From a virus (Duplodnaviria; Caudoviricetes), in the IMG/VR virus record IMGVR_UViG_3300002026_000014, positions 16,724-80,723 of that record: a DNA stretch of 64,000 nt. The stretch is one strand, 5' to 3'. This document shows, piece by piece, positions 1-64,000 of this stretch; positions within the stretch are counted from its first letter, which is position 1, and the number at the start of each line of letters is the position of its first letter. Position numbers and translations under genes: made by a program. Under the pieces are notes generated by a model. That model made no database searches and had not been told where the DNA came from. It saw nothing but the letters and a program-made list of their open reading frames with translations.

Positions 1-750
1 ATCGCCTCTATCTACGCTTAAACCGGCTTTGCCAGCAGATACACCACTACCTACTTGACCTTTATTTATCTCAATAATGTTGTCCGATGTAGTCACCGTG
101 GTGGAGCTTACTGTAGTAGTAGAACCATTGAGTACTAAATTACCAGTAACTGTTAAATTACCAGTGACACTTTGATTACCATCCACACTTGAATTACCGT
201 GCACGTTTGTTGTTGGTGCAGTTAATTCAATTGATTGATTTGCACCAAATCTAACTTGACCGCCTGTACCTAATGCTTGAAGTAATACGTCATTGTTAGA
301 GCCTGTCGAGGTTATGTTAACACCTTGTTCAGATGTAATTAATGTATTACCAACACCTGTTGTTTTAACATTAATTGATTGCCCTGGATCAGCTTTAATA
401 TTGACCGTGTCCGCTGTAGTACCTAGTACAGCTGTATCGCCTAAATATAAAGTATTGGTACTTAAATAAGCCTCATCCACATAAATAGCTTTAAATCTAT
501 TAGTTTCAGAACCAATACTCTTTGTTGAGTTTGTTGTAGGTAAAATATCACCAGCGATATTTAAATTTTTAACAGAGAAATCTTTAGTCAAATCACCATT
601 TACATTGGCTTTATTCAAATCTGCATTGGCTACAGCAGCATCGATAGCTACTAAAGCAGATTTTACAGCTTGAATATCACCCAGTCTAGTGTCCACTATT
701 TGAGCCCCTGGAATAGGGTAGCTTAGATTTGTTGATACAGTTGTGCTCAT
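1..750 (-). CDS. Tail fibre-like protein, runs off the left edge (partial; not in ORF track)
   Basis: ATG at 750 preceded by AAGGATTTTT; open to base 1: MSTTVSTNLSYPIPGAQIVDTRLGDIQAVKSALVAID...VTGNLTVTGNLVLNGSTTTVSSTTVTTSDNIIEINKG, beta-rich fibre-like sequence. Confidence 0.8.
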   Translation of the reverse strand, partial: MSTTVSTNLSYPIPGAQIVDTRLGDIQAVKSALVAIDAAVANADLNKANVNGDLTKDFSVKNLNIAGDILPTTNSTKSIGSETNRFKAIYVDEAYLSTNTLYLGDTAVLGTTADTVNIKADPGQSINVKTTGVGNTLITSEQGVNITSTGSNNDVLLQALGTGGQVRFGANQSIELTAPTTNVHGNSSVDGNQSVTGNLTVTGNLVLNGSTTTVSSTTVTTSDNIIEINKGQVGSGVSAGKAGLSVDRGD

Positions 751-817
751 AAAAATCCTTAAATAAATTTACGTTATTAAAACCATTAGAAACTATTATT
801 TCGTCACATAGTCATAG

Positions 818-859
818 AATAAACACATTATTAACTGTGACATTAATAATGTGTTTATT
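818..859. terminator. AT-rich inverted repeat, probable terminator
   Basis: AATAAACACATTATTAA / TTAATAATGTGTTTATT, 17-bp stem, 8-nt loop, downstream of 890..1201. Confidence 0.6.
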
Positions 860-889
860 TACTTTTTATGTTGTAATTTCGCTAAAATG

Positions 890-1201
890 TTAAATGCTAG
901 TAGCAGCTATATTGGTATTTGGAGCTATAGCGACGAATACACCGTTACCGAAAGCAGTAGATTGCCAATAAAGGTTCGCGGGTAATGTTCTAGCTGTCCA
1001 GTTAATACCATCAGTACTACTAGCTGCTATAGTTCCATTCACTTGGGACATCACTACAAACGTACCGTTACCATAAGCACTGCCTTGCCAACTACTGCTA
1101 ATAGGTAAAGTTCTCGCTATCCAACTATCTCCACGAGCTAACGCTTCTACGACTTCGATGATTCGATTAACTGCTAACATAACACTTTGTATAATAGACA
1201 T
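890..1201 (-). CDS. Short WTxRTLP-repeat (BNR-like propeller) protein, about 2 repeats
   Basis: WIARTLP...AYGNGTFVV...STDGINWTARTLP; paralog of the two adjacent genes. Confidence 0.8.
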   Translation of the reverse strand: MSIIQSVMLAVNRIIEVVEALARGDSWIARTLPISSSWQGSAYGNGTFVVMSQVNGTIAASSTDGINWTARTLPANLYWQSTAFGNGVFVAIAPNTNIAATSI

Positions 1202-1219
1202 AATAAATACCTTTAAAAA

Positions 1220-2125
1220 TTAAATGCTAGTAGCAGCTATAGTACCAATACCGGCTACAGCCACAAATACATCATTACCATAAGTAACTGCTTTCCAACC
1301 AGCACTCACAGGCATAGTTTTCTGAGTCCAGTTAATGCCGTCAGGACTAGTAGCAGCTATATCGGTATTATTAGCTACTGCAACAAACACACCATTACCA
1401 TAAGCAACGCCATACCAACTAGCAACTGTAGGTAATGTTCTCTGAGTCCATGTGATACCGTCTATAGATGTAGCAGCTTTAGTAGTATTATTAGCTACTG
1501 CAACAAACACTCCGTTACCAAAACAAGCAGCTTGCCAATAACTCGCAGGTAATGTTCTTTGTGTCCATGTAACACCGTTAGGTGATGTAACAACTACAGA
1601 ACCGTTGTAATTTATAGCTACAAATAATCCGTTACCATAGCAAGCAGAATACCAAGTACCCGTTACTGGTAAAGTTCTTTGAGTCCACGTAATACCATCC
1701 GAACTTGTAATAGCCACTGTGCTATTAGTAGCGAAAGCCGCGAACACCCCATTACCGTAAGCAATGGCCCTGAAAGTATAAATTGTCCAATTAGTACCTC
1801 CAGCTGGCATTGATCTTTGAGTCCAAGTGATTCCATCGGGACTACTAGCTACAACACCAGTGCCCATAATAACAAACATTCCGTTACCAAAAGTAACGAC
1901 CACGCCTGAAATTCCTCCGGGTAAAGTTCGCTGTGCCCAAGTAATCCCATCAGTACTGGTAGCTACTACTGTGCCATTAGATGCAGCAACAAACATACCA
2001 TTACCAAAAGCAATAGATGACCATCCTCGTGCAGAAGGTAATGTTCTTTGTATCCAACTATCTCCACGAGCCAATATTTCCATAATGCGGCTGGCGGATA
2101 TCATGATACTGTGTATAACAGACAT
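1220..2125 (-). CDS. WTQRTLP-repeat beta-propeller protein, putative fibre-tip adhesin
   Basis: About six copies of W-x-QRTLP...YGNG(V/L/M)FVA...S-x-DGITW (BNR/Asp-box-like). Confidence 0.85.
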   Translation of the reverse strand: MSVIHSIMISASRIMEILARGDSWIQRTLPSARGWSSIAFGNGMFVAASNGTVVATSTDGITWAQRTLPGGISGVVVTFGNGMFVIMGTGVVASSPDGITWTQRSMPAGGTNWTIYTFRAIAYGNGVFAAFATNSTVAITSSDGITWTQRTLPVTGTWYSACYGNGLFVAINYNGSVVVTSPNGVTWTQRTLPASYWQAACFGNGVFVAVANNTTKAATSIDGITWTQRTLPTVASWYGVAYGNGVFVAVANNTDIAATSPDGINWTQKTMPVSAGWKAVTYGNDVFVAVAGIGTIAATSI

Positions 2126-2141
2126 AATTATTCCTTAAAGT

Positions 2142-3083
2142 TTAAATACTACTAGCAGCTATAGTACTATTATAAGCTACAGCTACAAATTTATCTTGCC
2201 CATAACAAACAGAATACCATTCTGCGCTAACAGGTAATGTCCTCTGAGTCCAATTAATACCATCAGTACTAGTAGCTGCTTTATTACTGTTATAAGCAAT
2301 AGCTACAAACACACCATTGCCATAAGTAACTGATTGCCATGCGCCGCTCACAGGTAAAATCTTTTTAACCCAGTTGATCCCGTCTGTAGAAACAATAGCT
2401 GTTTGAGATAAAGCTGTCTCATTATAGTAATTAGTACCACCGGAAACTGCTACAAACACTCCGTTACCAAAACATGCGCCCCGCCATTTGTTTGTTTCAG
2501 GTAATGCCCTCACTGTCCAGTTAATACCATCAGGACTAGTGATTGCTGTATTACCATTGTGGTCAAAAAAGACAAACAAACCATTACCATAAGCTCCTGC
2601 TTTCCATTGGTTTTGACCCACCCATGGCAAATTAATTTGTGACCAATTGTGACCATCAATTGATCTTACACCTGAACCACTACCTTGTGACGCAATTACA
2701 AACACCCCGTTACCAAATATAGGTACTGTCCAATTAGTACTCAAAGGTAAATTACTTTGTGTCCAATTAATACCATCTGGACTGTTGTATGATACAGATG
2801 ACCATCTTGCAAATATTACAAAAACACCATTTCCGAAAATGATAAATTCCCATGCGGCATTATGTGGAACTGAACCAAGAGTCCAATTAATGCCATCATT
2901 TGATGTAGCAATTACCGTACTATTAACTTCGGACCCGCTTACGGCTACAAACACCCCGTTACCATAAGTCACTGAGTTCCAACGTTGAGAACTTGGTAAA
3001 GTTCTTTGTATCCAACTATCTCCACGAGCCAATATTTCCATAATGCGGCTGGCGGATATCATGATACTTTGTATAATAGGCAT
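2142..3083 (-). CDS. WTQRTLP-repeat beta-propeller protein, putative fibre-tip adhesin
   Basis: Same repeat unit (GNGVFV, S-x-DGINW); N-terminus nearly identical to 1220..2125. Confidence 0.85.
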   Translation of the reverse strand: MPIIQSIMISASRIMEILARGDSWIQRTLPSSQRWNSVTYGNGVFVAVSGSEVNSTVIATSNDGINWTLGSVPHNAAWEFIIFGNGVFVIFARWSSVSYNSPDGINWTQSNLPLSTNWTVPIFGNGVFVIASQGSGSGVRSIDGHNWSQINLPWVGQNQWKAGAYGNGLFVFFDHNGNTAITSPDGINWTVRALPETNKWRGACFGNGVFVAVSGGTNYYNETALSQTAIVSTDGINWVKKILPVSGAWQSVTYGNGVFVAIAYNSNKAATSTDGINWTQRTLPVSAEWYSVCYGQDKFVAVAYNSTIAASSI

Positions 3084-3105
3084 AACTATTCCTTGAAATA
3101 TTATA

Positions 3106-3134
3106 ATACCCAGTGCAAAATATGCACTGGGTAT
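3106..3134. terminator. Hairpin, probable terminator
   Basis: ATACCCAGTGCA-aaata-TGCACTGGGTAT. Confidence 0.65.
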
Positions 3135-3155
3135 ATGTTGTATAAAATAATAACT

Positions 3156-3692
3156 TTACGTTAGATTTGTTCCTGAAATAATCCACTCAGTGGCTGTTAT
3201 TTTAAGAGCAGTAGCTACACCGTTTGCAGCGAGCGTACGATTACCAGCAGTGCCAGCGCCTGCTAAACGCATAGTGTCAGAAGTGATTGCAATGGTGATA
3301 GCACCAGCAGCGTTGTGATTGACAAAAGTCAAAGCGGTACCGATTTCATAAGCAACAGCTGAATTCGCTGGGATCGTATAAGTACGAGCAGTGGTGTCGG
3401 CTGATGGATGCAGAACATGTTTTCCTGCATCTGCTAATACACATGTATAGTCTGCTGATTTTGAATTTTGTGGAATATTGTTAGTTCCACAATTTGCGAT
3501 GTCAGCGGTAGTTAAAGTTACATTGCCGCTACGACCGGCGACCGATTGCACAGATGAAGTCAATAGATTGTTTATATCGGCATCTATAGCAACCAATGCA
3601 GATTTAACTGCAGTGATGTCTTGAATGCGCTTATCGCTTGTGGTGCAACCGGGTAACTGAAACCCGCGATGTGCTGAATTACTAGTTGGCAT
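3156..3692 (-). CDS. Short tail fibre / virion appendage protein
   Basis: Shared fibre N-terminus (DITAVKSALVAID), VQSVAGRSGNVTL fibre motif, beta-rich C-terminal domain. Confidence 0.75.
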   Translation of the reverse strand: MPTSNSAHRGFQLPGCTTSDKRIQDITAVKSALVAIDADINNLLTSSVQSVAGRSGNVTLTTADIANCGTNNIPQNSKSADYTCVLADAGKHVLHPSADTTARTYTIPANSAVAYEIGTALTFVNHNAAGAITIAITSDTMRLAGAGTAGNRTLAANGVATALKITATEWIISGTNLT

Positions 3693-3746
3693 TTTAAAAT
3701 CCTTAAAATATTGATTATTTTTTAACTAAACTAATAGTGATATGAC

Positions 3747-3780
3747 ATAAAAATCCCTATTTCACAATAGGGATTTTTAT
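3747..3780. terminator. Hairpin, probable terminator
   Basis: ATAAAAATCCCTAT-ttcaca-ATAGGGATTTTTAT. Confidence 0.7.
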
Positions 3781-3788
3781 ATTAATGT

Positions 3789-3917
3789 TTAGCGAAAATT
3801 ACCTGCTATACGTGCTTGCAATTCAGCAGCAGCTTTCATTGCAGCAGCCATAGCTGCAAACGTTGCAAACATATCACTTTGCGATTTAAGAATCGCGTCG
3901 ATTTGCTCTTGTGTCAT
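3789..3917 (-). CDS. 42-aa Ala-rich small protein (not in ORF track)
   Basis: GGAG 8 nt upstream of ATG; MTQEQIDAILKSQSDMFATFAAMAAAMKAAAELQARIAGNFR*; flanked by two hairpins. Confidence 0.65.
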   Translation of the reverse strand: MTQEQIDAILKSQSDMFATFAAMAAAMKAAAELQARIAGNFR

Positions 3918-3944
3918 TTTAAATACTCCATAAAAAAAGAAATG

Positions 3945-3976
3945 TCACACTCAGATTAATATTAATCTGAGTGTGA
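3945..3976. terminator. Perfect 32-bp palindrome
   Basis: TCACACTCAGATTAAT|ATTAATCTGAGTGTGA. Confidence 0.65.
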
Positions 3977-4078
3977 TATCGAGGTTAGCTAATTACTATT
4001 TAAGGCCAAGTTGCGTTAGCATCAGCCCAAACAATATCAGCGTCACCCCAAACTGCACCTAAACCAGAGGCTACACCA

Positions 4079-5173
4079 TCAACGAAAATAGCTCACTTTA
4101 ACGCGGTCACCAGATAATGGTGCAGCAGCTAAAGTGATGTCCTTTCCAGAGATTGTATAGTCGTTTGAAGCACCTGGCTCAAGCATTAAACCGTTTAGGA
4201 AAACGGATTCGCTGCCAACGTAAGGTGTGTTAGCTAAAACAAACAGTGCATTAGTACCGTCGATAGAACCAACGGGTGTTTCACGAACAACTAGTTTGTC
4301 GTAGGTGAGACCGCTGCTAACTGCGCCTTCCAGAACAACCAAACGGGTGTCAAGTGCTGTATCAGCATCTGCGCGAGCAGTAGCTTCAGCAGTGATGGCA
4401 ACACCACGTGCAGTGACTTCGGCAGAAATAGCAGCAGTATGTACAGCATCAGCATTCGTACGCGCTAGAGCTTCAGCGTCAATGTTTGATTGCAGTGTCG
4501 TGTCAGCAGTAGCACGAGTTGTAGCTTCAGCAGAAACGGCAGTGGTACGAGCAGAAGCTTCAGCGGCGATTGCATCAGACAGAGCAGTGTCTGAATTGGT
4601 ACGTGCAGTAACTTCATTAGCCAATGCAGTTGCAGCGCTTGTGTCAGCAGTGGTACGAGTCAAGACTTCAGCAGCTAGTGCGGCATCTTGAGCGTTATCT
4701 TTAACCAATTGAGCAGCAACAGCAGCAGCCAAGTCAGCAGCAGCAGTAGCGCCACCAGCAGCAACCAGGTCAGCAATGTCAGCAGCCAGAGCAGCATCAC
4801 CAGCGATACGTGCATCAGCTTCGGTCTTCAGAGCAGCATCAAGAGCTAGAACAGCAGCTTTGATAGAAGCAGAAGCGCCTAGATAGTTAGTAGTACCGGG
4901 AACGAAAGAGCCGTCAGCTTCCAGGCCAGCACCAGAGCGAGTCTGATTGACCATAGTGGTGATAGCACCTTGGAGGGTGGTATCTGCGCCTTGGAATGCA
5001 GTCGTCAGTGCTTCAACAGCAGCCATACGTTCTGCATCAGTAGACATCGTGTTAAAGATGCTAGTGATATTTGACTCAATTGCAGCCAATGATGCTTCGA
5101 AAGCTGCATCAATACGGTCCCGTGGGATCGTGGCTAAACGGATCTGCAAACCGCGAATAGAGGTAGAACTCAT
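4079..5173 (-). CDS. Ala-rich coiled-coil fibre/appendage protein with small C-terminal beta domain
   Basis: Repeats of EA(T/S)AR(T/A)xADxAL; C-terminal GTNALFVLANTP...LNGL...DYTISG...VSYFR. Confidence 0.8.
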   Translation of the reverse strand: MSSTSIRGLQIRLATIPRDRIDAAFEASLAAIESNITSIFNTMSTDAERMAAVEALTTAFQGADTTLQGAITTMVNQTRSGAGLEADGSFVPGTTNYLGASASIKAAVLALDAALKTEADARIAGDAALAADIADLVAAGGATAAADLAAAVAAQLVKDNAQDAALAAEVLTRTTADTSAATALANEVTARTNSDTALSDAIAAEASARTTAVSAEATTRATADTTLQSNIDAEALARTNADAVHTAAISAEVTARGVAITAEATARADADTALDTRLVVLEGAVSSGLTYDKLVVRETPVGSIDGTNALFVLANTPYVGSESVFLNGLMLEPGASNDYTISGKDITLAAAPLSGDRVKVSYFR

Positions 5174-5282
5174 TTTATAAATTTCCTATAAAAACAAACA
5201 CAAAAACATACTTAAAAATGGAATTATTTAAAAGTACGCAACCGATTAATTTGGTATAAACACAAATTGATGTTGTATTATA

Positions 5283-5975
5283 TCAAACAGTGTAACTCAC
5301 CACCATATTATCTGTCATATCCAAAACCAAAGAATTATTAGTCCAGTTTAAAACATTGTTGTTTATTGTGTAATCATGAATTTCTCCATAAGCATACGTT
5401 AAACCATTGACTGTTAAAATTGAATTCTCTTTGTCTAATGGCATATGATTCAGATTAAAAACCATTTGTCCATTTTCAGTCACTGGAAGTTGAGTAGTGA
5501 TTTTACTGGCAGCTACCGGTAAACCATTACTCAACTTATCCATAATATTTATAATGTCGTTTAGCATCGCTGCTAAAGTACTACCACTATAAACGTCAGG
5601 GTAGACATTATCTACTGCTGGTATTGCTAATTTTAAATTTGGTGTGGTTTGAGACACCAAACAAAATGTACTGTTAGTAGGTAAATCTATTTCCTCTTCC
5701 AAACTATCCCAAAGAATAGTGCCAGATATCCTCACAGTATCTATGTATTCTAAACTCGTAAATACATATCTGTTTGTAACACCTACCACACCCATGAATG
5801 TGTTTTTATCTGTGGCGGGTACATATATAACAAACCCTAAGGCAATGTCGTAAGCACCATTACCTGTAAAATCTGTTTGATTATTGAAGAGAGCATTCTC
5901 GAATGTATATTCACCAGGGTTTCCCGTAGGCGTAAATGAATCTACATAAAGAGCGCCATTTACAATTCTGGCCAT
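5283..5975 (-). CDS. Putative virion structural protein
   Basis: 230-aa ORF in the fibre operon; C-terminal module resembles that of 4079..5173. Confidence 0.7.
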   Translation of the reverse strand: MARIVNGALYVDSFTPTGNPGEYTFENALFNNQTDFTGNGAYDIALGFVIYVPATDKNTFMGVVGVTNRYVFTSLEYIDTVRISGTILWDSLEEEIDLPTNSTFCLVSQTTPNLKLAIPAVDNVYPDVYSGSTLAAMLNDIINIMDKLSNGLPVAASKITTQLPVTENGQMVFNLNHMPLDKENSILTVNGLTYAYGEIHDYTINNNVLNWTNNSLVLDMTDNMVVSYTV

Positions 5976-5990
5976 TGGAATTTCCTTTTG

Positions 5991-8900
5991 TTAGAATTGC
6001 AACATCATAATAATACCTGTAGTAGCCGCTGGTAATATATTAAATTGGAAAGTTGAATAACCCGCTCCAGCATTATTCATGTATAATGTATTACCAACCA
6101 TTGCTAATGTATCGGAATCTTGTCTTACTTGTTGCAGTGGTAAATAAACAGTATCATTACTAATGTTATCACCACCACCATTAATACTAGATGCAGGCAC
6201 AGTAATTACATACGTGGTACCTGTTCTAACATTTGCTTTCAAGTGAATTCTCATTGATAACAATGTTAAATCACAATTAGCTGGCGCTGATAATACACCT
6301 GATCCTATATTTACCGTAGTTGAATTATGCGCATATGTGAAACCATTAAGATAAGCACATTCTGCACCACTAGTGCCACCGGTATCAACGCAATTTACAC
6401 TGTAAGTATCGGTCGTCACATTAATGATAAGTGCTGATAAATAATTCGTATTTGTATTTCTAACAATGACCCTATTTCCTACAACTCTTCCATGTCCAGG
6501 ATGAGTAATTGTTAAAACTGTACCAGTTCTACTCCAAGCTAAATTAGCAAATACAGTCGAAGAAGAAACTACCCATACTGCTAACCCTGGAGTTGGTTCT
6601 GCTAAATATCTTGCTGTATTGTTGTATAAACTCATGTTAGTGACAGTACCGCCACCGGTTCCAGGTATACCTTGTATACCCTGAATACCTTGTGGACCTG
6701 CTGGGCCAGTTAAACCAATAGGGCCTTGAGGACCTGGTACGTTGCTAACACCATCAGCTCCTGCTGGACCTGCTGGACCTTGAGGTCCTATTGCACCATC
6801 GGTACCTGCAGGACCCTGAGGTCCGGGTACTGTACTATCAGCACCAGTGGCACCAGTAGGGCCTGCTGGACCAGTTAAACCAATAGGGCCCTGTGGTCCT
6901 GGTACGTTGCTAACACCATCAGCACCAGTTAAACCTTGAGGTCCTTGTATACCTTGGGGTCCAGCTGGACCAGTAGCACCATCTGCACCAGCAGGACCTT
7001 GAGGACCAGCAGGACCAACTTCACCTTGAGGACCAGCAGGACCAGTTAGACCTTGAATACCTTGCGGTCCTGCTACTGTACTATCTGCACCTGCAGGACC
7101 TGTTAAACCAATAGGTCCTTGTGGACCTTCAGCACCCGCAGGTCCAGTAAGACCTGTATCGCCTTTAGGACCTGTGGCACCCATATCACCTGTAACACCT
7201 GCAGGACCCTGCAAACCTTGAGGACCTGTTAAACCTGGACTACCATCTGCTCCAGCAGGACCTTGAATACCCTGTGGGCCAGTGAGTCCCGTATCGCCCT
7301 TAGGTCCTTGCACGCCAGGTGTACCTTGCACGCCATCTGCTCCAGCAGCACCAGCATTACCTTGAGGACCTGTCAAACCTTGTACACCTTGAGGACCTTG
7401 TGAACCTGTATTACCAGTTAAGCCTTGAATACCTTGTGGACCTTGAGGTCCTGGTACTGTTGATTCTGGACCTGTTAAACCAGTTGCACCTGTTAAACCC
7501 TGAGGGCCTTGATCACCAGTATCGCCTTTAGGACCTTGTGGACCAACTGAACCTTGTAGGCCTTGAGGACCTTCAATGCCTTGAATACCTTGAGGACCTT
7601 GTGGGCCTGCTGGACCTGGTATATCACTAACACCATCAGCACCAGCTAAACCTTGAGGTCCTTGAATGCCTTGTGGACCTGCTGGACCTTGTGGTCCCAT
7701 TGGACCTTCTACAGTACTATCAGCACCTGTTAAGCCTTGAATACCTTGAGGACCTTCAGGTCCTGGTAACCCTTGAGGACCCATAGGTCCTGCTACTGTA
7801 CTATCTGCACCTGCGGGTCCTTGGATACCTTGTAACCCTTGTGGACCAGTTGGTCCGGCTACTGTACTATCTGCGCCAGCTGGACCTTGAGGACCTGCAG
7901 GTCCCTCTGGACCTATTGCTCCATCAGCGCCAGCTGGACCTGTAAGTCCTTGAATGCCTTGTGGACCTGCTGGTCCCGCAGGACCCATCAATCCCTCTGG
8001 ACCTTGAGGACCTACTGGTCCCGGTGAGCCAGCAACACCATCAGCGCCAGCAGGACCTACTGGACCTGTAGCACCTTGTGGACCCGGTGGTCCGTCAGCG
8101 CCAGCTACACCTGCATAACCTGTTAAACCTTGGATACCTTGAGGGCCAGAAGCACCTATTGCGCCAGCAGGTCCGGGAACTGTTGAATCAGCGCCAGTGG
8201 CACCAGTAGGACCTGCTGGACCCATGGGTCCCATAGGACCCGTTAAACCTTGAGGACCGGCTACAGTGCTATCTGCACCTTGAGGACCCTGGGGACCAGC
8301 TGGACCAACAGGTCCTTGTATACCTTCAGGTCCATCTATACCTTGGTCACCTTTAGGTCCCACTGGACCCATTAATCCTTCAGGACCTTGAGGACCTGTT
8401 AAGCCTTGTGGACCAGCTACTGTGCTATCTGCACCTGCTGGTCCCTGAGGACCTTCTGGACCGGTGAGGCCTTGAGATCCAGTATCGCCTTTAAGTCCTT
8501 GTGGTCCGATTGGACCTTGAGGACCAGCAGGACCATTTGCGCCAGCTGGACCTGGGGATCCAGTTAAGCCTTGAGGACCTTGAGGACCTGTAGGTCCAGT
8601 ATTACCTGTCAGGCCAGGAATACCTTGAGGTCCGGGTACTGTACTAGCGGCGCCAGTGGCACCAACAGGTCCAGTTAAACCAATAGGACCTTGATTACCT
8701 TGAGCGCCTTGAGCACCAGTTAAACCAGTGTCTCCTTTTAAACCTACATTACCTTGAGGACCTGCAGGACCCATAGGGCCAACAGGACCAACAGGACCCA
8801 TCGGTCCAACTTCACCTTGAGGACCGTCGGCGCCAGTTAAACCAGTGTTACCTTGAATACCTTGTAAACCTTGGATACCACGAGGACCTTGAGGGCCTAT

Positions 8901-9296
8901 GCCAGTAATAGAAGATCCGATAGCTGGCATCTCTACCCATTGGCTAGGCTGGAATTGATCTGTAGTTAGGAATGGTACTGAAGCTGGATCTGCTCTATAA
9001 GGAATGTCTTCATAGAAGACGGTAAATAGATCATCATTGACCTGTAAATCTTTTTCGAAGTATACGGGTACGTTATAACCAGTAGGTTTAATACCAGAAG
9101 CTACTGATACTAAATTCATAAAGTCATAAACCGTCATCACCTGTCCACCTGGACCGCCTAAGGTGTGACCAATGGCTTTACTACCTACTGGGCTATCTAA
9201 TTGGATTTCTTTTACTGACAGACCGTCTGAGAAATCTATTGGTAATCTATCCTTTGCTCTAAAAATAACTGGGGTTGTATCGATTGGTTTTTTCAT
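5991..9296 (-). CDS. Collagen-like fibre protein
   Basis: Roughly 750 residues of Gly-X-Y (GPQ, GPA, GLT) between globular N- and C-terminal regions. Confidence 0.92.
6650..8905 (-). repeat. 9-bp-period coding repeat (collagen Gly-X-Y)
   Basis: Recurrent CCTTGAGGACC / GGACCTG motifs; near-duplicate blocks at about 6695-6759 and 6860-6924. Confidence 0.9.
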
Positions 9297-9465
9297 TAAT
9301 TTCTCCTAGATTCAAAGTATGTATTAAGTAGTTAAATTTTTCGACATAAATGGTACAATAGATCATTACGACCTATTGTACCGTTATGATTATTTCATCA
9401 TTTTTTAAATGATGATTGCTCAAATCAATTCAGTAAATAATCGTTATTTACTTCACATATGATAT

Positions 9466-11178
9466 TCAAACATATTGCCCGGTATTATCTATAAAATATA
9501 AAGGAATACCTGCTACTGCTAATTGCAAATCATTTGTCGATGTTCTAATAAAGAATTGTACGAACAAAGTAGAGTTATTTGTAAATGTTCCATCTAGTAA
9601 TAAATCTTTATTCCAACTACTCATTGGAAATTCTTTATAAGCACCATTCACAATTAATGAAAAATGTGTTGGCATTGGAGGAAGTTCATCATGATAACTA
9701 TCCAGTAAAGGAAGTGTCTTGTAATAAAGTTTCTCAAGCCAGACATCGAAAGTTGGTATAGCACTATCTATTCTTAACAACCAGTCATTTGTGTTTCTAA
9801 ATAATGCTTTAGCGTATACACCTAAACCGTATTTAGGTACTTGGTCAGGAGAGTAGCCTACGCACCAATTATCTAATCTTTCAGTACCTTGTTTATTTAA
9901 AACAATATCGATTGTTTGAACGTGTATGTAGTTCTTGTATGAAGCATCTGCGTTTCTGATATTCAAAGACACATTGAGCTTTTGTACAGTACCATATTTA
10001 ATTGGGTTAAAAGACCCGTAAATTGGATTAATGGTTACATACGGTGTTACGTTGTATCTAATATTTCTATTAAGATTATACATAAACCATTCTAACGCAT
10101 AACCGTTTACAGAATCTACCCAAACAGGGTAACCAAACAATTTAATATTGTAACTGCCATCAGCCATCAATGTATAAGCTTCGTATGTTTCAGATATATG
10201 TTTTTCACTACCGACAGTGGATACATAATTATACTCAGTGGGACCTAGTGAGTATTTTAATACCACTTTAATTTTCTGATCAGGTAAAGTAGCCACATAT
10301 TGGTCAAAACCGAATATTGAAAACTTACTACCATCTACCGGATATTCTACCACTTCACCGTTACTATAATTCACAACACCTATTAAGTTTAAGCCGTTGA
10401 GCGGTACGTTAATAGGGTAGGCTATGACTTTGTAATTGTTAGGACTAATGAATGGCGATTTAAGTGAGATACCAATAATGTATTTTGCTGCAGCATCTAC
10501 TGCTCTAATGAAAGATGTGTTCTCTACCAATAGCTGTCTTTTAGATACCACGAATCCAGCATCGTCATAGAAGACAGCAGTCACTAATTCACCGTCTAAA
10601 AGATCGACGTTGGTGTAGCATGGTGTCACAATTTTAATTGTCTTGTTATCTAGCAAATGATTAGCTGCAAGTTCTAATGGAATATTCTCACTTAAAAGAT
10701 TTCCACTTGAGTCATACATGCGGCTAATCACATTGCCACTGTCCGATAACAAAGCGCCTTTAAATATTTTAGCCCATCTACACATGGTGCCGGCCACCAT
10801 CAACCTATGGTCCACATCTAAGCGATAAGGTATGACAGATTTATCTATGTATACACGATAAGTGTCGCTTTGTGTTCCAGGTCCTACACCATACAAAATA
10901 TCATCGTTAGTGAGATTGTTAGTAGGGTTAACTACATCTTCTTCACGGAATTTAGGAATTAATGTTGTTAAACTAATGTCTTCCACAATGTATTTTGTTA
11001 TCTTGGTTCCAATAATCTCAAATACAACGTCATTTATTTTTGGAACATATTTATTTGAAGCTACATCACCTAAATATATTTCATCCATATTCCATATTTG
11101 CCAGCGTCTATCTGCGTTATAAATAGGCGATACATTATCCGTGCCGATAACTCCGCCTGTACTAATTGGATTTGGCAT
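9466..11178 (-). CDS. Virion structural protein, phiKZ gp26-like
   Basis: 570 aa, WQIWNMDEIY...YVPKINDVV; position in block upstream of sheath. Confidence 0.7.
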   Translation of the reverse strand: MPNPISTGGVIGTDNVSPIYNADRRWQIWNMDEIYLGDVASNKYVPKINDVVFEIIGTKITKYIVEDISLTTLIPKFREEDVVNPTNNLTNDDILYGVGPGTQSDTYRVYIDKSVIPYRLDVDHRLMVAGTMCRWAKIFKGALLSDSGNVISRMYDSSGNLLSENIPLELAANHLLDNKTIKIVTPCYTNVDLLDGELVTAVFYDDAGFVVSKRQLLVENTSFIRAVDAAAKYIIGISLKSPFISPNNYKVIAYPINVPLNGLNLIGVVNYSNGEVVEYPVDGSKFSIFGFDQYVATLPDQKIKVVLKYSLGPTEYNYVSTVGSEKHISETYEAYTLMADGSYNIKLFGYPVWVDSVNGYALEWFMYNLNRNIRYNVTPYVTINPIYGSFNPIKYGTVQKLNVSLNIRNADASYKNYIHVQTIDIVLNKQGTERLDNWCVGYSPDQVPKYGLGVYAKALFRNTNDWLLRIDSAIPTFDVWLEKLYYKTLPLLDSYHDELPPMPTHFSLIVNGAYKEFPMSSWNKDLLLDGTFTNNSTLFVQFFIRTSTNDLQLAVAGIPLYFIDNTGQYV

Positions 11179-11193
11179 ATTTTTTCCTTAATT

Positions 11194-13764
11194 TTAAACA
11201 ATTAATACGCTAGCAGATAAATCAATTAAATCTCTGCAATATAGTTTTACAACTCTATTTAGAAAAACATATTGTTGTGCATTTATGCTAACTGTATCAT
11301 TTAAATGATGAGGGTGAATTCTTATAAAGTCACGATTAGATTCATTATCAACATAAGTGGGATCTAATTTAATTAATGATAAATAAGGAGCAATTAAAGT
11401 TCTTAATTGATCGTCATTATATTGTGTTTGAAATAACGGACTATCTAAAATACCATGTTTTAAATCAAATAATATCTTACATATAAAAGGACTAAATACG
11501 TTATGATAATCTAATATTGGATTTAATGTTACAGGTTCAACTTCTGGTATTTTAATAGTCAAATAATCAGAAATCTTTTTGTCAACATCTATTGATAATT
11601 TCTTATAGTCGTAAACATCTCTTTTAACAATACTTTTAATGGGTGCTATCGTATCTTTGATGAGATACGGGTAACCGTTCATTTTATCAAATAAATTAAA
11701 ATTGGGATTATTTTCGTTAAATTGTAATTCTTCTCTTAAGTAGATACTACCTTTGATAAAAATACTAATGACTTTATCATCTCTGATATTGTAAATTTTA
11801 TTATTTGAAACTACATCGTTTCTTATGAAACCAAATTCATAAGGTTTAGTTTTATTTAATTGTTTATCACACAATCCGGAAAATCTAATTACTACTTCTT
11901 GATCTTTGGTGATAGGATCACCTTTGAAATAATCTTTAGTAGTGATTACTACTCTTGGAAAATCTAAGTAGTAATCTAAATTTTCTATTAAATAATGTCC
12001 GTTTAGGAAAATGTCTAACTCACCCATTGGGATTTGCATTTTACTACTGACATATTCATTGTTTACTTGTTCTACTGTATTTATATTAAATTCAAATAAC
12101 CCATCGGTTACCATTGTCTTAAATGTATACAAGTAAAACTTTTTGTTACTTCTGATCATTGTCTCATTTGTATTACCAATTGCCCATACAGCAGTAGGGC
12201 CCTGTATTGAAGGATAGATTGTGTAAAATGAAGTACCAGTGACGTCCATCCAGGTTAATGTGCTTGTATTTGATGCAGCCTGTTTTACATAAAAACGATA
12301 ATCGTAGTTTGGGTTAATAACGACACGTGCTTTGTTATGATATTCATCTATCATCGATGCGCCGACACCGTGAAAAAACTCCACGTATTTGCATTTTATC
12401 GAAACACAATTATAGAGCTCATCACCTGTGTGGATATAGTAACCTAATAATAAACCGTTCTCATCATACTCAAACGCAGTACTGTCATACTCATAAAAGA
12501 AAGGCACTTGAGCAATCAATTGCCCACTAAACATAAATGTTTTTACAGGTGAATCTACTATTAACTTACTAACTGCATTATACCCATAAGCATCAGTAAT
12601 TAAACCGGTGGTTACATTAACATATTTCTCACCCATTAATTTCACATAGGGTGAATTTTCTAAAATTGGTGCTCTCCAATTATCTACCGTAGAATCTAAA
12701 CCTAACATTGCTCTATTAACATCGTTATCAGTTAACTTATAGAGTTCTTTAATTCTATTGTGTTCATTTACAAAATTACGTAAATAGCCAGCATTTCTTA
12801 TATGCAGTCTAATGTAAGATTCCGATTTACTTAAAATGGTAGGGTGATTTTCTATATAACTAACTACATGGCTCACTGGAATAGAATAATCTTTATGAGT
12901 TACCATTCTAAATGAATCATCTGTGTTTTTATGATATCTCACACCTTTTTGTTTTACAGAATCTATTACAAATAAATCAATATCGTCTCTATAGTCAATA
13001 GTTGTACCCATTCCTATATCGGTATAATGTAGAAGATATTTGCCTTTGGTATCTAAAACCGAATCAAATGTAGATAATGTATTGATTCTAAAATCAACTA
13101 TTAATTTAATAGATGAATCAAATACATATTCAACTGAATCACCTACTTTAACAACTGTTGGGTCTAAAGATTTAACTTTAAAACCATTGCAGTAAGCATA
13201 TACTCCACCTGTCTCCAGTGACCGGGCAATGAAATTATCATTGATGTTATATATGTCATCCATAGAAGTTATTGTTTTGCCTTCTACGAATATAGTATTA
13301 TTTACACTACTTTGAGCTATTTTGTTAAAGTATGCATTTTTATATAATCTGATATAAACATCTTGCGTCACTGGTGAAAATGGTATATTCTTATTTTCAC
13401 TTACAGCTATTAAAACATTTCTTTCTTCAGTGATTATATAATAAGTTTCAGTTCTAAGTAATTCGATACCATTATTTAAATATATATCACATATAACACT
13501 ATTAAGAATACATACATCCGATAATAAAACCCATGATTCTAATTTAGGAAATAAATTAACTAATAATGGATGCACTTGTCCAATTTGATATAAGTGATAT
13601 TTTTGATTCTTTTTAGGTAATGTAAAATGATTCCACATTAATGTCCAACTATTAAATACACCGAAGTTTGGTGAAATTCTAGTTGGTTTTAAAATGATTT
13701 GATTGTCTTGTTCTGGGCTACACCATACATTTTTTAATGCATGGTCTAATAGAAAATCAGTCAT
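11194..13764 (-). CDS. Virion structural protein, phiKZ gp27-like
   Basis: N-terminal FLLDHALKNVWCSPEQDNQ motif, 856 aa, gene order. Confidence 0.75.
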   Translation of the reverse strand: MTDFLLDHALKNVWCSPEQDNQIILKPTRISPNFGVFNSWTLMWNHFTLPKKNQKYHLYQIGQVHPLLVNLFPKLESWVLLSDVCILNSVICDIYLNNGIELLRTETYYIITEERNVLIAVSENKNIPFSPVTQDVYIRLYKNAYFNKIAQSSVNNTIFVEGKTITSMDDIYNINDNFIARSLETGGVYAYCNGFKVKSLDPTVVKVGDSVEYVFDSSIKLIVDFRINTLSTFDSVLDTKGKYLLHYTDIGMGTTIDYRDDIDLFVIDSVKQKGVRYHKNTDDSFRMVTHKDYSIPVSHVVSYIENHPTILSKSESYIRLHIRNAGYLRNFVNEHNRIKELYKLTDNDVNRAMLGLDSTVDNWRAPILENSPYVKLMGEKYVNVTTGLITDAYGYNAVSKLIVDSPVKTFMFSGQLIAQVPFFYEYDSTAFEYDENGLLLGYYIHTGDELYNCVSIKCKYVEFFHGVGASMIDEYHNKARVVINPNYDYRFYVKQAASNTSTLTWMDVTGTSFYTIYPSIQGPTAVWAIGNTNETMIRSNKKFYLYTFKTMVTDGLFEFNINTVEQVNNEYVSSKMQIPMGELDIFLNGHYLIENLDYYLDFPRVVITTKDYFKGDPITKDQEVVIRFSGLCDKQLNKTKPYEFGFIRNDVVSNNKIYNIRDDKVISIFIKGSIYLREELQFNENNPNFNLFDKMNGYPYLIKDTIAPIKSIVKRDVYDYKKLSIDVDKKISDYLTIKIPEVEPVTLNPILDYHNVFSPFICKILFDLKHGILDSPLFQTQYNDDQLRTLIAPYLSLIKLDPTYVDNESNRDFIRIHPHHLNDTVSINAQQYVFLNRVVKLYCRDLIDLSASVLIV

Positions 13765-13785
13765 TACGACCCTTTCAAAAATTAT

Positions 13786-14745
13786 TTATTCATTATTTAT
13801 ATTTTTAAATAACAAATCTTTATCTAAAATGGAATCGATTGATTTTATAAAATTATCACCTATTCCACCTTTTGCAAATCTCTCCACTAATTTAGCCAGC
13901 ACTGATCTTTTAAAAGTGGCCTCATTCAATGACGCGTAACAAATCATAAGCCATGTAGGTATGTGTTCTAAACCGACTGCTAAATTTTCACGTGCATTGT
14001 TACCGAACCAATTACCACTAACTACTGCTAAAAGCACACCGACATTAAAATCTTCTAGTCTGATGCTTTTTGTTTTCATTTTGAAAGCTTCACACATTTC
14101 ATCTAATGAATTCAGAACTTTCATATCTTCAATGATATCAAACACTTTTGTGGCTGGTATTTTAGTAGCACGAGATATATTTGCAGAGATTTTATTTAGA
14201 TCGCTTTCATTAAAATCTTTATCATCAGTAAATAAACAATAATAATAAAAACATGAAACAACTGCAATGATAATTTGCTCACCGGTATCTAAGGCATACT
14301 TTCTGGAAACACATTCACTTATTAACGCAGCATACGCTGACGCAGGTAACAAGGAGACGTCTCTTAAAATCTCGATTCTCTCATTTACCCACATATAGTT
14401 TAGAGCGGCGCGCATTATATTCCAACTATATTCTGGATCATTGCGTACCATGAATTTTGATTGAGGAGCGTACCATTTACCAAAATTACGTACATCTACT
14501 AAAACACTTAAAGGCTCTTCAGTGTTGTTAAAAACAATGGGATGATTAAAATAAGGAATGACATCTGCAGTAGAGTTTCCACCTTCAACCAGATTTAATA
14601 TGAAAGCAGAATCATAATTAGTCAGCTTAACATTCACTGATCTTAAAGAACTATTTAACATAGCTACTTTTAATTTATCAGTTGTTTCCTTAATCCTATA
14701 GCCCGAGCATGCTGTAGCATCGTAAGCTGTTTTAAATATTGACAT
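13786..14745 (-). CDS. Conserved protein, phiKZ gp28-like
   Basis: MSIFKTAYDATACSGY start, YFNHP, VDVRNF, AVGLEHIPTW motifs; divergent from sheath. Confidence 0.7.
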   Translation of the reverse strand: MSIFKTAYDATACSGYRIKETTDKLKVAMLNSSLRSVNVKLTNYDSAFILNLVEGGNSTADVIPYFNHPIVFNNTEEPLSVLVDVRNFGKWYAPQSKFMVRNDPEYSWNIMRAALNYMWVNERIEILRDVSLLPASAYAALISECVSRKYALDTGEQIIIAVVSCFYYYCLFTDDKDFNESDLNKISANISRATKIPATKVFDIIEDMKVLNSLDEMCEAFKMKTKSIRLEDFNVGVLLAVVSGNWFGNNARENLAVGLEHIPTWLMICYASLNEATFKRSVLAKLVERFAKGGIGDNFIKSIDSILDKDLLFKNINNE

Positions 14746-14943
14746 TTTTTACTCCATTTAAATTAAATTTTCTGACTTAATGAATATAATGGCACAATTG
14801 TATGCCACATGTATAACAGTTCAAATATGATATTTTGCACTTAGGAGTCAGCACATGAAACGCCTTATTTTAAATCTAATTTAATAGATTAAAAATATTT
14901 TTAATAAAACCCCTAGATTACCATTTTTAAGGATTGATTTAAT

Positions 14944-17136
14944 ATGTCACAAAATACTATCGTCAATGCAGCGCCTATGACAATTTTGAGAGGTACTCAA
15001 GACCTTTCAATCCGTACGCCACTCATTGAACCAGATGTACTTCCAACGCACTTACCTAAAGTGTATATCTACGCGCAAAAAGGCCCTACATCACCTCAAT
15101 TGGTGGTAGGTAATTCGCGTAACCAAATGTATGGTGACGACACTTTTGATATGCGCAAACCTTTTGCAACGCATCAAACCCAGTTATCAAATGTAATTAA
15201 TGCAAAAGGTAACGCTCAAATGATTGAGCGTATTCTACCAGATGATGTTTATTTTAAATCTAATTTACTATTGTCTTTAGATGTGCTCAACACGATGGTG
15301 CCTGTTTATACTAGAAATACAGACGGCACTTACATGTTAGATGTTGATGGTTTGAAGATTCCATCAGGCGCTACTGTTCCAGGTTACATTTGTAAATGGG
15401 TGGTCACCACTCCAGAATACAATGATTATAACTCTAATGTTGCGTCACCTGCATTCGCATCAGTCAATACTAAGATTGGCACTCAAGTGGGTGTGGATCC
15501 AGTAACTTCATTAGCAAATACATCTTTACTGTATCCAATTATTCGTTTAGAAGCATCGTCTTTCGGTTCTTACTTTAACAATACTGGTATTCGTCTGTGG
15601 GCACCAAATTCAGACACAGGTATCAACACCACTGTAATGTCATCATTAGGTGTGTATCCGTTTAGAATTGCAGTGATTCGTCGCACTAGTGCTACAAACA
15701 CGCCTACAATCGTTCCTACTGAGTATAATGAAGGTTCTGTTGACTTTACTTTCAAACCTGGCCAGATTAATCCAGCCACAGATGCAGCATATTCATTAGG
15801 CGATATATTCTTAGACCGTTATCAAAATCTGAAAGATACGCGTTTCCCTATTAAGTTAGGTGATTTTGGCCGTATGCATATCTTCCAAAATAACATCGAT
15901 CTAATAACAAAACAGTTCTATGATGCTGAAATGGCATTTGGTCAGAATCTAACAGATTTAGCTGCAACAAACACAAACAGTTCACTGTTTAACTTTATCA
16001 ATGGTAAGAATTCAGATGGTGTACCTTATCATTCTTATGTAATGAATAGTGGTGGCGTGAATTTAACTGAAAATACTAATCTGTTTGCAGGTTTAGGATT
16101 TGACGGAACAATGTACGAAGCTCCTGTAACTGGTGCAGCATTAGTTGCATTGAAGAACACAATTGCTACATCTGGTTCACCATGGACCGATCCAGTTAAC
16201 ATGCCTCCATGTTTTGCTGATTTAGTAGCTGACAGAGTTCTGCAGTACGGAGATCCTAACAGCATGTTTATGGATACTGCTACTTATCCAGAATCTATCA
16301 TTTACGATTCAGGTTTTCCTTTGAAGACTAAATATGCATTATGCAAATTTATTTCAGAAAGAAAAGACACAGCAGTAGTGTTATCTACTTACGATGTTAA
16401 CGGTGCGCCTATGACAGCGTCTGAGGAACACTCTGTAGCTGTAGCACTTCGCACACGTTTACAAATGTATCCTGAAAGCGACTACTTTGGTACATCCACA
16501 ATGCGTGGCATGATCATTGGTCGCTACGGTGAAATGCGCAATAGTCAATACATTAAGAAATTACCTTTGACACTTGAAATTGCATCTAAGGCATCAGCAA
16601 TGATGGGTGCAGGCGATGGTATCTGGAAAACAGAAATGTTGTTTGATCGTGCACCTAACAGTGAAGTCGATATGTTTGACAACGTGAATGTAACATTCAC
16701 ACCTGCTTCTGTTCGTAACAAAGACTGGGAAGTTGGTCTTAACTGGGTTCAATCATTCTCAAGGAAGAATCTATTCTTCCCTGCTTTGAAAACCGTTTAC
16801 GACAATGATACATCAGTACTGAATAGTTTCTTTACAATGATGGCATGTGTGGAATTACAAAAGGTTGGCGAGCAAGCATGGAGACAATTCTCTGGCAGTG
16901 TGGCTCTTACCAATGGACAACTAATGGATAGAGTCAACACGTTCGTTGAACAACGTACTATTGGTCGTTTTGCTGGAATGTACAAGATTGTACCTGCTGC
17001 TTACATGACAGATGCAGATTTGATGCGTGGTTTCTCTTGGACGTTACCAATTAAGATTTACGCAAACAATATGAAGACAGTCATGACTCTACAGGTCCAA
17101 GCTTACAGAATGACCGATTACACTGAAGTTGTTTAA
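14944..17136 (+). CDS. Tail sheath protein (phiKZ gp29-like)
   Basis: NAAPMTILRGTQDLS, HLPKVYIYAQKGP, YDSGFPLKTK, RTRLQMYPESDYFGT, IKIYANNMKTVM motifs. Confidence 0.9.
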   Translation: MSQNTIVNAAPMTILRGTQDLSIRTPLIEPDVLPTHLPKVYIYAQKGPTSPQLVVGNSRNQMYGDDTFDMRKPFATHQTQLSNVINAKGNAQMIERILPDDVYFKSNLLLSLDVLNTMVPVYTRNTDGTYMLDVDGLKIPSGATVPGYICKWVVTTPEYNDYNSNVASPAFASVNTKIGTQVGVDPVTSLANTSLLYPIIRLEASSFGSYFNNTGIRLWAPNSDTGINTTVMSSLGVYPFRIAVIRRTSATNTPTIVPTEYNEGSVDFTFKPGQINPATDAAYSLGDIFLDRYQNLKDTRFPIKLGDFGRMHIFQNNIDLITKQFYDAEMAFGQNLTDLAATNTNSSLFNFINGKNSDGVPYHSYVMNSGGVNLTENTNLFAGLGFDGTMYEAPVTGAALVALKNTIATSGSPWTDPVNMPPCFADLVADRVLQYGDPNSMFMDTATYPESIIYDSGFPLKTKYALCKFISERKDTAVVLSTYDVNGAPMTASEEHSVAVALRTRLQMYPESDYFGTSTMRGMIIGRYGEMRNSQYIKKLPLTLEIASKASAMMGAGDGIWKTEMLFDRAPNSEVDMFDNVNVTFTPASVRNKDWEVGLNWVQSFSRKNLFFPALKTVYDNDTSVLNSFFTMMACVELQKVGEQAWRQFSGSVALTNGQLMDRVNTFVEQRTIGRFAGMYKIVPAAYMTDADLMRGFSWTLPIKIYANNMKTVMTLQVQAYRMTDYTEVV

Positions 17137-17156
17137 ATAAAATTAAACTAAACAGA

Positions 17157-17188
17157 TATACGTGCACTTAAATTTAAGTGCACGTATA
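17157..17188. terminator. Perfect 32-bp palindrome between sheath and tube
   Basis: TATACGTGCACTTAAA|TTTAAGTGCACGTATA. Confidence 0.6.
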
Positions 17189-17217
17189 AAACCATTTTAT
17201 AGAAAAGAGAATTAATT

Positions 17218-18087
17218 ATGTCTAGACTTGCTGAAGCAATTTTATCAGGTGCTTACTCGAAAGGTCGAGCACCTATGACTGACCTGCAATATGGTGGTCA
17301 AAATGGTTATGCGCCTAATTTAGCAGAATGGGTGAGTAACACGCATTATGTTCGTCGTAACTTAGTGTGCATTCTTATCGAAGCACCAAAAGGTTTTCAG
17401 TTACTAAAAGAACCTAATTTCTGGGTTAATGCACTGAAAGCTATGGTTGAAGTTCATGCAAAATCTATTGATGGTTTTGCACAAGGCTTGGAAGTTGAAG
17501 TTCAAGAAACTGCAGTTTCTGGTGGTGGCGAGATGATGCAAGATTATTCGAACATTACACGTGCTCGCACTAATCCTTCATTTGCGTTTGTGGACATGTA
17601 TGGTCGTCCAATTCAGAACTTCTTACATGACTGGATTATCAATTTGATTGGTGACCCTGATAGTAAGATCCCTGCAATCAGTACAATGGAAGGCGTTAAG
17701 CCTAAGGATCTATTAGCTGATATGTATTCTGCTACAATGTTATTCTTCGAACCAGATCCAACACATACTAAAGTAGCTAAAGCATGGCTCACTACTAACA
17801 TGTATCCAAAGGGCACTGGCGAGATCACTGGTAAGCGTGATTTGACAGTTGCAGGCGAACTATCTGAACTCACAGTTGAGTTTACTGGTTTATCACAAAG
17901 TGGTTTAGGTGTTATTAGTTTTGCCCAGGCACTACTTGATAAGATCAACATCACTAACGCTAATCCGTTTGCACGTACAGCATTTGTTCAGAAAATTGAT
18001 TCCGACGTGGCTAACACTGGCGTTAAAGAATCTTCTGGCTACAAAGAAGGCGCTGAAACTCTAGGTAAACAAGCTCTTAGAGTTTAA
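17218..18087 (+). CDS. Tail tube protein (phiKZ gp30-like)
   Basis: DLQYGGQNG, YVRRNLVCILIEAPKGF, LFFEPDPT, AWLTTNMYP motifs; follows sheath. Confidence 0.88.
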   Translation: MSRLAEAILSGAYSKGRAPMTDLQYGGQNGYAPNLAEWVSNTHYVRRNLVCILIEAPKGFQLLKEPNFWVNALKAMVEVHAKSIDGFAQGLEVEVQETAVSGGGEMMQDYSNITRARTNPSFAFVDMYGRPIQNFLHDWIINLIGDPDSKIPAISTMEGVKPKDLLADMYSATMLFFEPDPTHTKVAKAWLTTNMYPKGTGEITGKRDLTVAGELSELTVEFTGLSQSGLGVISFAQALLDKINITNANPFARTAFVQKIDSDVANTGVKESSGYKEGAETLGKQALRV

Positions 18088-18100
18088 TAAAAACTAAACA

Positions 18101-18138
18101 AATATTAGCCTCTACTTGGAAAAGTAGAGGCTAATATT
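18101..18138. terminator. Terminator after tail tube
   Basis: AATATTAGCCTCTACTT-ggaa-AAGTAGAGGCTAATATT. Confidence 0.75.
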
Positions 18139-18165
18139 CTGTAATTTTATTATTAGGAGATTATC

Positions 18166-19128
18166 ATAGATAAAACTATATTTGTCAGTGTGGCATCTTA
18201 CAATGACCCATTACTGTTTTTTACAATTAATGAAATTATAACTAAAGCAAGAAACCCTGGAAATATTATTGTTGCAGTTATAGATCAAAACTATCACGAT
18301 CAAAGAAGTAAAATAAACAAGTTAGAGTATTCTAAACAAATACGCTACATGTATGTAAACCTCATAGATACTTTAGGTGTTAGTTGGGCTAGAAATTTAG
18401 CATTTTCATTATACGATGACGAAACTTATTTTTTACAAATAGATGCACATACTGCATTTGATTCAGATTGGGACATTGAATTAATCAACCAACATACCGA
18501 ATTATTAGAGTTATCTAAAAAACCAATAATTTCCAGTTTTCCAAATGATTTTGATATTATAAATGGCGAACCTGTTTGTAAAAGAGATTTAAGTAGAAGT
18601 GTTGCTATAGTAACTAGACCTATACCTGAACAAAAATTAAAAATAAATAATCCAATTCTTTTAATTAGCGGTCAATTGGTTCGCTCTAAAACTTCTAAAT
18701 TAGCCTGTCATATAGCTGGTGGATTTGTTTTTTGCAGTGGAAAATATATAGAAGAATTACCGTACGATCCATACATGTATTTTTCAGGTGAAGAACAAAG
18801 CATTGCTGCTAGAGCTTACACACATGGCTGGGATATATACCACACTGTTTATACACCGATTTATCATAAATACAAAGTCAATAGTGCTAAATATTCAAGT
18901 CAACATTGGTATGGCGATTTTAAAGACAATAGATCAATTACATATGAGAGATTATTATCGAGGTCTAGAAAAAGATTAACTAGATTGTTATATGGTGACG
19001 GAATGCCCGACAGTGTATATGGTTTAGGTAAAGTCCGTACACTGGAAGATTTTGCATCAATGTGCGGAATTAACTATAAAAAAAGAACAATTACTGGCGT
19101 GTTCATAGGTGACCACATGGGTTTATGA
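18166..19128 (+). CDS. Glycosyltransferase, GlcNAc-transferase (Skp1 hydroxyproline Gnt1-like) family
   Basis: IFVSVASYNDP, YFLQIDAH (DxH), AGGFVF, PYDPYMYFSGEE, AARAYTHGWDIY; ORF track starts at GTG 18190 but the motif extends upstream. Confidence 0.8.
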   Translation: MDKTIFVSVASYNDPLLFFTINEIITKARNPGNIIVAVIDQNYHDQRSKINKLEYSKQIRYMYVNLIDTLGVSWARNLAFSLYDDETYFLQIDAHTAFDSDWDIELINQHTELLELSKKPIISSFPNDFDIINGEPVCKRDLSRSVAIVTRPIPEQKLKINNPILLISGQLVRSKTSKLACHIAGGFVFCSGKYIEELPYDPYMYFSGEEQSIAARAYTHGWDIYHTVYTPIYHKYKVNSAKYSSQHWYGDFKDNRSITYERLLSRSRKRLTRLLYGDGMPDSVYGLGKVRTLEDFASMCGINYKKRTITGVFIGDHMGL

Positions 19129-19188
19129 TATGATTATATTAGTAAGATAATATAACAAATCTACATCAACCTTTTAACATATCTCATC

Positions 19189-19566
19189 ATGACTAACATC
19201 TGCTATCATTTAGCACCAAATTTCCACTGCGCTCTAGAGAACATAGTGGAAAATAACATACTTGATAAAATAATAGTTAAAGTCTCCAACGCTTGTGTTA
19301 CTCTTTATTATGCTATTAAGACAGAAATAAAAGATGCTCATCGAAGAGTTATGAAAAAGAATCATACTGAGACACTAGTTAGCAATGTAGTAAATGATAT
19401 AACTTTTGTTACCGCTACTTTTGGGTTTGATCATGCTTTGATTTTCATGCATTCAGTTTTTAGTAAAATTAATTGTTTTACATTAGAGGTTAGTAAAAGT
19501 ATGAATTTTTATGAAGTCATTAATACATTATTGGATAGTACATCACAAAAAAATGTAAGCGCATAA
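19189..19566 (+). CDS. Hypothetical protein
   Basis: 125-aa ORF filling the gap before a terminator. Confidence 0.55.
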   Translation: MTNICYHLAPNFHCALENIVENNILDKIIVKVSNACVTLYYAIKTEIKDAHRRVMKKNHTETLVSNVVNDITFVTATFGFDHALIFMHSVFSKINCFTLEVSKSMNFYEVINTLLDSTSQKNVSA

Positions 19567-19567
19567 A

Positions 19568-19611
19568 TGTATTAGTACCGTAGACCAATTAAGGTTTACG
19601 GTACTAATACA
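19568..19611. terminator. Bidirectional terminator-like hairpin
   Basis: TGTATTAGTACCGTAGACC-aattaa-GGTTTACGGTACTAATACA between convergent genes. Confidence 0.75.
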
Positions 19612-19628
19612 CTATTATGCTGTAATTA

Positions 19629-20093
19629 TTATTTACAAAGCGCTTCTAGGGCCATAGATGAAATTTTATCACGCATGGCACTCATCTCACCACGATTAGT
19701 TTTGGCGGCTTGTGTGACCAATTGCGCCTCTACTTGACCCCATTTTACAACAGGTGTAGTCTCGTCCTGGGGATTACGATAAGTACGTGAACGGTTAATG
19801 GTAACATCGAAATGATCTTTACCAATCATCGGGATTTCAAATGTAACTTGATCGAGTCCTTTATCTTTCTTCATTGCCTCTACTGCAACTACACTTGCAG
19901 CGTGCATCGCGGCTGGATAGAATAATTTATTATGGTTACTAAACTCTTCACCTAGCTCCACAGAAAGATTACCTTCAAGAGTTTTTGTATAAACATCTTT
20001 ATTCACGTCTGGTTTTCCTTCAGAGTCAACTTTGAAGTCACTCACCAGTTTATCAGAAAGAGCCAATACGTCATCGTGTTTTTCAGTAGCCAT
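19629..20093 (-). CDS. Hypothetical protein
   Basis: 154 aa, AAAGGAAAATAAAA before ATG. Confidence 0.75.
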   Translation of the reverse strand: MATEKHDDVLALSDKLVSDFKVDSEGKPDVNKDVYTKTLEGNLSVELGEEFSNHNKLFYPAAMHAASVVAVEAMKKDKGLDQVTFEIPMIGKDHFDVTINRSRTYRNPQDETTPVVKWGQVEAQLVTQAAKTNRGEMSAMRDKISSMALEALCK

Positions 20094-20170
20094 TTTTATT
20101 TCCTTTTAAATCGATTAGAGAAGTTTAACCTAATGGAGAACAACTGCTTAGGTCAGTACAGTATGAGAAA

Positions 20171-20518
20171 TCAATAGCTGTCACCATATGACCTAGTTTG
20201 CCTAGTGTTCTCAGCATTCCATTTTTGCTGAAACGTCATACCAGTATTGTTAGAATTAACCGGTGCTTCAATTTTACATTTTTTCAGAACAAATTTATTG
20301 ATACAAAGTATGTTGAAATCTTCTTGTTCGGGATCAATACTGCCTTGGAGAAGATGATACATGCCATCTAATTTAATAGCTGTCAGTTTTTTATCTTTTC
20401 TAATACCGTCTATAACAACAATTGAGTTTTTATTAACAACCTCAATGTGACCCGAACTGCAAAGTTTTTCTAAACTATCGCAGTTATATTTATCCCCACG
20501 AAAACTAAAAGTAGCCAA
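20171..20518 (-). CDS. Hypothetical early protein (TTG start)
   Basis: AAAGGATTTAGC-TTG; lies downstream of promoter-like motif at 20623-20655. Confidence 0.7.
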   Translation of the reverse strand: MATFSFRGDKYNCDSLEKLCSSGHIEVVNKNSIVVIDGIRKDKKLTAIKLDGMYHLLQGSIDPEQEDFNILCINKFVLKKCKIEAPVNSNNTGMTFQQKWNAENTRQTRSYGDSY

Positions 20519-20622
20519 GCTAAATCCTTTATAAAAGTATTAATGAAACGCATGTTTGGAATGCATTCAATATTACATGGTTGATTATTTTTTAATCTAC
20601 ATGTATATCTATGTATATCCAT

Positions 20623-20655
20623 ATTAGTAATATGTGATTATTTTAATTTAGAATC
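20623..20655 (-). promoter_or_regulatory. Bipartite promoter-like motif copy
   Basis: Minus strand ATTCTAAA-N10-CACATATTAC. Confidence 0.6.
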
Positions 20656-20725
20656 AAAAAAAAAATAATGTTTTATGCATTTCACAGCACACGTATGTGC
20701 TGTGAAATGATATTTATTATTTTTA

Positions 20726-21520
20726 TTACTCGGTTTCTTTACCGCCGAGGTATGTGTAAGCCGCGTACCCAACCAAACCAACGGCAACTGCACCACCACC
20801 CCACAGCGTTACTTGTCCCCAAGTGGAGTCGAAGAAAGATTCCTCTTTCTTATTAGCTGTCACGAGTTGGTTTTTGCTTTGTTGCAACTCTGCAAGAATG
20901 CTGCTGTTGCGGGTGTCAGATACCTTAATAGCTTCCGCATTCTTGAGGATCTCTCCACGAAGTTCTGCAGCAGCAGCTTTTGCTTCAGCTGCAGCTTCTA
21001 CTGCTTTGCTTGCAGCTTTCGAAGCATCTTCAGCACTATTCGTCGCTCGGTTCGCAGCTGCATCCAAGGATGCACTGGCTTTATCGAGACCATCCATCCT
21101 CGACATCATTGCGTTAAACATGTCCTTTACGGACATTTCGGTTGCGGTTTCGTTTGCCATACTAGGCTCCTTTTGTTGAGTTGAATAAACAGGTAACTTC
21201 ACTAACACTTCTGTTTTCAACGTTACCGTATTGAAAACTGCCGAGAACATGAATCCGTCTTTTGCAGCGGCTTCCCGCAGCTTTAAGATTGTTGCGTTGT
21301 CCTCCGCTACTACTTCAAACAACAATGAAATTTCATTATCGTCTACAGTGACCGTGACAGGGGAATTAATACCCAAAATAACTTCGAGATCGACAATTAC
21401 TTGTTTATCTGACTCAGTTAAATTGATATTTTTTGCCATAAGTAAGCTGATAACTTCTAAAAGCTCACTTGTGAATTTGACTGCTTCCATAGTTAATCCT
21501 TGGATTACTAACTTAGTCAT
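20726..21520 (-). CDS. Coiled-coil protein with C-terminal membrane anchor; probable internal in-frame start at 21160
   Basis: Ala-rich coil, C-terminal WGQVTLWGGGAVAVGLVGYAAYTYLGG; AAGGAG before internal ATG. Confidence 0.75.
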   Translation of the reverse strand: MTKLVIQGLTMEAVKFTSELLEVISLLMAKNINLTESDKQVIVDLEVILGINSPVTVTVDDNEISLLFEVVAEDNATILKLREAAAKDGFMFSAVFNTVTLKTEVLVKLPVYSTQQKEPSMANETATEMSVKDMFNAMMSRMDGLDKASASLDAAANRATNSAEDASKAASKAVEAAAEAKAAAAELRGEILKNAEAIKVSDTRNSSILAELQQSKNQLVTANKKEESFFDSTWGQVTLWGGGAVAVGLVGYAAYTYLGGKETE

Positions 21521-21574
21521 TTAAAAGGAATGACATATAACCTAAAAGCAAGAGTATTAACTACTCTGTTTCAA

Positions 21575-21608
21575 TCTAATGATATATAACTGAAAAAATC
21601 TAGAATAC
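21575..21608 (-). promoter_or_regulatory. Bipartite promoter-like motif copy
   Basis: Minus strand ATTCTAGA-TTTTTTCAGT-TATATAT. Confidence 0.6.
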
Positions 21609-21610
21609 GA

Positions 21611-21669
21611 TTTTAAATCATATGTACCAATAGACCTTTTATGGATCTATTGGTACATATGATTTAAAA
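21611..21669. terminator. Long hairpin after protease gene
   Basis: TTTTAAATCATATGTACCAATAGA...TCTATTGGTACATATGATTTAAAA. Confidence 0.7.
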
Positions 21670-21674
21670 ATAAC

Positions 21675-22421
21675 TTACCATTTAACAAAATTAGGTTTCT
21701 CTAATTTGTTCCAACCGAGTATACTCAATAGATCGTCATTAAGTTGTTTAGTAGATTCCATTGTGATACCATCACCAGTTGGTATAGATGATTTCAATAT
21801 ATCTTCTTTTGTGAAAATAACATCTGTTCTAGATTCTAAAGTAGGACTTCTGTATTTTCTAGCTATACTTATACCAGGTTCAACGACGTGATCGAAAGAT
21901 ACAATTTGCCTAAGCATTCTGTGTTTGATTCCGGCCACTGTCATATCTTCAGTAAAAGCTCTAATTGAAAAACAAACGTCTTCCTTAGTGTTCTCTAGTG
22001 ATGCTGCTAATGATGGCCCCATGGGGCCGCTTGGTGCCACCTTAGCCATGATAGCTACAATAGGTCTACCCATCTCATCTTTGATAGAATTAAAATCTAA
22101 CCAGAGCTGAGAAAAATGTGAACACACTCTAGTCTCTTCAATAGCCATTACTCTATTAGCAAATGAATCCATTGATTGACCGACTGTGGGTTTTGGATGA
22201 CCCATTTCACCTTTAAGACATCCAGTGCTTACTCGCCTCATTAAACTACTGGAGTCTTGAAAAAGTTCTTTAGCTGCCTCATACGGATAAAAATCTCCAC
22301 TAGAGTTAAAAACATTGAGTCCACCTACTGGCATTGTATAATACCCGTCGGAGTCCTTTGGTAATCTACCTTGTTTACCAGTGCCGTTTAAGGCTGTACA
22401 TGAGAATTGAACTTGTTGCAT
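21675..22421 (-). CDS. Prohead maturation protease (phiKZ gp175-like)
   Basis: LKGEMGHP (catalytic His), CFSIRAFT (catalytic Ser), SFDHVVEPGI (Asp) motifs. Confidence 0.88.
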   Translation of the reverse strand: MQQVQFSCTALNGTGKQGRLPKDSDGYYTMPVGGLNVFNSSGDFYPYEAAKELFQDSSSLMRRVSTGCLKGEMGHPKPTVGQSMDSFANRVMAIEETRVCSHFSQLWLDFNSIKDEMGRPIVAIMAKVAPSGPMGPSLAASLENTKEDVCFSIRAFTEDMTVAGIKHRMLRQIVSFDHVVEPGISIARKYRSPTLESRTDVIFTKEDILKSSIPTGDGITMESTKQLNDDLLSILGWNKLEKPNFVKW

Positions 22422-22423
22422 GT

Positions 22424-23755
22424 TTACACCTTATTAAAATCAGAATAATCTTTTCGCCGAGCTTTAATACTAGCGTCACAATATTCCTTGATTTTCACTG
22501 TTGTTTGATTTTTGTATTGCCAATAACCAACTTCGATATTTTTCAAAGCATTTAATGATTGCTTGGCTTTTGTAAACTTTTCTCTATTAGCTTTATACTC
22601 TTCTTCGCTCTCAGATGCATTAGAGCTTGATAGCTTTTCTATTTCTTTTAATTTTTCATTAATACTTTTCAAAACTTTCGATGCTAACATGTGAGTGTTT
22701 CTACCGTCACTCTCTAGATCATATTTAAGTTTAGTTAAATACGTTTTAATTTCACCTATAGTTAACACATCTATTTCTTCGATGTCATAGGTGTAATTAA
22801 TTCTCTCTACGCCAGCATTAACCTGTAAAGTCTCAGTAGTATCTTTTGTACTGTGAATACTAGTTCCTTCAATTTTCCAAATAAAACCTTTCTTGAAAGA
22901 AAGTGGAACTACTTTAGCTACAGTGGTAGAGAACGGTACTTTACCTTTAAAAAATTCTTTTTGTTCCAATGTAAATGGATGTTTAAATTCAATGGAACCG
23001 TGGCTAATACTTATATCTAAATCAGAATTGCTATGTTTTATTATATCTAAAATTGAAGAATCGATATCTTTCAAATCCTCAATGTAGGTAATAATATCTT
23101 TTTTATTATTACCCAAATAAGAACCAAAATTACCTACATGCATTGTAAGTGGTTTATTGATATCATATTCACTTGGACTGCTATCTTCAGTGGATATATT
23201 TTTCTTTAATGTGGAACTTACATGTTCATTTAATTCATCTAAATCTTTTAATGACTTATTTAGACCGTTGTATATTGATTTTGTAAAATCAAATACTTTA
23301 TTAAAGAAATTTTTAATCCATTCTAGAATCGTATTAAATGCTTTTTTAATAGCTTCCCATGCTGCTTTAGCAAATTCTTTAATACCTTCAATAGCTAATT
23401 TAGTACCTTCAACTTTAGTCATTGTACCACCAAAAGCTTCCATTGCTGGCATAGCTTTCTTAGTGTAGTTCATTCTTTTACAAAAATGCTCTATAGCTAT
23501 CGATATCAATTTAGCATCAGTTTGTCCAATACTACCGTGATCAATTACAATTTTGTTAATTGACTCCATTGTAGTAATTATTTCATCTGTTTCATCAATA
23601 GTGTCTGATAAATCAGTAATATCTTTTTCATCAGTTTCTAAATAATTATCTTGGAGAACATCTTCTGGATTACTGATATCAGCGATATCTATTAATTCAT
23701 CTTCTTCTGTTATTTCTTCAAATGATAAAAATATTTTTCTATTAGACATTTTCAC
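22424..23755 (-). CDS. Internal head/ejection protein with acidic propeptide
   Basis: Acidic N-terminus, S/A/G-x-E protease sites (TMES, AMEA, AIEG), WEAIKKAFNTILEWIKNFF amphipathic helix. Confidence 0.7.
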   Translation of the reverse strand: MKMSNRKIFLSFEEITEEDELIDIADISNPEDVLQDNYLETDEKDITDLSDTIDETDEIITTMESINKIVIDHGSIGQTDAKLISIAIEHFCKRMNYTKKAMPAMEAFGGTMTKVEGTKLAIEGIKEFAKAAWEAIKKAFNTILEWIKNFFNKVFDFTKSIYNGLNKSLKDLDELNEHVSSTLKKNISTEDSSPSEYDINKPLTMHVGNFGSYLGNNKKDIITYIEDLKDIDSSILDIIKHSNSDLDISISHGSIEFKHPFTLEQKEFFKGKVPFSTTVAKVVPLSFKKGFIWKIEGTSIHSTKDTTETLQVNAGVERINYTYDIEEIDVLTIGEIKTYLTKLKYDLESDGRNTHMLASKVLKSINEKLKEIEKLSSSNASESEEEYKANREKFTKAKQSLNALKNIEVGYWQYKNQTTVKIKEYCDASIKARRKDYSDFNKV

Positions 23756-24495
23756 TATCCTCTTAATATTGATTCGATTCGTTCTTCTCTAGAAGATACG
23801 TTGACGAGTGATGCTACAATTCCAGAGCTCATATAGCTACCACCTAATCTGTTAGTTGTATTAGTGGCAGAATACACTACGCTTTTTAATCCAATAAATA
23901 CGGGATCTTTTTTCTTTAGATCACTAGTGGATTCCAAAACAGTTCTATAATATTTAGTTCTGTCAGTAGGATCTCGTGCTAGTAATGAAGCAATGAGTTC
24001 GGTGACTTCTTTGTTTTCACCAATATTTGCACCTGCATGATATTTCGCGGAATCAAACATTTTACCTAAATCTTCATAATTAATATACCATGGAATATTC
24101 CCATTAGAGAAAATCTCATCGTAAATTTTATATGTCAATATGTCTGTCTTCACTAAATTCACTGATTTAAATACAGTGCTACCTGGATTAAAAACAAATT
24201 CAAAATACTGATCTTCATTTATTTTAATTCTATTTATTGTACTAGGATCAATATTAATCATTGCATTAATCGTAGATACTCCGTAATAAGTATCGTCTAG
24301 TATAATAGCATAAATACCGATAATATTGTTATCTAATCCAATATAAGCCAGATCCCTTTCTACGAATCTAGTGGGTATCTGTATTTTTATTTCTTTTTTT
24401 GTAATCAATCGTCCATCTGGTAATTCTACCAAACACTCTTTAACTTTCTCGGGATCCCTTACTAATTTTTTAATATCCATTATATTCTTTCTCAT
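23755..24495 (-). CDS. Conserved protein, phiKZ gp176-like
   Basis: GNIPWYINYEDL, KYHAG, ARDPTDRTKYYR, TNRLGGSY motifs; gene order. Confidence 0.7.
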   Translation of the reverse strand: MRKNIMDIKKLVRDPEKVKECLVELPDGRLITKKEIKIQIPTRFVERDLAYIGLDNNIIGIYAIILDDTYYGVSTINAMINIDPSTINRIKINEDQYFEFVFNPGSTVFKSVNLVKTDILTYKIYDEIFSNGNIPWYINYEDLGKMFDSAKYHAGANIGENKEVTELIASLLARDPTDRTKYYRTVLESTSDLKKKDPVFIGLKSVVYSATNTTNRLGGSYMSSGIVASLVNVSSREERIESILRG

Positions 24496-24533
24496 CTAAA
24501 CAAGGTGTGTTTAATACCTTGTTTAGATGTGTG

Positions 24534-25976
24534 TTAAATACTAGTGAGTTTCATTTGATCACAAACATAATCTGTCACGTATGCAATAGTCGAAATCAGT
24601 GCAGCTTCACGCACGTGTATATCAACGTTATCTGCGCACGCTTTCTCAATACCTGATAAAATCTTACCAGCGTCAGTGTAGTAAAATACACATCTGCAAA
24701 TAGTATCCTGTGCTAATTTCCAAAGATTTTTAAAATCATTTTCATTTAAAGTAATTAGAAAATCTTCTAAATTTTTCTGGAATTGCAAATACTCAGGCAT
24801 GTTAGAATCAACTACACCACCTTCTCTTAAATGAGCAAAGCATTGTGCGTAATTATCAGCTACTAATTTCAGACATCTGTTTTTCAAAATATCTTTATAA
24901 TGAACAAAGCGTTTATTTTTCTCTGCTACTGTAAGCATCCAATTTTGACGCTCCCATGCAGCTAGAAAATCACCTTTTTTATTATTGATATCAGTAACAA
25001 ATTTTTCAGGTGAAGAAGATAACATGCTTCCAAACAATACAGCGTTATTACCGCCTTCTTCCATCCATTTACGATAAGCGTCACCTACGACTACAATTTT
25101 ATTATTAACTGCACTCTTAATGAGTAGACCAGTTGTTTTAAATCTAACGTACTCGTCGTAAGCGTGCACTAACCTTAAAGCGGCCTGATTTCTGATTTCA
25201 GCTACTTGTTTATTAAAAGTGTTTAAAGATTGTTTAGTTCCATCAATTGGGTTATCGTAAAGTTTTGATGCTAATAAATAAACAGCGATTGCGGCGTCAA
25301 CACCTTCATCGTTATCTTTTATCAAACTTTCAAATCTTTGTTCAGTGGGGGCGTTTGTAAAAACACAATCCCAGATATGTTGAAAAAATGAATCACCTTT
25401 TTTAGCTACCCAAGTTGTAATAGCCTTATCAGTCACTGAATGACCGGTTAACATTCTTTCAACTATTTCGGTAGCTGATAAACCAGGTAATGATAAATAT
25501 GTATTGATTGGTAAATATTCTACATTTTTATAATCCATGATAGTATCTTCAAAAGAAGAAATAGTCATGGGTTCTGGTAAATCGGAAATAATGACTTCAG
25601 CGCTATATTGAGCGTTTAAAGGTAATGCTTCGATGTCGGCTTTTACCTCCAGAACCAATTCTTCAATGAGTGGCCTGACTGTATTTTTAGCAAAATTTAA
25701 ATGAGACTGAACATGTACAGCTATGTCTTCAGCTAATGCTTGTTCTGTGGTAGTGTGGATAGATCCACTAGAGTCACCCCAGTTATTAGATTGATCATAA
25801 ATCTGTTTTTCACTTGGGTCATAACTCGTAGTACCTACAACGCTAGTTGTGGTAAATGCAAAGCATTCATTGAGTTTAGCTAAAGGTGTCCCAGGAACCG
25901 CTTCTAGCATTAATTGTCTTTTATCAAATTCTTGAGCTACGCCGATAGCTGCTATGGCTGCAGTTACTCCGATCAT
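24534..25976 (-). CDS. Conserved virion protein, phiKZ gp177-like
   Basis: 480 aa upstream of gp176-like and downstream of RNAP beta; HLNFAKNTVRP motif. Confidence 0.65.
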   Translation of the reverse strand: MIGVTAAIAAIGVAQEFDKRQLMLEAVPGTPLAKLNECFAFTTTSVVGTTSYDPSEKQIYDQSNNWGDSSGSIHTTTEQALAEDIAVHVQSHLNFAKNTVRPLIEELVLEVKADIEALPLNAQYSAEVIISDLPEPMTISSFEDTIMDYKNVEYLPINTYLSLPGLSATEIVERMLTGHSVTDKAITTWVAKKGDSFFQHIWDCVFTNAPTEQRFESLIKDNDEGVDAAIAVYLLASKLYDNPIDGTKQSLNTFNKQVAEIRNQAALRLVHAYDEYVRFKTTGLLIKSAVNNKIVVVGDAYRKWMEEGGNNAVLFGSMLSSSPEKFVTDINNKKGDFLAAWERQNWMLTVAEKNKRFVHYKDILKNRCLKLVADNYAQCFAHLREGGVVDSNMPEYLQFQKNLEDFLITLNENDFKNLWKLAQDTICRCVFYYTDAGKILSGIEKACADNVDIHVREAALISTIAYVTDYVCDQMKLTSI

Positions 25977-26176
25977 GATTGTACACCTTGACTAGTAAAG
26001 TTGGAGAAATTCTTATTAATTTGACTACCAATAATATCATGTAAAGCGGCTCTTGATAATTCAGAACCGTTGAGTGTATTAGCGATCTCATTACCTGCAA
26101 TCTTCTCAATAATTGCAGATGCCAAACAAATAGCATTACTGACAGTAAGCACTGTCCTTTCTGATTTTAAATGCAC
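25973..26176 (-). CDS. Small hypothetical protein
   Basis: 67 aa, stop overlaps start of next gene (ATGA coupling). Confidence 0.45.
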   Translation of the reverse strand: MHLKSERTVLTVSNAICLASAIIEKIAGNEIANTLNGSELSRAALHDIIGSQINKNFSNFTSQGVQS

Positions 26177-26292
26177 GATTAATCCTTATAAAATAAATTT
26201 GGGAGTATCTCATCTGTCATACTTTTACTCAAAGTATTGGCAGATGAGATTACTTATATTGCTGTTAAATAATCAATTTTTTATTTTTTAAG

Positions 26293-29200
26293 TTAAGACC
26301 TGTATATTTTTATAGCTTTTTTAGCTATCACATTCAAAAGAGTTGTAGTGGTTCCAATAATGTAAGGTGAATTAACCACCCGAGCAGTAATTGACTGCGA
26401 ACCAAAAATAGCATCTAACACAGTGCCATCTTCAGTCACGTAATCTTGATCGAGTATGTTACCTGTTACACTTTTCATCTGATTCACAAACACAACTTTA
26501 TCACCAGTAGATGCTGGTACATTGGTAGTGATGTAAACCCTTATTGCTGCGCAATCTAACCCTAAAGGATCATTCTCAATTCTAAATCCGCCATCGACAC
26601 TTCCTGTAAATGGTTTTCTATTTAAATTGTCTGCTGATTTTTTAAGATTTCTATTTCCAAAATTTACTACATCTAACAAAGATTCAGACATGTCTTCTTT
26701 GTCACCGTTGTAAAAGATTTCTACTTTTTCAACGATTCCTTTAGTGTGTGCTCTAGGTGTTTGTGCACCTACCGCTTTTAAAGTGTCTAATGTTTGTTCA
26801 TCAAATAGTTTATTTGTAGATGTGATTGAATCTTCGATAATGCATAACACATCATCGGATTCCAGTGAATCTCCAACTTTAACTAATTTACTTATTGACT
26901 GATCGAATCTAATCAATATTGTTTTAACCTTAGTTATTCTAGTCATTAGTTTATCAGCTATTCTGGTAGATAGAGCTGATGAATCGTCTAATGTTTGATG
27001 ACTTTCCCAAAGCACTGTTTTTACATTAGTAGAATTTTTAAAGATGACTCTTTTTCTATTAAATAAATCAGGCTCGAAGAACCCTTCATTATAACAGATG
27101 CAATCACCTAATTCTATTCTATCACCTGTTTTTAATTTAGTCACAACTGAATGCGGTATAGTAAGTCCAGCAGCATTGCCAAATCTTCTACCTAATTCAT
27201 AACCTGTAACTTCCTTATCATCATACTCTACTATAATTCCATTCTCATTAATAGATTTCACGGTGCCGGGTTTCTTTGCAGTCATTGCAAATAAATCACC
27301 AGACCTCTGAGGAACTATCTGTTCATAACCTGTTCTAACACTTGGCTGGTGATAACCTGCACAAGCTATTGAGTGCTCTTGTTGTATGGCTACGAAATTC
27401 ACCCGTTTTGGATCATCTCTATCCGAGCCTGGTGCCAATAATGCACTGGTCGATAATAGTGCAGTAGCGCCGGTCTTATTAAAATCGTACTCTTTAGAAA
27501 TGCCTCTAAGAGAATTGAATTGTGGATCAGCACTAGTGAAAACGTTAATAGCTACATCTGAAGAATCTACTGTAGACTCTGATATAGTACCCATATCGTT
27601 TTTATGATAAGCGCGGGTATGCGCAGTCATGCTACGTTTATTTCTACCGCCTGTACCTGCAAACGTCACAGCTTCAGTTTCCTTTAATGCTTTAATTGGA
27701 TTTATTTCATTGACCTGTGATTTACTAGGATCTTCTGAAATTCTCTTCCATACTGCATAAGGATTCATTTCGATAGGTTGATTTGATTTACCTAATTTTC
27801 CGTTATGTACACGAATAGCTTGTACAAGCTCCGTATAAACAGCGCCAGATAATCTTTCATATCCTTTAATACGCATATATTTAGGATCTAACTCGTCTGG
27901 ATGTTGATCATCTAAAAGCATTTCACATGCTCTAAATAAGAGACCCTGAAATGTAACCGGTTCTTTCATTTCAATGAGTAAATCTTTAGTGATATTATCG
28001 ATGAACATATTGTACATCAAATCTATCTCTCTAAGATATCTCACACCTAAATTAGCTGTATCTAAAAGATTTAAATATACGCCTTTTTTATCAAAGCTAT
28101 AAACACTGAAAAGTTTAATTGCTCTATGGTATTCGTTAAATCCAGATAAAATAATACTGGCTAATCTATCATCCCTAGAGAAAATAAGTGTTTCATCACT
28201 AAATGCTAAAGCGTATTCATTTGCTTCTAAATTTAATCTATTGCCGGCGTTGACTCTTCTAGGTGTTACTTTTAATAATTTAATCAGATTATCTAATCCA
28301 ATTTTATAACCTAAGATAACACCCATGGGAATTTCTTTACCAAACACCACTAGGTCGACATACTCCACTGGAGCATTTTGTAATGCAACTCCTAAGAATT
28401 GTTCAAATACCCCAAAAAGTTTGAGTTCGGTATCGTCAGTGGTGTAGATTGTACCGTTTACATCCAGAACTAAATAAGTGCCATTTGCACTAGACCCTAT
28501 TACAATTGAGCCATCTTTTTCAAAATGATTTAACACACTTTCAGGATAATTACTCAGCACATCTTTTCTATTAAACAGTAAAGTGAAACCTCTACACTTT
28601 ATAGATTTGAATGACATCGATAAAGCAGTGTAAGCTCTAGGCGCTTTTAAAGTATTATCGAATGTATTAGCTGGCGCAATTTCAGTGATGTCTAAATCTT
28701 CTTTATCCAGACCTTTTTCCATTACACAATTTTGTAACCAATGACCGTAGTCGTCTGATTTTTTTCTACCTCTATTAATAAATACTTTACCGTAGTAACT
28801 AGTAAGTGCTACCCGGTTATAATTAGTTTTACGAATTGGTAGATCGGATTTTTGCTTACGAAGAGTGTACTTAATTCCGTTACTTTCAAACGAACCGCCT
28901 GCATTTATTACAGGTAATTTAAACCTAAGCGTTGACGCTAACCCTTCAACAGGTGATAATTTAATAGTGTGCATTTCAAAGCCACCTAAAATGTCTTCGA
29001 CTGTTTCCACCTTATAATTAGTCACTGCGATACCAGCTCTTTGAACAGACATCACTGCGTTAGCTGTATCTTTTGCTAAAATGTTTTTAATATATCTGCT
29101 ATCAAAATCTATAAGACTAGATTTCAACATTGTCTTATCTAGAACAGATTCATTATCTATCATTGTTGAAGATTCTTTTATACTTAAATCTTCTGGTTTA

Positions 29201-30621
29201 ATTTTAATAAATTCATTCAGTGGAGTTATCCCATCTGGTGAAATTATTTGTTTATAACTATTAGCTAACTTATTAAACCTTCTGTATTCACCAGCAGTCA
29301 ATAATCCTTCATCTGCTAGACCATCGCATATATTAATAATACTATCTTCTAGAGATATTTCTGGTTCATCGATGATATCTTTAATACTAACCGTACTTAT
29401 ATTTTTATCTTGTTCTTGTTTTAAAACAATATCATTAAGTGTAGTTAACTCTTTATCGAGTTGATCATCTTCATTTTTTATTTTCTCTTTAACAAGTTCG
29501 TCATCAATATTCAGATATTCTTCATCATCTGCGGATAACACTTGTTGATCATCTTTACGCCTTGTTTGATCGATATCTTGTATTAGCTCTTCTTTTATTT
29601 CAACGGATTCTTCGACATCATCATGCGTTTGAATGTCATCACCAATCAATGTATCGTCAGTAGATTCGACAGGTATTACGTTACCGGTTAATACTGATAC
29701 AGTGTTTTCCACTACTTCAGGTTTAATCTCTATATTAGAAGTTACTGTCTTTAACTCCATAATAGACATAAACATTCTTAACAAACGTTTTTGAATTTGT
29801 TCAAAAGATAATTGTAATTTCGATTCAATTACACAACCTTCATTACTTTCATTTTCGCCTGATTTTCTAAAGCTATTTAAAACACCTAAATTAAGAATGC
29901 ACCACTTTCCACTTTCAATATAGATTATGTTAATTAGATGCAATTTATTATTAGGTATTTTCGCAAATATACTCTTAGATCTATCGTTGCTCAACCACTT
30001 CCATAACTCAAGTAAAGTGTACGCTTCATTTGAGTTAAAAACTTTCAGTAATGCTTGATTTATTTCAATGTTGCTAGCTAAATTTAATTGAGTTAGACTA
30101 GGAATAATCTTTGGACAACCGCTTAATAAAAAATGTTGATTGTCTGATTCATTTGATACATTTACTATATTAGTAATAACTGCTGAAAAAGTGTTATACC
30201 ATTTAAAATATTCAGTGAAAAAACTTCTAATGTATTTATATGTTTTATTAATAAAACAATAATTATATACAATGATTGCAGTAGGATCTTTACTAGCTAT
30301 TTGTATATTTCTAAGAGGTCTCATCCTTCTATGTTGATTATGATAATCTCTAATTAAACCGTTTACATTTAAAGCTTGTTTTCTAGGATTACCTAATTGA
30401 GAATCAATGTCCACAATGTGGCCAACTAAAATAGGTTTTTTTGTATTCCTAAACAAATAATCGTCACTTGGTGGACCACTCTCTACTCCGTCAAACGTGA
30501 CATAATGGTATATTGACTTCATGGGAAGATCTAAATCCATCATCTCAAAAGTAGGCGGAGTCATTATTTGTTGTAATAATCTAATTCCGTATTTTCTATA
30601 AAATAATTGATATGTAAACAT
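26293..30621 (-). CDS. Virion RNA polymerase beta-like subunit (phiKZ gp178-like)
   Basis: VALTSYYGK, RMRIKGYER-like, ETEAVTFAGTGGR, STVDSSDV, SDRDDPKRVNF, GDKVVFVNQMK motifs. Confidence 0.92.
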   Translation of the reverse strand: MFTYQLFYRKYGIRLLQQIMTPPTFEMMDLDLPMKSIYHYVTFDGVESGPPSDDYLFRNTKKPILVGHIVDIDSQLGNPRKQALNVNGLIRDYHNQHRRMRPLRNIQIASKDPTAIIVYNYCFINKTYKYIRSFFTEYFKWYNTFSAVITNIVNVSNESDNQHFLLSGCPKIIPSLTQLNLASNIEINQALLKVFNSNEAYTLLELWKWLSNDRSKSIFAKIPNNKLHLINIIYIESGKWCILNLGVLNSFRKSGENESNEGCVIESKLQLSFEQIQKRLLRMFMSIMELKTVTSNIEIKPEVVENTVSVLTGNVIPVESTDDTLIGDDIQTHDDVEESVEIKEELIQDIDQTRRKDDQQVLSADDEEYLNIDDELVKEKIKNEDDQLDKELTTLNDIVLKQEQDKNISTVSIKDIIDEPEISLEDSIINICDGLADEGLLTAGEYRRFNKLANSYKQIISPDGITPLNEFIKIKPEDLSIKESSTMIDNESVLDKTMLKSSLIDFDSRYIKNILAKDTANAVMSVQRAGIAVTNYKVETVEDILGGFEMHTIKLSPVEGLASTLRFKLPVINAGGSFESNGIKYTLRKQKSDLPIRKTNYNRVALTSYYGKVFINRGRKKSDDYGHWLQNCVMEKGLDKEDLDITEIAPANTFDNTLKAPRAYTALSMSFKSIKCRGFTLLFNRKDVLSNYPESVLNHFEKDGSIVIGSSANGTYLVLDVNGTIYTTDDTELKLFGVFEQFLGVALQNAPVEYVDLVVFGKEIPMGVILGYKIGLDNLIKLLKVTPRRVNAGNRLNLEANEYALAFSDETLIFSRDDRLASIILSGFNEYHRAIKLFSVYSFDKKGVYLNLLDTANLGVRYLREIDLMYNMFIDNITKDLLIEMKEPVTFQGLLFRACEMLLDDQHPDELDPKYMRIKGYERLSGAVYTELVQAIRVHNGKLGKSNQPIEMNPYAVWKRISEDPSKSQVNEINPIKALKETEAVTFAGTGGRNKRSMTAHTRAYHKNDMGTISESTVDSSDVAINVFTSADPQFNSLRGISKEYDFNKTGATALLSTSALLAPGSDRDDPKRVNFVAIQQEHSIACAGYHQPSVRTGYEQIVPQRSGDLFAMTAKKPGTVKSINENGIIVEYDDKEVTGYELGRRFGNAAGLTIPHSVVTKLKTGDRIELGDCICYNEGFFEPDLFNRKRVIFKNSTNVKTVLWESHQTLDDSSALSTRIADKLMTRITKVKTILIRFDQSISKLVKVGDSLESDDVLCIIEDSITSTNKLFDEQTLDTLKAVGAQTPRAHTKGIVEKVEIFYNGDKEDMSESLLDVVNFGNRNLKKSADNLNRKPFTGSVDGGFRIENDPLGLDCAAIRVYITTNVPASTGDKVVFVNQMKSVTGNILDQDYVTEDGTVLDAIFGSQSITARVVNSPYIIGTTTTLLNVIAKKAIKIYRS

Positions 30622-30625
30622 AATT

Positions 30626-32242
30626 TTAACCAGTTAAATTTTGTAATAAATATTTGACTGTATCTGTTTCTAAATTAGCAATAAATTGACCATCGGTACC
30701 AATGTATGCAATTTTAGATTTGAAAAAGTCGTTAACTTCTTTTATAGCTTCATCTGAATATGCTACAGTGCAACTTGATGTATCTCCGTCAAAGTCAGCA
30801 TTCAATCCAGATAATCTGCAAGAATGCGGCGACAAAGAATTAAAAAAATCAGAATCAGTAGGAAATTCATAAGCGATTCTATCTTCACCTAATGGTTCCC
30901 AGTCATCACCTAATTCTTTTCTGACTTCAGATTTGATAGTAGATTTTAAACGTAAGTGGCTCGGATAAATAGAGCCCGGTCCTAAGATAGGATAACGAGT
31001 TACATAACCTGGGTATTTATTTGCAATATGGTAAATTGAGCAATAAAACAAAAGAGCCATTGTAATAGGACTGCAATCTTCTTTTAATCTACCTTCGGGT
31101 AGATCATCTATACCGTGTATTAATTTAAAAGTGTTATCAGGTCCTTTATATATTAGACCTAAATAATTACCATTCACTTTAACAGGGTTTGATCTTACAC
31201 TGGGTTCTTTAAAAGTACCGATGTAGTTATCTAAGCCTTCGTTTGTCATCCACTCATTATAGATATCAGCCTTGAGCTCAACTCTTTCAGATTGAAGAGT
31301 TTTAATATTTGTTAATAAAGCTGGTGCACCAACATCTGTAAATACTTTAGATAAAAATCCAGTTTTTAAATAATACCTAGACACTGGTAACATTGCTTTC
31401 ATGCATTGATATATACCAATATCTGTATTGTTAATATCCACATTGTTAGGCGCATTTAAAAAATCACTAGTGGTATTCATACTCGTGATCACATTACGAG
31501 TACCGTTGAATACTTTTCTACTGGCCCATTTACCCATTAACAAATTTTTCTTACCTTCAACAATAGCTAAAATATAATCATATATTTCTAAGAATGTATT
31601 TTGCAAAGACACTCTTTGACTATTATAAGCTTCTGGTGACACTTTCACAGTCGATGGATTTATTGTATTAGATATAGCTATTAGTTTATAATACAGTTTA
31701 TTGATTTCATCAGAAGTCTCTCTTCCGCTATCATCTACTTCCATGTCTCTATACGCCGCTGGCATAACAATTACTTTGTCTGTCAGTGCGACGTCTTTAA
31801 ATTTTTCAATCATGAGAATATTTTGTTCTCTCATGATACTAGGTCTTTGAGTGAAGACAATCTTACGCCAATGTTCTACGAAAAACTCAAAACCAGTGTA
31901 TCCTTCTAACGCATTAGATTTAACGAAATCATTAATGTCGGCATCCCAAATAGCAAACTCTTTACTGTTTATTATTTCACCGTAAAGACTTTTTAATTGC
32001 AAAAGAGCATTGTAAATTGTTGGATGAAATATAGCTATTTTTAAGTTAATGTAACCATATCTAGACGACCTTGCTTCACTTCCAACAGTTCCAAATGTGA
32101 GCGTCGAATATAATCCTTCTGGATGGAAATTTTTAGTTAATGAAACATATGTATCCAGTGATGTAATTGCCCTAATATTGTTAGTGACATTAGGTGTCAT
32201 TTGGAGTATATCCAAATTAAATGGAATTTTTGATGTGTTCAA
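30626..32242 (-). CDS. Virion RNA polymerase beta'-like catalytic subunit (phiKZ gp180-like)
   Basis: Catalytic LNADFDGDT; KWASRKVFNGTRNVIT; TRYP. Confidence 0.95.
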   Translation of the reverse strand: MNTSKIPFNLDILQMTPNVTNNIRAITSLDTYVSLTKNFHPEGLYSTLTFGTVGSEARSSRYGYINLKIAIFHPTIYNALLQLKSLYGEIINSKEFAIWDADINDFVKSNALEGYTGFEFFVEHWRKIVFTQRPSIMREQNILMIEKFKDVALTDKVIVMPAAYRDMEVDDSGRETSDEINKLYYKLIAISNTINPSTVKVSPEAYNSQRVSLQNTFLEIYDYILAIVEGKKNLLMGKWASRKVFNGTRNVITSMNTTSDFLNAPNNVDINNTDIGIYQCMKAMLPVSRYYLKTGFLSKVFTDVGAPALLTNIKTLQSERVELKADIYNEWMTNEGLDNYIGTFKEPSVRSNPVKVNGNYLGLIYKGPDNTFKLIHGIDDLPEGRLKEDCSPITMALLFYCSIYHIANKYPGYVTRYPILGPGSIYPSHLRLKSTIKSEVRKELGDDWEPLGEDRIAYEFPTDSDFFNSLSPHSCRLSGLNADFDGDTSSCTVAYSDEAIKEVNDFFKSKIAYIGTDGQFIANLETDTVKYLLQNLTG

Positions 32243-32284
32243 TTGAATATATCCTTTTTAATATTTTTAATATACAACCTATGA

Positions 32285-32318
32285 GGGCTATTAAATTAGT
32301 TAGCTCATTTAATAGCCC
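32285..32318. promoter_or_regulatory. Inverted repeat in divergent intergenic region
   Basis: GGGCTATTAAAT...ATTTAATAGCCC between RNAP beta' and gp181-like starts. Confidence 0.45.
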
Positions 32319-32349
32319 AAAAAAATAATTTTAATTAGAAGGATTTCTG

Positions 32350-35300
32350 ATGAAAAAAGGTACAGTGAAACAAAATAATATCGATAATGACTTTGATCTA
32401 AACAGTGATTTAGACATGGGTGATTTTGATTTTGAACTAGAGCCTCCTAAAGATGACAGAAAACCTATTATAAAATTAGGCGCTGGATTTATAGAAGGAG
32501 CTAAGTCAGGTATAAGAGATACCTCGTTTTTAAAGAAAACACTCAAAGACGTATTACCTAAAGGTTTTGGCGATACATTAGATATGTCTGATAAAGTAGG
32601 TCAAAATATCAGAGGTATTTATGATGACAGTGTTAAAGAAATCAAACCAGCCATTAAAGATTTTAAACGAGTAGCTGCTAAACTAGTTCCCAAAGACTCA
32701 TCTTTTGTTCCGAAAAAAGTATCGGATATGATAAAAAGATGGGAAGAGGAAGCTAAAAGTAATGACAGAGATGGCACTGCTAGTAAAGATTCTCAAAGAG
32801 AAGATTTCCTAAACATACAATTAACCGAAGCCTTTAAAGAACAGTTTACTCAAGCAGCCAAAGATAGAGGTGAAGATGCTGCAACAACAAAACTACAACA
32901 AGGTTTAGAGTTAACGAGACACCGTGATTTATTTGGGGCGGTTAATCAATCTAATTTATTTCTATCTAGATTAGATAACTATCAAACTAACATTACTCTA
33001 AAATATCAAAAGAAATCTTTAGAGGTTCATTACAGACAACTGTTTGCTACTCAAGATATTTTAGAAGAAACAAGAAAGAGTTTTGCACTTCAAACAACCT
33101 CGTTTGAAAAAATAGTTAAAAATACAGCTCTGCCTGATTTTGTTAAAATTAATAATTCTGAATTTAGAAACCAAGTATTTAAAAATAAGTTTTATGAATC
33201 TATTCAGAGAGGTCTATTTGGCGGTAAAGATGACTTTATTGAGAAAATATTTAAAAATATAAAAGAAAAAGCCAAAGAAAAAGTAAGTAGTTTTACTAAT
33301 GATTTCAGAATGGGACTCTCCGGTGCTGAAATGGGCACCGACTCACTTGAATCAATGAAAGATATGGGTGGTCCGGGCGGTGTTGAGATGGCTGGAAGTT
33401 TAGCCGGAAGTCTTGGCGCTCAAACTGCTGGTGGATGGCTTGCGAAAAAAGTAGTTAAACCTTTTTTAGATAAAAATCAAGGTGTGCAAGATACTTTTAA
33501 TAAAGCAGGAAGATATGTTAATAATGCTGGCAGACATCTAACAGACTTTAAAAATAGCGATAAGTACCAAGATACGTATGATCCAGATCAACCGTTAGCT
33601 TCTAAAATGAAGAATGGGTTATTTAGATTCATTCAAGATATTTTACCAGGTCAAGGTATTGAGACTACCATGGATAAAGTTGGTAGTAAAGACATGGACT
33701 CACCGTATGTAATTACGAGGAGAACAGATAAATCTTTAAATGAAGTCATACCTGGGTATTTAGCAAGAATTCTAAGAGAAGTACAAGTAATTAGAACAGG
33801 TAACAATGATGTTGAATTAACAAAGTTTGATTTTGATTCTAGTAAATTTATATCTGCTAGTCAATCTCTACTCAATGCAAAAAATATTCTTATTCCTAAG
33901 AAAGCAATAAACCACACTGCTAAGAGTGTAGACGAGTTATTAAATCAAGTGGATCCCAGTGGGACAAAGTTAACTGAAAATTTAAGAACTCAAATAAAAC
34001 AAACTTTATTAAGTAATGATCCTGCTAATAGTAAAATGAGTGTATCATCGCTCATTGATAAAATGGATCCAAAGAAATTATTAAAACCGGAATTAAGGAA
34101 ACTCTTAGAGAAAATATTAGTTTCCAAATCATCCAACGCATCTGGTGTAAATGAAAGTTTAGATGAATTAATGGAAATGCTTGATTCGGGTAAATTATCT
34201 AAATCAGCAAGAGCCGAGTTAAAAAAGAAATTATTAGATAATAGCGTATCTAATAAAGGTGCTAATAAAGGTAATTTAGCCAAACGTTCAGGTTACAGTT
34301 CCGAACATGCAAGTGAAATATCTTCTCACATGGAAGAATATTTTTCGAAAGTCAGTAAAACCGATTTAGAGAAATTTGAAGATAAACACAATTCTATTAA
34401 AAACAATTTTCCAGATCCTAGAACATACATGCAGGAGATGATAAATCTAGGCAGGGGTGACGAACTTGAAGAAATGGGTCTGCTAAATGAAGACGGTGTT
34501 ACTTTCAATACATCTAAATATTTAGAATATTTCAGAGGATCTAAAGACTTAGGTGAAACAACTCCAACACCAACGACTGGTAAAAGAAAGAAGAAAAGAA
34601 AACTAGTTAGGTCAGACATTAGTGCAAAGAAAGATTTTAAGAAATTTAATGGTAAATCCGCATTGGACGCCATTAAGAAAACATTAATTTCTGCATGGAA
34701 TTATAAAGACGGTAAAGGTGATGGCGGCTCACATGTGGGCCCTATGGCACAAACAGTTAATAAGACTATGGGTGAAGACGCTGCACCTGGATCAGATAAA
34801 ATTGATTTAGTAACAATGAACGGCATGACAATGTCAGCCATTCAAGAATTAGATAAGCGTCAACAAAAAATAGGTAATGGTAAAGTATCTGGAAAAGTTA
34901 GAAATTCAGATAAGCCAAATAATAATTCATTAGATAATCATTTGTTAAGCATAAGGTGCTTATTAGAGGAAATTAGAGATACTAGTAAAGCAAGTATTAG
35001 CATTGCATTAGGTGGCATTCCTAATTTCTCTTCCGATGTTGATTTTAGTAAATTTAATGTAAACGGGTTTAACGTAAATAAATTTAAAACCTGGTATAAT
35101 TCAAACAGAGATAAAGCAATAAAAGCAGGTGAAAAAGCTAAACAAACATTTGATGACACTATTCCAGGTATGTTATCGAGATGGATGTACAATGGCGCTG
35201 AAGGCACAGGTAAAGCTTATAATTACGCTAAAGATAAAACAGTGACTGGTACTAAAATAGCGACTGAACAAATAGGTAAAGCAGCTAAAGCAACTAAAGA

Positions 35301-38300
35301 AAAAGCAATAAAAACATTTACTAAAACACAAGCTTGGTACGAAAATGACATTTACGATATTTGGAGAGAAGGTGAAGATAAACCTAGACTCTATGCTATT
35401 AGAATATCGCACGGTGCTTATGTGAATTTGAAAACTGGTAAAGCAATTTATCATCAAAGAGAAATCACTGGACCTATTGCTGACGCTAATAATTTATCTA
35501 GAATTTTAATTAGTGAAGAAGATCTTCCTTTTCTCTACACTAGAAATCCAAAATCTTTAGTTAAAAGAGCATTTAAAGCTTCTAAAGATTTCACAGTCGA
35601 CACCTTTAATAAAGCAAAAGATAAAATTAACGAGTATACACCGTCAGTTATAAAGTTTGCAAAAGAACTAGTTGAAGGTGCTTGGAGTAATACAAAATTA
35701 GTAGTTAATAAAGCTTATTCGTTTATTGACTCACCTGTAGACATTTATGTCAAAGGTGATACGTTACCTACGCTTCTTGCTGTTGTCATGAAAGGCGGAG
35801 GTTATTTTTCCTGTATGACTAATAAACCAATTATTCGTCCTGGTGAAATTGACGGTCCCGTTAAAGGTGTGGATGGTAATATTATTTTAACATTGGATCA
35901 TATTAAAAAAGGTCTAGTGGATCATTTAGGTAATCCGCTTAAAACACCTTTAGATAAGATAAGAAATCTTTTAAGTGACACTTTAGATGGTGGGATACGT
36001 TTAGGTAACTTAGCTTGGGAAGGTGTAAAAACTTTTGGTAGAAAAGCTTCTAAAGCATTGGGTTCATTGTTTAGTGAATTCTCTATTGAAATTAACGGCA
36101 AAAAAAGTTTAGGTGTGTTAGAACAAATCAGAGATTTACTTTACAACAAGTACAAAAGATACATACCTAAGTCTTCTAAGCAAACAGATAACAAAACAAA
36201 TAGTGAATTAAAAACAACGTCATCAAAACCTACTGAGTTAGGAAGTAAAGTACAAGCTAGAGCAATGAATGCACTAGAGGTTGTAAAAGACGTTGCAAAA
36301 GATATCTACGTTCAAGGTGAAACTTCTCCACGTATATTAGATTTCAAGCTAAAATTAGGACATTATAAAGACGCTATCACCAACATAACCATTACTGATT
36401 TAAAAGACATTATTAATGATGTCAAAGATGAAGCAGGTAAAGTGGTTTTAAGTGCTACTGACTTAACTAAGCTTGCTTATTACGATGTTAAAGCCAACGT
36501 TTATAAAAAACTAGAGTTAGCCAAGAATAGTAAAATTTTAAGTGATTTGAAAAACACTGCTGCTAAAGCAGCTAATTTACTACCACCATCTACACAAGGT
36601 GCGATATCCTCAGCTATGAATAAAGCAAAGGATGCTCTAACTAACGCTAAAGATAAAGTGATGGATGTGTATGCTAGTGCATCAGCTGATCCAGTTTTAT
36701 ATGCATCTAAATTAGCGCAAGGTCTATACAGAGACAAAGAAACTAATGGAGTCATTACTCATCAGAGCCAGATCACTGGTGAAGTGGTGGATGAAAATAA
36801 TAACACAGTCATCACAAGAGAAGATTTGCCTAAATTATCTACATTCTCAATTGAGAGTGGTAGATTTAAACCATTAAAATTAATTGGTAGAGGCATCATG
36901 GCTATCGTGAAACCATTATGGTACTATCAAACTAAGATAGCTCCTAAAATGGTGGCATGGAATTTTAAAATGATCGGTAAAGCTTTAAAGTTAGGTGGTA
37001 AAATAATTAGTGGGGCTTTGGGTTTAGGTAAAGGTAAATGCAGAGATGTGTTTGTCGGTGAAGAAAAAGAACCTCGGTTATACGCCACTAAACTAGAACT
37101 CGGTCATTATAGATTAAAAGACAGTAATAAAGTTATTTTTCATCACACTGATATCACTGGTGAAGTGGTGGATGAAAATGATCAGGTGAAATTGTTTGAT
37201 GAAGATCTAGATAATTTAAAAGTTTATAATTCTATTCTTAGAGTTTTTAATCCATTTAAATTAATAGGTTGGGTTGGTAAAAAAATAGGACAAGGAACGG
37301 TTTGGTTCCAAAAGAAAATGTTAGGTTTATCTAAATCTATTTTCAAAGGAATAGGTTGGGTTGGGAAAAAAGTAATTACTGGAATTGTTAACTACATGAG
37401 TAAGCCGGGTGATGTGTATGTCATTGATCGGCCAAAATCACCTGCACTCAGGGGTGAGTTAATGAAAGCAGGTGAATACATATCTTCTGTTTCCAATAAA
37501 ATAATTTCTAAAATTAGTGACATTGATGGTGAAATTAAGAATGTGGAAACAGGTGAAATTGTTCTCAGTGAAGAAGATATTAAGAAAGGTTTAATTAATA
37601 GTCAAGGTAAACCTATCAAACTCACGTTGCTTAAATTCATTGGAAGCATGTTAGGTAAACTCAACAGAGCTTTTAGCATGAAAGTGGCATTAAAGGGTAA
37701 ACGCGTTGGCGGCCCAGCTGTGCCTAAACGTGAGAGTAGCAAAGCTAAACTACTAAGTACACCTGAAGAGAAAACCGCTTCTTATACTGAAAAAACAGTA
37801 AATGTTCTTCAAGACATGTTAGCTGTCTTGAAAAGGAAATTTGAACCTAAGAAAATTCTAGGTGATAAAGACGGTGACGGTATCAGAGAAAACTCTTATG
37901 AAGATATCATGAGAAAGAAAGGTTTTCTCACTGCGAGTAAGGATAAGGATAAAACAGCAAATAAAGCATTACCAACAAAAGCTAAAACTGATGAAAGTAA
38001 ACCGGGATTTTTAGGTGGACTCTTCAATAAAATTTTTGGTAAAAAAGAAGATGTTGCTGAAGAAAGTTTAGACGAATTATCACAGATTAAAAAGATATTA
38101 TTGAAAATAGCTATATCCGGTGGTATGGGTGGAAAATCCAATATACCTGATTTACCTGATGGTCCTGATGGTAAAAAGGGTAAAGCTGGTAAAGTGAGTA
38201 AATTAGCCAAATATGCAAAATGGGGCGGTCGTGCACTCGGTGTAGGTGGTACTGCGTTGGCTGGATATAGCGCTTACCAAAATATCAAAGAAGGTAACTA

Positions 38301-41300
38301 TGGTGATGCTGCTATAGATGCTGCAACTGGTGTAGGTACTGCTGTAGCAGGTAGTGCACTTGCTGGTGCAGGTACAGGTGCATTAGCAGGTACAGGCGCG
38401 CTTGCTGGCGCTTCTGCTGGCGCTATGGGTACGCTAGGTGCTATTGGTACTGGTGCAGCTGCCATAGGTTCCGGCTTACTTGCTGTAATAAGTTCACCAG
38501 TTGTATTGGCAGCTGGCGCAGTAGCTTTAACAGGATACGGTTTATACAGAGGTTACAAGTATCTCAAAAACAGAAGTCAATCACCGTTTGATAAGATCAG
38601 GTATGCTCAATACGGTTTCGATAGAAACAAGCCAGAACATGCCAGTAAAATATTGCAACTAGAAGCATACTTAATGGATTTAGTTGAAATAAATAACGGT
38701 AGCGCTTCTATCAAAGAAGAAAAACTCGACGTTGAAAAATGTTTATCACCATTTGAATTAGATCATAAAAATTCGGATGATGTAAATTTATTCTTTGATT
38801 GGTATAGAAGACGTTTTAAAGCAGTGTATTTAACACATGTAACTGCACTGTTCGCTATCAACAAGAGTAAAGATTTAACCTCAGACATGAGTTTAGATGA
38901 TAGCGAAAAAAAGACATTTATAAATGCAATTCGTTTCCCAAATGGACCCTACAGTGAAACATGTATGCCGTTGAAAGATTTAGGTGCAAATTACAAATGT
39001 TCCAATGGTAAAGATGTTTCAGAAGTCATAGAAGAAGTTATCAAAGAATTGAAACTAGATAAACCTAAAGATGATAAAAAAGTAGAGGTTGTAGGCGCGG
39101 CTACTAAAGCTGCTATGGACAATCAAAACGATAATGCTAATCCAACAGGGGATCCTAGGCTACTCAATAACGGTTCTTTAAATAGCAATGATGATAAGTT
39201 AAAACTACCTAACGGTACAATGGCTGCACAGTCCAGTGTTAATAAAAACATGTTATTGGGAAATGATAAAGCTACTGCATTAGATGCTGTGAAATATAAA
39301 GCATACGGTTTAGTTGAATTAGATGCTGATAAAGTAAGAGCATTGAAACAGTTAGAAGCCGAAGTTTTACCAACAGTTGTTTACTCTAGTGGTAATATAG
39401 CGAGTTGGGACGGTAACCCAATAAAGATATTAGATAAGCTAGCGGGCGCTTACGGTATTGGTGACATATACAGTAAAGAAGCGGGTAACTGGATATTTTG
39501 GTTTAGAAATAGATTCTTACCTGTTTATCTAGGTTATCTGACAGGCTACGCAGTTCTTACAGGTAAAACAAGTTCTGGTCAAGGAAACGATTTAATCAAA
39601 CCTGTAAACCAAATAGATTTAGCTAAAATTTTAGCTGGATTATCAGGCATTTGGTCAGTAATTAAATCACCGTGGCCAGATTATAAACTCAATACGGATT
39701 CTTCTTCTACTAAAGACAACATTGAATTTTTAATCAGTGTTGCTAAAGATATCAAACTCGAAGAAGAAAAGAAAACATATACACCAACTAAAGAAACTGA
39801 AAAGTTAACACCACCTAAAGAGACTAATAATTTAAATATCAAAAAAGTGGAAGATACTAAACAAGTAGCTTCAGTTGATGCCGGTGAACAAAAACCGAAA
39901 GATGTACCAGCGAGTTCTAGTAGCATGGGTCCCACTCCAAAAACTCCACCGATGGCCGATGGTGAAAGATTGGATGGTAAGAATGCATTGACAGCAGTTA
40001 AATTTGCTAAAGGTGCTACTCTGAATAGAACAAACCCAGCGTTGACTAAGTTGTTCTACGGAATGGTGCAAGAGTATAATGAGAAAACACATAAAACTGT
40101 AGGCGTAAATAGCGGTTATAGGACACGTGAACAACAAGAAGCTGAATACGCTAAAGATCCAAGCAAAGCAGCAAAACCAGGAACCAGTTTACATGAATAC
40201 GGATTAGCTATTGATGTAAATTCTAAAACGTTAGATGAAATGGAAGAAATGGGTTTGATGAAAAAGTATGGCTTGACCAGACCAGTGGGCGGTGAGCCAT
40301 GGCATTTGGAGCCAGCCGGTATTCAGACACGTGCTGATCTTTTTAGAAATAACCCTAGCAGTGCTACAGTGGCAATTGATGAAGGTGTAGGTAGAGGCGG
40401 TGGTGGCATGGGTACATTACCCGGAACAGCACATACTCGTAACACACAGTACGCAATGAAATTGTTAGGTGCGCCTGTTGATGCTTATCTTAAGACACAG
40501 ATAACAAAAGACATTGATAAGAGAGCACTTAAAACGCCGGTTAATGATAAAGCAACAGAAGTCGCTAAGTCAGATAGCAAACAGGGTAAACCAGATGCAG
40601 GTAAATACGATTCACCTAAAGTAGATACACCTGTGTCAGGTGAAAATAAACCAGCACCAGTTACTACAGCTGGACAATCTGATTTATCAAAGAAAGAAAA
40701 ATTACCTAGTGACCCATCAGTAAAAATACCTGAACCAACCGGTCCAGGTTTTGAAGGGTTGAAAGCTACAGTTGAAGCTGCTGCAAAAATGGTAGGTGTA
40801 GATCCTAAATTAGCGCTAAGTACAGTGGCTATTGAATCTAACTTTAACCCTAATGCGAAAGCTAAAACATCTAGCGCAAGTGGTTTGTATCAATTCACTA
40901 ATAGTACATGGAATGAATCTTTAGCAAAACACGGTAGTAAGTATGGTTTAGATCCAAACACATCTGTGTTTGAACCAAAAGCAAATTCTATCATGGGTGC
41001 TCAGTTCATTAAAACGAATACTCAGAGTTTAACAGGTAGGGTAAAAAGAAATATTGGTCCGACAGAGACTTATATAGCTCACTTTTTAGGTGCAGGTGGA
41101 GCTGCAGAGTTCTTAGGTGCACTAGAAAATAACCCTGATCAATTGGCAGCTGAGTTAATGCCGGCAGCAGCTAAAAGTAACAGCAGTATCTTTTACGATA
41201 AAGGTAGACCTAGAACTGTCAGTGAAGTGTTCACTTTACTTGATAATAAGGTAAGAGAAAAAGCTAAGATTTACGGAGTTGAAATGCCACCGGTAAACGG

Positions 41301-41883
41301 CGGTAAGGGTGACGGTAAATCAGGTGGTGGTAGAGGATCAGTTAACCCATCATTGGTCAGTCCAGATAGTTCAGCCGAACTTACTGATACAGCCGGTGGT
41401 GGTAGAGGATCAGTTAACCCTGAATATGTAACTGATTCAACAACTGACATTGTTAGAAACGATGCCAATACAACACCGCTTCAAACACCTAATGAAGTAC
41501 CGGATAACACAGCGATAACACCGCCAGCTGTATCCAGTAAAATAACAGTGAGTGAATCTTTAAACAGTATAAGTAAAACACCTCTAAATGATTCATACGG
41601 GTTTAATCCAGTATTGGCTAATAAGAGAAGCGATGTCGACAAGAATGCAATTAGTAAAGAGTTATTCCAAACAACAGAAGGGCTACTGGGTCAATCTCTA
41701 GATGTAGAAAAGCAAATGTTGGATATATTGAAAAATATATTTGGTGTGATAAGTAAGGGTAATACTAGTAGTTCAAACTCTAGTCCAACTGAACCACCTC
41801 AAATCAATGCTCCTAAAACAGCACCAACAAAACCGTACGCTCCACCTAAAGTACCTGTACCCATGCTAAAGACGTTAGTTTAA
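32350..41883 (+). CDS. Giant tail/ejection protein (phiKZ gp181-like) with S74-like, M15 peptidase and lytic transglycosylase domains
   Basis: N-terminal DFDFELEPPKDDRKPI; D(I/V)YVxGE...PRL repeats; Gly/Ala-rich hydrophobic stretch; SGYR...SLHEYGLAID...EPWH (M15); AIESNFNP...ASGLYQF (SLT). Confidence 0.88.
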   Translation: MKKGTVKQNNIDNDFDLNSDLDMGDFDFELEPPKDDRKPIIKLGAGFIEGAKSGIRDTSFLKKTLKDVLPKGFGDTLDMSDKVGQNIRGIYDDSVKEIKPAIKDFKRVAAKLVPKDSSFVPKKVSDMIKRWEEEAKSNDRDGTASKDSQREDFLNIQLTEAFKEQFTQAAKDRGEDAATTKLQQGLELTRHRDLFGAVNQSNLFLSRLDNYQTNITLKYQKKSLEVHYRQLFATQDILEETRKSFALQTTSFEKIVKNTALPDFVKINNSEFRNQVFKNKFYESIQRGLFGGKDDFIEKIFKNIKEKAKEKVSSFTNDFRMGLSGAEMGTDSLESMKDMGGPGGVEMAGSLAGSLGAQTAGGWLAKKVVKPFLDKNQGVQDTFNKAGRYVNNAGRHLTDFKNSDKYQDTYDPDQPLASKMKNGLFRFIQDILPGQGIETTMDKVGSKDMDSPYVITRRTDKSLNEVIPGYLARILREVQVIRTGNNDVELTKFDFDSSKFISASQSLLNAKNILIPKKAINHTAKSVDELLNQVDPSGTKLTENLRTQIKQTLLSNDPANSKMSVSSLIDKMDPKKLLKPELRKLLEKILVSKSSNASGVNESLDELMEMLDSGKLSKSARAELKKKLLDNSVSNKGANKGNLAKRSGYSSEHASEISSHMEEYFSKVSKTDLEKFEDKHNSIKNNFPDPRTYMQEMINLGRGDELEEMGLLNEDGVTFNTSKYLEYFRGSKDLGETTPTPTTGKRKKKRKLVRSDISAKKDFKKFNGKSALDAIKKTLISAWNYKDGKGDGGSHVGPMAQTVNKTMGEDAAPGSDKIDLVTMNGMTMSAIQELDKRQQKIGNGKVSGKVRNSDKPNNNSLDNHLLSIRCLLEEIRDTSKASISIALGGIPNFSSDVDFSKFNVNGFNVNKFKTWYNSNRDKAIKAGEKAKQTFDDTIPGMLSRWMYNGAEGTGKAYNYAKDKTVTGTKIATEQIGKAAKATKEKAIKTFTKTQAWYENDIYDIWREGEDKPRLYAIRISHGAYVNLKTGKAIYHQREITGPIADANNLSRILISEEDLPFLYTRNPKSLVKRAFKASKDFTVDTFNKAKDKINEYTPSVIKFAKELVEGAWSNTKLVVNKAYSFIDSPVDIYVKGDTLPTLLAVVMKGGGYFSCMTNKPIIRPGEIDGPVKGVDGNIILTLDHIKKGLVDHLGNPLKTPLDKIRNLLSDTLDGGIRLGNLAWEGVKTFGRKASKALGSLFSEFSIEINGKKSLGVLEQIRDLLYNKYKRYIPKSSKQTDNKTNSELKTTSSKPTELGSKVQARAMNALEVVKDVAKDIYVQGETSPRILDFKLKLGHYKDAITNITITDLKDIINDVKDEAGKVVLSATDLTKLAYYDVKANVYKKLELAKNSKILSDLKNTAAKAANLLPPSTQGAISSAMNKAKDALTNAKDKVMDVYASASADPVLYASKLAQGLYRDKETNGVITHQSQITGEVVDENNNTVITREDLPKLSTFSIESGRFKPLKLIGRGIMAIVKPLWYYQTKIAPKMVAWNFKMIGKALKLGGKIISGALGLGKGKCRDVFVGEEKEPRLYATKLELGHYRLKDSNKVIFHHTDITGEVVDENDQVKLFDEDLDNLKVYNSILRVFNPFKLIGWVGKKIGQGTVWFQKKMLGLSKSIFKGIGWVGKKVITGIVNYMSKPGDVYVIDRPKSPALRGELMKAGEYISSVSNKIISKISDIDGEIKNVETGEIVLSEEDIKKGLINSQGKPIKLTLLKFIGSMLGKLNRAFSMKVALKGKRVGGPAVPKRESSKAKLLSTPEEKTASYTEKTVNVLQDMLAVLKRKFEPKKILGDKDGDGIRENSYEDIMRKKGFLTASKDKDKTANKALPTKAKTDESKPGFLGGLFNKIFGKKEDVAEESLDELSQIKKILLKIAISGGMGGKSNIPDLPDGPDGKKGKAGKVSKLAKYAKWGGRALGVGGTALAGYSAYQNIKEGNYGDAAIDAATGVGTAVAGSALAGAGTGALAGTGALAGASAGAMGTLGAIGTGAAAIGSGLLAVISSPVVLAAGAVALTGYGLYRGYKYLKNRSQSPFDKIRYAQYGFDRNKPEHASKILQLEAYLMDLVEINNGSASIKEEKLDVEKCLSPFELDHKNSDDVNLFFDWYRRRFKAVYLTHVTALFAINKSKDLTSDMSLDDSEKKTFINAIRFPNGPYSETCMPLKDLGANYKCSNGKDVSEVIEEVIKELKLDKPKDDKKVEVVGAATKAAMDNQNDNANPTGDPRLLNNGSLNSNDDKLKLPNGTMAAQSSVNKNMLLGNDKATALDAVKYKAYGLVELDADKVRALKQLEAEVLPTVVYSSGNIASWDGNPIKILDKLAGAYGIGDIYSKEAGNWIFWFRNRFLPVYLGYLTGYAVLTGKTSSGQGNDLIKPVNQIDLAKILAGLSGIWSVIKSPWPDYKLNTDSSSTKDNIEFLISVAKDIKLEEEKKTYTPTKETEKLTPPKETNNLNIKKVEDTKQVASVDAGEQKPKDVPASSSSMGPTPKTPPMADGERLDGKNALTAVKFAKGATLNRTNPALTKLFYGMVQEYNEKTHKTVGVNSGYRTREQQEAEYAKDPSKAAKPGTSLHEYGLAIDVNSKTLDEMEEMGLMKKYGLTRPVGGEPWHLEPAGIQTRADLFRNNPSSATVAIDEGVGRGGGGMGTLPGTAHTRNTQYAMKLLGAPVDAYLKTQITKDIDKRALKTPVNDKATEVAKSDSKQGKPDAGKYDSPKVDTPVSGENKPAPVTTAGQSDLSKKEKLPSDPSVKIPEPTGPGFEGLKATVEAAAKMVGVDPKLALSTVAIESNFNPNAKAKTSSASGLYQFTNSTWNESLAKHGSKYGLDPNTSVFEPKANSIMGAQFIKTNTQSLTGRVKRNIGPTETYIAHFLGAGGAAEFLGALENNPDQLAAELMPAAAKSNSSIFYDKGRPRTVSEVFTLLDNKVREKAKIYGVEMPPVNGGKGDGKSGGGRGSVNPSLVSPDSSAELTDTAGGGRGSVNPEYVTDSTTDIVRNDANTTPLQTPNEVPDNTAITPPAVSSKITVSESLNSISKTPLNDSYGFNPVLANKRSDVDKNAISKELFQTTEGLLGQSLDVEKQMLDILKNIFGVISKGNTSSSNSSPTEPPQINAPKTAPTKPYAPPKVPVPMLKTLV

Positions 41884-41888
41884 ACATG

Positions 41889-41933
41889 TCATAAATCCCA
41901 ATATAGAGGATTAACTCTATATTGGGATTTATA
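41889..41933. terminator. Terminator-like hairpin
   Basis: ATAAATCCCAATATAGAG...CTCTATATTGGGATTTAT. Confidence 0.7.
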
Positions 41934-41975
41934 TTTTGTTGAGCAATAAAATGAACGATATCAATAAAAAGGATT

Positions 41976-44138
41976 ATGATGGCTACTGAGAAAATAAAAT
42001 TACTTAAAGGAAGTTATATCGACGCATTAGCTGAAGATATACTATCGCAAAGACCTCCTGCTGATGAAATACCTGGCGGTATGCCAAGAGACGATGAGTG
42101 GAGAAAACAGTCTTTCATTACTAGTGATGGTTCATGGGTAAACAATGTATTCGTGGTATCTGTTAATTTAGAGGCTACAGATGAAATAAATAGAAATTTC
42201 TCCACAGCTACATTCAAATATACGGACTCCAGTTTAGGTGGAAATTTTCACATTAACCCACCACCGCAGTTTACTCGATATGCTGACATTAGGCATAAAG
42301 GTATCAAAAAAGAATCAGTATATAGTGGTTTAGATTATTCATCTAAAGATGGTGGTATGGGTAGATACTACTCAGAGGCAATCGATGACAATGGTCAAGT
42401 GATACACCTTCGATTTGGCGTGCCTCAATATAATTCACTAACACAATTTTTTACAGGTTTTTATAATAGCTCAGCTTCTAATTTAGCCAGAACAGGTAGA
42501 TTAGACCAAAGTTTAATTTCTAAATTTTTAGAAATGGCTGGAAACGTAATTGCGATAGCACTTTTACCATTACTGATTGTACCCGTAGGTATGATCATGC
42601 TAGGTTCAGCTATTCGTTTCGCTATGAAATGGCCTAGTAGTAAATTTTATTATTTGAAACCAGCGATGCCGATGTATTGGGAAGCGGTTTCGTCAATGGT
42701 GAATCAAATCGGTGTAAATAAAGGTATGATACATTATACTGCTGCCGACGATACCAGTATGATAAATCAGAAACATAAATATACAGATGCCGATTATAGT
42801 ATTTTTCATTCAATATTTCCAGAATTTAATAAGAGCGGTTTAATAGACGTATACGCCATTGCAAATAAATCAAAGAGATTAGAGATGAGGCATCGCGTAG
42901 CTATGCAAGATCTTTATAATTCTTTTGCAGCAACCGGTAACACCGATCCAGAGGCCTGGTATGGTAAAGTAAGAAACTTTATGGACGCACAAGGGGATTA
43001 TTTGGATAGACCAAGTAAAGGTGAAGGCACCACATTCTCATTAGAAGCCTATTTGACTAGATGGATAAGTGCTAATATTTTAGGTAAATCTAAAGATAAA
43101 GATGGTAAAGCTCCAACAGAAAAAGGTGTTCGTCAAAGTGCTGAATCAAAAACACAAGCCTCAGCAGATGCAGCCGCTGCACCTTATAAAGCTGAAGAGG
43201 AACCAGATGAAAATGCACTGATATTCTTTGTAGCTGAACAAGCAGATGGTTCACAATGGGCATCTTTTAAGGTAGATTACACTGGACCTGCAAATGAAGC
43301 ATTTAATAACTCTGTAGGTGAATCGACATTAGCTCAAAAACTTAACAGTTTTTCTAATAATGCACGAAATATCAAAATCAATTTTGCTGATGGTAATATT
43401 GATGGCATGGGTGCCATCAAAGGAATTGTGGATGCCGCTGGATCAATTTTACAAAACACTGCAGACTTTCTACAGATAGGTGGATTAGCTGCTTTTGCTG
43501 GTAATGCAATTGTTGATATTCCTAAACATTGGGAGTCTGCGTCAGCCCAATTAACCAAAGCTAATTACACCATTACACTAATCAGCCCTTACGGAAATCC
43601 AGTATCCCAAATGTTCAGTATATACATGCCACTATGTATGTTGTTAGCTGGAGCATTACCGTTATCAACTGGTAAACAATCATACACATCTCCTTTCATG
43701 TGCGAGCTATACGACAGAGGTAGGGTGATTACTAAGTTAGGTATAATAGACAGTTTAACAATACAAAGAGGTACAGCTAATTTAGGATTTAACAATGAAG
43801 GTCAACCAATGGCGATTGAAGTGAGTTTTAGCGTATTAGACATGTCTACTATCATGTCCATGCCAATTAGCCAAGGATTTAGTTTAATACCTAAAGATGG
43901 TTTATTTGACGACGAAAATGCATTCAGTAGTTATTTGATGACACTCTCATCTTTGAGTTTGAGAGACTCTGAACAAAGATGGCCTATACTTAAAAATCAG
44001 GTAGCTAAAATTATGGCTGATGCCGAGCAATTTTTCACTGCCTCAAACTTTACACAGTATGCAGCTAATCTACCAGGTGTTAATCTTTTATCCAGTTTAT
44101 TCCGTGGAGCTGGAGCGAGACCAACTATAGCCGAATAG
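41976..44138 (+). CDS. Baseplate/tail structural protein (phiKZ gp182-like)
   Basis: FKYTDSSLGGN..INPPPQFTRYADIR, GMGRYYSEAIDDN, FGVPQYNSL, QSYTSPF, GIIDSLTIQRG. Confidence 0.82.
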   Translation: MMATEKIKLLKGSYIDALAEDILSQRPPADEIPGGMPRDDEWRKQSFITSDGSWVNNVFVVSVNLEATDEINRNFSTATFKYTDSSLGGNFHINPPPQFTRYADIRHKGIKKESVYSGLDYSSKDGGMGRYYSEAIDDNGQVIHLRFGVPQYNSLTQFFTGFYNSSASNLARTGRLDQSLISKFLEMAGNVIAIALLPLLIVPVGMIMLGSAIRFAMKWPSSKFYYLKPAMPMYWEAVSSMVNQIGVNKGMIHYTAADDTSMINQKHKYTDADYSIFHSIFPEFNKSGLIDVYAIANKSKRLEMRHRVAMQDLYNSFAATGNTDPEAWYGKVRNFMDAQGDYLDRPSKGEGTTFSLEAYLTRWISANILGKSKDKDGKAPTEKGVRQSAESKTQASADAAAAPYKAEEEPDENALIFFVAEQADGSQWASFKVDYTGPANEAFNNSVGESTLAQKLNSFSNNARNIKINFADGNIDGMGAIKGIVDAAGSILQNTADFLQIGGLAAFAGNAIVDIPKHWESASAQLTKANYTITLISPYGNPVSQMFSIYMPLCMLLAGALPLSTGKQSYTSPFMCELYDRGRVITKLGIIDSLTIQRGTANLGFNNEGQPMAIEVSFSVLDMSTIMSMPISQGFSLIPKDGLFDDENAFSSYLMTLSSLSLRDSEQRWPILKNQVAKIMADAEQFFTASNFTQYAANLPGVNLLSSLFRGAGARPTIAE

Positions 44139-44164
44139 AGTTTCATTTACTAACAATAAACAAC

Positions 44165-44201
44165 ATAATACATATACTCTTTTATGGAGTATATGTATTA
44201 T
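44165..44201. terminator. Bidirectional terminator between convergent genes
   Basis: ATAATACATATACTC-ttttatg-GAGTATATGTATTAT. Confidence 0.75.
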
Positions 44202-44208
44202 TGTTTGT

Positions 44209-45486
44209 TTAATCTTCTAACCACATTTCTCTACTACCTATTTCTCTTCTTCTTAAAAAAGATTCATATGAGTTAGATGTATAATCATCTTCTAACCACA
44301 TTTCTCTGCTACCTAACTCTCTTCTCCTTAAATACGACTCATATGGCGTTGGAGTGTAATCAGGTTCAATGGCGGCTACTAGCGGGAAATTTGCTTTAAT
44401 CTCTGATTGAGTGTCAGTGCCTTTGTAATCAGATGCTAAGCACATATATTTATCACTGCTAGTATTAATAGAGTTATTAAAATTATCAGGATCATCTGTA
44501 TTTATTACATTATATTCGCTAGTAGCATACATGTTTTGCATATCTAAAAAATCTGGACTAGCGTTACTTATGTAAGATGCATCTAATGACACATCTGTGT
44601 CTGATCTTCTGCAAATACCCCAGTCAGGATCTATCTTAGGTAGCGAAGATTTAATCACGCCATAATCTCTGATTATATCTTCCGTAGTAGCAAATGGCGG
44701 TTTAACATATTTTGAAGTAAATTCACCTGCAAAATCAGGAGAATACTTAGTAATGTCTCTAGCTGTTTTGCCATTGGCCATTTGTTCTAATAGCGATACA
44801 TCACTATTTTTAATTAAATCCGGTATTAGATTTTTTGTAATACCACCTAGCATTTTCTGATCTTGTATACAATTAACTATTCCTGAGAAAGGATTAGGTA
44901 TGCCTAATCCAGAGGCTTCTCTAATTAAGTTACTGATCAAGTTTGTTAATCCGGCTAAATCTTTAAATATCAAAGGTAGCGTGTTATTACAAGCTAAACT
45001 ATTTAGCATAGTACCTAAACCGTTGAGCGTCTGTAAATTTGCATTTACTATTGTTTTAGATATACCGCCGACAGTAGCTACTACGTTGTTGTATTTATTT
45101 ATCTCACCTCTTGCTCCGCGATATATATCTTGAACAGGTGCAGTTACGTTATTTACTTTTAATAACTTAGATTGTAGATCTTCTGGTAGACTCTTTAAGC
45201 CACTCATTAAATCGCTATTAGCTGATATAATTCCTTTTAAGAGACTATCTGGATTTAATTCTAAACCGTCACCCTTTTTACACATCCCTAGAGCTGTCTC
45301 TTTAGGTGCAAAAGCATCGAGTAAATTACCACCCTTAACACCTTTCATTGGATCGCCTGATGCAGCGTCACTGTTTCCAGGGTCCATGTTAACGGGTATA
45401 GAATCTTCTTTAGTATACGCGTCAACTGTCGCTACTTCATCTTTGGGTCCAGCATGAAATGTTGTATCTGTTAGTCTAGATCTCAC
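44209..45486 (-). CDS. Putative virion structural protein (start reassigned to GTG 45486)
   Basis: AAAGGAAACATC-GTG in frame; track ATG 45537 lies inside a hairpin; TFHAGPKDEVATVDAY N-terminus. Confidence 0.7.
   Translation of the reverse strand: MRSRLTDTTFHAGPKDEVATVDAYTKEDSIPVNMDPGNSDAASGDPMKGVKGGNLLDAFAPKETALGMCKKGDGLELNPDSLLKGIISANSDLMSGLKSLPEDLQSKLLKVNNVTAPVQDIYRGARGEINKYNNVVATVGGISKTIVNANLQTLNGLGTMLNSLACNNTLPLIFKDLAGLTNLISNLIREASGLGIPNPFSGIVNCIQDQKMLGGITKNLIPDLIKNSDVSLLEQMANGKTARDITKYSPDFAGEFTSKYVKPPFATTEDIIRDYGVIKSSLPKIDPDWGICRRSDTDVSLDASYISNASPDFLDMQNMYATSEYNVINTDDPDNFNNSINTSSDKYMCLASDYKGTDTQSEIKANFPLVAAIEPDYTPTPYESYLRRRELGSREMWLEDDYTSNSYESFLRRREIGSREMWLED
44212..44345 (-). repeat. 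Tandem duplication, 59-bp copies 75 bp apart
   Basis: Encodes YESYLRRRELGSREMWLED / YESFLRRREIGSREMWLED. Confidence 0.85.
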
Positions 45487-45526
45487 GATGTTTCCTTTAA
45501 AAACAAAAAATAAATATATATCGTTA

Positions 45527-45553
45527 TTGCATACCATTTAAAATGGTATGCAA
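45527..45553. terminator. Hairpin after 45570..46523
   Basis: TTGCATACCATTT-a-AAATGGTATGCAA. Confidence 0.65.
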
Positions 45554-45569
45554 AAAACGAATATTTATT

Positions 45570-46523
45570 TTATTTGAAATTCAAATTCTCTAAGAAACTA
45601 AAATCTGGCAGAAGATTTTTGTTTTCAGTTTCTTTGATTCTTTTCAGAGTAGAACGAATTTCATCAATTACTGCACAATACCAAATTGCTTCAGGTGTGG
45701 ATTTTTTCTGATTAAACTCACCGAAATAAAAGTAATTTTTAAACGGCAATGTAGATTTAATAAGATCATCAATTGCATGTTCATTCATGTTTACTTTGAT
45801 CCATGTAGCATCAGCAATGATGATTCTAAAGCCGTCCACAGTACGCATGCTGTGCTGCTTGGCTTCCCTTCTGCATTCACCACCGTAAAGATATCTAAAG
45901 CAATCTGCATCGTCTGAGCATTTTACAAAATACCATAGACCACCTACTGATTCGAAACCACCTAGCTCTGGATGAAAGAATGGTGCATATGCGTTGATGT
46001 CCAAAAACCTACCCAAAGGTGTAGCACCCCAATCAGAAATATTAATGTGATCTACACCATCTACTTCTTTAGCAAGACTAGTTCCTTTAAATGCTTTTTC
46101 TAGGTAAGGCGTAGCTTGGCGAACTGGTGGTGCGTAAGGTTTACTTTTTGGAATTTTTGGTTTATCAGCTTTAACATTTTTCGGTTTACTGAATTTATTA
46201 ATAAGTTCCCCTACTTTAGGATTACTTTGAAGATCATCACTTTTTTGTTCAATTTTATCCCCGTGAACAGTATATTTCTGTTCGGAAATATGAAGATTTG
46301 GTTTACCTAGTAAAATACTATCTTCTTCAGTTACAGAATGTTCTTCAAATGCTTTCAATAATTCTTCAGCACTAGAAATAGTTGGAGTGGGGGATTGATC
46401 TTCAATTTGATTTGATAATTCTTGTGACATAGAGCGGTATTGTACAATAGGAGTACCTTCAACTAATTGAATTTGCTCAGCAGTATCATCCGATGAAATA
46501 ATTTGATCTAAAGTGTTTTCCAT
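45570..46523 (-). CDS. Conserved phiKZ-like protein, disordered N-terminus, possible NADAR-like C-domain
   Basis: DGVDHINIS...TPLGRFL...APFFHPELGGFESVGGLWY. Confidence 0.7.
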   Translation of the reverse strand: MENTLDQIISSDDTAEQIQLVEGTPIVQYRSMSQELSNQIEDQSPTPTISSAEELLKAFEEHSVTEEDSILLGKPNLHISEQKYTVHGDKIEQKSDDLQSNPKVGELINKFSKPKNVKADKPKIPKSKPYAPPVRQATPYLEKAFKGTSLAKEVDGVDHINISDWGATPLGRFLDINAYAPFFHPELGGFESVGGLWYFVKCSDDADCFRYLYGGECRREAKQHSMRTVDGFRIIIADATWIKVNMNEHAIDDLIKSTLPFKNYFYFGEFNQKKSTPEAIWYCAVIDEIRSTLKRIKETENKNLLPDFSFLENLNFK

Positions 46524-46526
46524 TTT

Positions 46527-47045
46527 TTACTCTTGGTTTGACAAATACAACAAATAAACGACAACGATGTGTTTATTATTAATTAAAAAATCCCTAAGGT
46601 GATTTCTATTTTTTGTTTTTAAATATTTTCTCCACCATACTTTCTGAATATTTAATTCTTCAAATATGTTACTAGGGCAAGATTGTGCTATGCTTAAAGG
46701 TATGATATTTTTATCAGTATCAATACCATCTATAGTTAGTCCGTCCTCTAGATTAGAAATTAATTTTTCTAAAAAATCTGCATCGCCTATCAATGTATAA
46801 AATCTAAAAGACAAATCTAAAATAAACTGAGTTATAACCGAGTCATTAAAAATGCTATCATTTAAAGATTGCATTTTATCAGGTCTCATTGAATAACACG
46901 GTATCATTAAAGATATTTGTTCTATAAAAGATTCTACCACATTTTTTTCAGTATCGGTACATTTAACAATCACAGAATCATAACACTCTATAAATTGATT
47001 TAATGTATCTCTCATCTCACTTGAAGTCAACCTTTTTATCATCAA
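46527..47045 (-). CDS. Hypothetical protein
   Basis: 172 aa, overlaps upstream ORF end. Confidence 0.6.
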   Translation of the reverse strand: MMIKRLTSSEMRDTLNQFIECYDSVIVKCTDTEKNVVESFIEQISLMIPCYSMRPDKMQSLNDSIFNDSVITQFILDLSFRFYTLIGDADFLEKLISNLEDGLTIDGIDTDKNIIPLSIAQSCPSNIFEELNIQKVWWRKYLKTKNRNHLRDFLINNKHIVVVYLLYLSNQE

Positions 47046-47484
47046 TAACCTCTTCTATATTTTGATCGTCTTCATCTCCATCAAACATTTCAACGCTACT
47101 AGATAAATCTATAGAGTGATCTAGCACATAGTGCTTTCCAGAATTCGTAGTTAACTCTAATGTAATTTTCAAGTGCTTCATCTTCAAGACTTTTAATCCT
47201 TTAACAAACACTTTAAAAGTCATTTCTTTTTTCTCGAATTCCCTTCTAAGATTGCCCCTAGTAAATAGTTTTGCTACACGGTTATCGGGTATTCTCTTCT
47301 TAGCTTTTATTATGAAATCATTTAACAGTATCTCAAATTGACCGGGGCCAATTACCAGACCATGTAATGTTCTTCTCCATAAACCAGCCAATATACCACC
47401 AATACCTCTAACTTCACTAATGCATTTAAATGGATCTTTTAATATACGGTCCATCTCACCTTGTGTTTTTAAATTAACTGTCAT
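47017..47484 (-). CDS. Conserved hypothetical protein
   Basis: GILAGLWRR...RGNLRREFEKKEMTFKVFVKGL. Confidence 0.7.
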   Translation of the reverse strand: MTVNLKTQGEMDRILKDPFKCISEVRGIGGILAGLWRRTLHGLVIGPGQFEILLNDFIIKAKKRIPDNRVAKLFTRGNLRREFEKKEMTFKVFVKGLKVLKMKHLKITLELTTNSGKHYVLDHSIDLSSSVEMFDGDEDDQNIEEVIDDKKVDFK

Positions 47485-47971
47485 GTTTATACCTTAAAAA
47501 GAATAAAGTAATTGCATTTAAATGGCTTGAAAATGCAGTCAAGATTCTCAAATTGTGTTCTTGTTTATTTGTCTCAGATTTATTAATGTCTAAAACATGT
47601 TTACAAAATACAATGTATTGGTGTTTAAATTCTTTCAATGTGTCTACAGGGTCTGAATAAATATTTCTATTATTTATTAGAAATTTCTCTAAAGTAACTT
47701 CTGTATAAATATACCTACACCAGTCGCTGTTAATCAATCTATCATCGTTTAAACTTAAGTTTAAATATTTAAGTTTATCTATGTATGTTTCTAAGTTATG
47801 ATATATCACACTTAGCTTAAACATGCATGCCGTTGTCACGGAATATGTTTTAAATAGTTCAGGATCCAACGCATTAATGTACGCTAAATACTGATCATTG
47901 GTTTGGTCTGTAGTGTAATAATTGGATATCCAATACACTTTTATTTTAGTAAGTGTTCTTCGTAACCACAC
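47474..47971 (-). CDS. Hypothetical protein (GTG start)
   Basis: AAAGGAGTAAT-GTG; 165 aa. Confidence 0.65.
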   Translation of the reverse strand: MWLRRTLTKIKVYWISNYYTTDQTNDQYLAYINALDPELFKTYSVTTACMFKLSVIYHNLETYIDKLKYLNLSLNDDRLINSDWCRYIYTEVTLEKFLINNRNIYSDPVDTLKEFKHQYIVFCKHVLDINKSETNKQEHNLRILTAFSSHLNAITLFFLRYKHDS

Positions 47972-48081
47972 ATTACTCCTTTCTCTACGTTATATATATG
48001 ACTATCACCTATACTAACTGTTATGCATATTAGTAATATGTGGTTATAAAAAAATACAAACAGAATTGAAAGTTAATCATC

Positions 48082-48489
48082 ATGAATACAAACAACACAG
48101 ATCTAGATCAGAGCGATCTAGATCTTGATTATGTCAGAGTTAAGAGAAAAGAAGTAATTGAATCTCTTACTAAAAAAGGCACACCTGAAGACATTAAAGA
48201 AGTCCAAACTTTATTAATGGCTTTATCTGATATGGACAGGGCTGCACTTAGCAAAAAGAAAATTAAAGTAGATAAAGACATCGGCGCTAATCATAATCAG
48301 GCGATGGAGTTAATTGCTAAAATTTTCACAGATCCTTCAGTTAAAAAAATGGGGGTGTCAGATATAGTGGCAAATAGATTATTACCTGAATTAGGTAGCG
48401 ATGTTTCAACTCCTGATCTAATAGATGGTGAAACAGGTGACAATCTGGGTTCAGAAAATTACGACACGTTCATGTCGCGGGTTTCTTAA
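48082..48489 (+). CDS. Conserved hypothetical protein
   Basis: 135 aa, LSDMDRAALSKKKIKVD helix. Confidence 0.65.
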   Translation: MNTNNTDLDQSDLDLDYVRVKRKEVIESLTKKGTPEDIKEVQTLLMALSDMDRAALSKKKIKVDKDIGANHNQAMELIAKIFTDPSVKKMGVSDIVANRLLPELGSDVSTPDLIDGETGDNLGSENYDTFMSRVS

Positions 48490-48497
48490 AATATATA

Positions 48498-48533
48498 ATG
48501 TCTCAATGGCTATAAAGGTCATTGAGACATTAT
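48498..48533. terminator. Hairpin between convergent genes
   Basis: AATGTCTCAATG...CATTGAGACATT. Confidence 0.6.
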
Positions 48534-49268
48534 ATTATTTTGAGGTGTATTTGCACAAAATAAATTAATAGGTAAAAATTGTAAACTAATAAATTCACAT
48601 ACTAACATAGTCATTAATTCAAATGGATCTGATGAATTATTTGAAAATAATTTCTTTTCGTCATCACTTAAACTTCTAATAAAACTTAGTCTAGGTACAT
48701 ACAAAATAGTATCTTTTAATATTTTAGTTTGAAGCTTACGATTATGTAAATTTAACCAATCCACATAATCATACATAATCAGCGCATTGTAATTTTCTTT
48801 TACATGTTCACAGGTAAGTTGCTGCGGTGACATATTAGTAGCTGTCACTAAAAATTGCTCGTTGAGTAAAACATATACGGCTCTAACAATTATTGACACT
48901 TCCAATTTTGATAACTCATAAGGATGAATATTAATAGTTATACTAGCATTAGATGCATGTGGTGTATTAATAGTTCTAATTACAACCGTATTACATAATT
49001 CAAAAATGAATGGATAAATGTTAGTTTTTAATGAATTCTCTACAACTTCATTTGGGAAATTATTTTTTACTTTTAAAAATAATTCCTTACTTAAAATACC
49101 TAATTTTTCATCTTCAAATAAATCAGTTTCTCTTTTATAGTAATCCGGCTTACTAGTTACATTAAATGCAAAATCTGGATCTATCTTAAGTAATGTTCCT
49201 AATCTTGTATCCAGTAATGCATCTAAAGAAACTAAAATTGTTTTATTATTTTGCTTTGCATCAGTCAT
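48519..49268 (-). CDS. Conserved phiKZ-like protein
   Basis: ILVSLDALLDTRLGTL, ITINIHPYEL, LIMYDYVDWL motifs. Confidence 0.7.
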   Translation of the reverse strand: MTDAKQNNKTILVSLDALLDTRLGTLLKIDPDFAFNVTSKPDYYKRETDLFEDEKLGILSKELFLKVKNNFPNEVVENSLKTNIYPFIFELCNTVVIRTINTPHASNASITINIHPYELSKLEVSIIVRAVYVLLNEQFLVTATNMSPQQLTCEHVKENYNALIMYDYVDWLNLHNRKLQTKILKDTILYVPRLSFIRSLSDDEKKLFSNNSSDPFELMTMLVCEFISLQFLPINLFCANTPQNNIMSQ

Positions 49269-49669
49269 ATTTTTATTACTTTAACAGGCATATTAGCTCT
49301 CATCATCAGATCAATCATGTTCATAGTGCCAGGCGATGAGCCATTATGAAAGGCTAAAAGTTGTGAAGACACTAGTGACATTTCATAATTTCTTTTATAT
49401 CCTGCACTTTTACCTAAACTCCAATCAGCGGGGAATTGTAAACAAGGATATTTAAATTTATCACACCATTCAATAATTAATCTATCTGCACCTGTAGGTG
49501 CAGCACCTGATATAAATAAAATAGGTGCATCAAAATTACTAATAAATTCCACTAGTATTTCATGAAATTCTTTTCTATTGTTATACCCCCTAGTGCCTGC
49601 TACGATTACACGGTTCCTGTAATCGTGTAAATTTAACGATTGAACTTGTTGCGTTTTAGGGTATATCAT
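49265..49669 (-). CDS. SLOG-superfamily (YspA/DUF2493-like) nucleotide-binding protein
   Basis: VIVAGTRG, ISGAAPTGAD, FPADW..GKSAGYKRN, LLAFHNGSSPGT. Confidence 0.8.
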   Translation of the reverse strand: MIYPKTQQVQSLNLHDYRNRVIVAGTRGYNNRKEFHEILVEFISNFDAPILFISGAAPTGADRLIIEWCDKFKYPCLQFPADWSLGKSAGYKRNYEMSLVSSQLLAFHNGSSPGTMNMIDLMMRANMPVKVIKI

Positions 49670-49681
49670 ATTTTAGAAATA

Positions 49682-50347
49682 TTAAAGATTATTACGAAGA
49701 TGAAGACAAGTTAGGAATGTTCTTAATGTGTGTGTGCTTTTCACTCCAGATGAGTATTTATCAATTGCTTTAATACTAACACTACCTGTCCTATCAATCA
49801 TAGTGTTCATTGCATTAAAACCTTTTTCATCACCACCTCTGAATTTCAGGAATTCAGCAAGTCCTTCATTCAATCCAATTGCAGCGAGAACCTGCGTTTC
49901 AGGATAAGAGATTTTAGAACCCTTTGATTTACCTGTCGGCTGGCCAGTAAAATCATCTACTGAGTTATTATCCTCAGGTATGCTAATCTTCTTAGATAAC
50001 ACCTGTGCTTGCCTACGTATAGGCAAATCCATTACTAAATAAGGAATTGGTGTAAGATAAGACGGGTTTCCATTTTGAGCTGGTACCCAGACTCTTTGAA
50101 AAAAGTTATGACCTAGCTCTTTCGCTATTTCTATATTTCTACTGGTTTCTAATCTATTTTTTCCAAAATTAGGTGCAGTAATAGAGAGGTTAATTTTACC
50201 GGATTCCAGGTCGAGCATAAATGTATCAAATTCTCTATCTGACATATTTTCGAATAATGTCAGATATAAATTTTTATTTTCTTCACCAGGAATAATTTTT
50301 TCTATATATGTTAATATGAAATCCTGTGCAGCTTTTCTATTAGGCAT
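49682..50347 (-). CDS. Virion RNA polymerase subunit, beta C-terminal part (phiKZ gp149-like)
   Basis: LPIRRQAQVLSKKISIP, DFTGQPTGKSKGSKISYPE, KFRGGD. Confidence 0.85.
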   Translation of the reverse strand: MPNRKAAQDFILTYIEKIIPGEENKNLYLTLFENMSDREFDTFMLDLESGKINLSITAPNFGKNRLETSRNIEIAKELGHNFFQRVWVPAQNGNPSYLTPIPYLVMDLPIRRQAQVLSKKISIPEDNNSVDDFTGQPTGKSKGSKISYPETQVLAAIGLNEGLAEFLKFRGGDEKGFNAMNTMIDRTGSVSIKAIDKYSSGVKSTHTLRTFLTCLHLRNNL

Positions 50348-50372
50348 GATAAATCCTTTAAATTAATATTAT

Positions 50373-50867
50373 TCAAATGATTTGTATTAATCTGTTTAAT
50401 GAATCAAATCTGTATTGCATATTTTTATTTAGATTGTCTAAAAAGGAACTTAATTTCTCGTCGTATAGTTCAGATGTAGTGTTTTCTAAACTGGCTTTTT
50501 TCAAAGATTTACAATTTCCGACTATAACGGGTAGTTTCTTTAATGCAGATAAAACATTAGCTGCACCTACATGTCTGGCTGCAAATTTATCAGCTTCTAA
50601 CTCTTTTAACTTTTGATCTATTTGTTTTCTAGGTCCAGATAAATGACCTAAATTATAATGGCCTAGTTCATGGTAATAAATAGCCTTGAATTCTAAATCA
50701 GTCAAATTTCTTTTTAAATGAGTACTCATCACAATGACGTACCTAGGTGGTCCGGGCAATTCTTTACCGTTATAAAATTTCTTTGCAATCTCACGGGAAT
50801 CCCCAATGATTGCACCACCTGCTTTTAATAACTTTAAGTTAGTTGATACAATAAGTTGGAGTTGCAC
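50373..50867 (-). CDS. HExxH zinc-metallopeptidase-like protein (M48/ImmA-like)
   Basis: AIYYHELGH...ELEADKFA; start codon uncertain. Confidence 0.65.
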   Translation of the reverse strand: MQLQLIVSTNLKLLKAGGAIIGDSREIAKKFYNGKELPGPPRYVIVMSTHLKRNLTDLEFKAIYYHELGHYNLGHLSGPRKQIDQKLKELEADKFAARHVGAANVLSALKKLPVIVGNCKSLKKASLENTTSELYDEKLSSFLDNLNKNMQYRFDSLNRLIQII

Positions 50868-50924
50868 AGATTTTCCTAATTGATGTATTGGGTCATTTGA
50901 TTTACTAACTTAATCATTTTTAAC

Positions 50925-50960
50925 AAAAAAAAATAGAGCCCGCCACCGGGTTATTTTTTA
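50925..50960 (-). terminator. Rho-independent terminator
   Basis: GC-rich stem (GAGCCCG/CGGGTT) flanked by A and T tracts downstream of 50972..51169. Confidence 0.6.
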
Positions 50961-50971
50961 TACTACTAAAA

Positions 50972-51169
50972 TCAGTAGTATTTGAAGACGCCCCAGAGCT
51001 TGATATTCTCCAACCAAATTCCGTAGTTTTGTTTGAGATTTTTCCTGCGCCATGCGAGCTTTTCGTTAGCCATGCGAGCGCCATGAGAACGCGCTACGTG
51101 GCGCAGGACCTGTATCTTTTGATCCAATGTGACTGGGCGAGCAGCCTCAGGGATAACGGAGAAGTCCAT
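50972..51169 (-). CDS. Small basic GC-rich early protein
   Basis: 65 aa; best SD belongs to out-of-frame ATG at 51191. Confidence 0.6.
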   Translation of the reverse strand: MDFSVIPEAARPVTLDQKIQVLRHVARSHGARMANEKLAWRRKNLKQNYGIWLENIKLWGVFKYY

Positions 51170-51260
51170 TTTTTGATGCGAGTTTTTTCATGATAAATCC
51201 TTTCGCTACATTGTAGCATACATTAAAACGATTATAGATATATTCCTATGCCTATTCAAT

Positions 51261-51290
51261 TTTAGTATATGTGACTGAAAAAATCTAGGA
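51261..51290 (-). promoter_or_regulatory. Bipartite promoter-like motif copy
   Basis: Minus strand ATCCTAGA-TTTTTTCAGT-CACATAT. Confidence 0.65.
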
Positions 51291-51770
51291 TGAGATTAAA
51301 TATTTTTTAAGATAATGTCCTTGTTTCATCTGCTGATCATTAGGACAGTATCCGTAATCTGATTTAAATAAATTATAGTAATCAACGGCAGCCTCAGTTA
51401 TTGTACTACGGTGATGATCAAATCTTAAATCTATGCTAAAAGCTAGCTTTCTCATTTCTCTTAAAGCATCAATCTCTATTTGCCGAACTCTTTCGCTAGT
51501 GATAAATAATCGTTCACCAGCTTCCTTAAGTGTGAGTTCTAATTTAAATCTCATGTAAATAACATTTTTATGTAAGGGTTTAAGTTGATCTAATAATTTC
51601 CATACATATTCTGCAAAATTATCAATTGGACTTTGTTCGTTATAATCAATCTCATCAACTACTTCTACTTCTTTTATTAATAGGGGTAATTCTTTATTCC
51701 TACTGCTATATATTGCATATGCAGCGGAATTGTTACGTATATCTATTTCGCCATATCTTGGTTCTCTCAT
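51285..51770 (-). CDS. Stand-alone sigma-70 region-4 HTH protein (RpoD/FliA-like r4)
   Basis: LTLKEAGERLFITSERVRQIEIDALREMR; start reassigned to MREPRY to match paralog. Confidence 0.8.
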   Translation of the reverse strand: MREPRYGEIDIRNNSAAYAIYSSRNKELPLLIKEVEVVDEIDYNEQSPIDNFAEYVWKLLDQLKPLHKNVIYMRFKLELTLKEAGERLFITSERVRQIEIDALREMRKLAFSIDLRFDHHRSTITEAAVDYYNLFKSDYGYCPNDQQMKQGHYLKKYLISS

Positions 51771-51820
51771 ACCGTATTTCTTCCGCAGCATAGCTGCATA
51801 TATTAAAACGATTACAAATA

Positions 51821-52294
51821 TTATTTGATATTGTCAATTTTGGAAATTAGTGAACGGAAATTTTTCGGAACCATATTCTTATAAAAGAATGTGTCATAAA
51901 TTTTACCATAATTAAAGTTAGACATAAAATCTAACTTTAATCCATGATATTTAATTTTTATACAGACTAATGTTTTTAATTCACCCAAAGCGTTATTTAT
52001 CACACTTTCAATTTTGTTACGCTTGATAGACAACTCTTCAGATATTTCTAAATAAGTCATTTCTGATTCATACAACATGATCAGAATTCTTTTATCTAAT
52101 GGATCGAGTTCATCTAAAAATTCCCATACCATCCTAGCAGAATCATCAATAGAATATTGATCAATATAATCAATCTCATCAACTACTTCCACTTCTTTTA
52201 TTAATAGAGGTAACTCTTTATGCCTATTTCTATATATTTCATATGCACCAGGATTGTTACGTGTATCTATTTCGCCATATCTCGGTTCTCTCAT
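51821..52294 (-). CDS. Stand-alone sigma-70 region-4 HTH protein (ECF-like r4)
   Basis: LDELDPLDKRILIMLYESEMTYLEISEELSIKRNKIESVINNALGELK. Confidence 0.75.
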   Translation of the reverse strand: MREPRYGEIDTRNNPGAYEIYRNRHKELPLLIKEVEVVDEIDYIDQYSIDDSARMVWEFLDELDPLDKRILIMLYESEMTYLEISEELSIKRNKIESVINNALGELKTLVCIKIKYHGLKLDFMSNFNYGKIYDTFFYKNMVPKNFRSLISKIDNIK

Positions 52295-52324
52295 ACTGTA
52301 TTTCTTTCTCAGCTAATCACCATG

Positions 52325-52624
52325 TTAATCATCTAGATATTTATCTCTCTGCACATTTTCCCAAATTAATTCAGGAATTTTAATATTGAGATTCTTAAGA
52401 GCATTCTTGAAATATCCTAAGTCCCGATAATTATGTGGTTCAGATACCAATTTATTATCAGATAAATTGGTATAGAGATAAAAATTCTCATCGTCTATTT
52501 CGTCTTCATCGGAAGCTATAAACCTTTCAACAACAAGATAATACCTATGAAGTGGATTATCATATCCAACCAGTACCGTAAATTTATCATTATTAACTTC
52601 AACATCAATTGAATATTGCGACAT
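52325..52624 (-). CDS. Hypothetical protein
   Basis: 99 aa, AAAGGAATTTGCT-ATG. Confidence 0.7.
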   Translation of the reverse strand: MSQYSIDVEVNNDKFTVLVGYDNPLHRYYLVVERFIASDEDEIDDENFYLYTNLSDNKLVSEPHNYRDLGYFKNALKNLNIKIPELIWENVQRDKYLDD

Positions 52625-52647
52625 AGCAAATTCCTTTATTTTAAAAA

Positions 52648-53016
52648 TTACTCGTGTTGGTTTCTAGGGAAACCTTTTGGTGTGGCCCACCACCAATCTT
52701 TACCATTATCCAAATTGTATTTATCATTATACAATTCAATATCTACTAAAGTAGTAATTGGTGGTTGATCTACTTTTTGATCAAATTTAAAAATCGGAAT
52801 CCATTCATGTGTCTCACGAATGTATATCCATTTAGATTCAGCCAGTCCAGGCACTGATATTAACTCCTCTTCAGTAAGATGAGCTTTTTGGATAACACCG
52901 CCAATATCTTGATGACGGAAACAAAGAGACGGATCATCTCTTAAATATAAATCTTCAATGATTTCTTTATAGGTGTAAGACTTATATTGTTTTGGGTAAA
53001 TAATTATTTTGGACAT
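52648..53016 (-). CDS. Hypothetical early protein
   Basis: 122 aa downstream of promoter-like motif at 53062-53091. Confidence 0.7.
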   Translation of the reverse strand: MSKIIIYPKQYKSYTYKEIIEDLYLRDDPSLCFRHQDIGGVIQKAHLTEEELISVPGLAESKWIYIRETHEWIPIFKFDQKVDQPPITTLVDIELYNDKYNLDNGKDWWWATPKGFPRNQHE

Positions 53017-53061
53017 TATGAACTTTCAAAAAGAAACATGTTCGACTATTCCTTCCAAGGA

Positions 53062-53091
53062 AGTAATATGTGGTTTAAATATTCTAGAATC
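53062..53091 (-). promoter_or_regulatory. Bipartite promoter-like motif copy
   Basis: Minus strand ATTCTAGA-ATATTTAAAC-CACATATTAC. Confidence 0.6.
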
Positions 53092-53176
53092 AAAAAAAAA
53101 AATAAGAGCAAACTTATTTTTATCCGTTACGCGCTACGGTATCGAGCGGCATGTTTAATGTCATGCCTGACATTAC

Positions 53177-53395
53177 CTAATCTTGGTTAGTTGTGTCGCG
53201 ATATTCGCGCAAACTACCAATATAAGCTTGGATACCTTCCATTAGATCAGGAATAGTAAGGTTTAATTCCTTACCTATTTCCTCAACTAACAGAGAATCG
53301 TCCAACTCTTTTAGAGCTGAATAAATCTCCTCAAGCTTGATTAGGTTACTGTCATACACAGATACGTGTGTAACAGCAAACCCCATAAATGCCAT
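53177..53395 (-). CDS. Small acidic hypothetical protein
   Basis: AAGGAGATTAA-ATG; 72 aa. Confidence 0.7.
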   Translation of the reverse strand: MAFMGFAVTHVSVYDSNLIKLEEIYSALKELDDSLLVEEIGKELNLTIPDLMEGIQAYIGSLREYRDTTNQD

Positions 53396-53460
53396 TTAAT
53401 CTCCTTATATAGCAATTATAAAAATAAACAGTTTTATGACTTGTTTAGGTCTCAAGTAGG

Positions 53461-53778
53461 TCAGCTGATACTAACTAGCGCCCACTTGATAGACGCACCC
53501 TCAGGGAGAATGCTGGCTCCTTCTGGGAGCCGTGGACCGACGTATTGGCCCACTAGAATCTGGTCACCTGGGACCAATTGAACTGTCACACGTGCCATTG
53601 GCACAGGAGTACACAACACGTTGCCAAACACAGCCGCAGTGTCAGCATGCCCGACGGCGCTGTCTACATCCACTGTCATCACCTGAGCTTGGCCCAGAGT
53701 CAACTCATCCACCCGAATTGTGGATGTCAACGAATTCAGCATATTCAAAGAAAAAGCATTGCAGAGGAATTTGATCAT
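53461..53778 (-). CDS. acrIII-1: DUF1874 / AcrIII-1 family cA4 ring nuclease (anti-CRISPR type III)
   Basis: FLCNAFSLNML, SAVGHADTA, ARVTVQL, PRLPEG match the family motifs; GAAAGGTTTATC-ATG at 53778 (105 aa). Confidence 0.85.
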   Translation of the reverse strand: MIKFLCNAFSLNMLNSLTSTIRVDELTLGQAQVMTVDVDSAVGHADTAAVFGNVLCTPVPMARVTVQLVPGDQILVGQYVGPRLPEGASILPEGASIKWALVSIS

Positions 53779-54036
53779 GATAAACCTTTCTCGCGTAAAA
53801 ACGCTTTGAGAATTAGACATTTAAAGGTATGTCTATAAAACCAAATCCTTTTTGCACTTTCACCCTTTTGGGATAGGTAGTGCGTCAGGGCAAACCTTAT
53901 TGATCCGTTTCGTGGATCAGTCGTTTGCACACGATATCGTACAAATTACCTAATATATTCTCTTCATATTTAGGCGGTCAAAACGATGACCTTTAGCAGT
54001 TATTGAGTAGCATGCTTAGGCTACACGGGATGGGTA

Positions 54037-54336
54037 TTAAACGTTACCCCAACGTCGCTGGACTGCGATACGACGCATCCAATTAGTGAGCTGTTTCTTA
54101 AACAGCACGCATGGGATGAATGTGATAATCACAAACATTGCATACGGTAGCCACAACAGCATCAAGTAACTCGTCACAATTGTGACTGTCCTCACCGTGC
54201 TTCGACGATATGCCGGATAGCAATCGTAACTCAAACCAACCATTTCATTAAATACCGTGAAAGAAATGCTGGTCAGAATGCCAGCAAAGCCGACGATTGC
54301 GAAGAACGCGACGGAGAAGTATTCGATTGAGAACAT
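54037..54336 (-). CDS. Small membrane protein
   Basis: Two to three hydrophobic segments, basic C-terminus, AAAGGAAACATC-ATG. Confidence 0.7.
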   Translation of the reverse strand: MFSIEYFSVAFFAIVGFAGILTSISFTVFNEMVGLSYDCYPAYRRSTVRTVTIVTSYLMLLWLPYAMFVIITFIPCVLFKKQLTNWMRRIAVQRRWGNV

Positions 54337-54390
54337 GATGTTTCCTTTCGCAGCTGTGCTGCATTGGTTGATTAAATTACTAACTCAATT

Positions 54391-54420
54391 TAATCATATG
54401 TGACTGAAAAAATCTGGAAT
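54391..54420 (-). promoter_or_regulatory. Bipartite promoter-like motif copy
   Basis: Minus strand ATTCCAGA-TTTTTTCAGT-CACATAT. Confidence 0.65.
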
Positions 54421-54425
54421 ACAAT

Positions 54426-54468
54426 TTTAATACACCGAAGGAATTAACCCTTTGGTGTATTAAAATAT
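54426..54468. terminator. Terminator-like hairpin
   Basis: TTTTAATACACCGAAGG...CCTTTGGTGTATTAAAA. Confidence 0.65.
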
Positions 54469-54476
54469 TGTATTCA

Positions 54477-54803
54477 TTAAAACGCTAATTTTAAATTTAT
54501 AATACTGGGAGCAATAGCATCCCTAAATATTTTTAAGTAATCAGCATCGCTACCAGTATCCACTAAACAAAATCGCTCGCGTGTAGTACTAACTGAACAT
54601 AGTCCTAATTGGACTCTCCAATATCTATTAATTAAAAAACGTTGCAACTTAGGTGCTGCACCAATAGCTTCTCTAACAGTAGAGTCACCGATCCAATTAT
54701 CTGGACGAGGATGATTCATTAATGCTAAAATATTACAAATTTCCAATACTAAATCTATATCGCCAGGTTTTCTTTTTTCTTCAAATACATTTGACGTAAT
54801 CAT
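54477..54803 (-). CDS. Conserved hypothetical protein
   Basis: 108 aa, RFLINRYWRVQL. Confidence 0.7.
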   Translation of the reverse strand: MITSNVFEEKRKPGDIDLVLEICNILALMNHPRPDNWIGDSTVREAIGAAPKLQRFLINRYWRVQLGLCSVSTTRERFCLVDTGSDADYLKIFRDAIAPSIINLKLAF

Positions 54804-54836
54804 GTTATTATTTTTCCTATGAATGTGTGTACTACA

Positions 54837-56261
54837 CTATAATACATTTAATTTTTTATTCTCGTCCATCCAATAAGGTTTATAGATGCCAGCTCTCATC
54901 TTTAATAAATCTAATGTGCTAAGAAACGGTATTGGATGTTTATCGTTATTAGATGTCCACCATCCCCGAGTAGATAATAAAGTCGACCAATCATACCCTT
55001 GAGTTTTCAAATCATCATATAACTCTTTAGGTGTACATAAAAACACTTTATCTGATTCCTGCCAAAGATAATTCATTTGACACATCTCAGATGTGATGTT
55101 CAAAGCTCTGCGTAAAAGTGGATCAGTGTCAATTTTCCCTCTGACTGAAGTTCTAGATAGTTTTACATCGGGATAAAGATCTAAACTGTAATTTTGCAAA
55201 CTACCTGTAATTCCATACCTATCGTTAGTTTTGATATAATTAAATTCAGTCAAAGACGGCAACACACCTTCTCTTTGAGAAATGATAATTTGCATAATCA
55301 AACCAGAAGGACCTGTTTTACTTCTGAGTTGAACCATTGTGACTAAAAATAAATCAGTATCACCTTTTACATTGTCATCGCTATTTCTAGGATATTCAGG
55401 ACCTTTTGTAGTGTCATTAAAAAGAGGAGTAGCGTTTTGGCATTGCCAGCAATTGGTAGTTAAGAATGTGAAATCATCAGTGACGCCTTTGAGTGTATCA
55501 TTGTTCTTTAAGAATTGTAATTTCTTAACGGGTGCTGCTCTTGGATCCATCGGAATGTTTTTACCCACATGTGCAGATATTAACATATAGTTATTGGATT
55601 GCTGAATCGGTTTTGGTAAATAAGAGAGCATTCTCTTTTTAGCCTGACCTTCTTTCATATACAAAGTGTTTGCACCGCTTTCACCTAATTCATTATCTTC
55701 TTGCATAGCGTTTGAAGATTGAGTATCAAACTTAGTCAAACTGTCAATTTCCGTAAAAGTGGGAATGAGCATAGTGAGATTAGTTTTACCGTCTCTGGAT
55801 AAGAATGGTGATTCCACAGTAATGCTTTTTGCATTAGCTATCTTAGAGTCCATATATTTTTTTAAGTGCTCAAACCACTCGTTACCATGATAAGCAGTTT
55901 TATCAGTCACTACCCATCTTCCGGTATTAATCACATCTTCATCTTTGAATTCAGTTATATTTGAAACGAGTGACTTTAAACGATTTTCAGAAATATTAAT
56001 TTCTGTATCGTAAGTACTAGCTGCACTATTTTCGAATTTCGACATAGCTGACAATAGCATGTAATGCATGATAGTGGATTTAAAATTATTACCGATACCC
56101 ACTATACCTGTGATATTTCCTAACCCGCCATTTAAAATACTCTCACCATGCTTACCTGTTTCATAACTGCCTGTAGCTATATCAAAAAGACTACCGATAT
56201 TATAAGAAAATTTAACATTCGGTATAGCTGTAAAATCAGCTTTTAAATTAAAATCAGCCAT
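54837..56261 (-). CDS. RecA/UvsX-like recombinase (phiKZ gp152-like)
   Basis: Walker A-like GIGNNFKST, YDTE, IDSLT, SAHVG, RSKTGPSG. Confidence 0.85.
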   Translation of the reverse strand: MADFNLKADFTAIPNVKFSYNIGSLFDIATGSYETGKHGESILNGGLGNITGIVGIGNNFKSTIMHYMLLSAMSKFENSAASTYDTEINISENRLKSLVSNITEFKDEDVINTGRWVVTDKTAYHGNEWFEHLKKYMDSKIANAKSITVESPFLSRDGKTNLTMLIPTFTEIDSLTKFDTQSSNAMQEDNELGESGANTLYMKEGQAKKRMLSYLPKPIQQSNNYMLISAHVGKNIPMDPRAAPVKKLQFLKNNDTLKGVTDDFTFLTTNCWQCQNATPLFNDTTKGPEYPRNSDDNVKGDTDLFLVTMVQLRSKTGPSGLIMQIIISQREGVLPSLTEFNYIKTNDRYGITGSLQNYSLDLYPDVKLSRTSVRGKIDTDPLLRRALNITSEMCQMNYLWQESDKVFLCTPKELYDDLKTQGYDWSTLLSTRGWWTSNNDKHPIPFLSTLDLLKMRAGIYKPYWMDENKKLNVL

Positions 56262-56391
56262 TTAAATTCCTCGTATTTGTTTAGAGCTTTACTCTGCACA
56301 CTATCGTATACAGTTGTTATTTTTTCCTGATAAGGTAAATCATGTGTTAGACCACATGTCTTAAATATTTTTAAAAATAGGAATTCAAATC

Positions 56392-57222
56392 ATGAAAATT
56401 AATATGGCACCCATAGAAGATCTCAAATATGCACGGGATCAATTAGCGTTAGAGTTCTTTTCTACTGCGCCAGCGGCTAATTTTTTAAAGAGTCTGATGC
56501 CTGGCATTATTAATGCTTTTAGTAGCACTGATCATACACCGGATCTACCTGCGCTCACACCTCTGTCTAAAGATCAATCTAAGTTTATGAAGGTGTTAAA
56601 AGATGTACCTTTTACTGAAATAGGTGAGTTAAGAGCATATACACCTGAAGGAATGAATAAACTCTATTTAGAGTATCTTGAGGTGTTGTTGCCAGTGACA
56701 TCCATGTTTAAGAATTTACAAAATGAAGTAATGCAACCGTATACTTTATTTTTAGCACAATTAGTGTCTGATAAACAAGCTAGTATCTCCACGAATAGTA
56801 AGAAATCCGAGTACGATAGAATGGAGAAAGATAGAGATGATATTTATAAAGCTTTCTCTAAATGTTACGATACAGATTCCTATAAAGCTGAAACTATTGT
56901 TAAACGAGTAGTGCAGAGAAATACGGATTGGCTAATCGTATTTAATAAACTCAATGAATGCTCGATGAACGTGAAAGCAGTAGATAGAGAATTATTAAAG
57001 CGACAGGTAAAACAATGTGTGGATTATTTAGATATTATTAAAGACAATCTAGATAAAGAACAAATGAGTAATACCAGTAGAGAAGCTGCTGCTAGACTCT
57101 CTAATGGCGCGTATAATATCGCGAAATCTATTGAAACTTTCACGACTACCTATTACAGAGTACTTGCTTTAAATGGTTCAGTTGAGAACACCATAAATCA
57201 TATTTTAAAGACTGTGGGTTGA
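56392..57222 (+). CDS. Virion/head protein (phiKZ gp153-like)
   Basis: LALEFF (protease-type A-x-E site), AYTPEGM, VVQRNTDW; sits between recombinase and RNase H. Confidence 0.7.
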   Translation: MKINMAPIEDLKYARDQLALEFFSTAPAANFLKSLMPGIINAFSSTDHTPDLPALTPLSKDQSKFMKVLKDVPFTEIGELRAYTPEGMNKLYLEYLEVLLPVTSMFKNLQNEVMQPYTLFLAQLVSDKQASISTNSKKSEYDRMEKDRDDIYKAFSKCYDTDSYKAETIVKRVVQRNTDWLIVFNKLNECSMNVKAVDRELLKRQVKQCVDYLDIIKDNLDKEQMSNTSREAAARLSNGAYNIAKSIETFTTTYYRVLALNGSVENTINHILKTVG

Positions 57223-57223
57223 A

Positions 57224-57409
57224 ATGAAAAGCAAATCTACCTATGCGGACGATAAAGAATTTTTTAATTCTAAATTAGATTTATATGCAAAAGATCAAAG
57301 AATGAATTTTGATATATTTTCTGATTTTATGAAAAAGATAAATGAATATCACATGGAAACTCTGAGGACATACAGCAAACTATTTTTTAATATTGTTAAA
57401 AATAATTAA
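57224..57409 (+). CDS. Small hypothetical protein
   Basis: 61 aa starting 1 nt after previous stop. Confidence 0.45.
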   Translation: MKSKSTYADDKEFFNSKLDLYAKDQRMNFDIFSDFMKKINEYHMETLRTYSKLFFNIVKNN

Positions 57410-57430
57410 AAAAAAGATTAAACGATCGCA

Positions 57431-57466
57431 TATCCCCCACACCAATTAAGGTGTGGGGGATATTCT
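57431..57466. terminator. Bidirectional terminator
   Basis: ATATCCCCCACACC-aattaa-GGTGTGGGGGATAT. Confidence 0.75.
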
Positions 57467-57472
57467 TTCAGT

Positions 57473-57712
57473 TCAAGACTTCAAGACCGCAAAGGTCTTC
57501 ATCATCTCTGTCAAGGCGGGCATTACTTCTTTGTAGATAGCCGGGATTTCACCCGGTTCTGCTTCGAGCGTGTAGCTCGAAGCATCCATTGAGAAACTAA
57601 CGTCCACACCTTGGGCAGGCCATATGCCAGCCTTGATGTCATCCGGTGTCGCTTCGCGCGGCTCCTTCTTTGCGTTGAAAGAAATGGCGCCCAGGTTAAA
57701 TGTGATCTTCAT
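57473..57712 (-). CDS. GC-rich early hypothetical protein (start reassigned)
   Basis: GAAAGGTTTATT-ATG AAG ATC; 79 aa. Confidence 0.7.
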   Translation of the reverse strand: MKITFNLGAISFNAKKEPREATPDDIKAGIWPAQGVDVSFSMDASSYTLEAEPGEIPAIYKEVMPALTEMMKTFAVLKS

Positions 57713-57780
57713 AATAAACCTTTCGCAGCTGTGCTGCATGTGATAAAACAATTGATTAGATATATTCCTATACTAATTCA

Positions 57781-57815
57781 ATTTAGTCATATGTGACTGA
57801 AAAAATCTGGAATAC
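57781..57815 (-). promoter_or_regulatory. Bipartite promoter-like motif copy
   Basis: Minus strand ATTCCAGA-TTTTTTCAGT-CACATATGAC. Confidence 0.65.
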
Positions 57816-57821
57816 GTTTTT

Positions 57822-59276
57822 TTAAATGAATCTGCTGTTACTATACATTCCACCAAATATACCTGAATCATCTACAGTCTCTATAACAGTCACATATCTA
57901 AACATCTTTTCTGATTCCATCCATGTAACTACAGTAACAGAAGGTTTTAACTTCTCCATACGTTTAAGATAATTTCTTTCCGGTAAATCAACACCCAAAC
58001 AGAGATCAATTTCAGACTGACCAATTGAATCGTTATCCGAATAATTGACATTAGTTTTAAAAGATGTAAAGCCTGTTATGTATTCTGGTTTTAATTTATA
58101 TTCACCTTTATCATCAATGTCAAAAATAATACCAGTTATATCTGTTGTAATTAAACATGGATCATTCTTACCTTGATATGCTTTTAAAATACCTTTAAGA
58201 ATATTGACTTGCTCAATTGCTCTCATAGCTAAACGAGGGGGTCTAAGTTCCCTTGATACAGGTTCGCTATCTATAAAGTACATATCTAATTTATCTTTGT
58301 AGGGTGTATAAAAACACACATCTCCATATGTCATTATATCTTTATATGTATTTGGTTCAAATACCTTATCAAGTCTAGCCATGATAATGACATCTAAACA
58401 ACCAGCTAATTTGACTTGTTTGTTTCGCATCAATTCAATTGCTGGCTCAGGTGTTTTAAGCATTATATAACTGTAACATCCATCAGCTGTTCTCTTACCT
58501 AAGAGGTCATCGTCTTTACCGTGATCACCTAGAAAATATTCACCTGGCACAATGCCTTCAGGTCTAGTTGTGAAGTATATTCTTTTTTGTGTGATAAATG
58601 GATTTTTATCTACAGTGTTACTCCAATACCCATCTGCTTTTTCAGAATTGATCTCTGTGCGTATATTACCTTCTTTGGAATGCAATACACCTATTGTAGC
58701 TAATTTATCTGCTAACTGGTTACCTAGATGAGTAGAATGTCCTTTGACCCATTTGAATGTAACATCAGTACCTGCGCTTTTAAGCTTATCAAGATTATTA
58801 TCTAATACCTGCCACCATGATTGATTTGCTACTGGTTGACCATCTGTTTTAATCCAATTATTCTTTTTCCAAGAGGTTAGCCAAGATGTTGCACCTTTTA
58901 CTACCATTTCAGAATCTGTGAATATTGTGATATATTTTAGATTATTATTAATTGCAAAATCTAATGCAGATGTAGCACCCGCAAGTTCAGCCACATTGTT
59001 CGTGGTAGGCTCATTAAAGCTGCTGTAACCATTGATATACTGTAATGGTTTTACTTCAGTTAAATTAGCTTTATCTTTGACATCTATTTTTGGAATGTAG
59101 CCTGAGTTAGTTAAATACTGTGTAGTATTACCACTACCTTTGGTTGACTTTTGATCACTGTAAGTATAACCATGTATGCCGTAGCCGCCAAAATTTGCTC
59201 TAGAGCCACCATCGGTATACATAATAGCACCAACTGCAACATCCACAGGTTTTTCTATTTTTACTTTAGTGACCAT
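57822..59276 (-). CDS. rnhA: Ribonuclease HI with long C-terminal extension (phiKZ gp155-like)
   Basis: YTDGG, TNNVAEL, FTDSE, WKKNNW, WVKGHS..GNQLADKLA. Confidence 0.9.
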   Translation of the reverse strand: MVTKVKIEKPVDVAVGAIMYTDGGSRANFGGYGIHGYTYSDQKSTKGSGNTTQYLTNSGYIPKIDVKDKANLTEVKPLQYINGYSSFNEPTTNNVAELAGATSALDFAINNNLKYITIFTDSEMVVKGATSWLTSWKKNNWIKTDGQPVANQSWWQVLDNNLDKLKSAGTDVTFKWVKGHSTHLGNQLADKLATIGVLHSKEGNIRTEINSEKADGYWSNTVDKNPFITQKRIYFTTRPEGIVPGEYFLGDHGKDDDLLGKRTADGCYSYIMLKTPEPAIELMRNKQVKLAGCLDVIIMARLDKVFEPNTYKDIMTYGDVCFYTPYKDKLDMYFIDSEPVSRELRPPRLAMRAIEQVNILKGILKAYQGKNDPCLITTDITGIIFDIDDKGEYKLKPEYITGFTSFKTNVNYSDNDSIGQSEIDLCLGVDLPERNYLKRMEKLKPSVTVVTWMESEKMFRYVTVIETVDDSGIFGGMYSNSRFI

Positions 59277-59379
59277 TAGTTTTGACCTTAAAATTTGGTT
59301 GAGACATTATATTGTTAAATGCTATCATTTAATCGGATGTGCATTTTATGATAGACTATACACTTTAAAAGGATAACAG

Positions 59380-60180
59380 ATGTACCAATTCAAAGGTTTC
59401 GTTGAAATAGAAACGCTCGTTAGTAATGTGACTAACGTGATATCGCCAATTGGTGAACTAAGCTCCTACTGCCAAACATTTGCTAAAGATAAAACTATCT
59501 TCACTGATCCAACTAATCGCTCAACTACAGTAATTGGTTTTTTCAGTAAATCAACAACTACTGGCGTATTAGAAGTTCCGCAAAATATTAGCACAACAGC
59601 ATTAGTGATATCTAATTGGATTTATGCTCGCCAAAATTCACTAGTGGTTAATGATACAAAAGATGCTTTTGTATCAGCATACGTAACCCAATTTTTAACC
59701 ACATGTGACGAGTTAAATTGCGGTGAATTAAAAGTGTCCAGAGACGGAAAACTATTTCCAGAATGGGTGACTTGGAAAAATAGAAATTATGCAGTAGAAG
59801 ATAATTTAAATAAAATTTGGTTTAGCGATGATAGTTTTAGACATCAATACGACGAGTATGAGATTAAGATAATCGCACCTCTTTTATCGATAGATTACTT
59901 TTTTAATGTGTCTGATTTAGTTAGAAAAGCAATAAGTAACCGAACATATACAGAAACACTCAACTATGTAGGTTTAGCCAGAGGTGATTATCCTGAGACT
60001 ATTTTATCCGCTGAAGCATTTGATTGGGTAAACCCATTTAATCCAGCTGATACAGTGTCAACAAATTGGACTTTACTTATACACGGTCCCAAAGGTAATG
60101 ACTACGACTTGATCGTCACTGCGATATATGATTACATTTTAGCTAACAGTGCTAGAACTGTAGCTGAGTGGAAAACTTGA
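59380..60180 (+). CDS. Virion structural protein, N-terminal part (phiKZ gp157-like)
   Basis: MYQFKGF, SPIGELS, IWFSDDSFRHQYDEYEI, YILANS. Confidence 0.7.
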   Translation: MYQFKGFVEIETLVSNVTNVISPIGELSSYCQTFAKDKTIFTDPTNRSTTVIGFFSKSTTTGVLEVPQNISTTALVISNWIYARQNSLVVNDTKDAFVSAYVTQFLTTCDELNCGELKVSRDGKLFPEWVTWKNRNYAVEDNLNKIWFSDDSFRHQYDEYEIKIIAPLLSIDYFFNVSDLVRKAISNRTYTETLNYVGLARGDYPETILSAEAFDWVNPFNPADTVSTNWTLLIHGPKGNDYDLIVTAIYDYILANSARTVAEWKT

Positions 60181-60620
60181 CATTACAAGCTGGCATATAT
60201 TCATCTATTGTAAATCTGTCTAAAGAATTAGATTACATGAAAAAGATATTGCCCACATATCCGCCTGAGCATATTAATAATCATGCCACTGTAATGCCTA
60301 ATCCTTATAAAAATGTTATAATGGATGTAATTGGTAGTTTTGAAAATAAAAACAATTTATTTGAAATCACACAACTCTATCCAGACATAATCGGTGTCTC
60401 GACTACGAGTAATGATTACAGTAGAATGACAGCTGCTACACAGAAGTTCATAATACTACTTTCTTTCATGTTAATTGCTGCTGAGAAAATGACTAGTTCA
60501 TCAGACGTGCCAATTGGATTTAGAAGGACGATAAGAGACGGTGTGGTGTACGCCACTTCATCACTTGACAAAGTTCAATATTTAATGGCTTGTAAGAGCA
60601 CAACACCTGACTATGTTTGA
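60168..60620 (+). CDS. Probable C-terminal part of the same structural protein
   Basis: Begins ENLTLQAGIYSS in another frame, overlapping 13 nt, without a clear SD. Confidence 0.55.
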   Translation: MENLTLQAGIYSSIVNLSKELDYMKKILPTYPPEHINNHATVMPNPYKNVIMDVIGSFENKNNLFEITQLYPDIIGVSTTSNDYSRMTAATQKFIILLSFMLIAAEKMTSSSDVPIGFRRTIRDGVVYATSSLDKVQYLMACKSTTPDYV

Positions 60621-61249
60621 AAAGAGATATAATAATGATTCAAGTACACAGTGCTATTACGATAGGTCTAGCTGGAAAATATATATTATCCAGCCCTTTT
60701 AATTTGTTAATCAATAATCAATTAAGTTACACTTGCGTAGCAATTGAATATATAGCTAATCTACATTTAAAAGGTAGTGATCCTTTTAACAATATTTATT
60801 TTCCGGTTGGTCTGACAAAAGAAAGATTTGATTCTGATTATAGTCAGAATATTCCAATATACACTTTACAATCAAGTAAAGGTGATATATTGATGATACC
60901 TGGATTAAACGTCACTAGTTTACCCGATGTAAATGGTGTTAATTATTCGAACGTTTTATTAGGTGTATCATTATCTGCTTTACCTGACGATTTTGATTTA
61001 AGCAGTGTCAAATCCGAAATATCGGATTTGGTATTCAATAAAATTGGAGTAAGGTCTGAAGTAAAGTCTATTATATTTGGAACATCCAGTGTAATAACAC
61101 AAGAGCAACACATTGCTTTAGAGTCAGCTAGAAAACAACATATCATAAACAACAAATCTAACTTGAGTAAATTGATAGATTTGGAAAGTCAAAATGTCGC
61201 TTTACTTGAAAGAGTGAAACTACTAGAGCAACATATCGCAAATTTATAA
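60617..61249 (+). CDS. Conserved structural protein with C-terminal coiled coil
   Basis: YSNVLLGVSLSALPD, ESARKQHI..., LLERVKLLEQHI; ATG 60637 may be the true start. Confidence 0.7.
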   Translation: MKRDIIMIQVHSAITIGLAGKYILSSPFNLLINNQLSYTCVAIEYIANLHLKGSDPFNNIYFPVGLTKERFDSDYSQNIPIYTLQSSKGDILMIPGLNVTSLPDVNGVNYSNVLLGVSLSALPDDFDLSSVKSEISDLVFNKIGVRSEVKSIIFGTSSVITQEQHIALESARKQHIINNKSNLSKLIDLESQNVALLERVKLLEQHIANL

Positions 61250-61258
61250 GGGTACTAA

Positions 61259-61624
61259 ATGAAAAAAATATTTGTATGCACTCTACTCTTACTAAGTTTA
61301 TTTTCTGCAAATGCAGAAACTACTTACGAAGAAGGACCTAACAACGTCAAAGTCACTGTAGTCAATTCAATATCGCCTTGGTTTATAACTAATGCGGATA
61401 ATATTGGACTAGCATTAAGTGTAACTTCCGGTAGTTGTAAGGTTGAGATTAGTTCAGATTTTCCAAAAAACTGCACTAACAATACTGCTATCCCATTTGA
61501 CTGGGATGTTGGTGCGCCGTTGACTTCTGGTCAGAAGAAATTTCTGAGTTATACTTCCGGTATCAGTTGCGTAAGAGCAAACTGTTCATCAGGAACTGGT
61601 TTATTTTTAGTTAGAAAGCATTAG
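61259..61624 (+). CDS. Secreted protein with Sec signal peptide
   Basis: MKKIFVCTLLLLSLFSANA|E (A-x-A cleavage site); four Cys in the mature part. Confidence 0.7.
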   Translation: MKKIFVCTLLLLSLFSANAETTYEEGPNNVKVTVVNSISPWFITNADNIGLALSVTSGSCKVEISSDFPKNCTNNTAIPFDWDVGAPLTSGQKKFLSYTSGISCVRANCSSGTGLFLVRKH

Positions 61625-61642
61625 CTTTATAAAGGATAAATT

Positions 61643-62380
61643 ATGGCATTAAAGTCATCAGGTATTATTTCACTTAGTGAAGTAAATACTGAGTTATCTA
61701 TAGCAGCTGCTACCGCTATTAATTTAAATCAAAGCAATGTAAGATCACTAGCTGGTAAAGCTAGTGGTTTAACCACAATGAATGATTTATATGGTAAATC
61801 AAATACACCTAAATCCATAGTTGGTTTTACAAGTGGAGGTACGGACGCACGAATTACCAGTTTTACGATACCATACCCTGCCGGTATATTAGCGGGCGAT
61901 ATGATTATCATTTGTGGTTTTGTACATGCTGCATATGCAACTGGCATAAGCGTGCCTGGTTTTACTACACAAATCAATGGTAGTAAACCCGCCAGTATGT
62001 TTGGTCATCTTATTTATAAAATGGCTGTCGGTGGTGAAACAGGAAATCTTACAGTTAGTATTACAGGTGGCGCTGATCGCGGTCAAGCACTAATGTTTGT
62101 CATTCGAGCACCTGGTACTTTGTCAGTATCTGACTACAATAGTAATACTCAGTGGCCACAGCCTATGGCATCCGGAACCAGCCAGATACTATTGGTTTTT
62201 GCAGGTACGGATAATGGCCAGAATATAGCAACAACATACGGTAACGGTTTGACATTTAATACTTCAAAAAATCAAACATATAGGCACTCGTATGCTTGGA
62301 GCGCAGTGGGTGGTTATCCGCAACAAACTAATTCTTGGCCAATCTCTAATTATTTCGGTTATGTAGTTGCTAAGGTTTAA
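61643..62380 (+). CDS. Putative tail-fibre-associated adhesin
   Basis: MALKSSGIISLSEVNTELS...MNDLYGKSN N-terminus typical of fibre-linked phage proteins; beta-rich C-terminus. Confidence 0.65.
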   Translation: MALKSSGIISLSEVNTELSIAAATAINLNQSNVRSLAGKASGLTTMNDLYGKSNTPKSIVGFTSGGTDARITSFTIPYPAGILAGDMIIICGFVHAAYATGISVPGFTTQINGSKPASMFGHLIYKMAVGGETGNLTVSITGGADRGQALMFVIRAPGTLSVSDYNSNTQWPQPMASGTSQILLVFAGTDNGQNIATTYGNGLTFNTSKNQTYRHSYAWSAVGGYPQQTNSWPISNYFGYVVAKV

Positions 62381-62434
62381 TAGAAGTGCATTTTTATTTT
62401 AATCGGTGATCATTATTTTTTAAGGATATTTATT

Positions 62435-63634
62435 ATGCCAATCACGAATTCGCCAAAACTAGGCTATTCCATTCCAGGTGCTACAATTGCTGACACACGT
62501 GTCGGCGATATCAGCGCAATTAAGTCTGCACTGTTATCACTGGATAATATCGTCGGCAGCGCCCCAGCAGCCCCAGCTAGTGCGACTACTAGCAGCGCTG
62601 GTTTGATGTCAGCAGAAGATAAAGTAAAATTAGATTCACTGCCACCTGTTTATAGTAAAACAGAAACAGATGATAGAATTCAAGCTGTGGTGGGCGCTGC
62701 TCCTGCTGCATTAGATACATTAGCAGAAATTGCTACTCAACTCACCAGTGACGGCTCAGCTGTTAGCGCATTGACTACTACTGTAGCCACTAAAGCAGCT
62801 ACTACTTATGTGGATGCTCAACTAGCTACAAAATCTAATGTAGATCATACCCATTCTTTAGCTACTGGTTCTCAAAATGGACTAATGAGTGCTACTGATA
62901 AGTCTGCACTCGACGGTTTACCAGGTCTACTTTCTATTGAACAAACGGATAGAATCAATGCAGATAATGATGAAGTAACTAATAGAGATTCTGCAATCAC
63001 TACAGCTATCGCTTCAGAAGTCACAAATAGAGATACAGCTATCGCTTCAGCTGTTACTACTCTTAAAGGTACTGCTACTACTGATGCTGATACACTCGGT
63101 AAATTACAAGGTTTAATTACTGGCACTAATTCTGGCACCAATACTGGTGATGAAACGACCACTAGTATTAAATCTAAATTAGGTATCAGTACTCTTACTG
63201 GTAGCAATACAGGTGATCAAGTATTACCTACGACGCTACCTGCATCAGACGTGTTTGCATGGGCTAAGAATGCATTGAAACCTAGCTATACAGCTGCTGA
63301 AGTGGGATTAGGTAATGTAGATAATAAATCTTCAGCTACTATTAAAAATGAAATTTTAAGCAATATTGCTTTGACTTTAATTGATACGAGCACTCTTGCT
63401 GTCGCTGGCGGCTATTATGTATTCACTGAAAGTTGCCCTTTAACGCTACCCCCATCACCCGCAAATGGTGACGTGGTTAATTTTTCTAATAAGAGCGGTA
63501 CATTGACTTGTAAGATTATTGGTAATGGTAATAAAGTTGCTGATAGTCTAGAAGATCTAGTGCTGGATACAGTGTATTCCGCTTACGGTAGAGTAGTGTT
63601 TGCAAACGCCACATTAGGTTGGATATTTATTTAA
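62435..63634 (+). CDS. Tail fibre protein
   Basis: Shared fibre N-terminus; GLMSA(E/T)DK repeats; APAALDTLAEIA; C-terminal LTLPPSPANGDVV domain. Confidence 0.82.
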   Translation: MPITNSPKLGYSIPGATIADTRVGDISAIKSALLSLDNIVGSAPAAPASATTSSAGLMSAEDKVKLDSLPPVYSKTETDDRIQAVVGAAPAALDTLAEIATQLTSDGSAVSALTTTVATKAATTYVDAQLATKSNVDHTHSLATGSQNGLMSATDKSALDGLPGLLSIEQTDRINADNDEVTNRDSAITTAIASEVTNRDTAIASAVTTLKGTATTDADTLGKLQGLITGTNSGTNTGDETTTSIKSKLGISTLTGSNTGDQVLPTTLPASDVFAWAKNALKPSYTAAEVGLGNVDNKSSATIKNEILSNIALTLIDTSTLAVAGGYYVFTESCPLTLPPSPANGDVVNFSNKSGTLTCKIIGNGNKVADSLEDLVLDTVYSAYGRVVFANATLGWIFI

Positions 63635-63672
63635 CAGATTTAATTTATATTAAATTTTAAAAAAGGTTTATT

Positions 63673-64000
63673 ATGAGTACTGTTAATCAATTTTACACAA
63701 AACCTAGAGATATACAGATAGGTGATAGTGTATATCTATCTTCAACTGATCCTACACTAACGGTAGATAATAAAACGTTTCTTAGATCTGGTGTATTAGC
63801 ACTTCCTAGTGCATATCCATTAGCTTTAACTAATGATGAAGGTGGTGTATGGACTCAGAGAGCTTTACCGGTGAGTGCTAATTGGCATTCTGTTACTTAT
63901 GGCAACGGTGTGTTTGTAGCTATAGCTTATAATAGTGCTATAGCAGCTAGTAGTCCTGACGGTATTAATTGGACTCAAAGAGCGTTACCTGTGAATACTG
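63673..64000 (+). CDS. WTQRALP-repeat propeller/fibre protein, runs off right edge (partial; not in ORF track)
   Basis: AAAAGGTTTATT-ATG; MSTVNQFYTKPRDIQIGD...WTQRALPVSANWHSVTYGNGVFVAIAYNSAIAASSPDGINWTQRALP. Confidence 0.8.
   Translation, partial: MSTVNQFYTKPRDIQIGDSVYLSSTDPTLTVDNKTFLRSGVLALPSAYPLALTNDEGGVWTQRALPVSANWHSVTYGNGVFVAIAYNSAIAASSPDGINWTQRALPVNT

Follow-up and report, generated by a model that had tools for sequence, protein, structure and literature searches.

A predicted AcrIII-1 family ring nuclease in a putative early-expression cassette of a phiKZ-like phage contig

Type III is the CRISPR type that has been shown to defeat nucleus-forming phages, which it does by sensing exported mRNA, and a counter-attack by these phages on type III systems has received little attention so far. 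The locus described here raises the question of whether an uncultured large phage encodes such a counter-attack: what its 105-aa product is, whether the phage belongs to a nucleus-forming lineage, and how the gene would be expressed. We analyzed a window of 64,000 nucleotides, which corresponds to bases 16724–80723 of the 80,723-bp IMG/VR contig IMGVR_UViG_3300002026_000014; the contig is approximately 30% complete according to CheckV. The reading that we favor, with a probability of roughly 0.75, is that the gene provides an early-made cA4 ring nuclease that would blunt cA4-dependent type III effectors and complement the nuclear shell.

The gene is carried by the minus strand as an intact frame of 105 aa plus a stop codon (Table 1). 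A longer alternative frame of 119 aa starts at position 53820; however, the ATG at 53778 is the preferred start because GAAAGG is found six bases upstream of it and the homologues begin at the same place. No Shine-Dalgarno-like site was found ahead of the 53820 ATG, and homologues and solved structures align from residues 2–4 of the 105-aa form. A preliminary description of this DNA had read the DUF1874 signature motifs in the 105-aa ORF and had assigned it to the AcrIII-1 family. All four motifs were located, namely NAFSLNML (residues 7–14), AVGH (41–44), ARV (62–64), and PRLPEG (82–87), and the assignment was borne out by the searches that follow.

Table 1. Features of the locus (positions are those of the window).
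Feature	Coordinates	Strand	Remarks
Accessory island	50373..54476	minus	4.1 kb; no counterpart in FLC9 or RP12
72-aa ORF	53177..53395	minus	65 nt downstream of acrIII-1
acrIII-1-like gene (DUF1874/PF08960), 105 aa	53461..53778	minus	Basis: ORF list, PF08960, PDB hits, alignment, model
Spacer, 258 nt	53779..54036	minus	Between membrane-protein gene and acrIII-1
Shine-Dalgarno-like GAAAGG	53785..53790	minus	Before ATG 53778; sequence read directly
Small hydrophobic (probable membrane) protein, 99 aa	54037..54336	minus	Cassette gene 1, before acrIII-1
Early-promoter-like element	54380..54420	minus	19-nt core at 54394-54412; upstream of membrane-protein gene
Strong hairpin	54417..54475	minus	-27.1 kcal/mol, z = -7.6; just after stop of conserved upstream gene
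UvsX-like recombinase	54837..56261	minus	Lineage marker; identity to FLC9, RP12, G001

Membership of the product in the AcrIII-1 (DUF1874) family is confirmed at the level of sequence and model, because sequence, fold, and active-site residues agree, and cA4 cleavage is its predicted activity. The protein scored 33.6 bits (E 4.4e-8) against Pfam PF08960 (STIV_B116-like, formerly DUF1874), for which the curated cut-off is 26 bits, and it also matched PHROG 5063 (phrog_5063, E 9e-16); NCBIfam contained no family for this gene or its neighbors. Homologues that carry PF08960 numbered 2187. When PDB sequences were searched with phmmer, AFV3-109, STIV B116, and SIRV1 gp29 were retrieved, the last including its cA4 complex 6scf. 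An AlphaFold monomer model built from 68 homologues reached a mean pLDDT of 96.8, and Foldseek ranked 6scf (SIRV1 gp29/AcrIII-1) first with a TM score of 0.80; B116, AFV3-109, and the Crn2 domain of the Marinitoga Csx1-Crn2 fusion came next. The top hits (6scf, 2j85, 2j6b, and 2x4i) had TM scores of 0.75–0.80 at a probability of 1.00, whereas the next unrelated fold reached a probability of only 0.02.

The residues known to matter in SIRV1 gp29 were then compared. In gp29, His47 is the absolutely conserved general acid, whose replacement in H47A lowers activity more than 2500-fold, and the contacts with cA4 are made by R85, R66, N8, Q81, S11, T50, S49, and N13 (bioRxiv 10.1101/778746). Aligned to gp29 (H47, R85, R66, N8, Q81, S11, T50, S49, N13), the 105-aa protein has H44, R83, R63, N7, Q78, S10, T47, D46, and N12; the catalytic histidine and eight of nine cA4-contact side chains are kept. 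His44 pairs with gp29 His47 and is invariant in three homologue alignments, and E86, the glutamate of the RLxEG motif, corresponds to the conserved gp29 E88. The sole differing contact is S49, which is replaced by Asp46, and Asp is also found at this position in more than 90% of the close, bacterial-type homologues. The protein is 43.6% identical, over 96% of its length, to that of Thermoanaerobacterium phage THSA-485A, which in vivo abolished type III immunity based on cA4 but left that based on cA6 intact; SIRV1 gp29 and YddF each cleave cA4 (bioRxiv 10.1101/778746). The gene is borne on a phage contig among small phage ORFs, and no cas families were detected among the ORFs neighboring it, a setting of the Acr type rather than the Crn2 type.

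We then asked which phage carries the gene. The preliminary description had placed it in a phiKZ-like jumbo lineage, and this assignment holds on sequence grounds because phiKZ-specific Pfam families are encoded in the window and synteny is shared with Burkholderia phage FLC9 and Ralstonia phage RP12. The Pfam matches comprise the phiKZ_gp29PR sheath family (112.6 bits), phiKZ_IP internal head proteins (78.6 bits), and DUF7193 (830 bits); a further match, to phrog_3233 (E 1.6e-83), identifies an RNA polymerase beta piece belonging to the split phiKZ type. Gene order between 26 and 61 kb of the window is common to FLC9 and RP12. The UvsX-like protein is 54% identical to that of FLC9, 52% to that of RP12, and 58% to that of an uncultured chimallin-positive contig, G001, and it gave 290 hits among phiKZ-like phages of Pseudomonas, Erwinia, Salmonella, Vibrio, and Serratia. 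All three of these relatives encode chimallin (FLC9, E 8e-29; RP12, E 1.6e-23; G001, E 1.9e-30).

Chimallin had been described as lying outside the window, and it was not found on the whole 80.7-kb contig (about 30% of the genome) either, whether phiKZ gp54, the FLC9 homologue, or a four-sequence profile was used as the query. A search of the same 80.7 kb with one PhuZ query likewise gave no match, so that neither of the two genes expected to confirm nucleus formation was recovered from the fragment. PhuZ also gave no hit in G001, the nearest relative, which has chimallin. The absences on the contig are uninformative because the fragment is only about 30% complete and because the chimallin gene of FLC9 and RP12 is more than 200 kb away from the region syntenic with the window. 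That the source phage forms a nucleus is a reasonable inference from its chimallin-encoding relatives.

Does a ring nuclease gene occur together with chimallin elsewhere? Among 50,697 GenBank phage records, tblastn found DUF1874 only in THSA-485A, archaeal viruses, and a Methanobacteriales virus, and in no jumbo phage; the Pfam model of PF08960 gave no hit in FLC9, RP12, or phiKZ. Of 38 IMG/VR contigs positive for chimallin, 3 also encode PF08960, and three more with chimallin were reached through DUF1874 on large contigs, giving six in total: G001 (261 kb, 95% complete, the nearest uncultured relative found), G005 (164 kb), G034 (144 kb), G043 (224 kb, complete with terminal repeats), G045 (207 kb), and G046 (110 kb). 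PhuZ is also present in four of the six, and the catalytic and ligand residues are kept in all six DUF1874 proteins. The combination of a shell with a type III counter-measure, which had been proposed for the source phage itself, is therefore seen in six chimallin-positive contigs and is expected here from the relatives, whereas the shell half of it was not found on the contig.

The closest homologues of the 105-aa protein lie on phiKZ-like contigs: one of 75% identity on a short contig (L065, the closest), one of 64% on L062, which also carries DUF7193 and a 53%-identical copy of the window ORF at 52648–53016, and one of 63% on L066, adjoining a PhiKZ_MCP capsid gene. In the DUF1874 tree, the 105-aa protein clusters with these three homologues (SH-aLRT 88). 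A single origin of DUF1874 in chimallin phages was considered and dropped, as the six genes are scattered over the tree and need six changes, the same as shuffled labels; the tree has 109 columns and weak support, and establishes neither one origin nor several. The genomic position of the gene also varies. In G001, it comes after the ribonucleotide reductase genes, and the distance between DUF1874 and UvsX is 45–93 kb in G001, G005, and G034 versus 1 kb in the window. A 59%-identical DUF1874 protein is encoded by L067, that is IMGVR_UViG_3300023179_000009 (459 kb, 91% complete), in which no match to chimallin or UvsX was found; the family thus extends to other huge-phage lineages.

Several peculiarities of these relatives deserve mention. 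The DUF1874 protein of G005 (L061:1369-1767) is alone in being extended, by 27 residues, at its C-terminus. The UvsX-like gene of G034 (G034:C1:86871-88293) is split over five matches, and an in-frame TAA lies within its G005 counterpart (G005:C1:37462-38874), which suggests either interruptions (introns, inteins, or frameshifts) or assembly errors.

Within the window, the acrIII-1-like gene lies in an accessory island that is flanked by a conserved small gene beside UvsX and by the RNA polymerase piece. The island contains a metallopeptidase-like ORF, two sigma-70 region-4 proteins, small ORFs, and a cassette composed of the membrane-protein gene and acrIII-1. The 99-aa membrane protein matches no family, and its only homologue (60% identity, L065:450-851) adjoins the closest DUF1874 homologue. 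The order on L065 is ring nuclease followed by membrane protein, which is reversed in the window cassette; the leader and the ribosome-binding site are common to both. A search of a 5.8-billion-protein index with the 99-aa protein and with a 79-aa cassette ORF (see below) returned only the queries themselves, and an Atlas search with the same two proteins returned unnamed small viral membrane proteins or nothing.

The hairpin upstream of the cassette is a probable terminator that would insulate it. The minus strand of the spacer between the two genes (53779–54036) showed no terminator-like site. A sigma-70-like match at 53981–53952 in this spacer was given no weight, as the regional scan returned 6 sites versus 6.7 expected. 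After acrIII-1, a search for a terminator found only a weak fold that was no better than shuffles, and the 72-aa ORF may be co-transcribed with acrIII-1 because no convincing terminator stands between them.

Two other features of the surroundings are side observations. The sigma-70 region-4 proteins are adjacent small proteins (51285–51791 and 51821–52294, minus strand) that contain region 4 only (Pfam 54.3 and 30.6–31.2 bits). The phiKZ-like lineage is thought to transcribe its genes with its own polymerases, and such proteins are odd there. A YAcAr/SLOG-family protein (PF10686, 36 bits) is encoded at 49265–49669 (minus strand), adjoining the RNA polymerase beta piece, and is kept in FLC9 and RP12; SLOG domains are predicted nucleotide-ligand binders.

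Upstream of the cassette is a conserved promoter-like element that spans about 60 nt. Its 19-nt core at 54394–54412 reads, on the minus strand, 5'-TTTTTTCAGTCACATATGA; an identical copy is present at 57787–57805, and a third, at 51265–51283, has its last two bases changed. In the whole window, the motif has four matches versus 0.21 expected. The element agrees with the published OBP-type early-promoter consensus at 21 of 24 positions (3 mismatches); this consensus is tabulated for OBP, with N1M2, 201phi2-1, EL, and phiKZ variants, and rests on prediction by motif and position. The phiKZ octamer TATATTAC/G was also tried as a promoter signal and discarded, as its 10 matches versus 13 expected represent no enrichment. 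Of 12 related loci, 5 have the motif no more than 160 nt upstream of DUF1874, versus 0.005 expected. The hairpin and motif together stand directly before DUF1874 in L065, G005, G045, and both G042 copies, where the motif is the sole hit in about 6 kb. From the resemblance to predicted early promoters, we infer that the cassette is made early in infection, and the arrangement of hairpin, motif, and two genes can be read as a putative mobile early-expression cassette.

Each of the three element copies precedes a small ORF that is GC-richer than the surrounding DNA. In addition to the acrIII-1 cassette, one copy belongs to a segment at 57473–57805 (minus strand) with a 79/92-aa ORF at 57473–57751 that has no homologues (local GC 0.53), and the other to a segment at 50972–51283 (minus strand) with a 65-aa ORF at 50972–51169, also without homologues (local GC 0.42). 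Both appear to be sisters of the acrIII-1 cassette, and their ORFs are candidate counter-defense genes. Separately, the 120-kb contig IMGVR_UViG_3300021440_000015 carries two DUF1874 genes (L077 and L091) about 17 kb apart, each with its own copy of the promoter motif; the two cluster with the G005 gene in the tree.

The composition of the cassette bears on its origin. The acrIII-1-like gene has 52% GC versus 35.6% for the contig, and its GC3 (0.54) and that of the 99-aa gene (0.56) exceed the 0.18–0.28 of eight neighboring or core genes; the 72-aa ORF just downstream has a GC3 of 0.36. Part of this excess is intrinsic to an Ala/Gly/Pro/Val-rich protein, since DUF1874 genes are GC-richer than their flanks across 92 viral loci, by 5 GC points on average and by 9 in AT-rich contexts. 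The excess taken as proof of recent transfer is tempered by this family-wide difference of 5 points over the 92 loci. However, DUF1874 members with a GC3 of 0.11–0.22 exist in AT-rich genomes, and the unrelated neighbor shares the GC3 excess; because of these two findings, the data support a real, fairly recent acquisition of the two-gene cassette. The earlier suggestion of a GC-rich, acquired gene thus survives for the GC3 contrast, with the reservation that some of the excess belongs to the family.

A broader and more speculative scheme, which we consider somewhat doubtful, is that ring-nuclease genes spread among nucleus-forming phages as self-contained early cassettes consisting of a hairpin, a virion-polymerase-type promoter, and a shared leader. 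Recombination would join the cassettes at the conserved promoter and leader, and the membrane protein linked to the gene in two contigs would be a second counter-defense component, for example, against membrane-bound cA4 effectors.

How the favored reading would work can be laid out step by step. When the guides of type III complexes meet phage mRNA, Cas10 makes cA4 in the cytoplasm, and the enzyme would need no special localization because its substrate is made there. By homology, the ring nuclease would bind cA4 as a dimer and cleave it into two linear A2>P halves, with His44 as the general acid, removing the signal before Csm6/Csx1, Can1/2, Cam1, and similar effectors stop the cell. The terminator-like hairpin would insulate the cassette and a virion-RNA-polymerase early-type promoter appears to drive it, with the ring nuclease as the second gene; the enzyme would be present from the start of infection, as the motif resembles early promoters predicted in phiKZ-like phages. 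It would cover RNA sensing and cA4 signaling, a route beyond the reach of the shell, in a host presumed to use a cA4-dependent type III system.

This protection would have limits. Type III immunity against the nucleus-forming phage PCH45 needs cyclic oligoadenylate signaling; in Serratia, it natively involves the cA3-activated NucC, and a swapped-in cA4-activated TtCsm6 also works (bioRxiv 10.1101/2022.06.20.496707). Because the native defense against PCH45 runs through cA3/NucC, a cA4-specific enzyme would help only against hosts with cA4 effectors, and cA3/NucC and cA6 systems would not be countered by the acrIII-1-like enzyme. The statement in the preliminary description that the gene closes the vulnerability of these phages to type III is too broad, given that the THSA-485A protein spared cA6 immunity and that Serratia, whose type III defense is the only one characterized in its native form against a nucleus-forming phage, uses cA3/NucC against PCH45.

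Three other readings have to be weighed against this one. The enzyme could be an active cyclic-oligonucleotide nuclease directed at another signaling defense (CBASS-like, or CARF/SAVED-based) or at a signal other than cA4. Jumbo phages reportedly encode both phosphodiesterases and sponges that act against several nucleotide-signaling defenses (PMC13282480), and in a 2025 survey, anti-CBASS and anti-Thoeris genes were the commonest anti-defense types in chimallin/PhuZ phages (PMC12625630). We nevertheless regard this reading as unlikely, as all gp29 cA4-contact residues but one are conserved, the THSA-485A protein is selective for cA4 over cA6, cA4 is cleaved by SIRV1 gp29 and YddF, and no other substrate is reported for any family member in the literature examined. 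A different concern is the shell: the gene could be a true AcrIII-1 that acts as an ordinary anti-CRISPR in a large phage that builds no nucleus, as neither chimallin nor PhuZ turned up in the 80.7 kb and DUF1874 is also encoded on large phage contigs in which chimallin gave no hit, for example the 459-kb G041 (59% identity). Set against this are the incompleteness of the contig (only about 30%), the distance of more than 200 kb between FLC9/RP12 chimallin and the region syntenic with the window, the presence of chimallin in FLC9, RP12, and G001, the three closest relatives whose sequence is long or complete, and the phiKZ-specific virion families on the contig, which together make a phage without a nucleus improbable.

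Least probable of all, and in our judgment very unlikely, is that the gene arrived recently as a passenger, or serves some other purpose (nucleic-acid binding was at one time suggested for the fold), and brings no anti-CRISPR benefit. Its strongly foreign composition (GC3 0.54 versus 0.18–0.28) does suggest a recent arrival, and some GenBank records still call family members DNA-binding proteins. However, the frame is intact, a ribosome-binding site and a phage-type promoter stand ahead of it, the catalytic and ligand residues are kept (S49 to Asp46 apart), and the ring-nuclease activity of the family is established (bioRxiv 10.1101/778746). In related phages, too, homologues with these residues stand repeatedly behind a promoter of this type, which argues for selection. 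An early-made cA4 ring nuclease that complements the shell remains the reading that we prefer; it predicts that the phage would be protected from type III systems that depend on cA4, and not from those that depend on cA3 or cA6.

With respect to significance, our contig and the six chimallin-positive contigs indicate that an intact ring nuclease recurs among uncultured members of the lineage, in several cases behind an early-type promoter, which is relevant where type III systems or jumbo phages are used as tools. Neither the enzyme family nor the general idea is new, and the gain lies in context and detail. A full-text literature search found no paper that pairs DUF1874 with phiKZ or jumbo phages. 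According to a 2024 pangenome of 331 isolated jumbo phages, ChmA/PhuZ phages have no verified anti-CRISPRs (PMC11448039), and ring nucleases go unmentioned in a 2026 review (PMC13282480). The general observation is nevertheless already published: one sentence of a BMC Genomics 2025 paper (PMC12625630) reports, from AntiDefenseFinder, an 'anti-CRISPR III' gene in six metagenomic chimallin/PhuZ phages. What is added here is the residue check, the anatomy of cassette and promoter, the linked membrane protein, and the composition.

Among known systems, that report shares the idea of an anti-type III gene in nucleus-forming phages; the six IMG/VR contigs described here were found independently, the two sets of six may overlap, and the gene reported there may be an AcrIII-1. 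The sentence concerned gives no residues, cassettes, promoters, or composition, and by the filters described there the present contig (30% complete, without chimallin) would fail. Among named GenBank phages, the closest homologue is the THSA-485A AcrIII-1 (Tsac_2833), which is of the same length class and has the same His/Arg/Gln/Arg/Glu set but differs in its source, a 42-kb record of a phage of a thermophilic Firmicute; this is not a jumbo phage, and the gene is not in a phiKZ-type early-promoter cassette. SIRV1 gp29 (6scf and 2x4i), STIV B116, and AFV3-109 share the fold (TM 0.75–0.80), the catalytic His, and the cA4-binding residues, S49 of gp29 apart, which is Asp in the window protein; they differ in their identity of about 25–28%, their archaeal virus origin, and an extra insertion before the last strand. 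Crn2, as in the Marinitoga Csx1-Crn2 fusion (PDB 8y7f/8y7g), has the same domain and chemistry, but it is encoded beside, or as a fusion with, genes of type III CRISPR and serves to regulate the response of the host itself, whereas the window gene stands alone in a phage accessory island. The gene is a fresh example of a known viral tactic, in a fitting setting that has already been noted.
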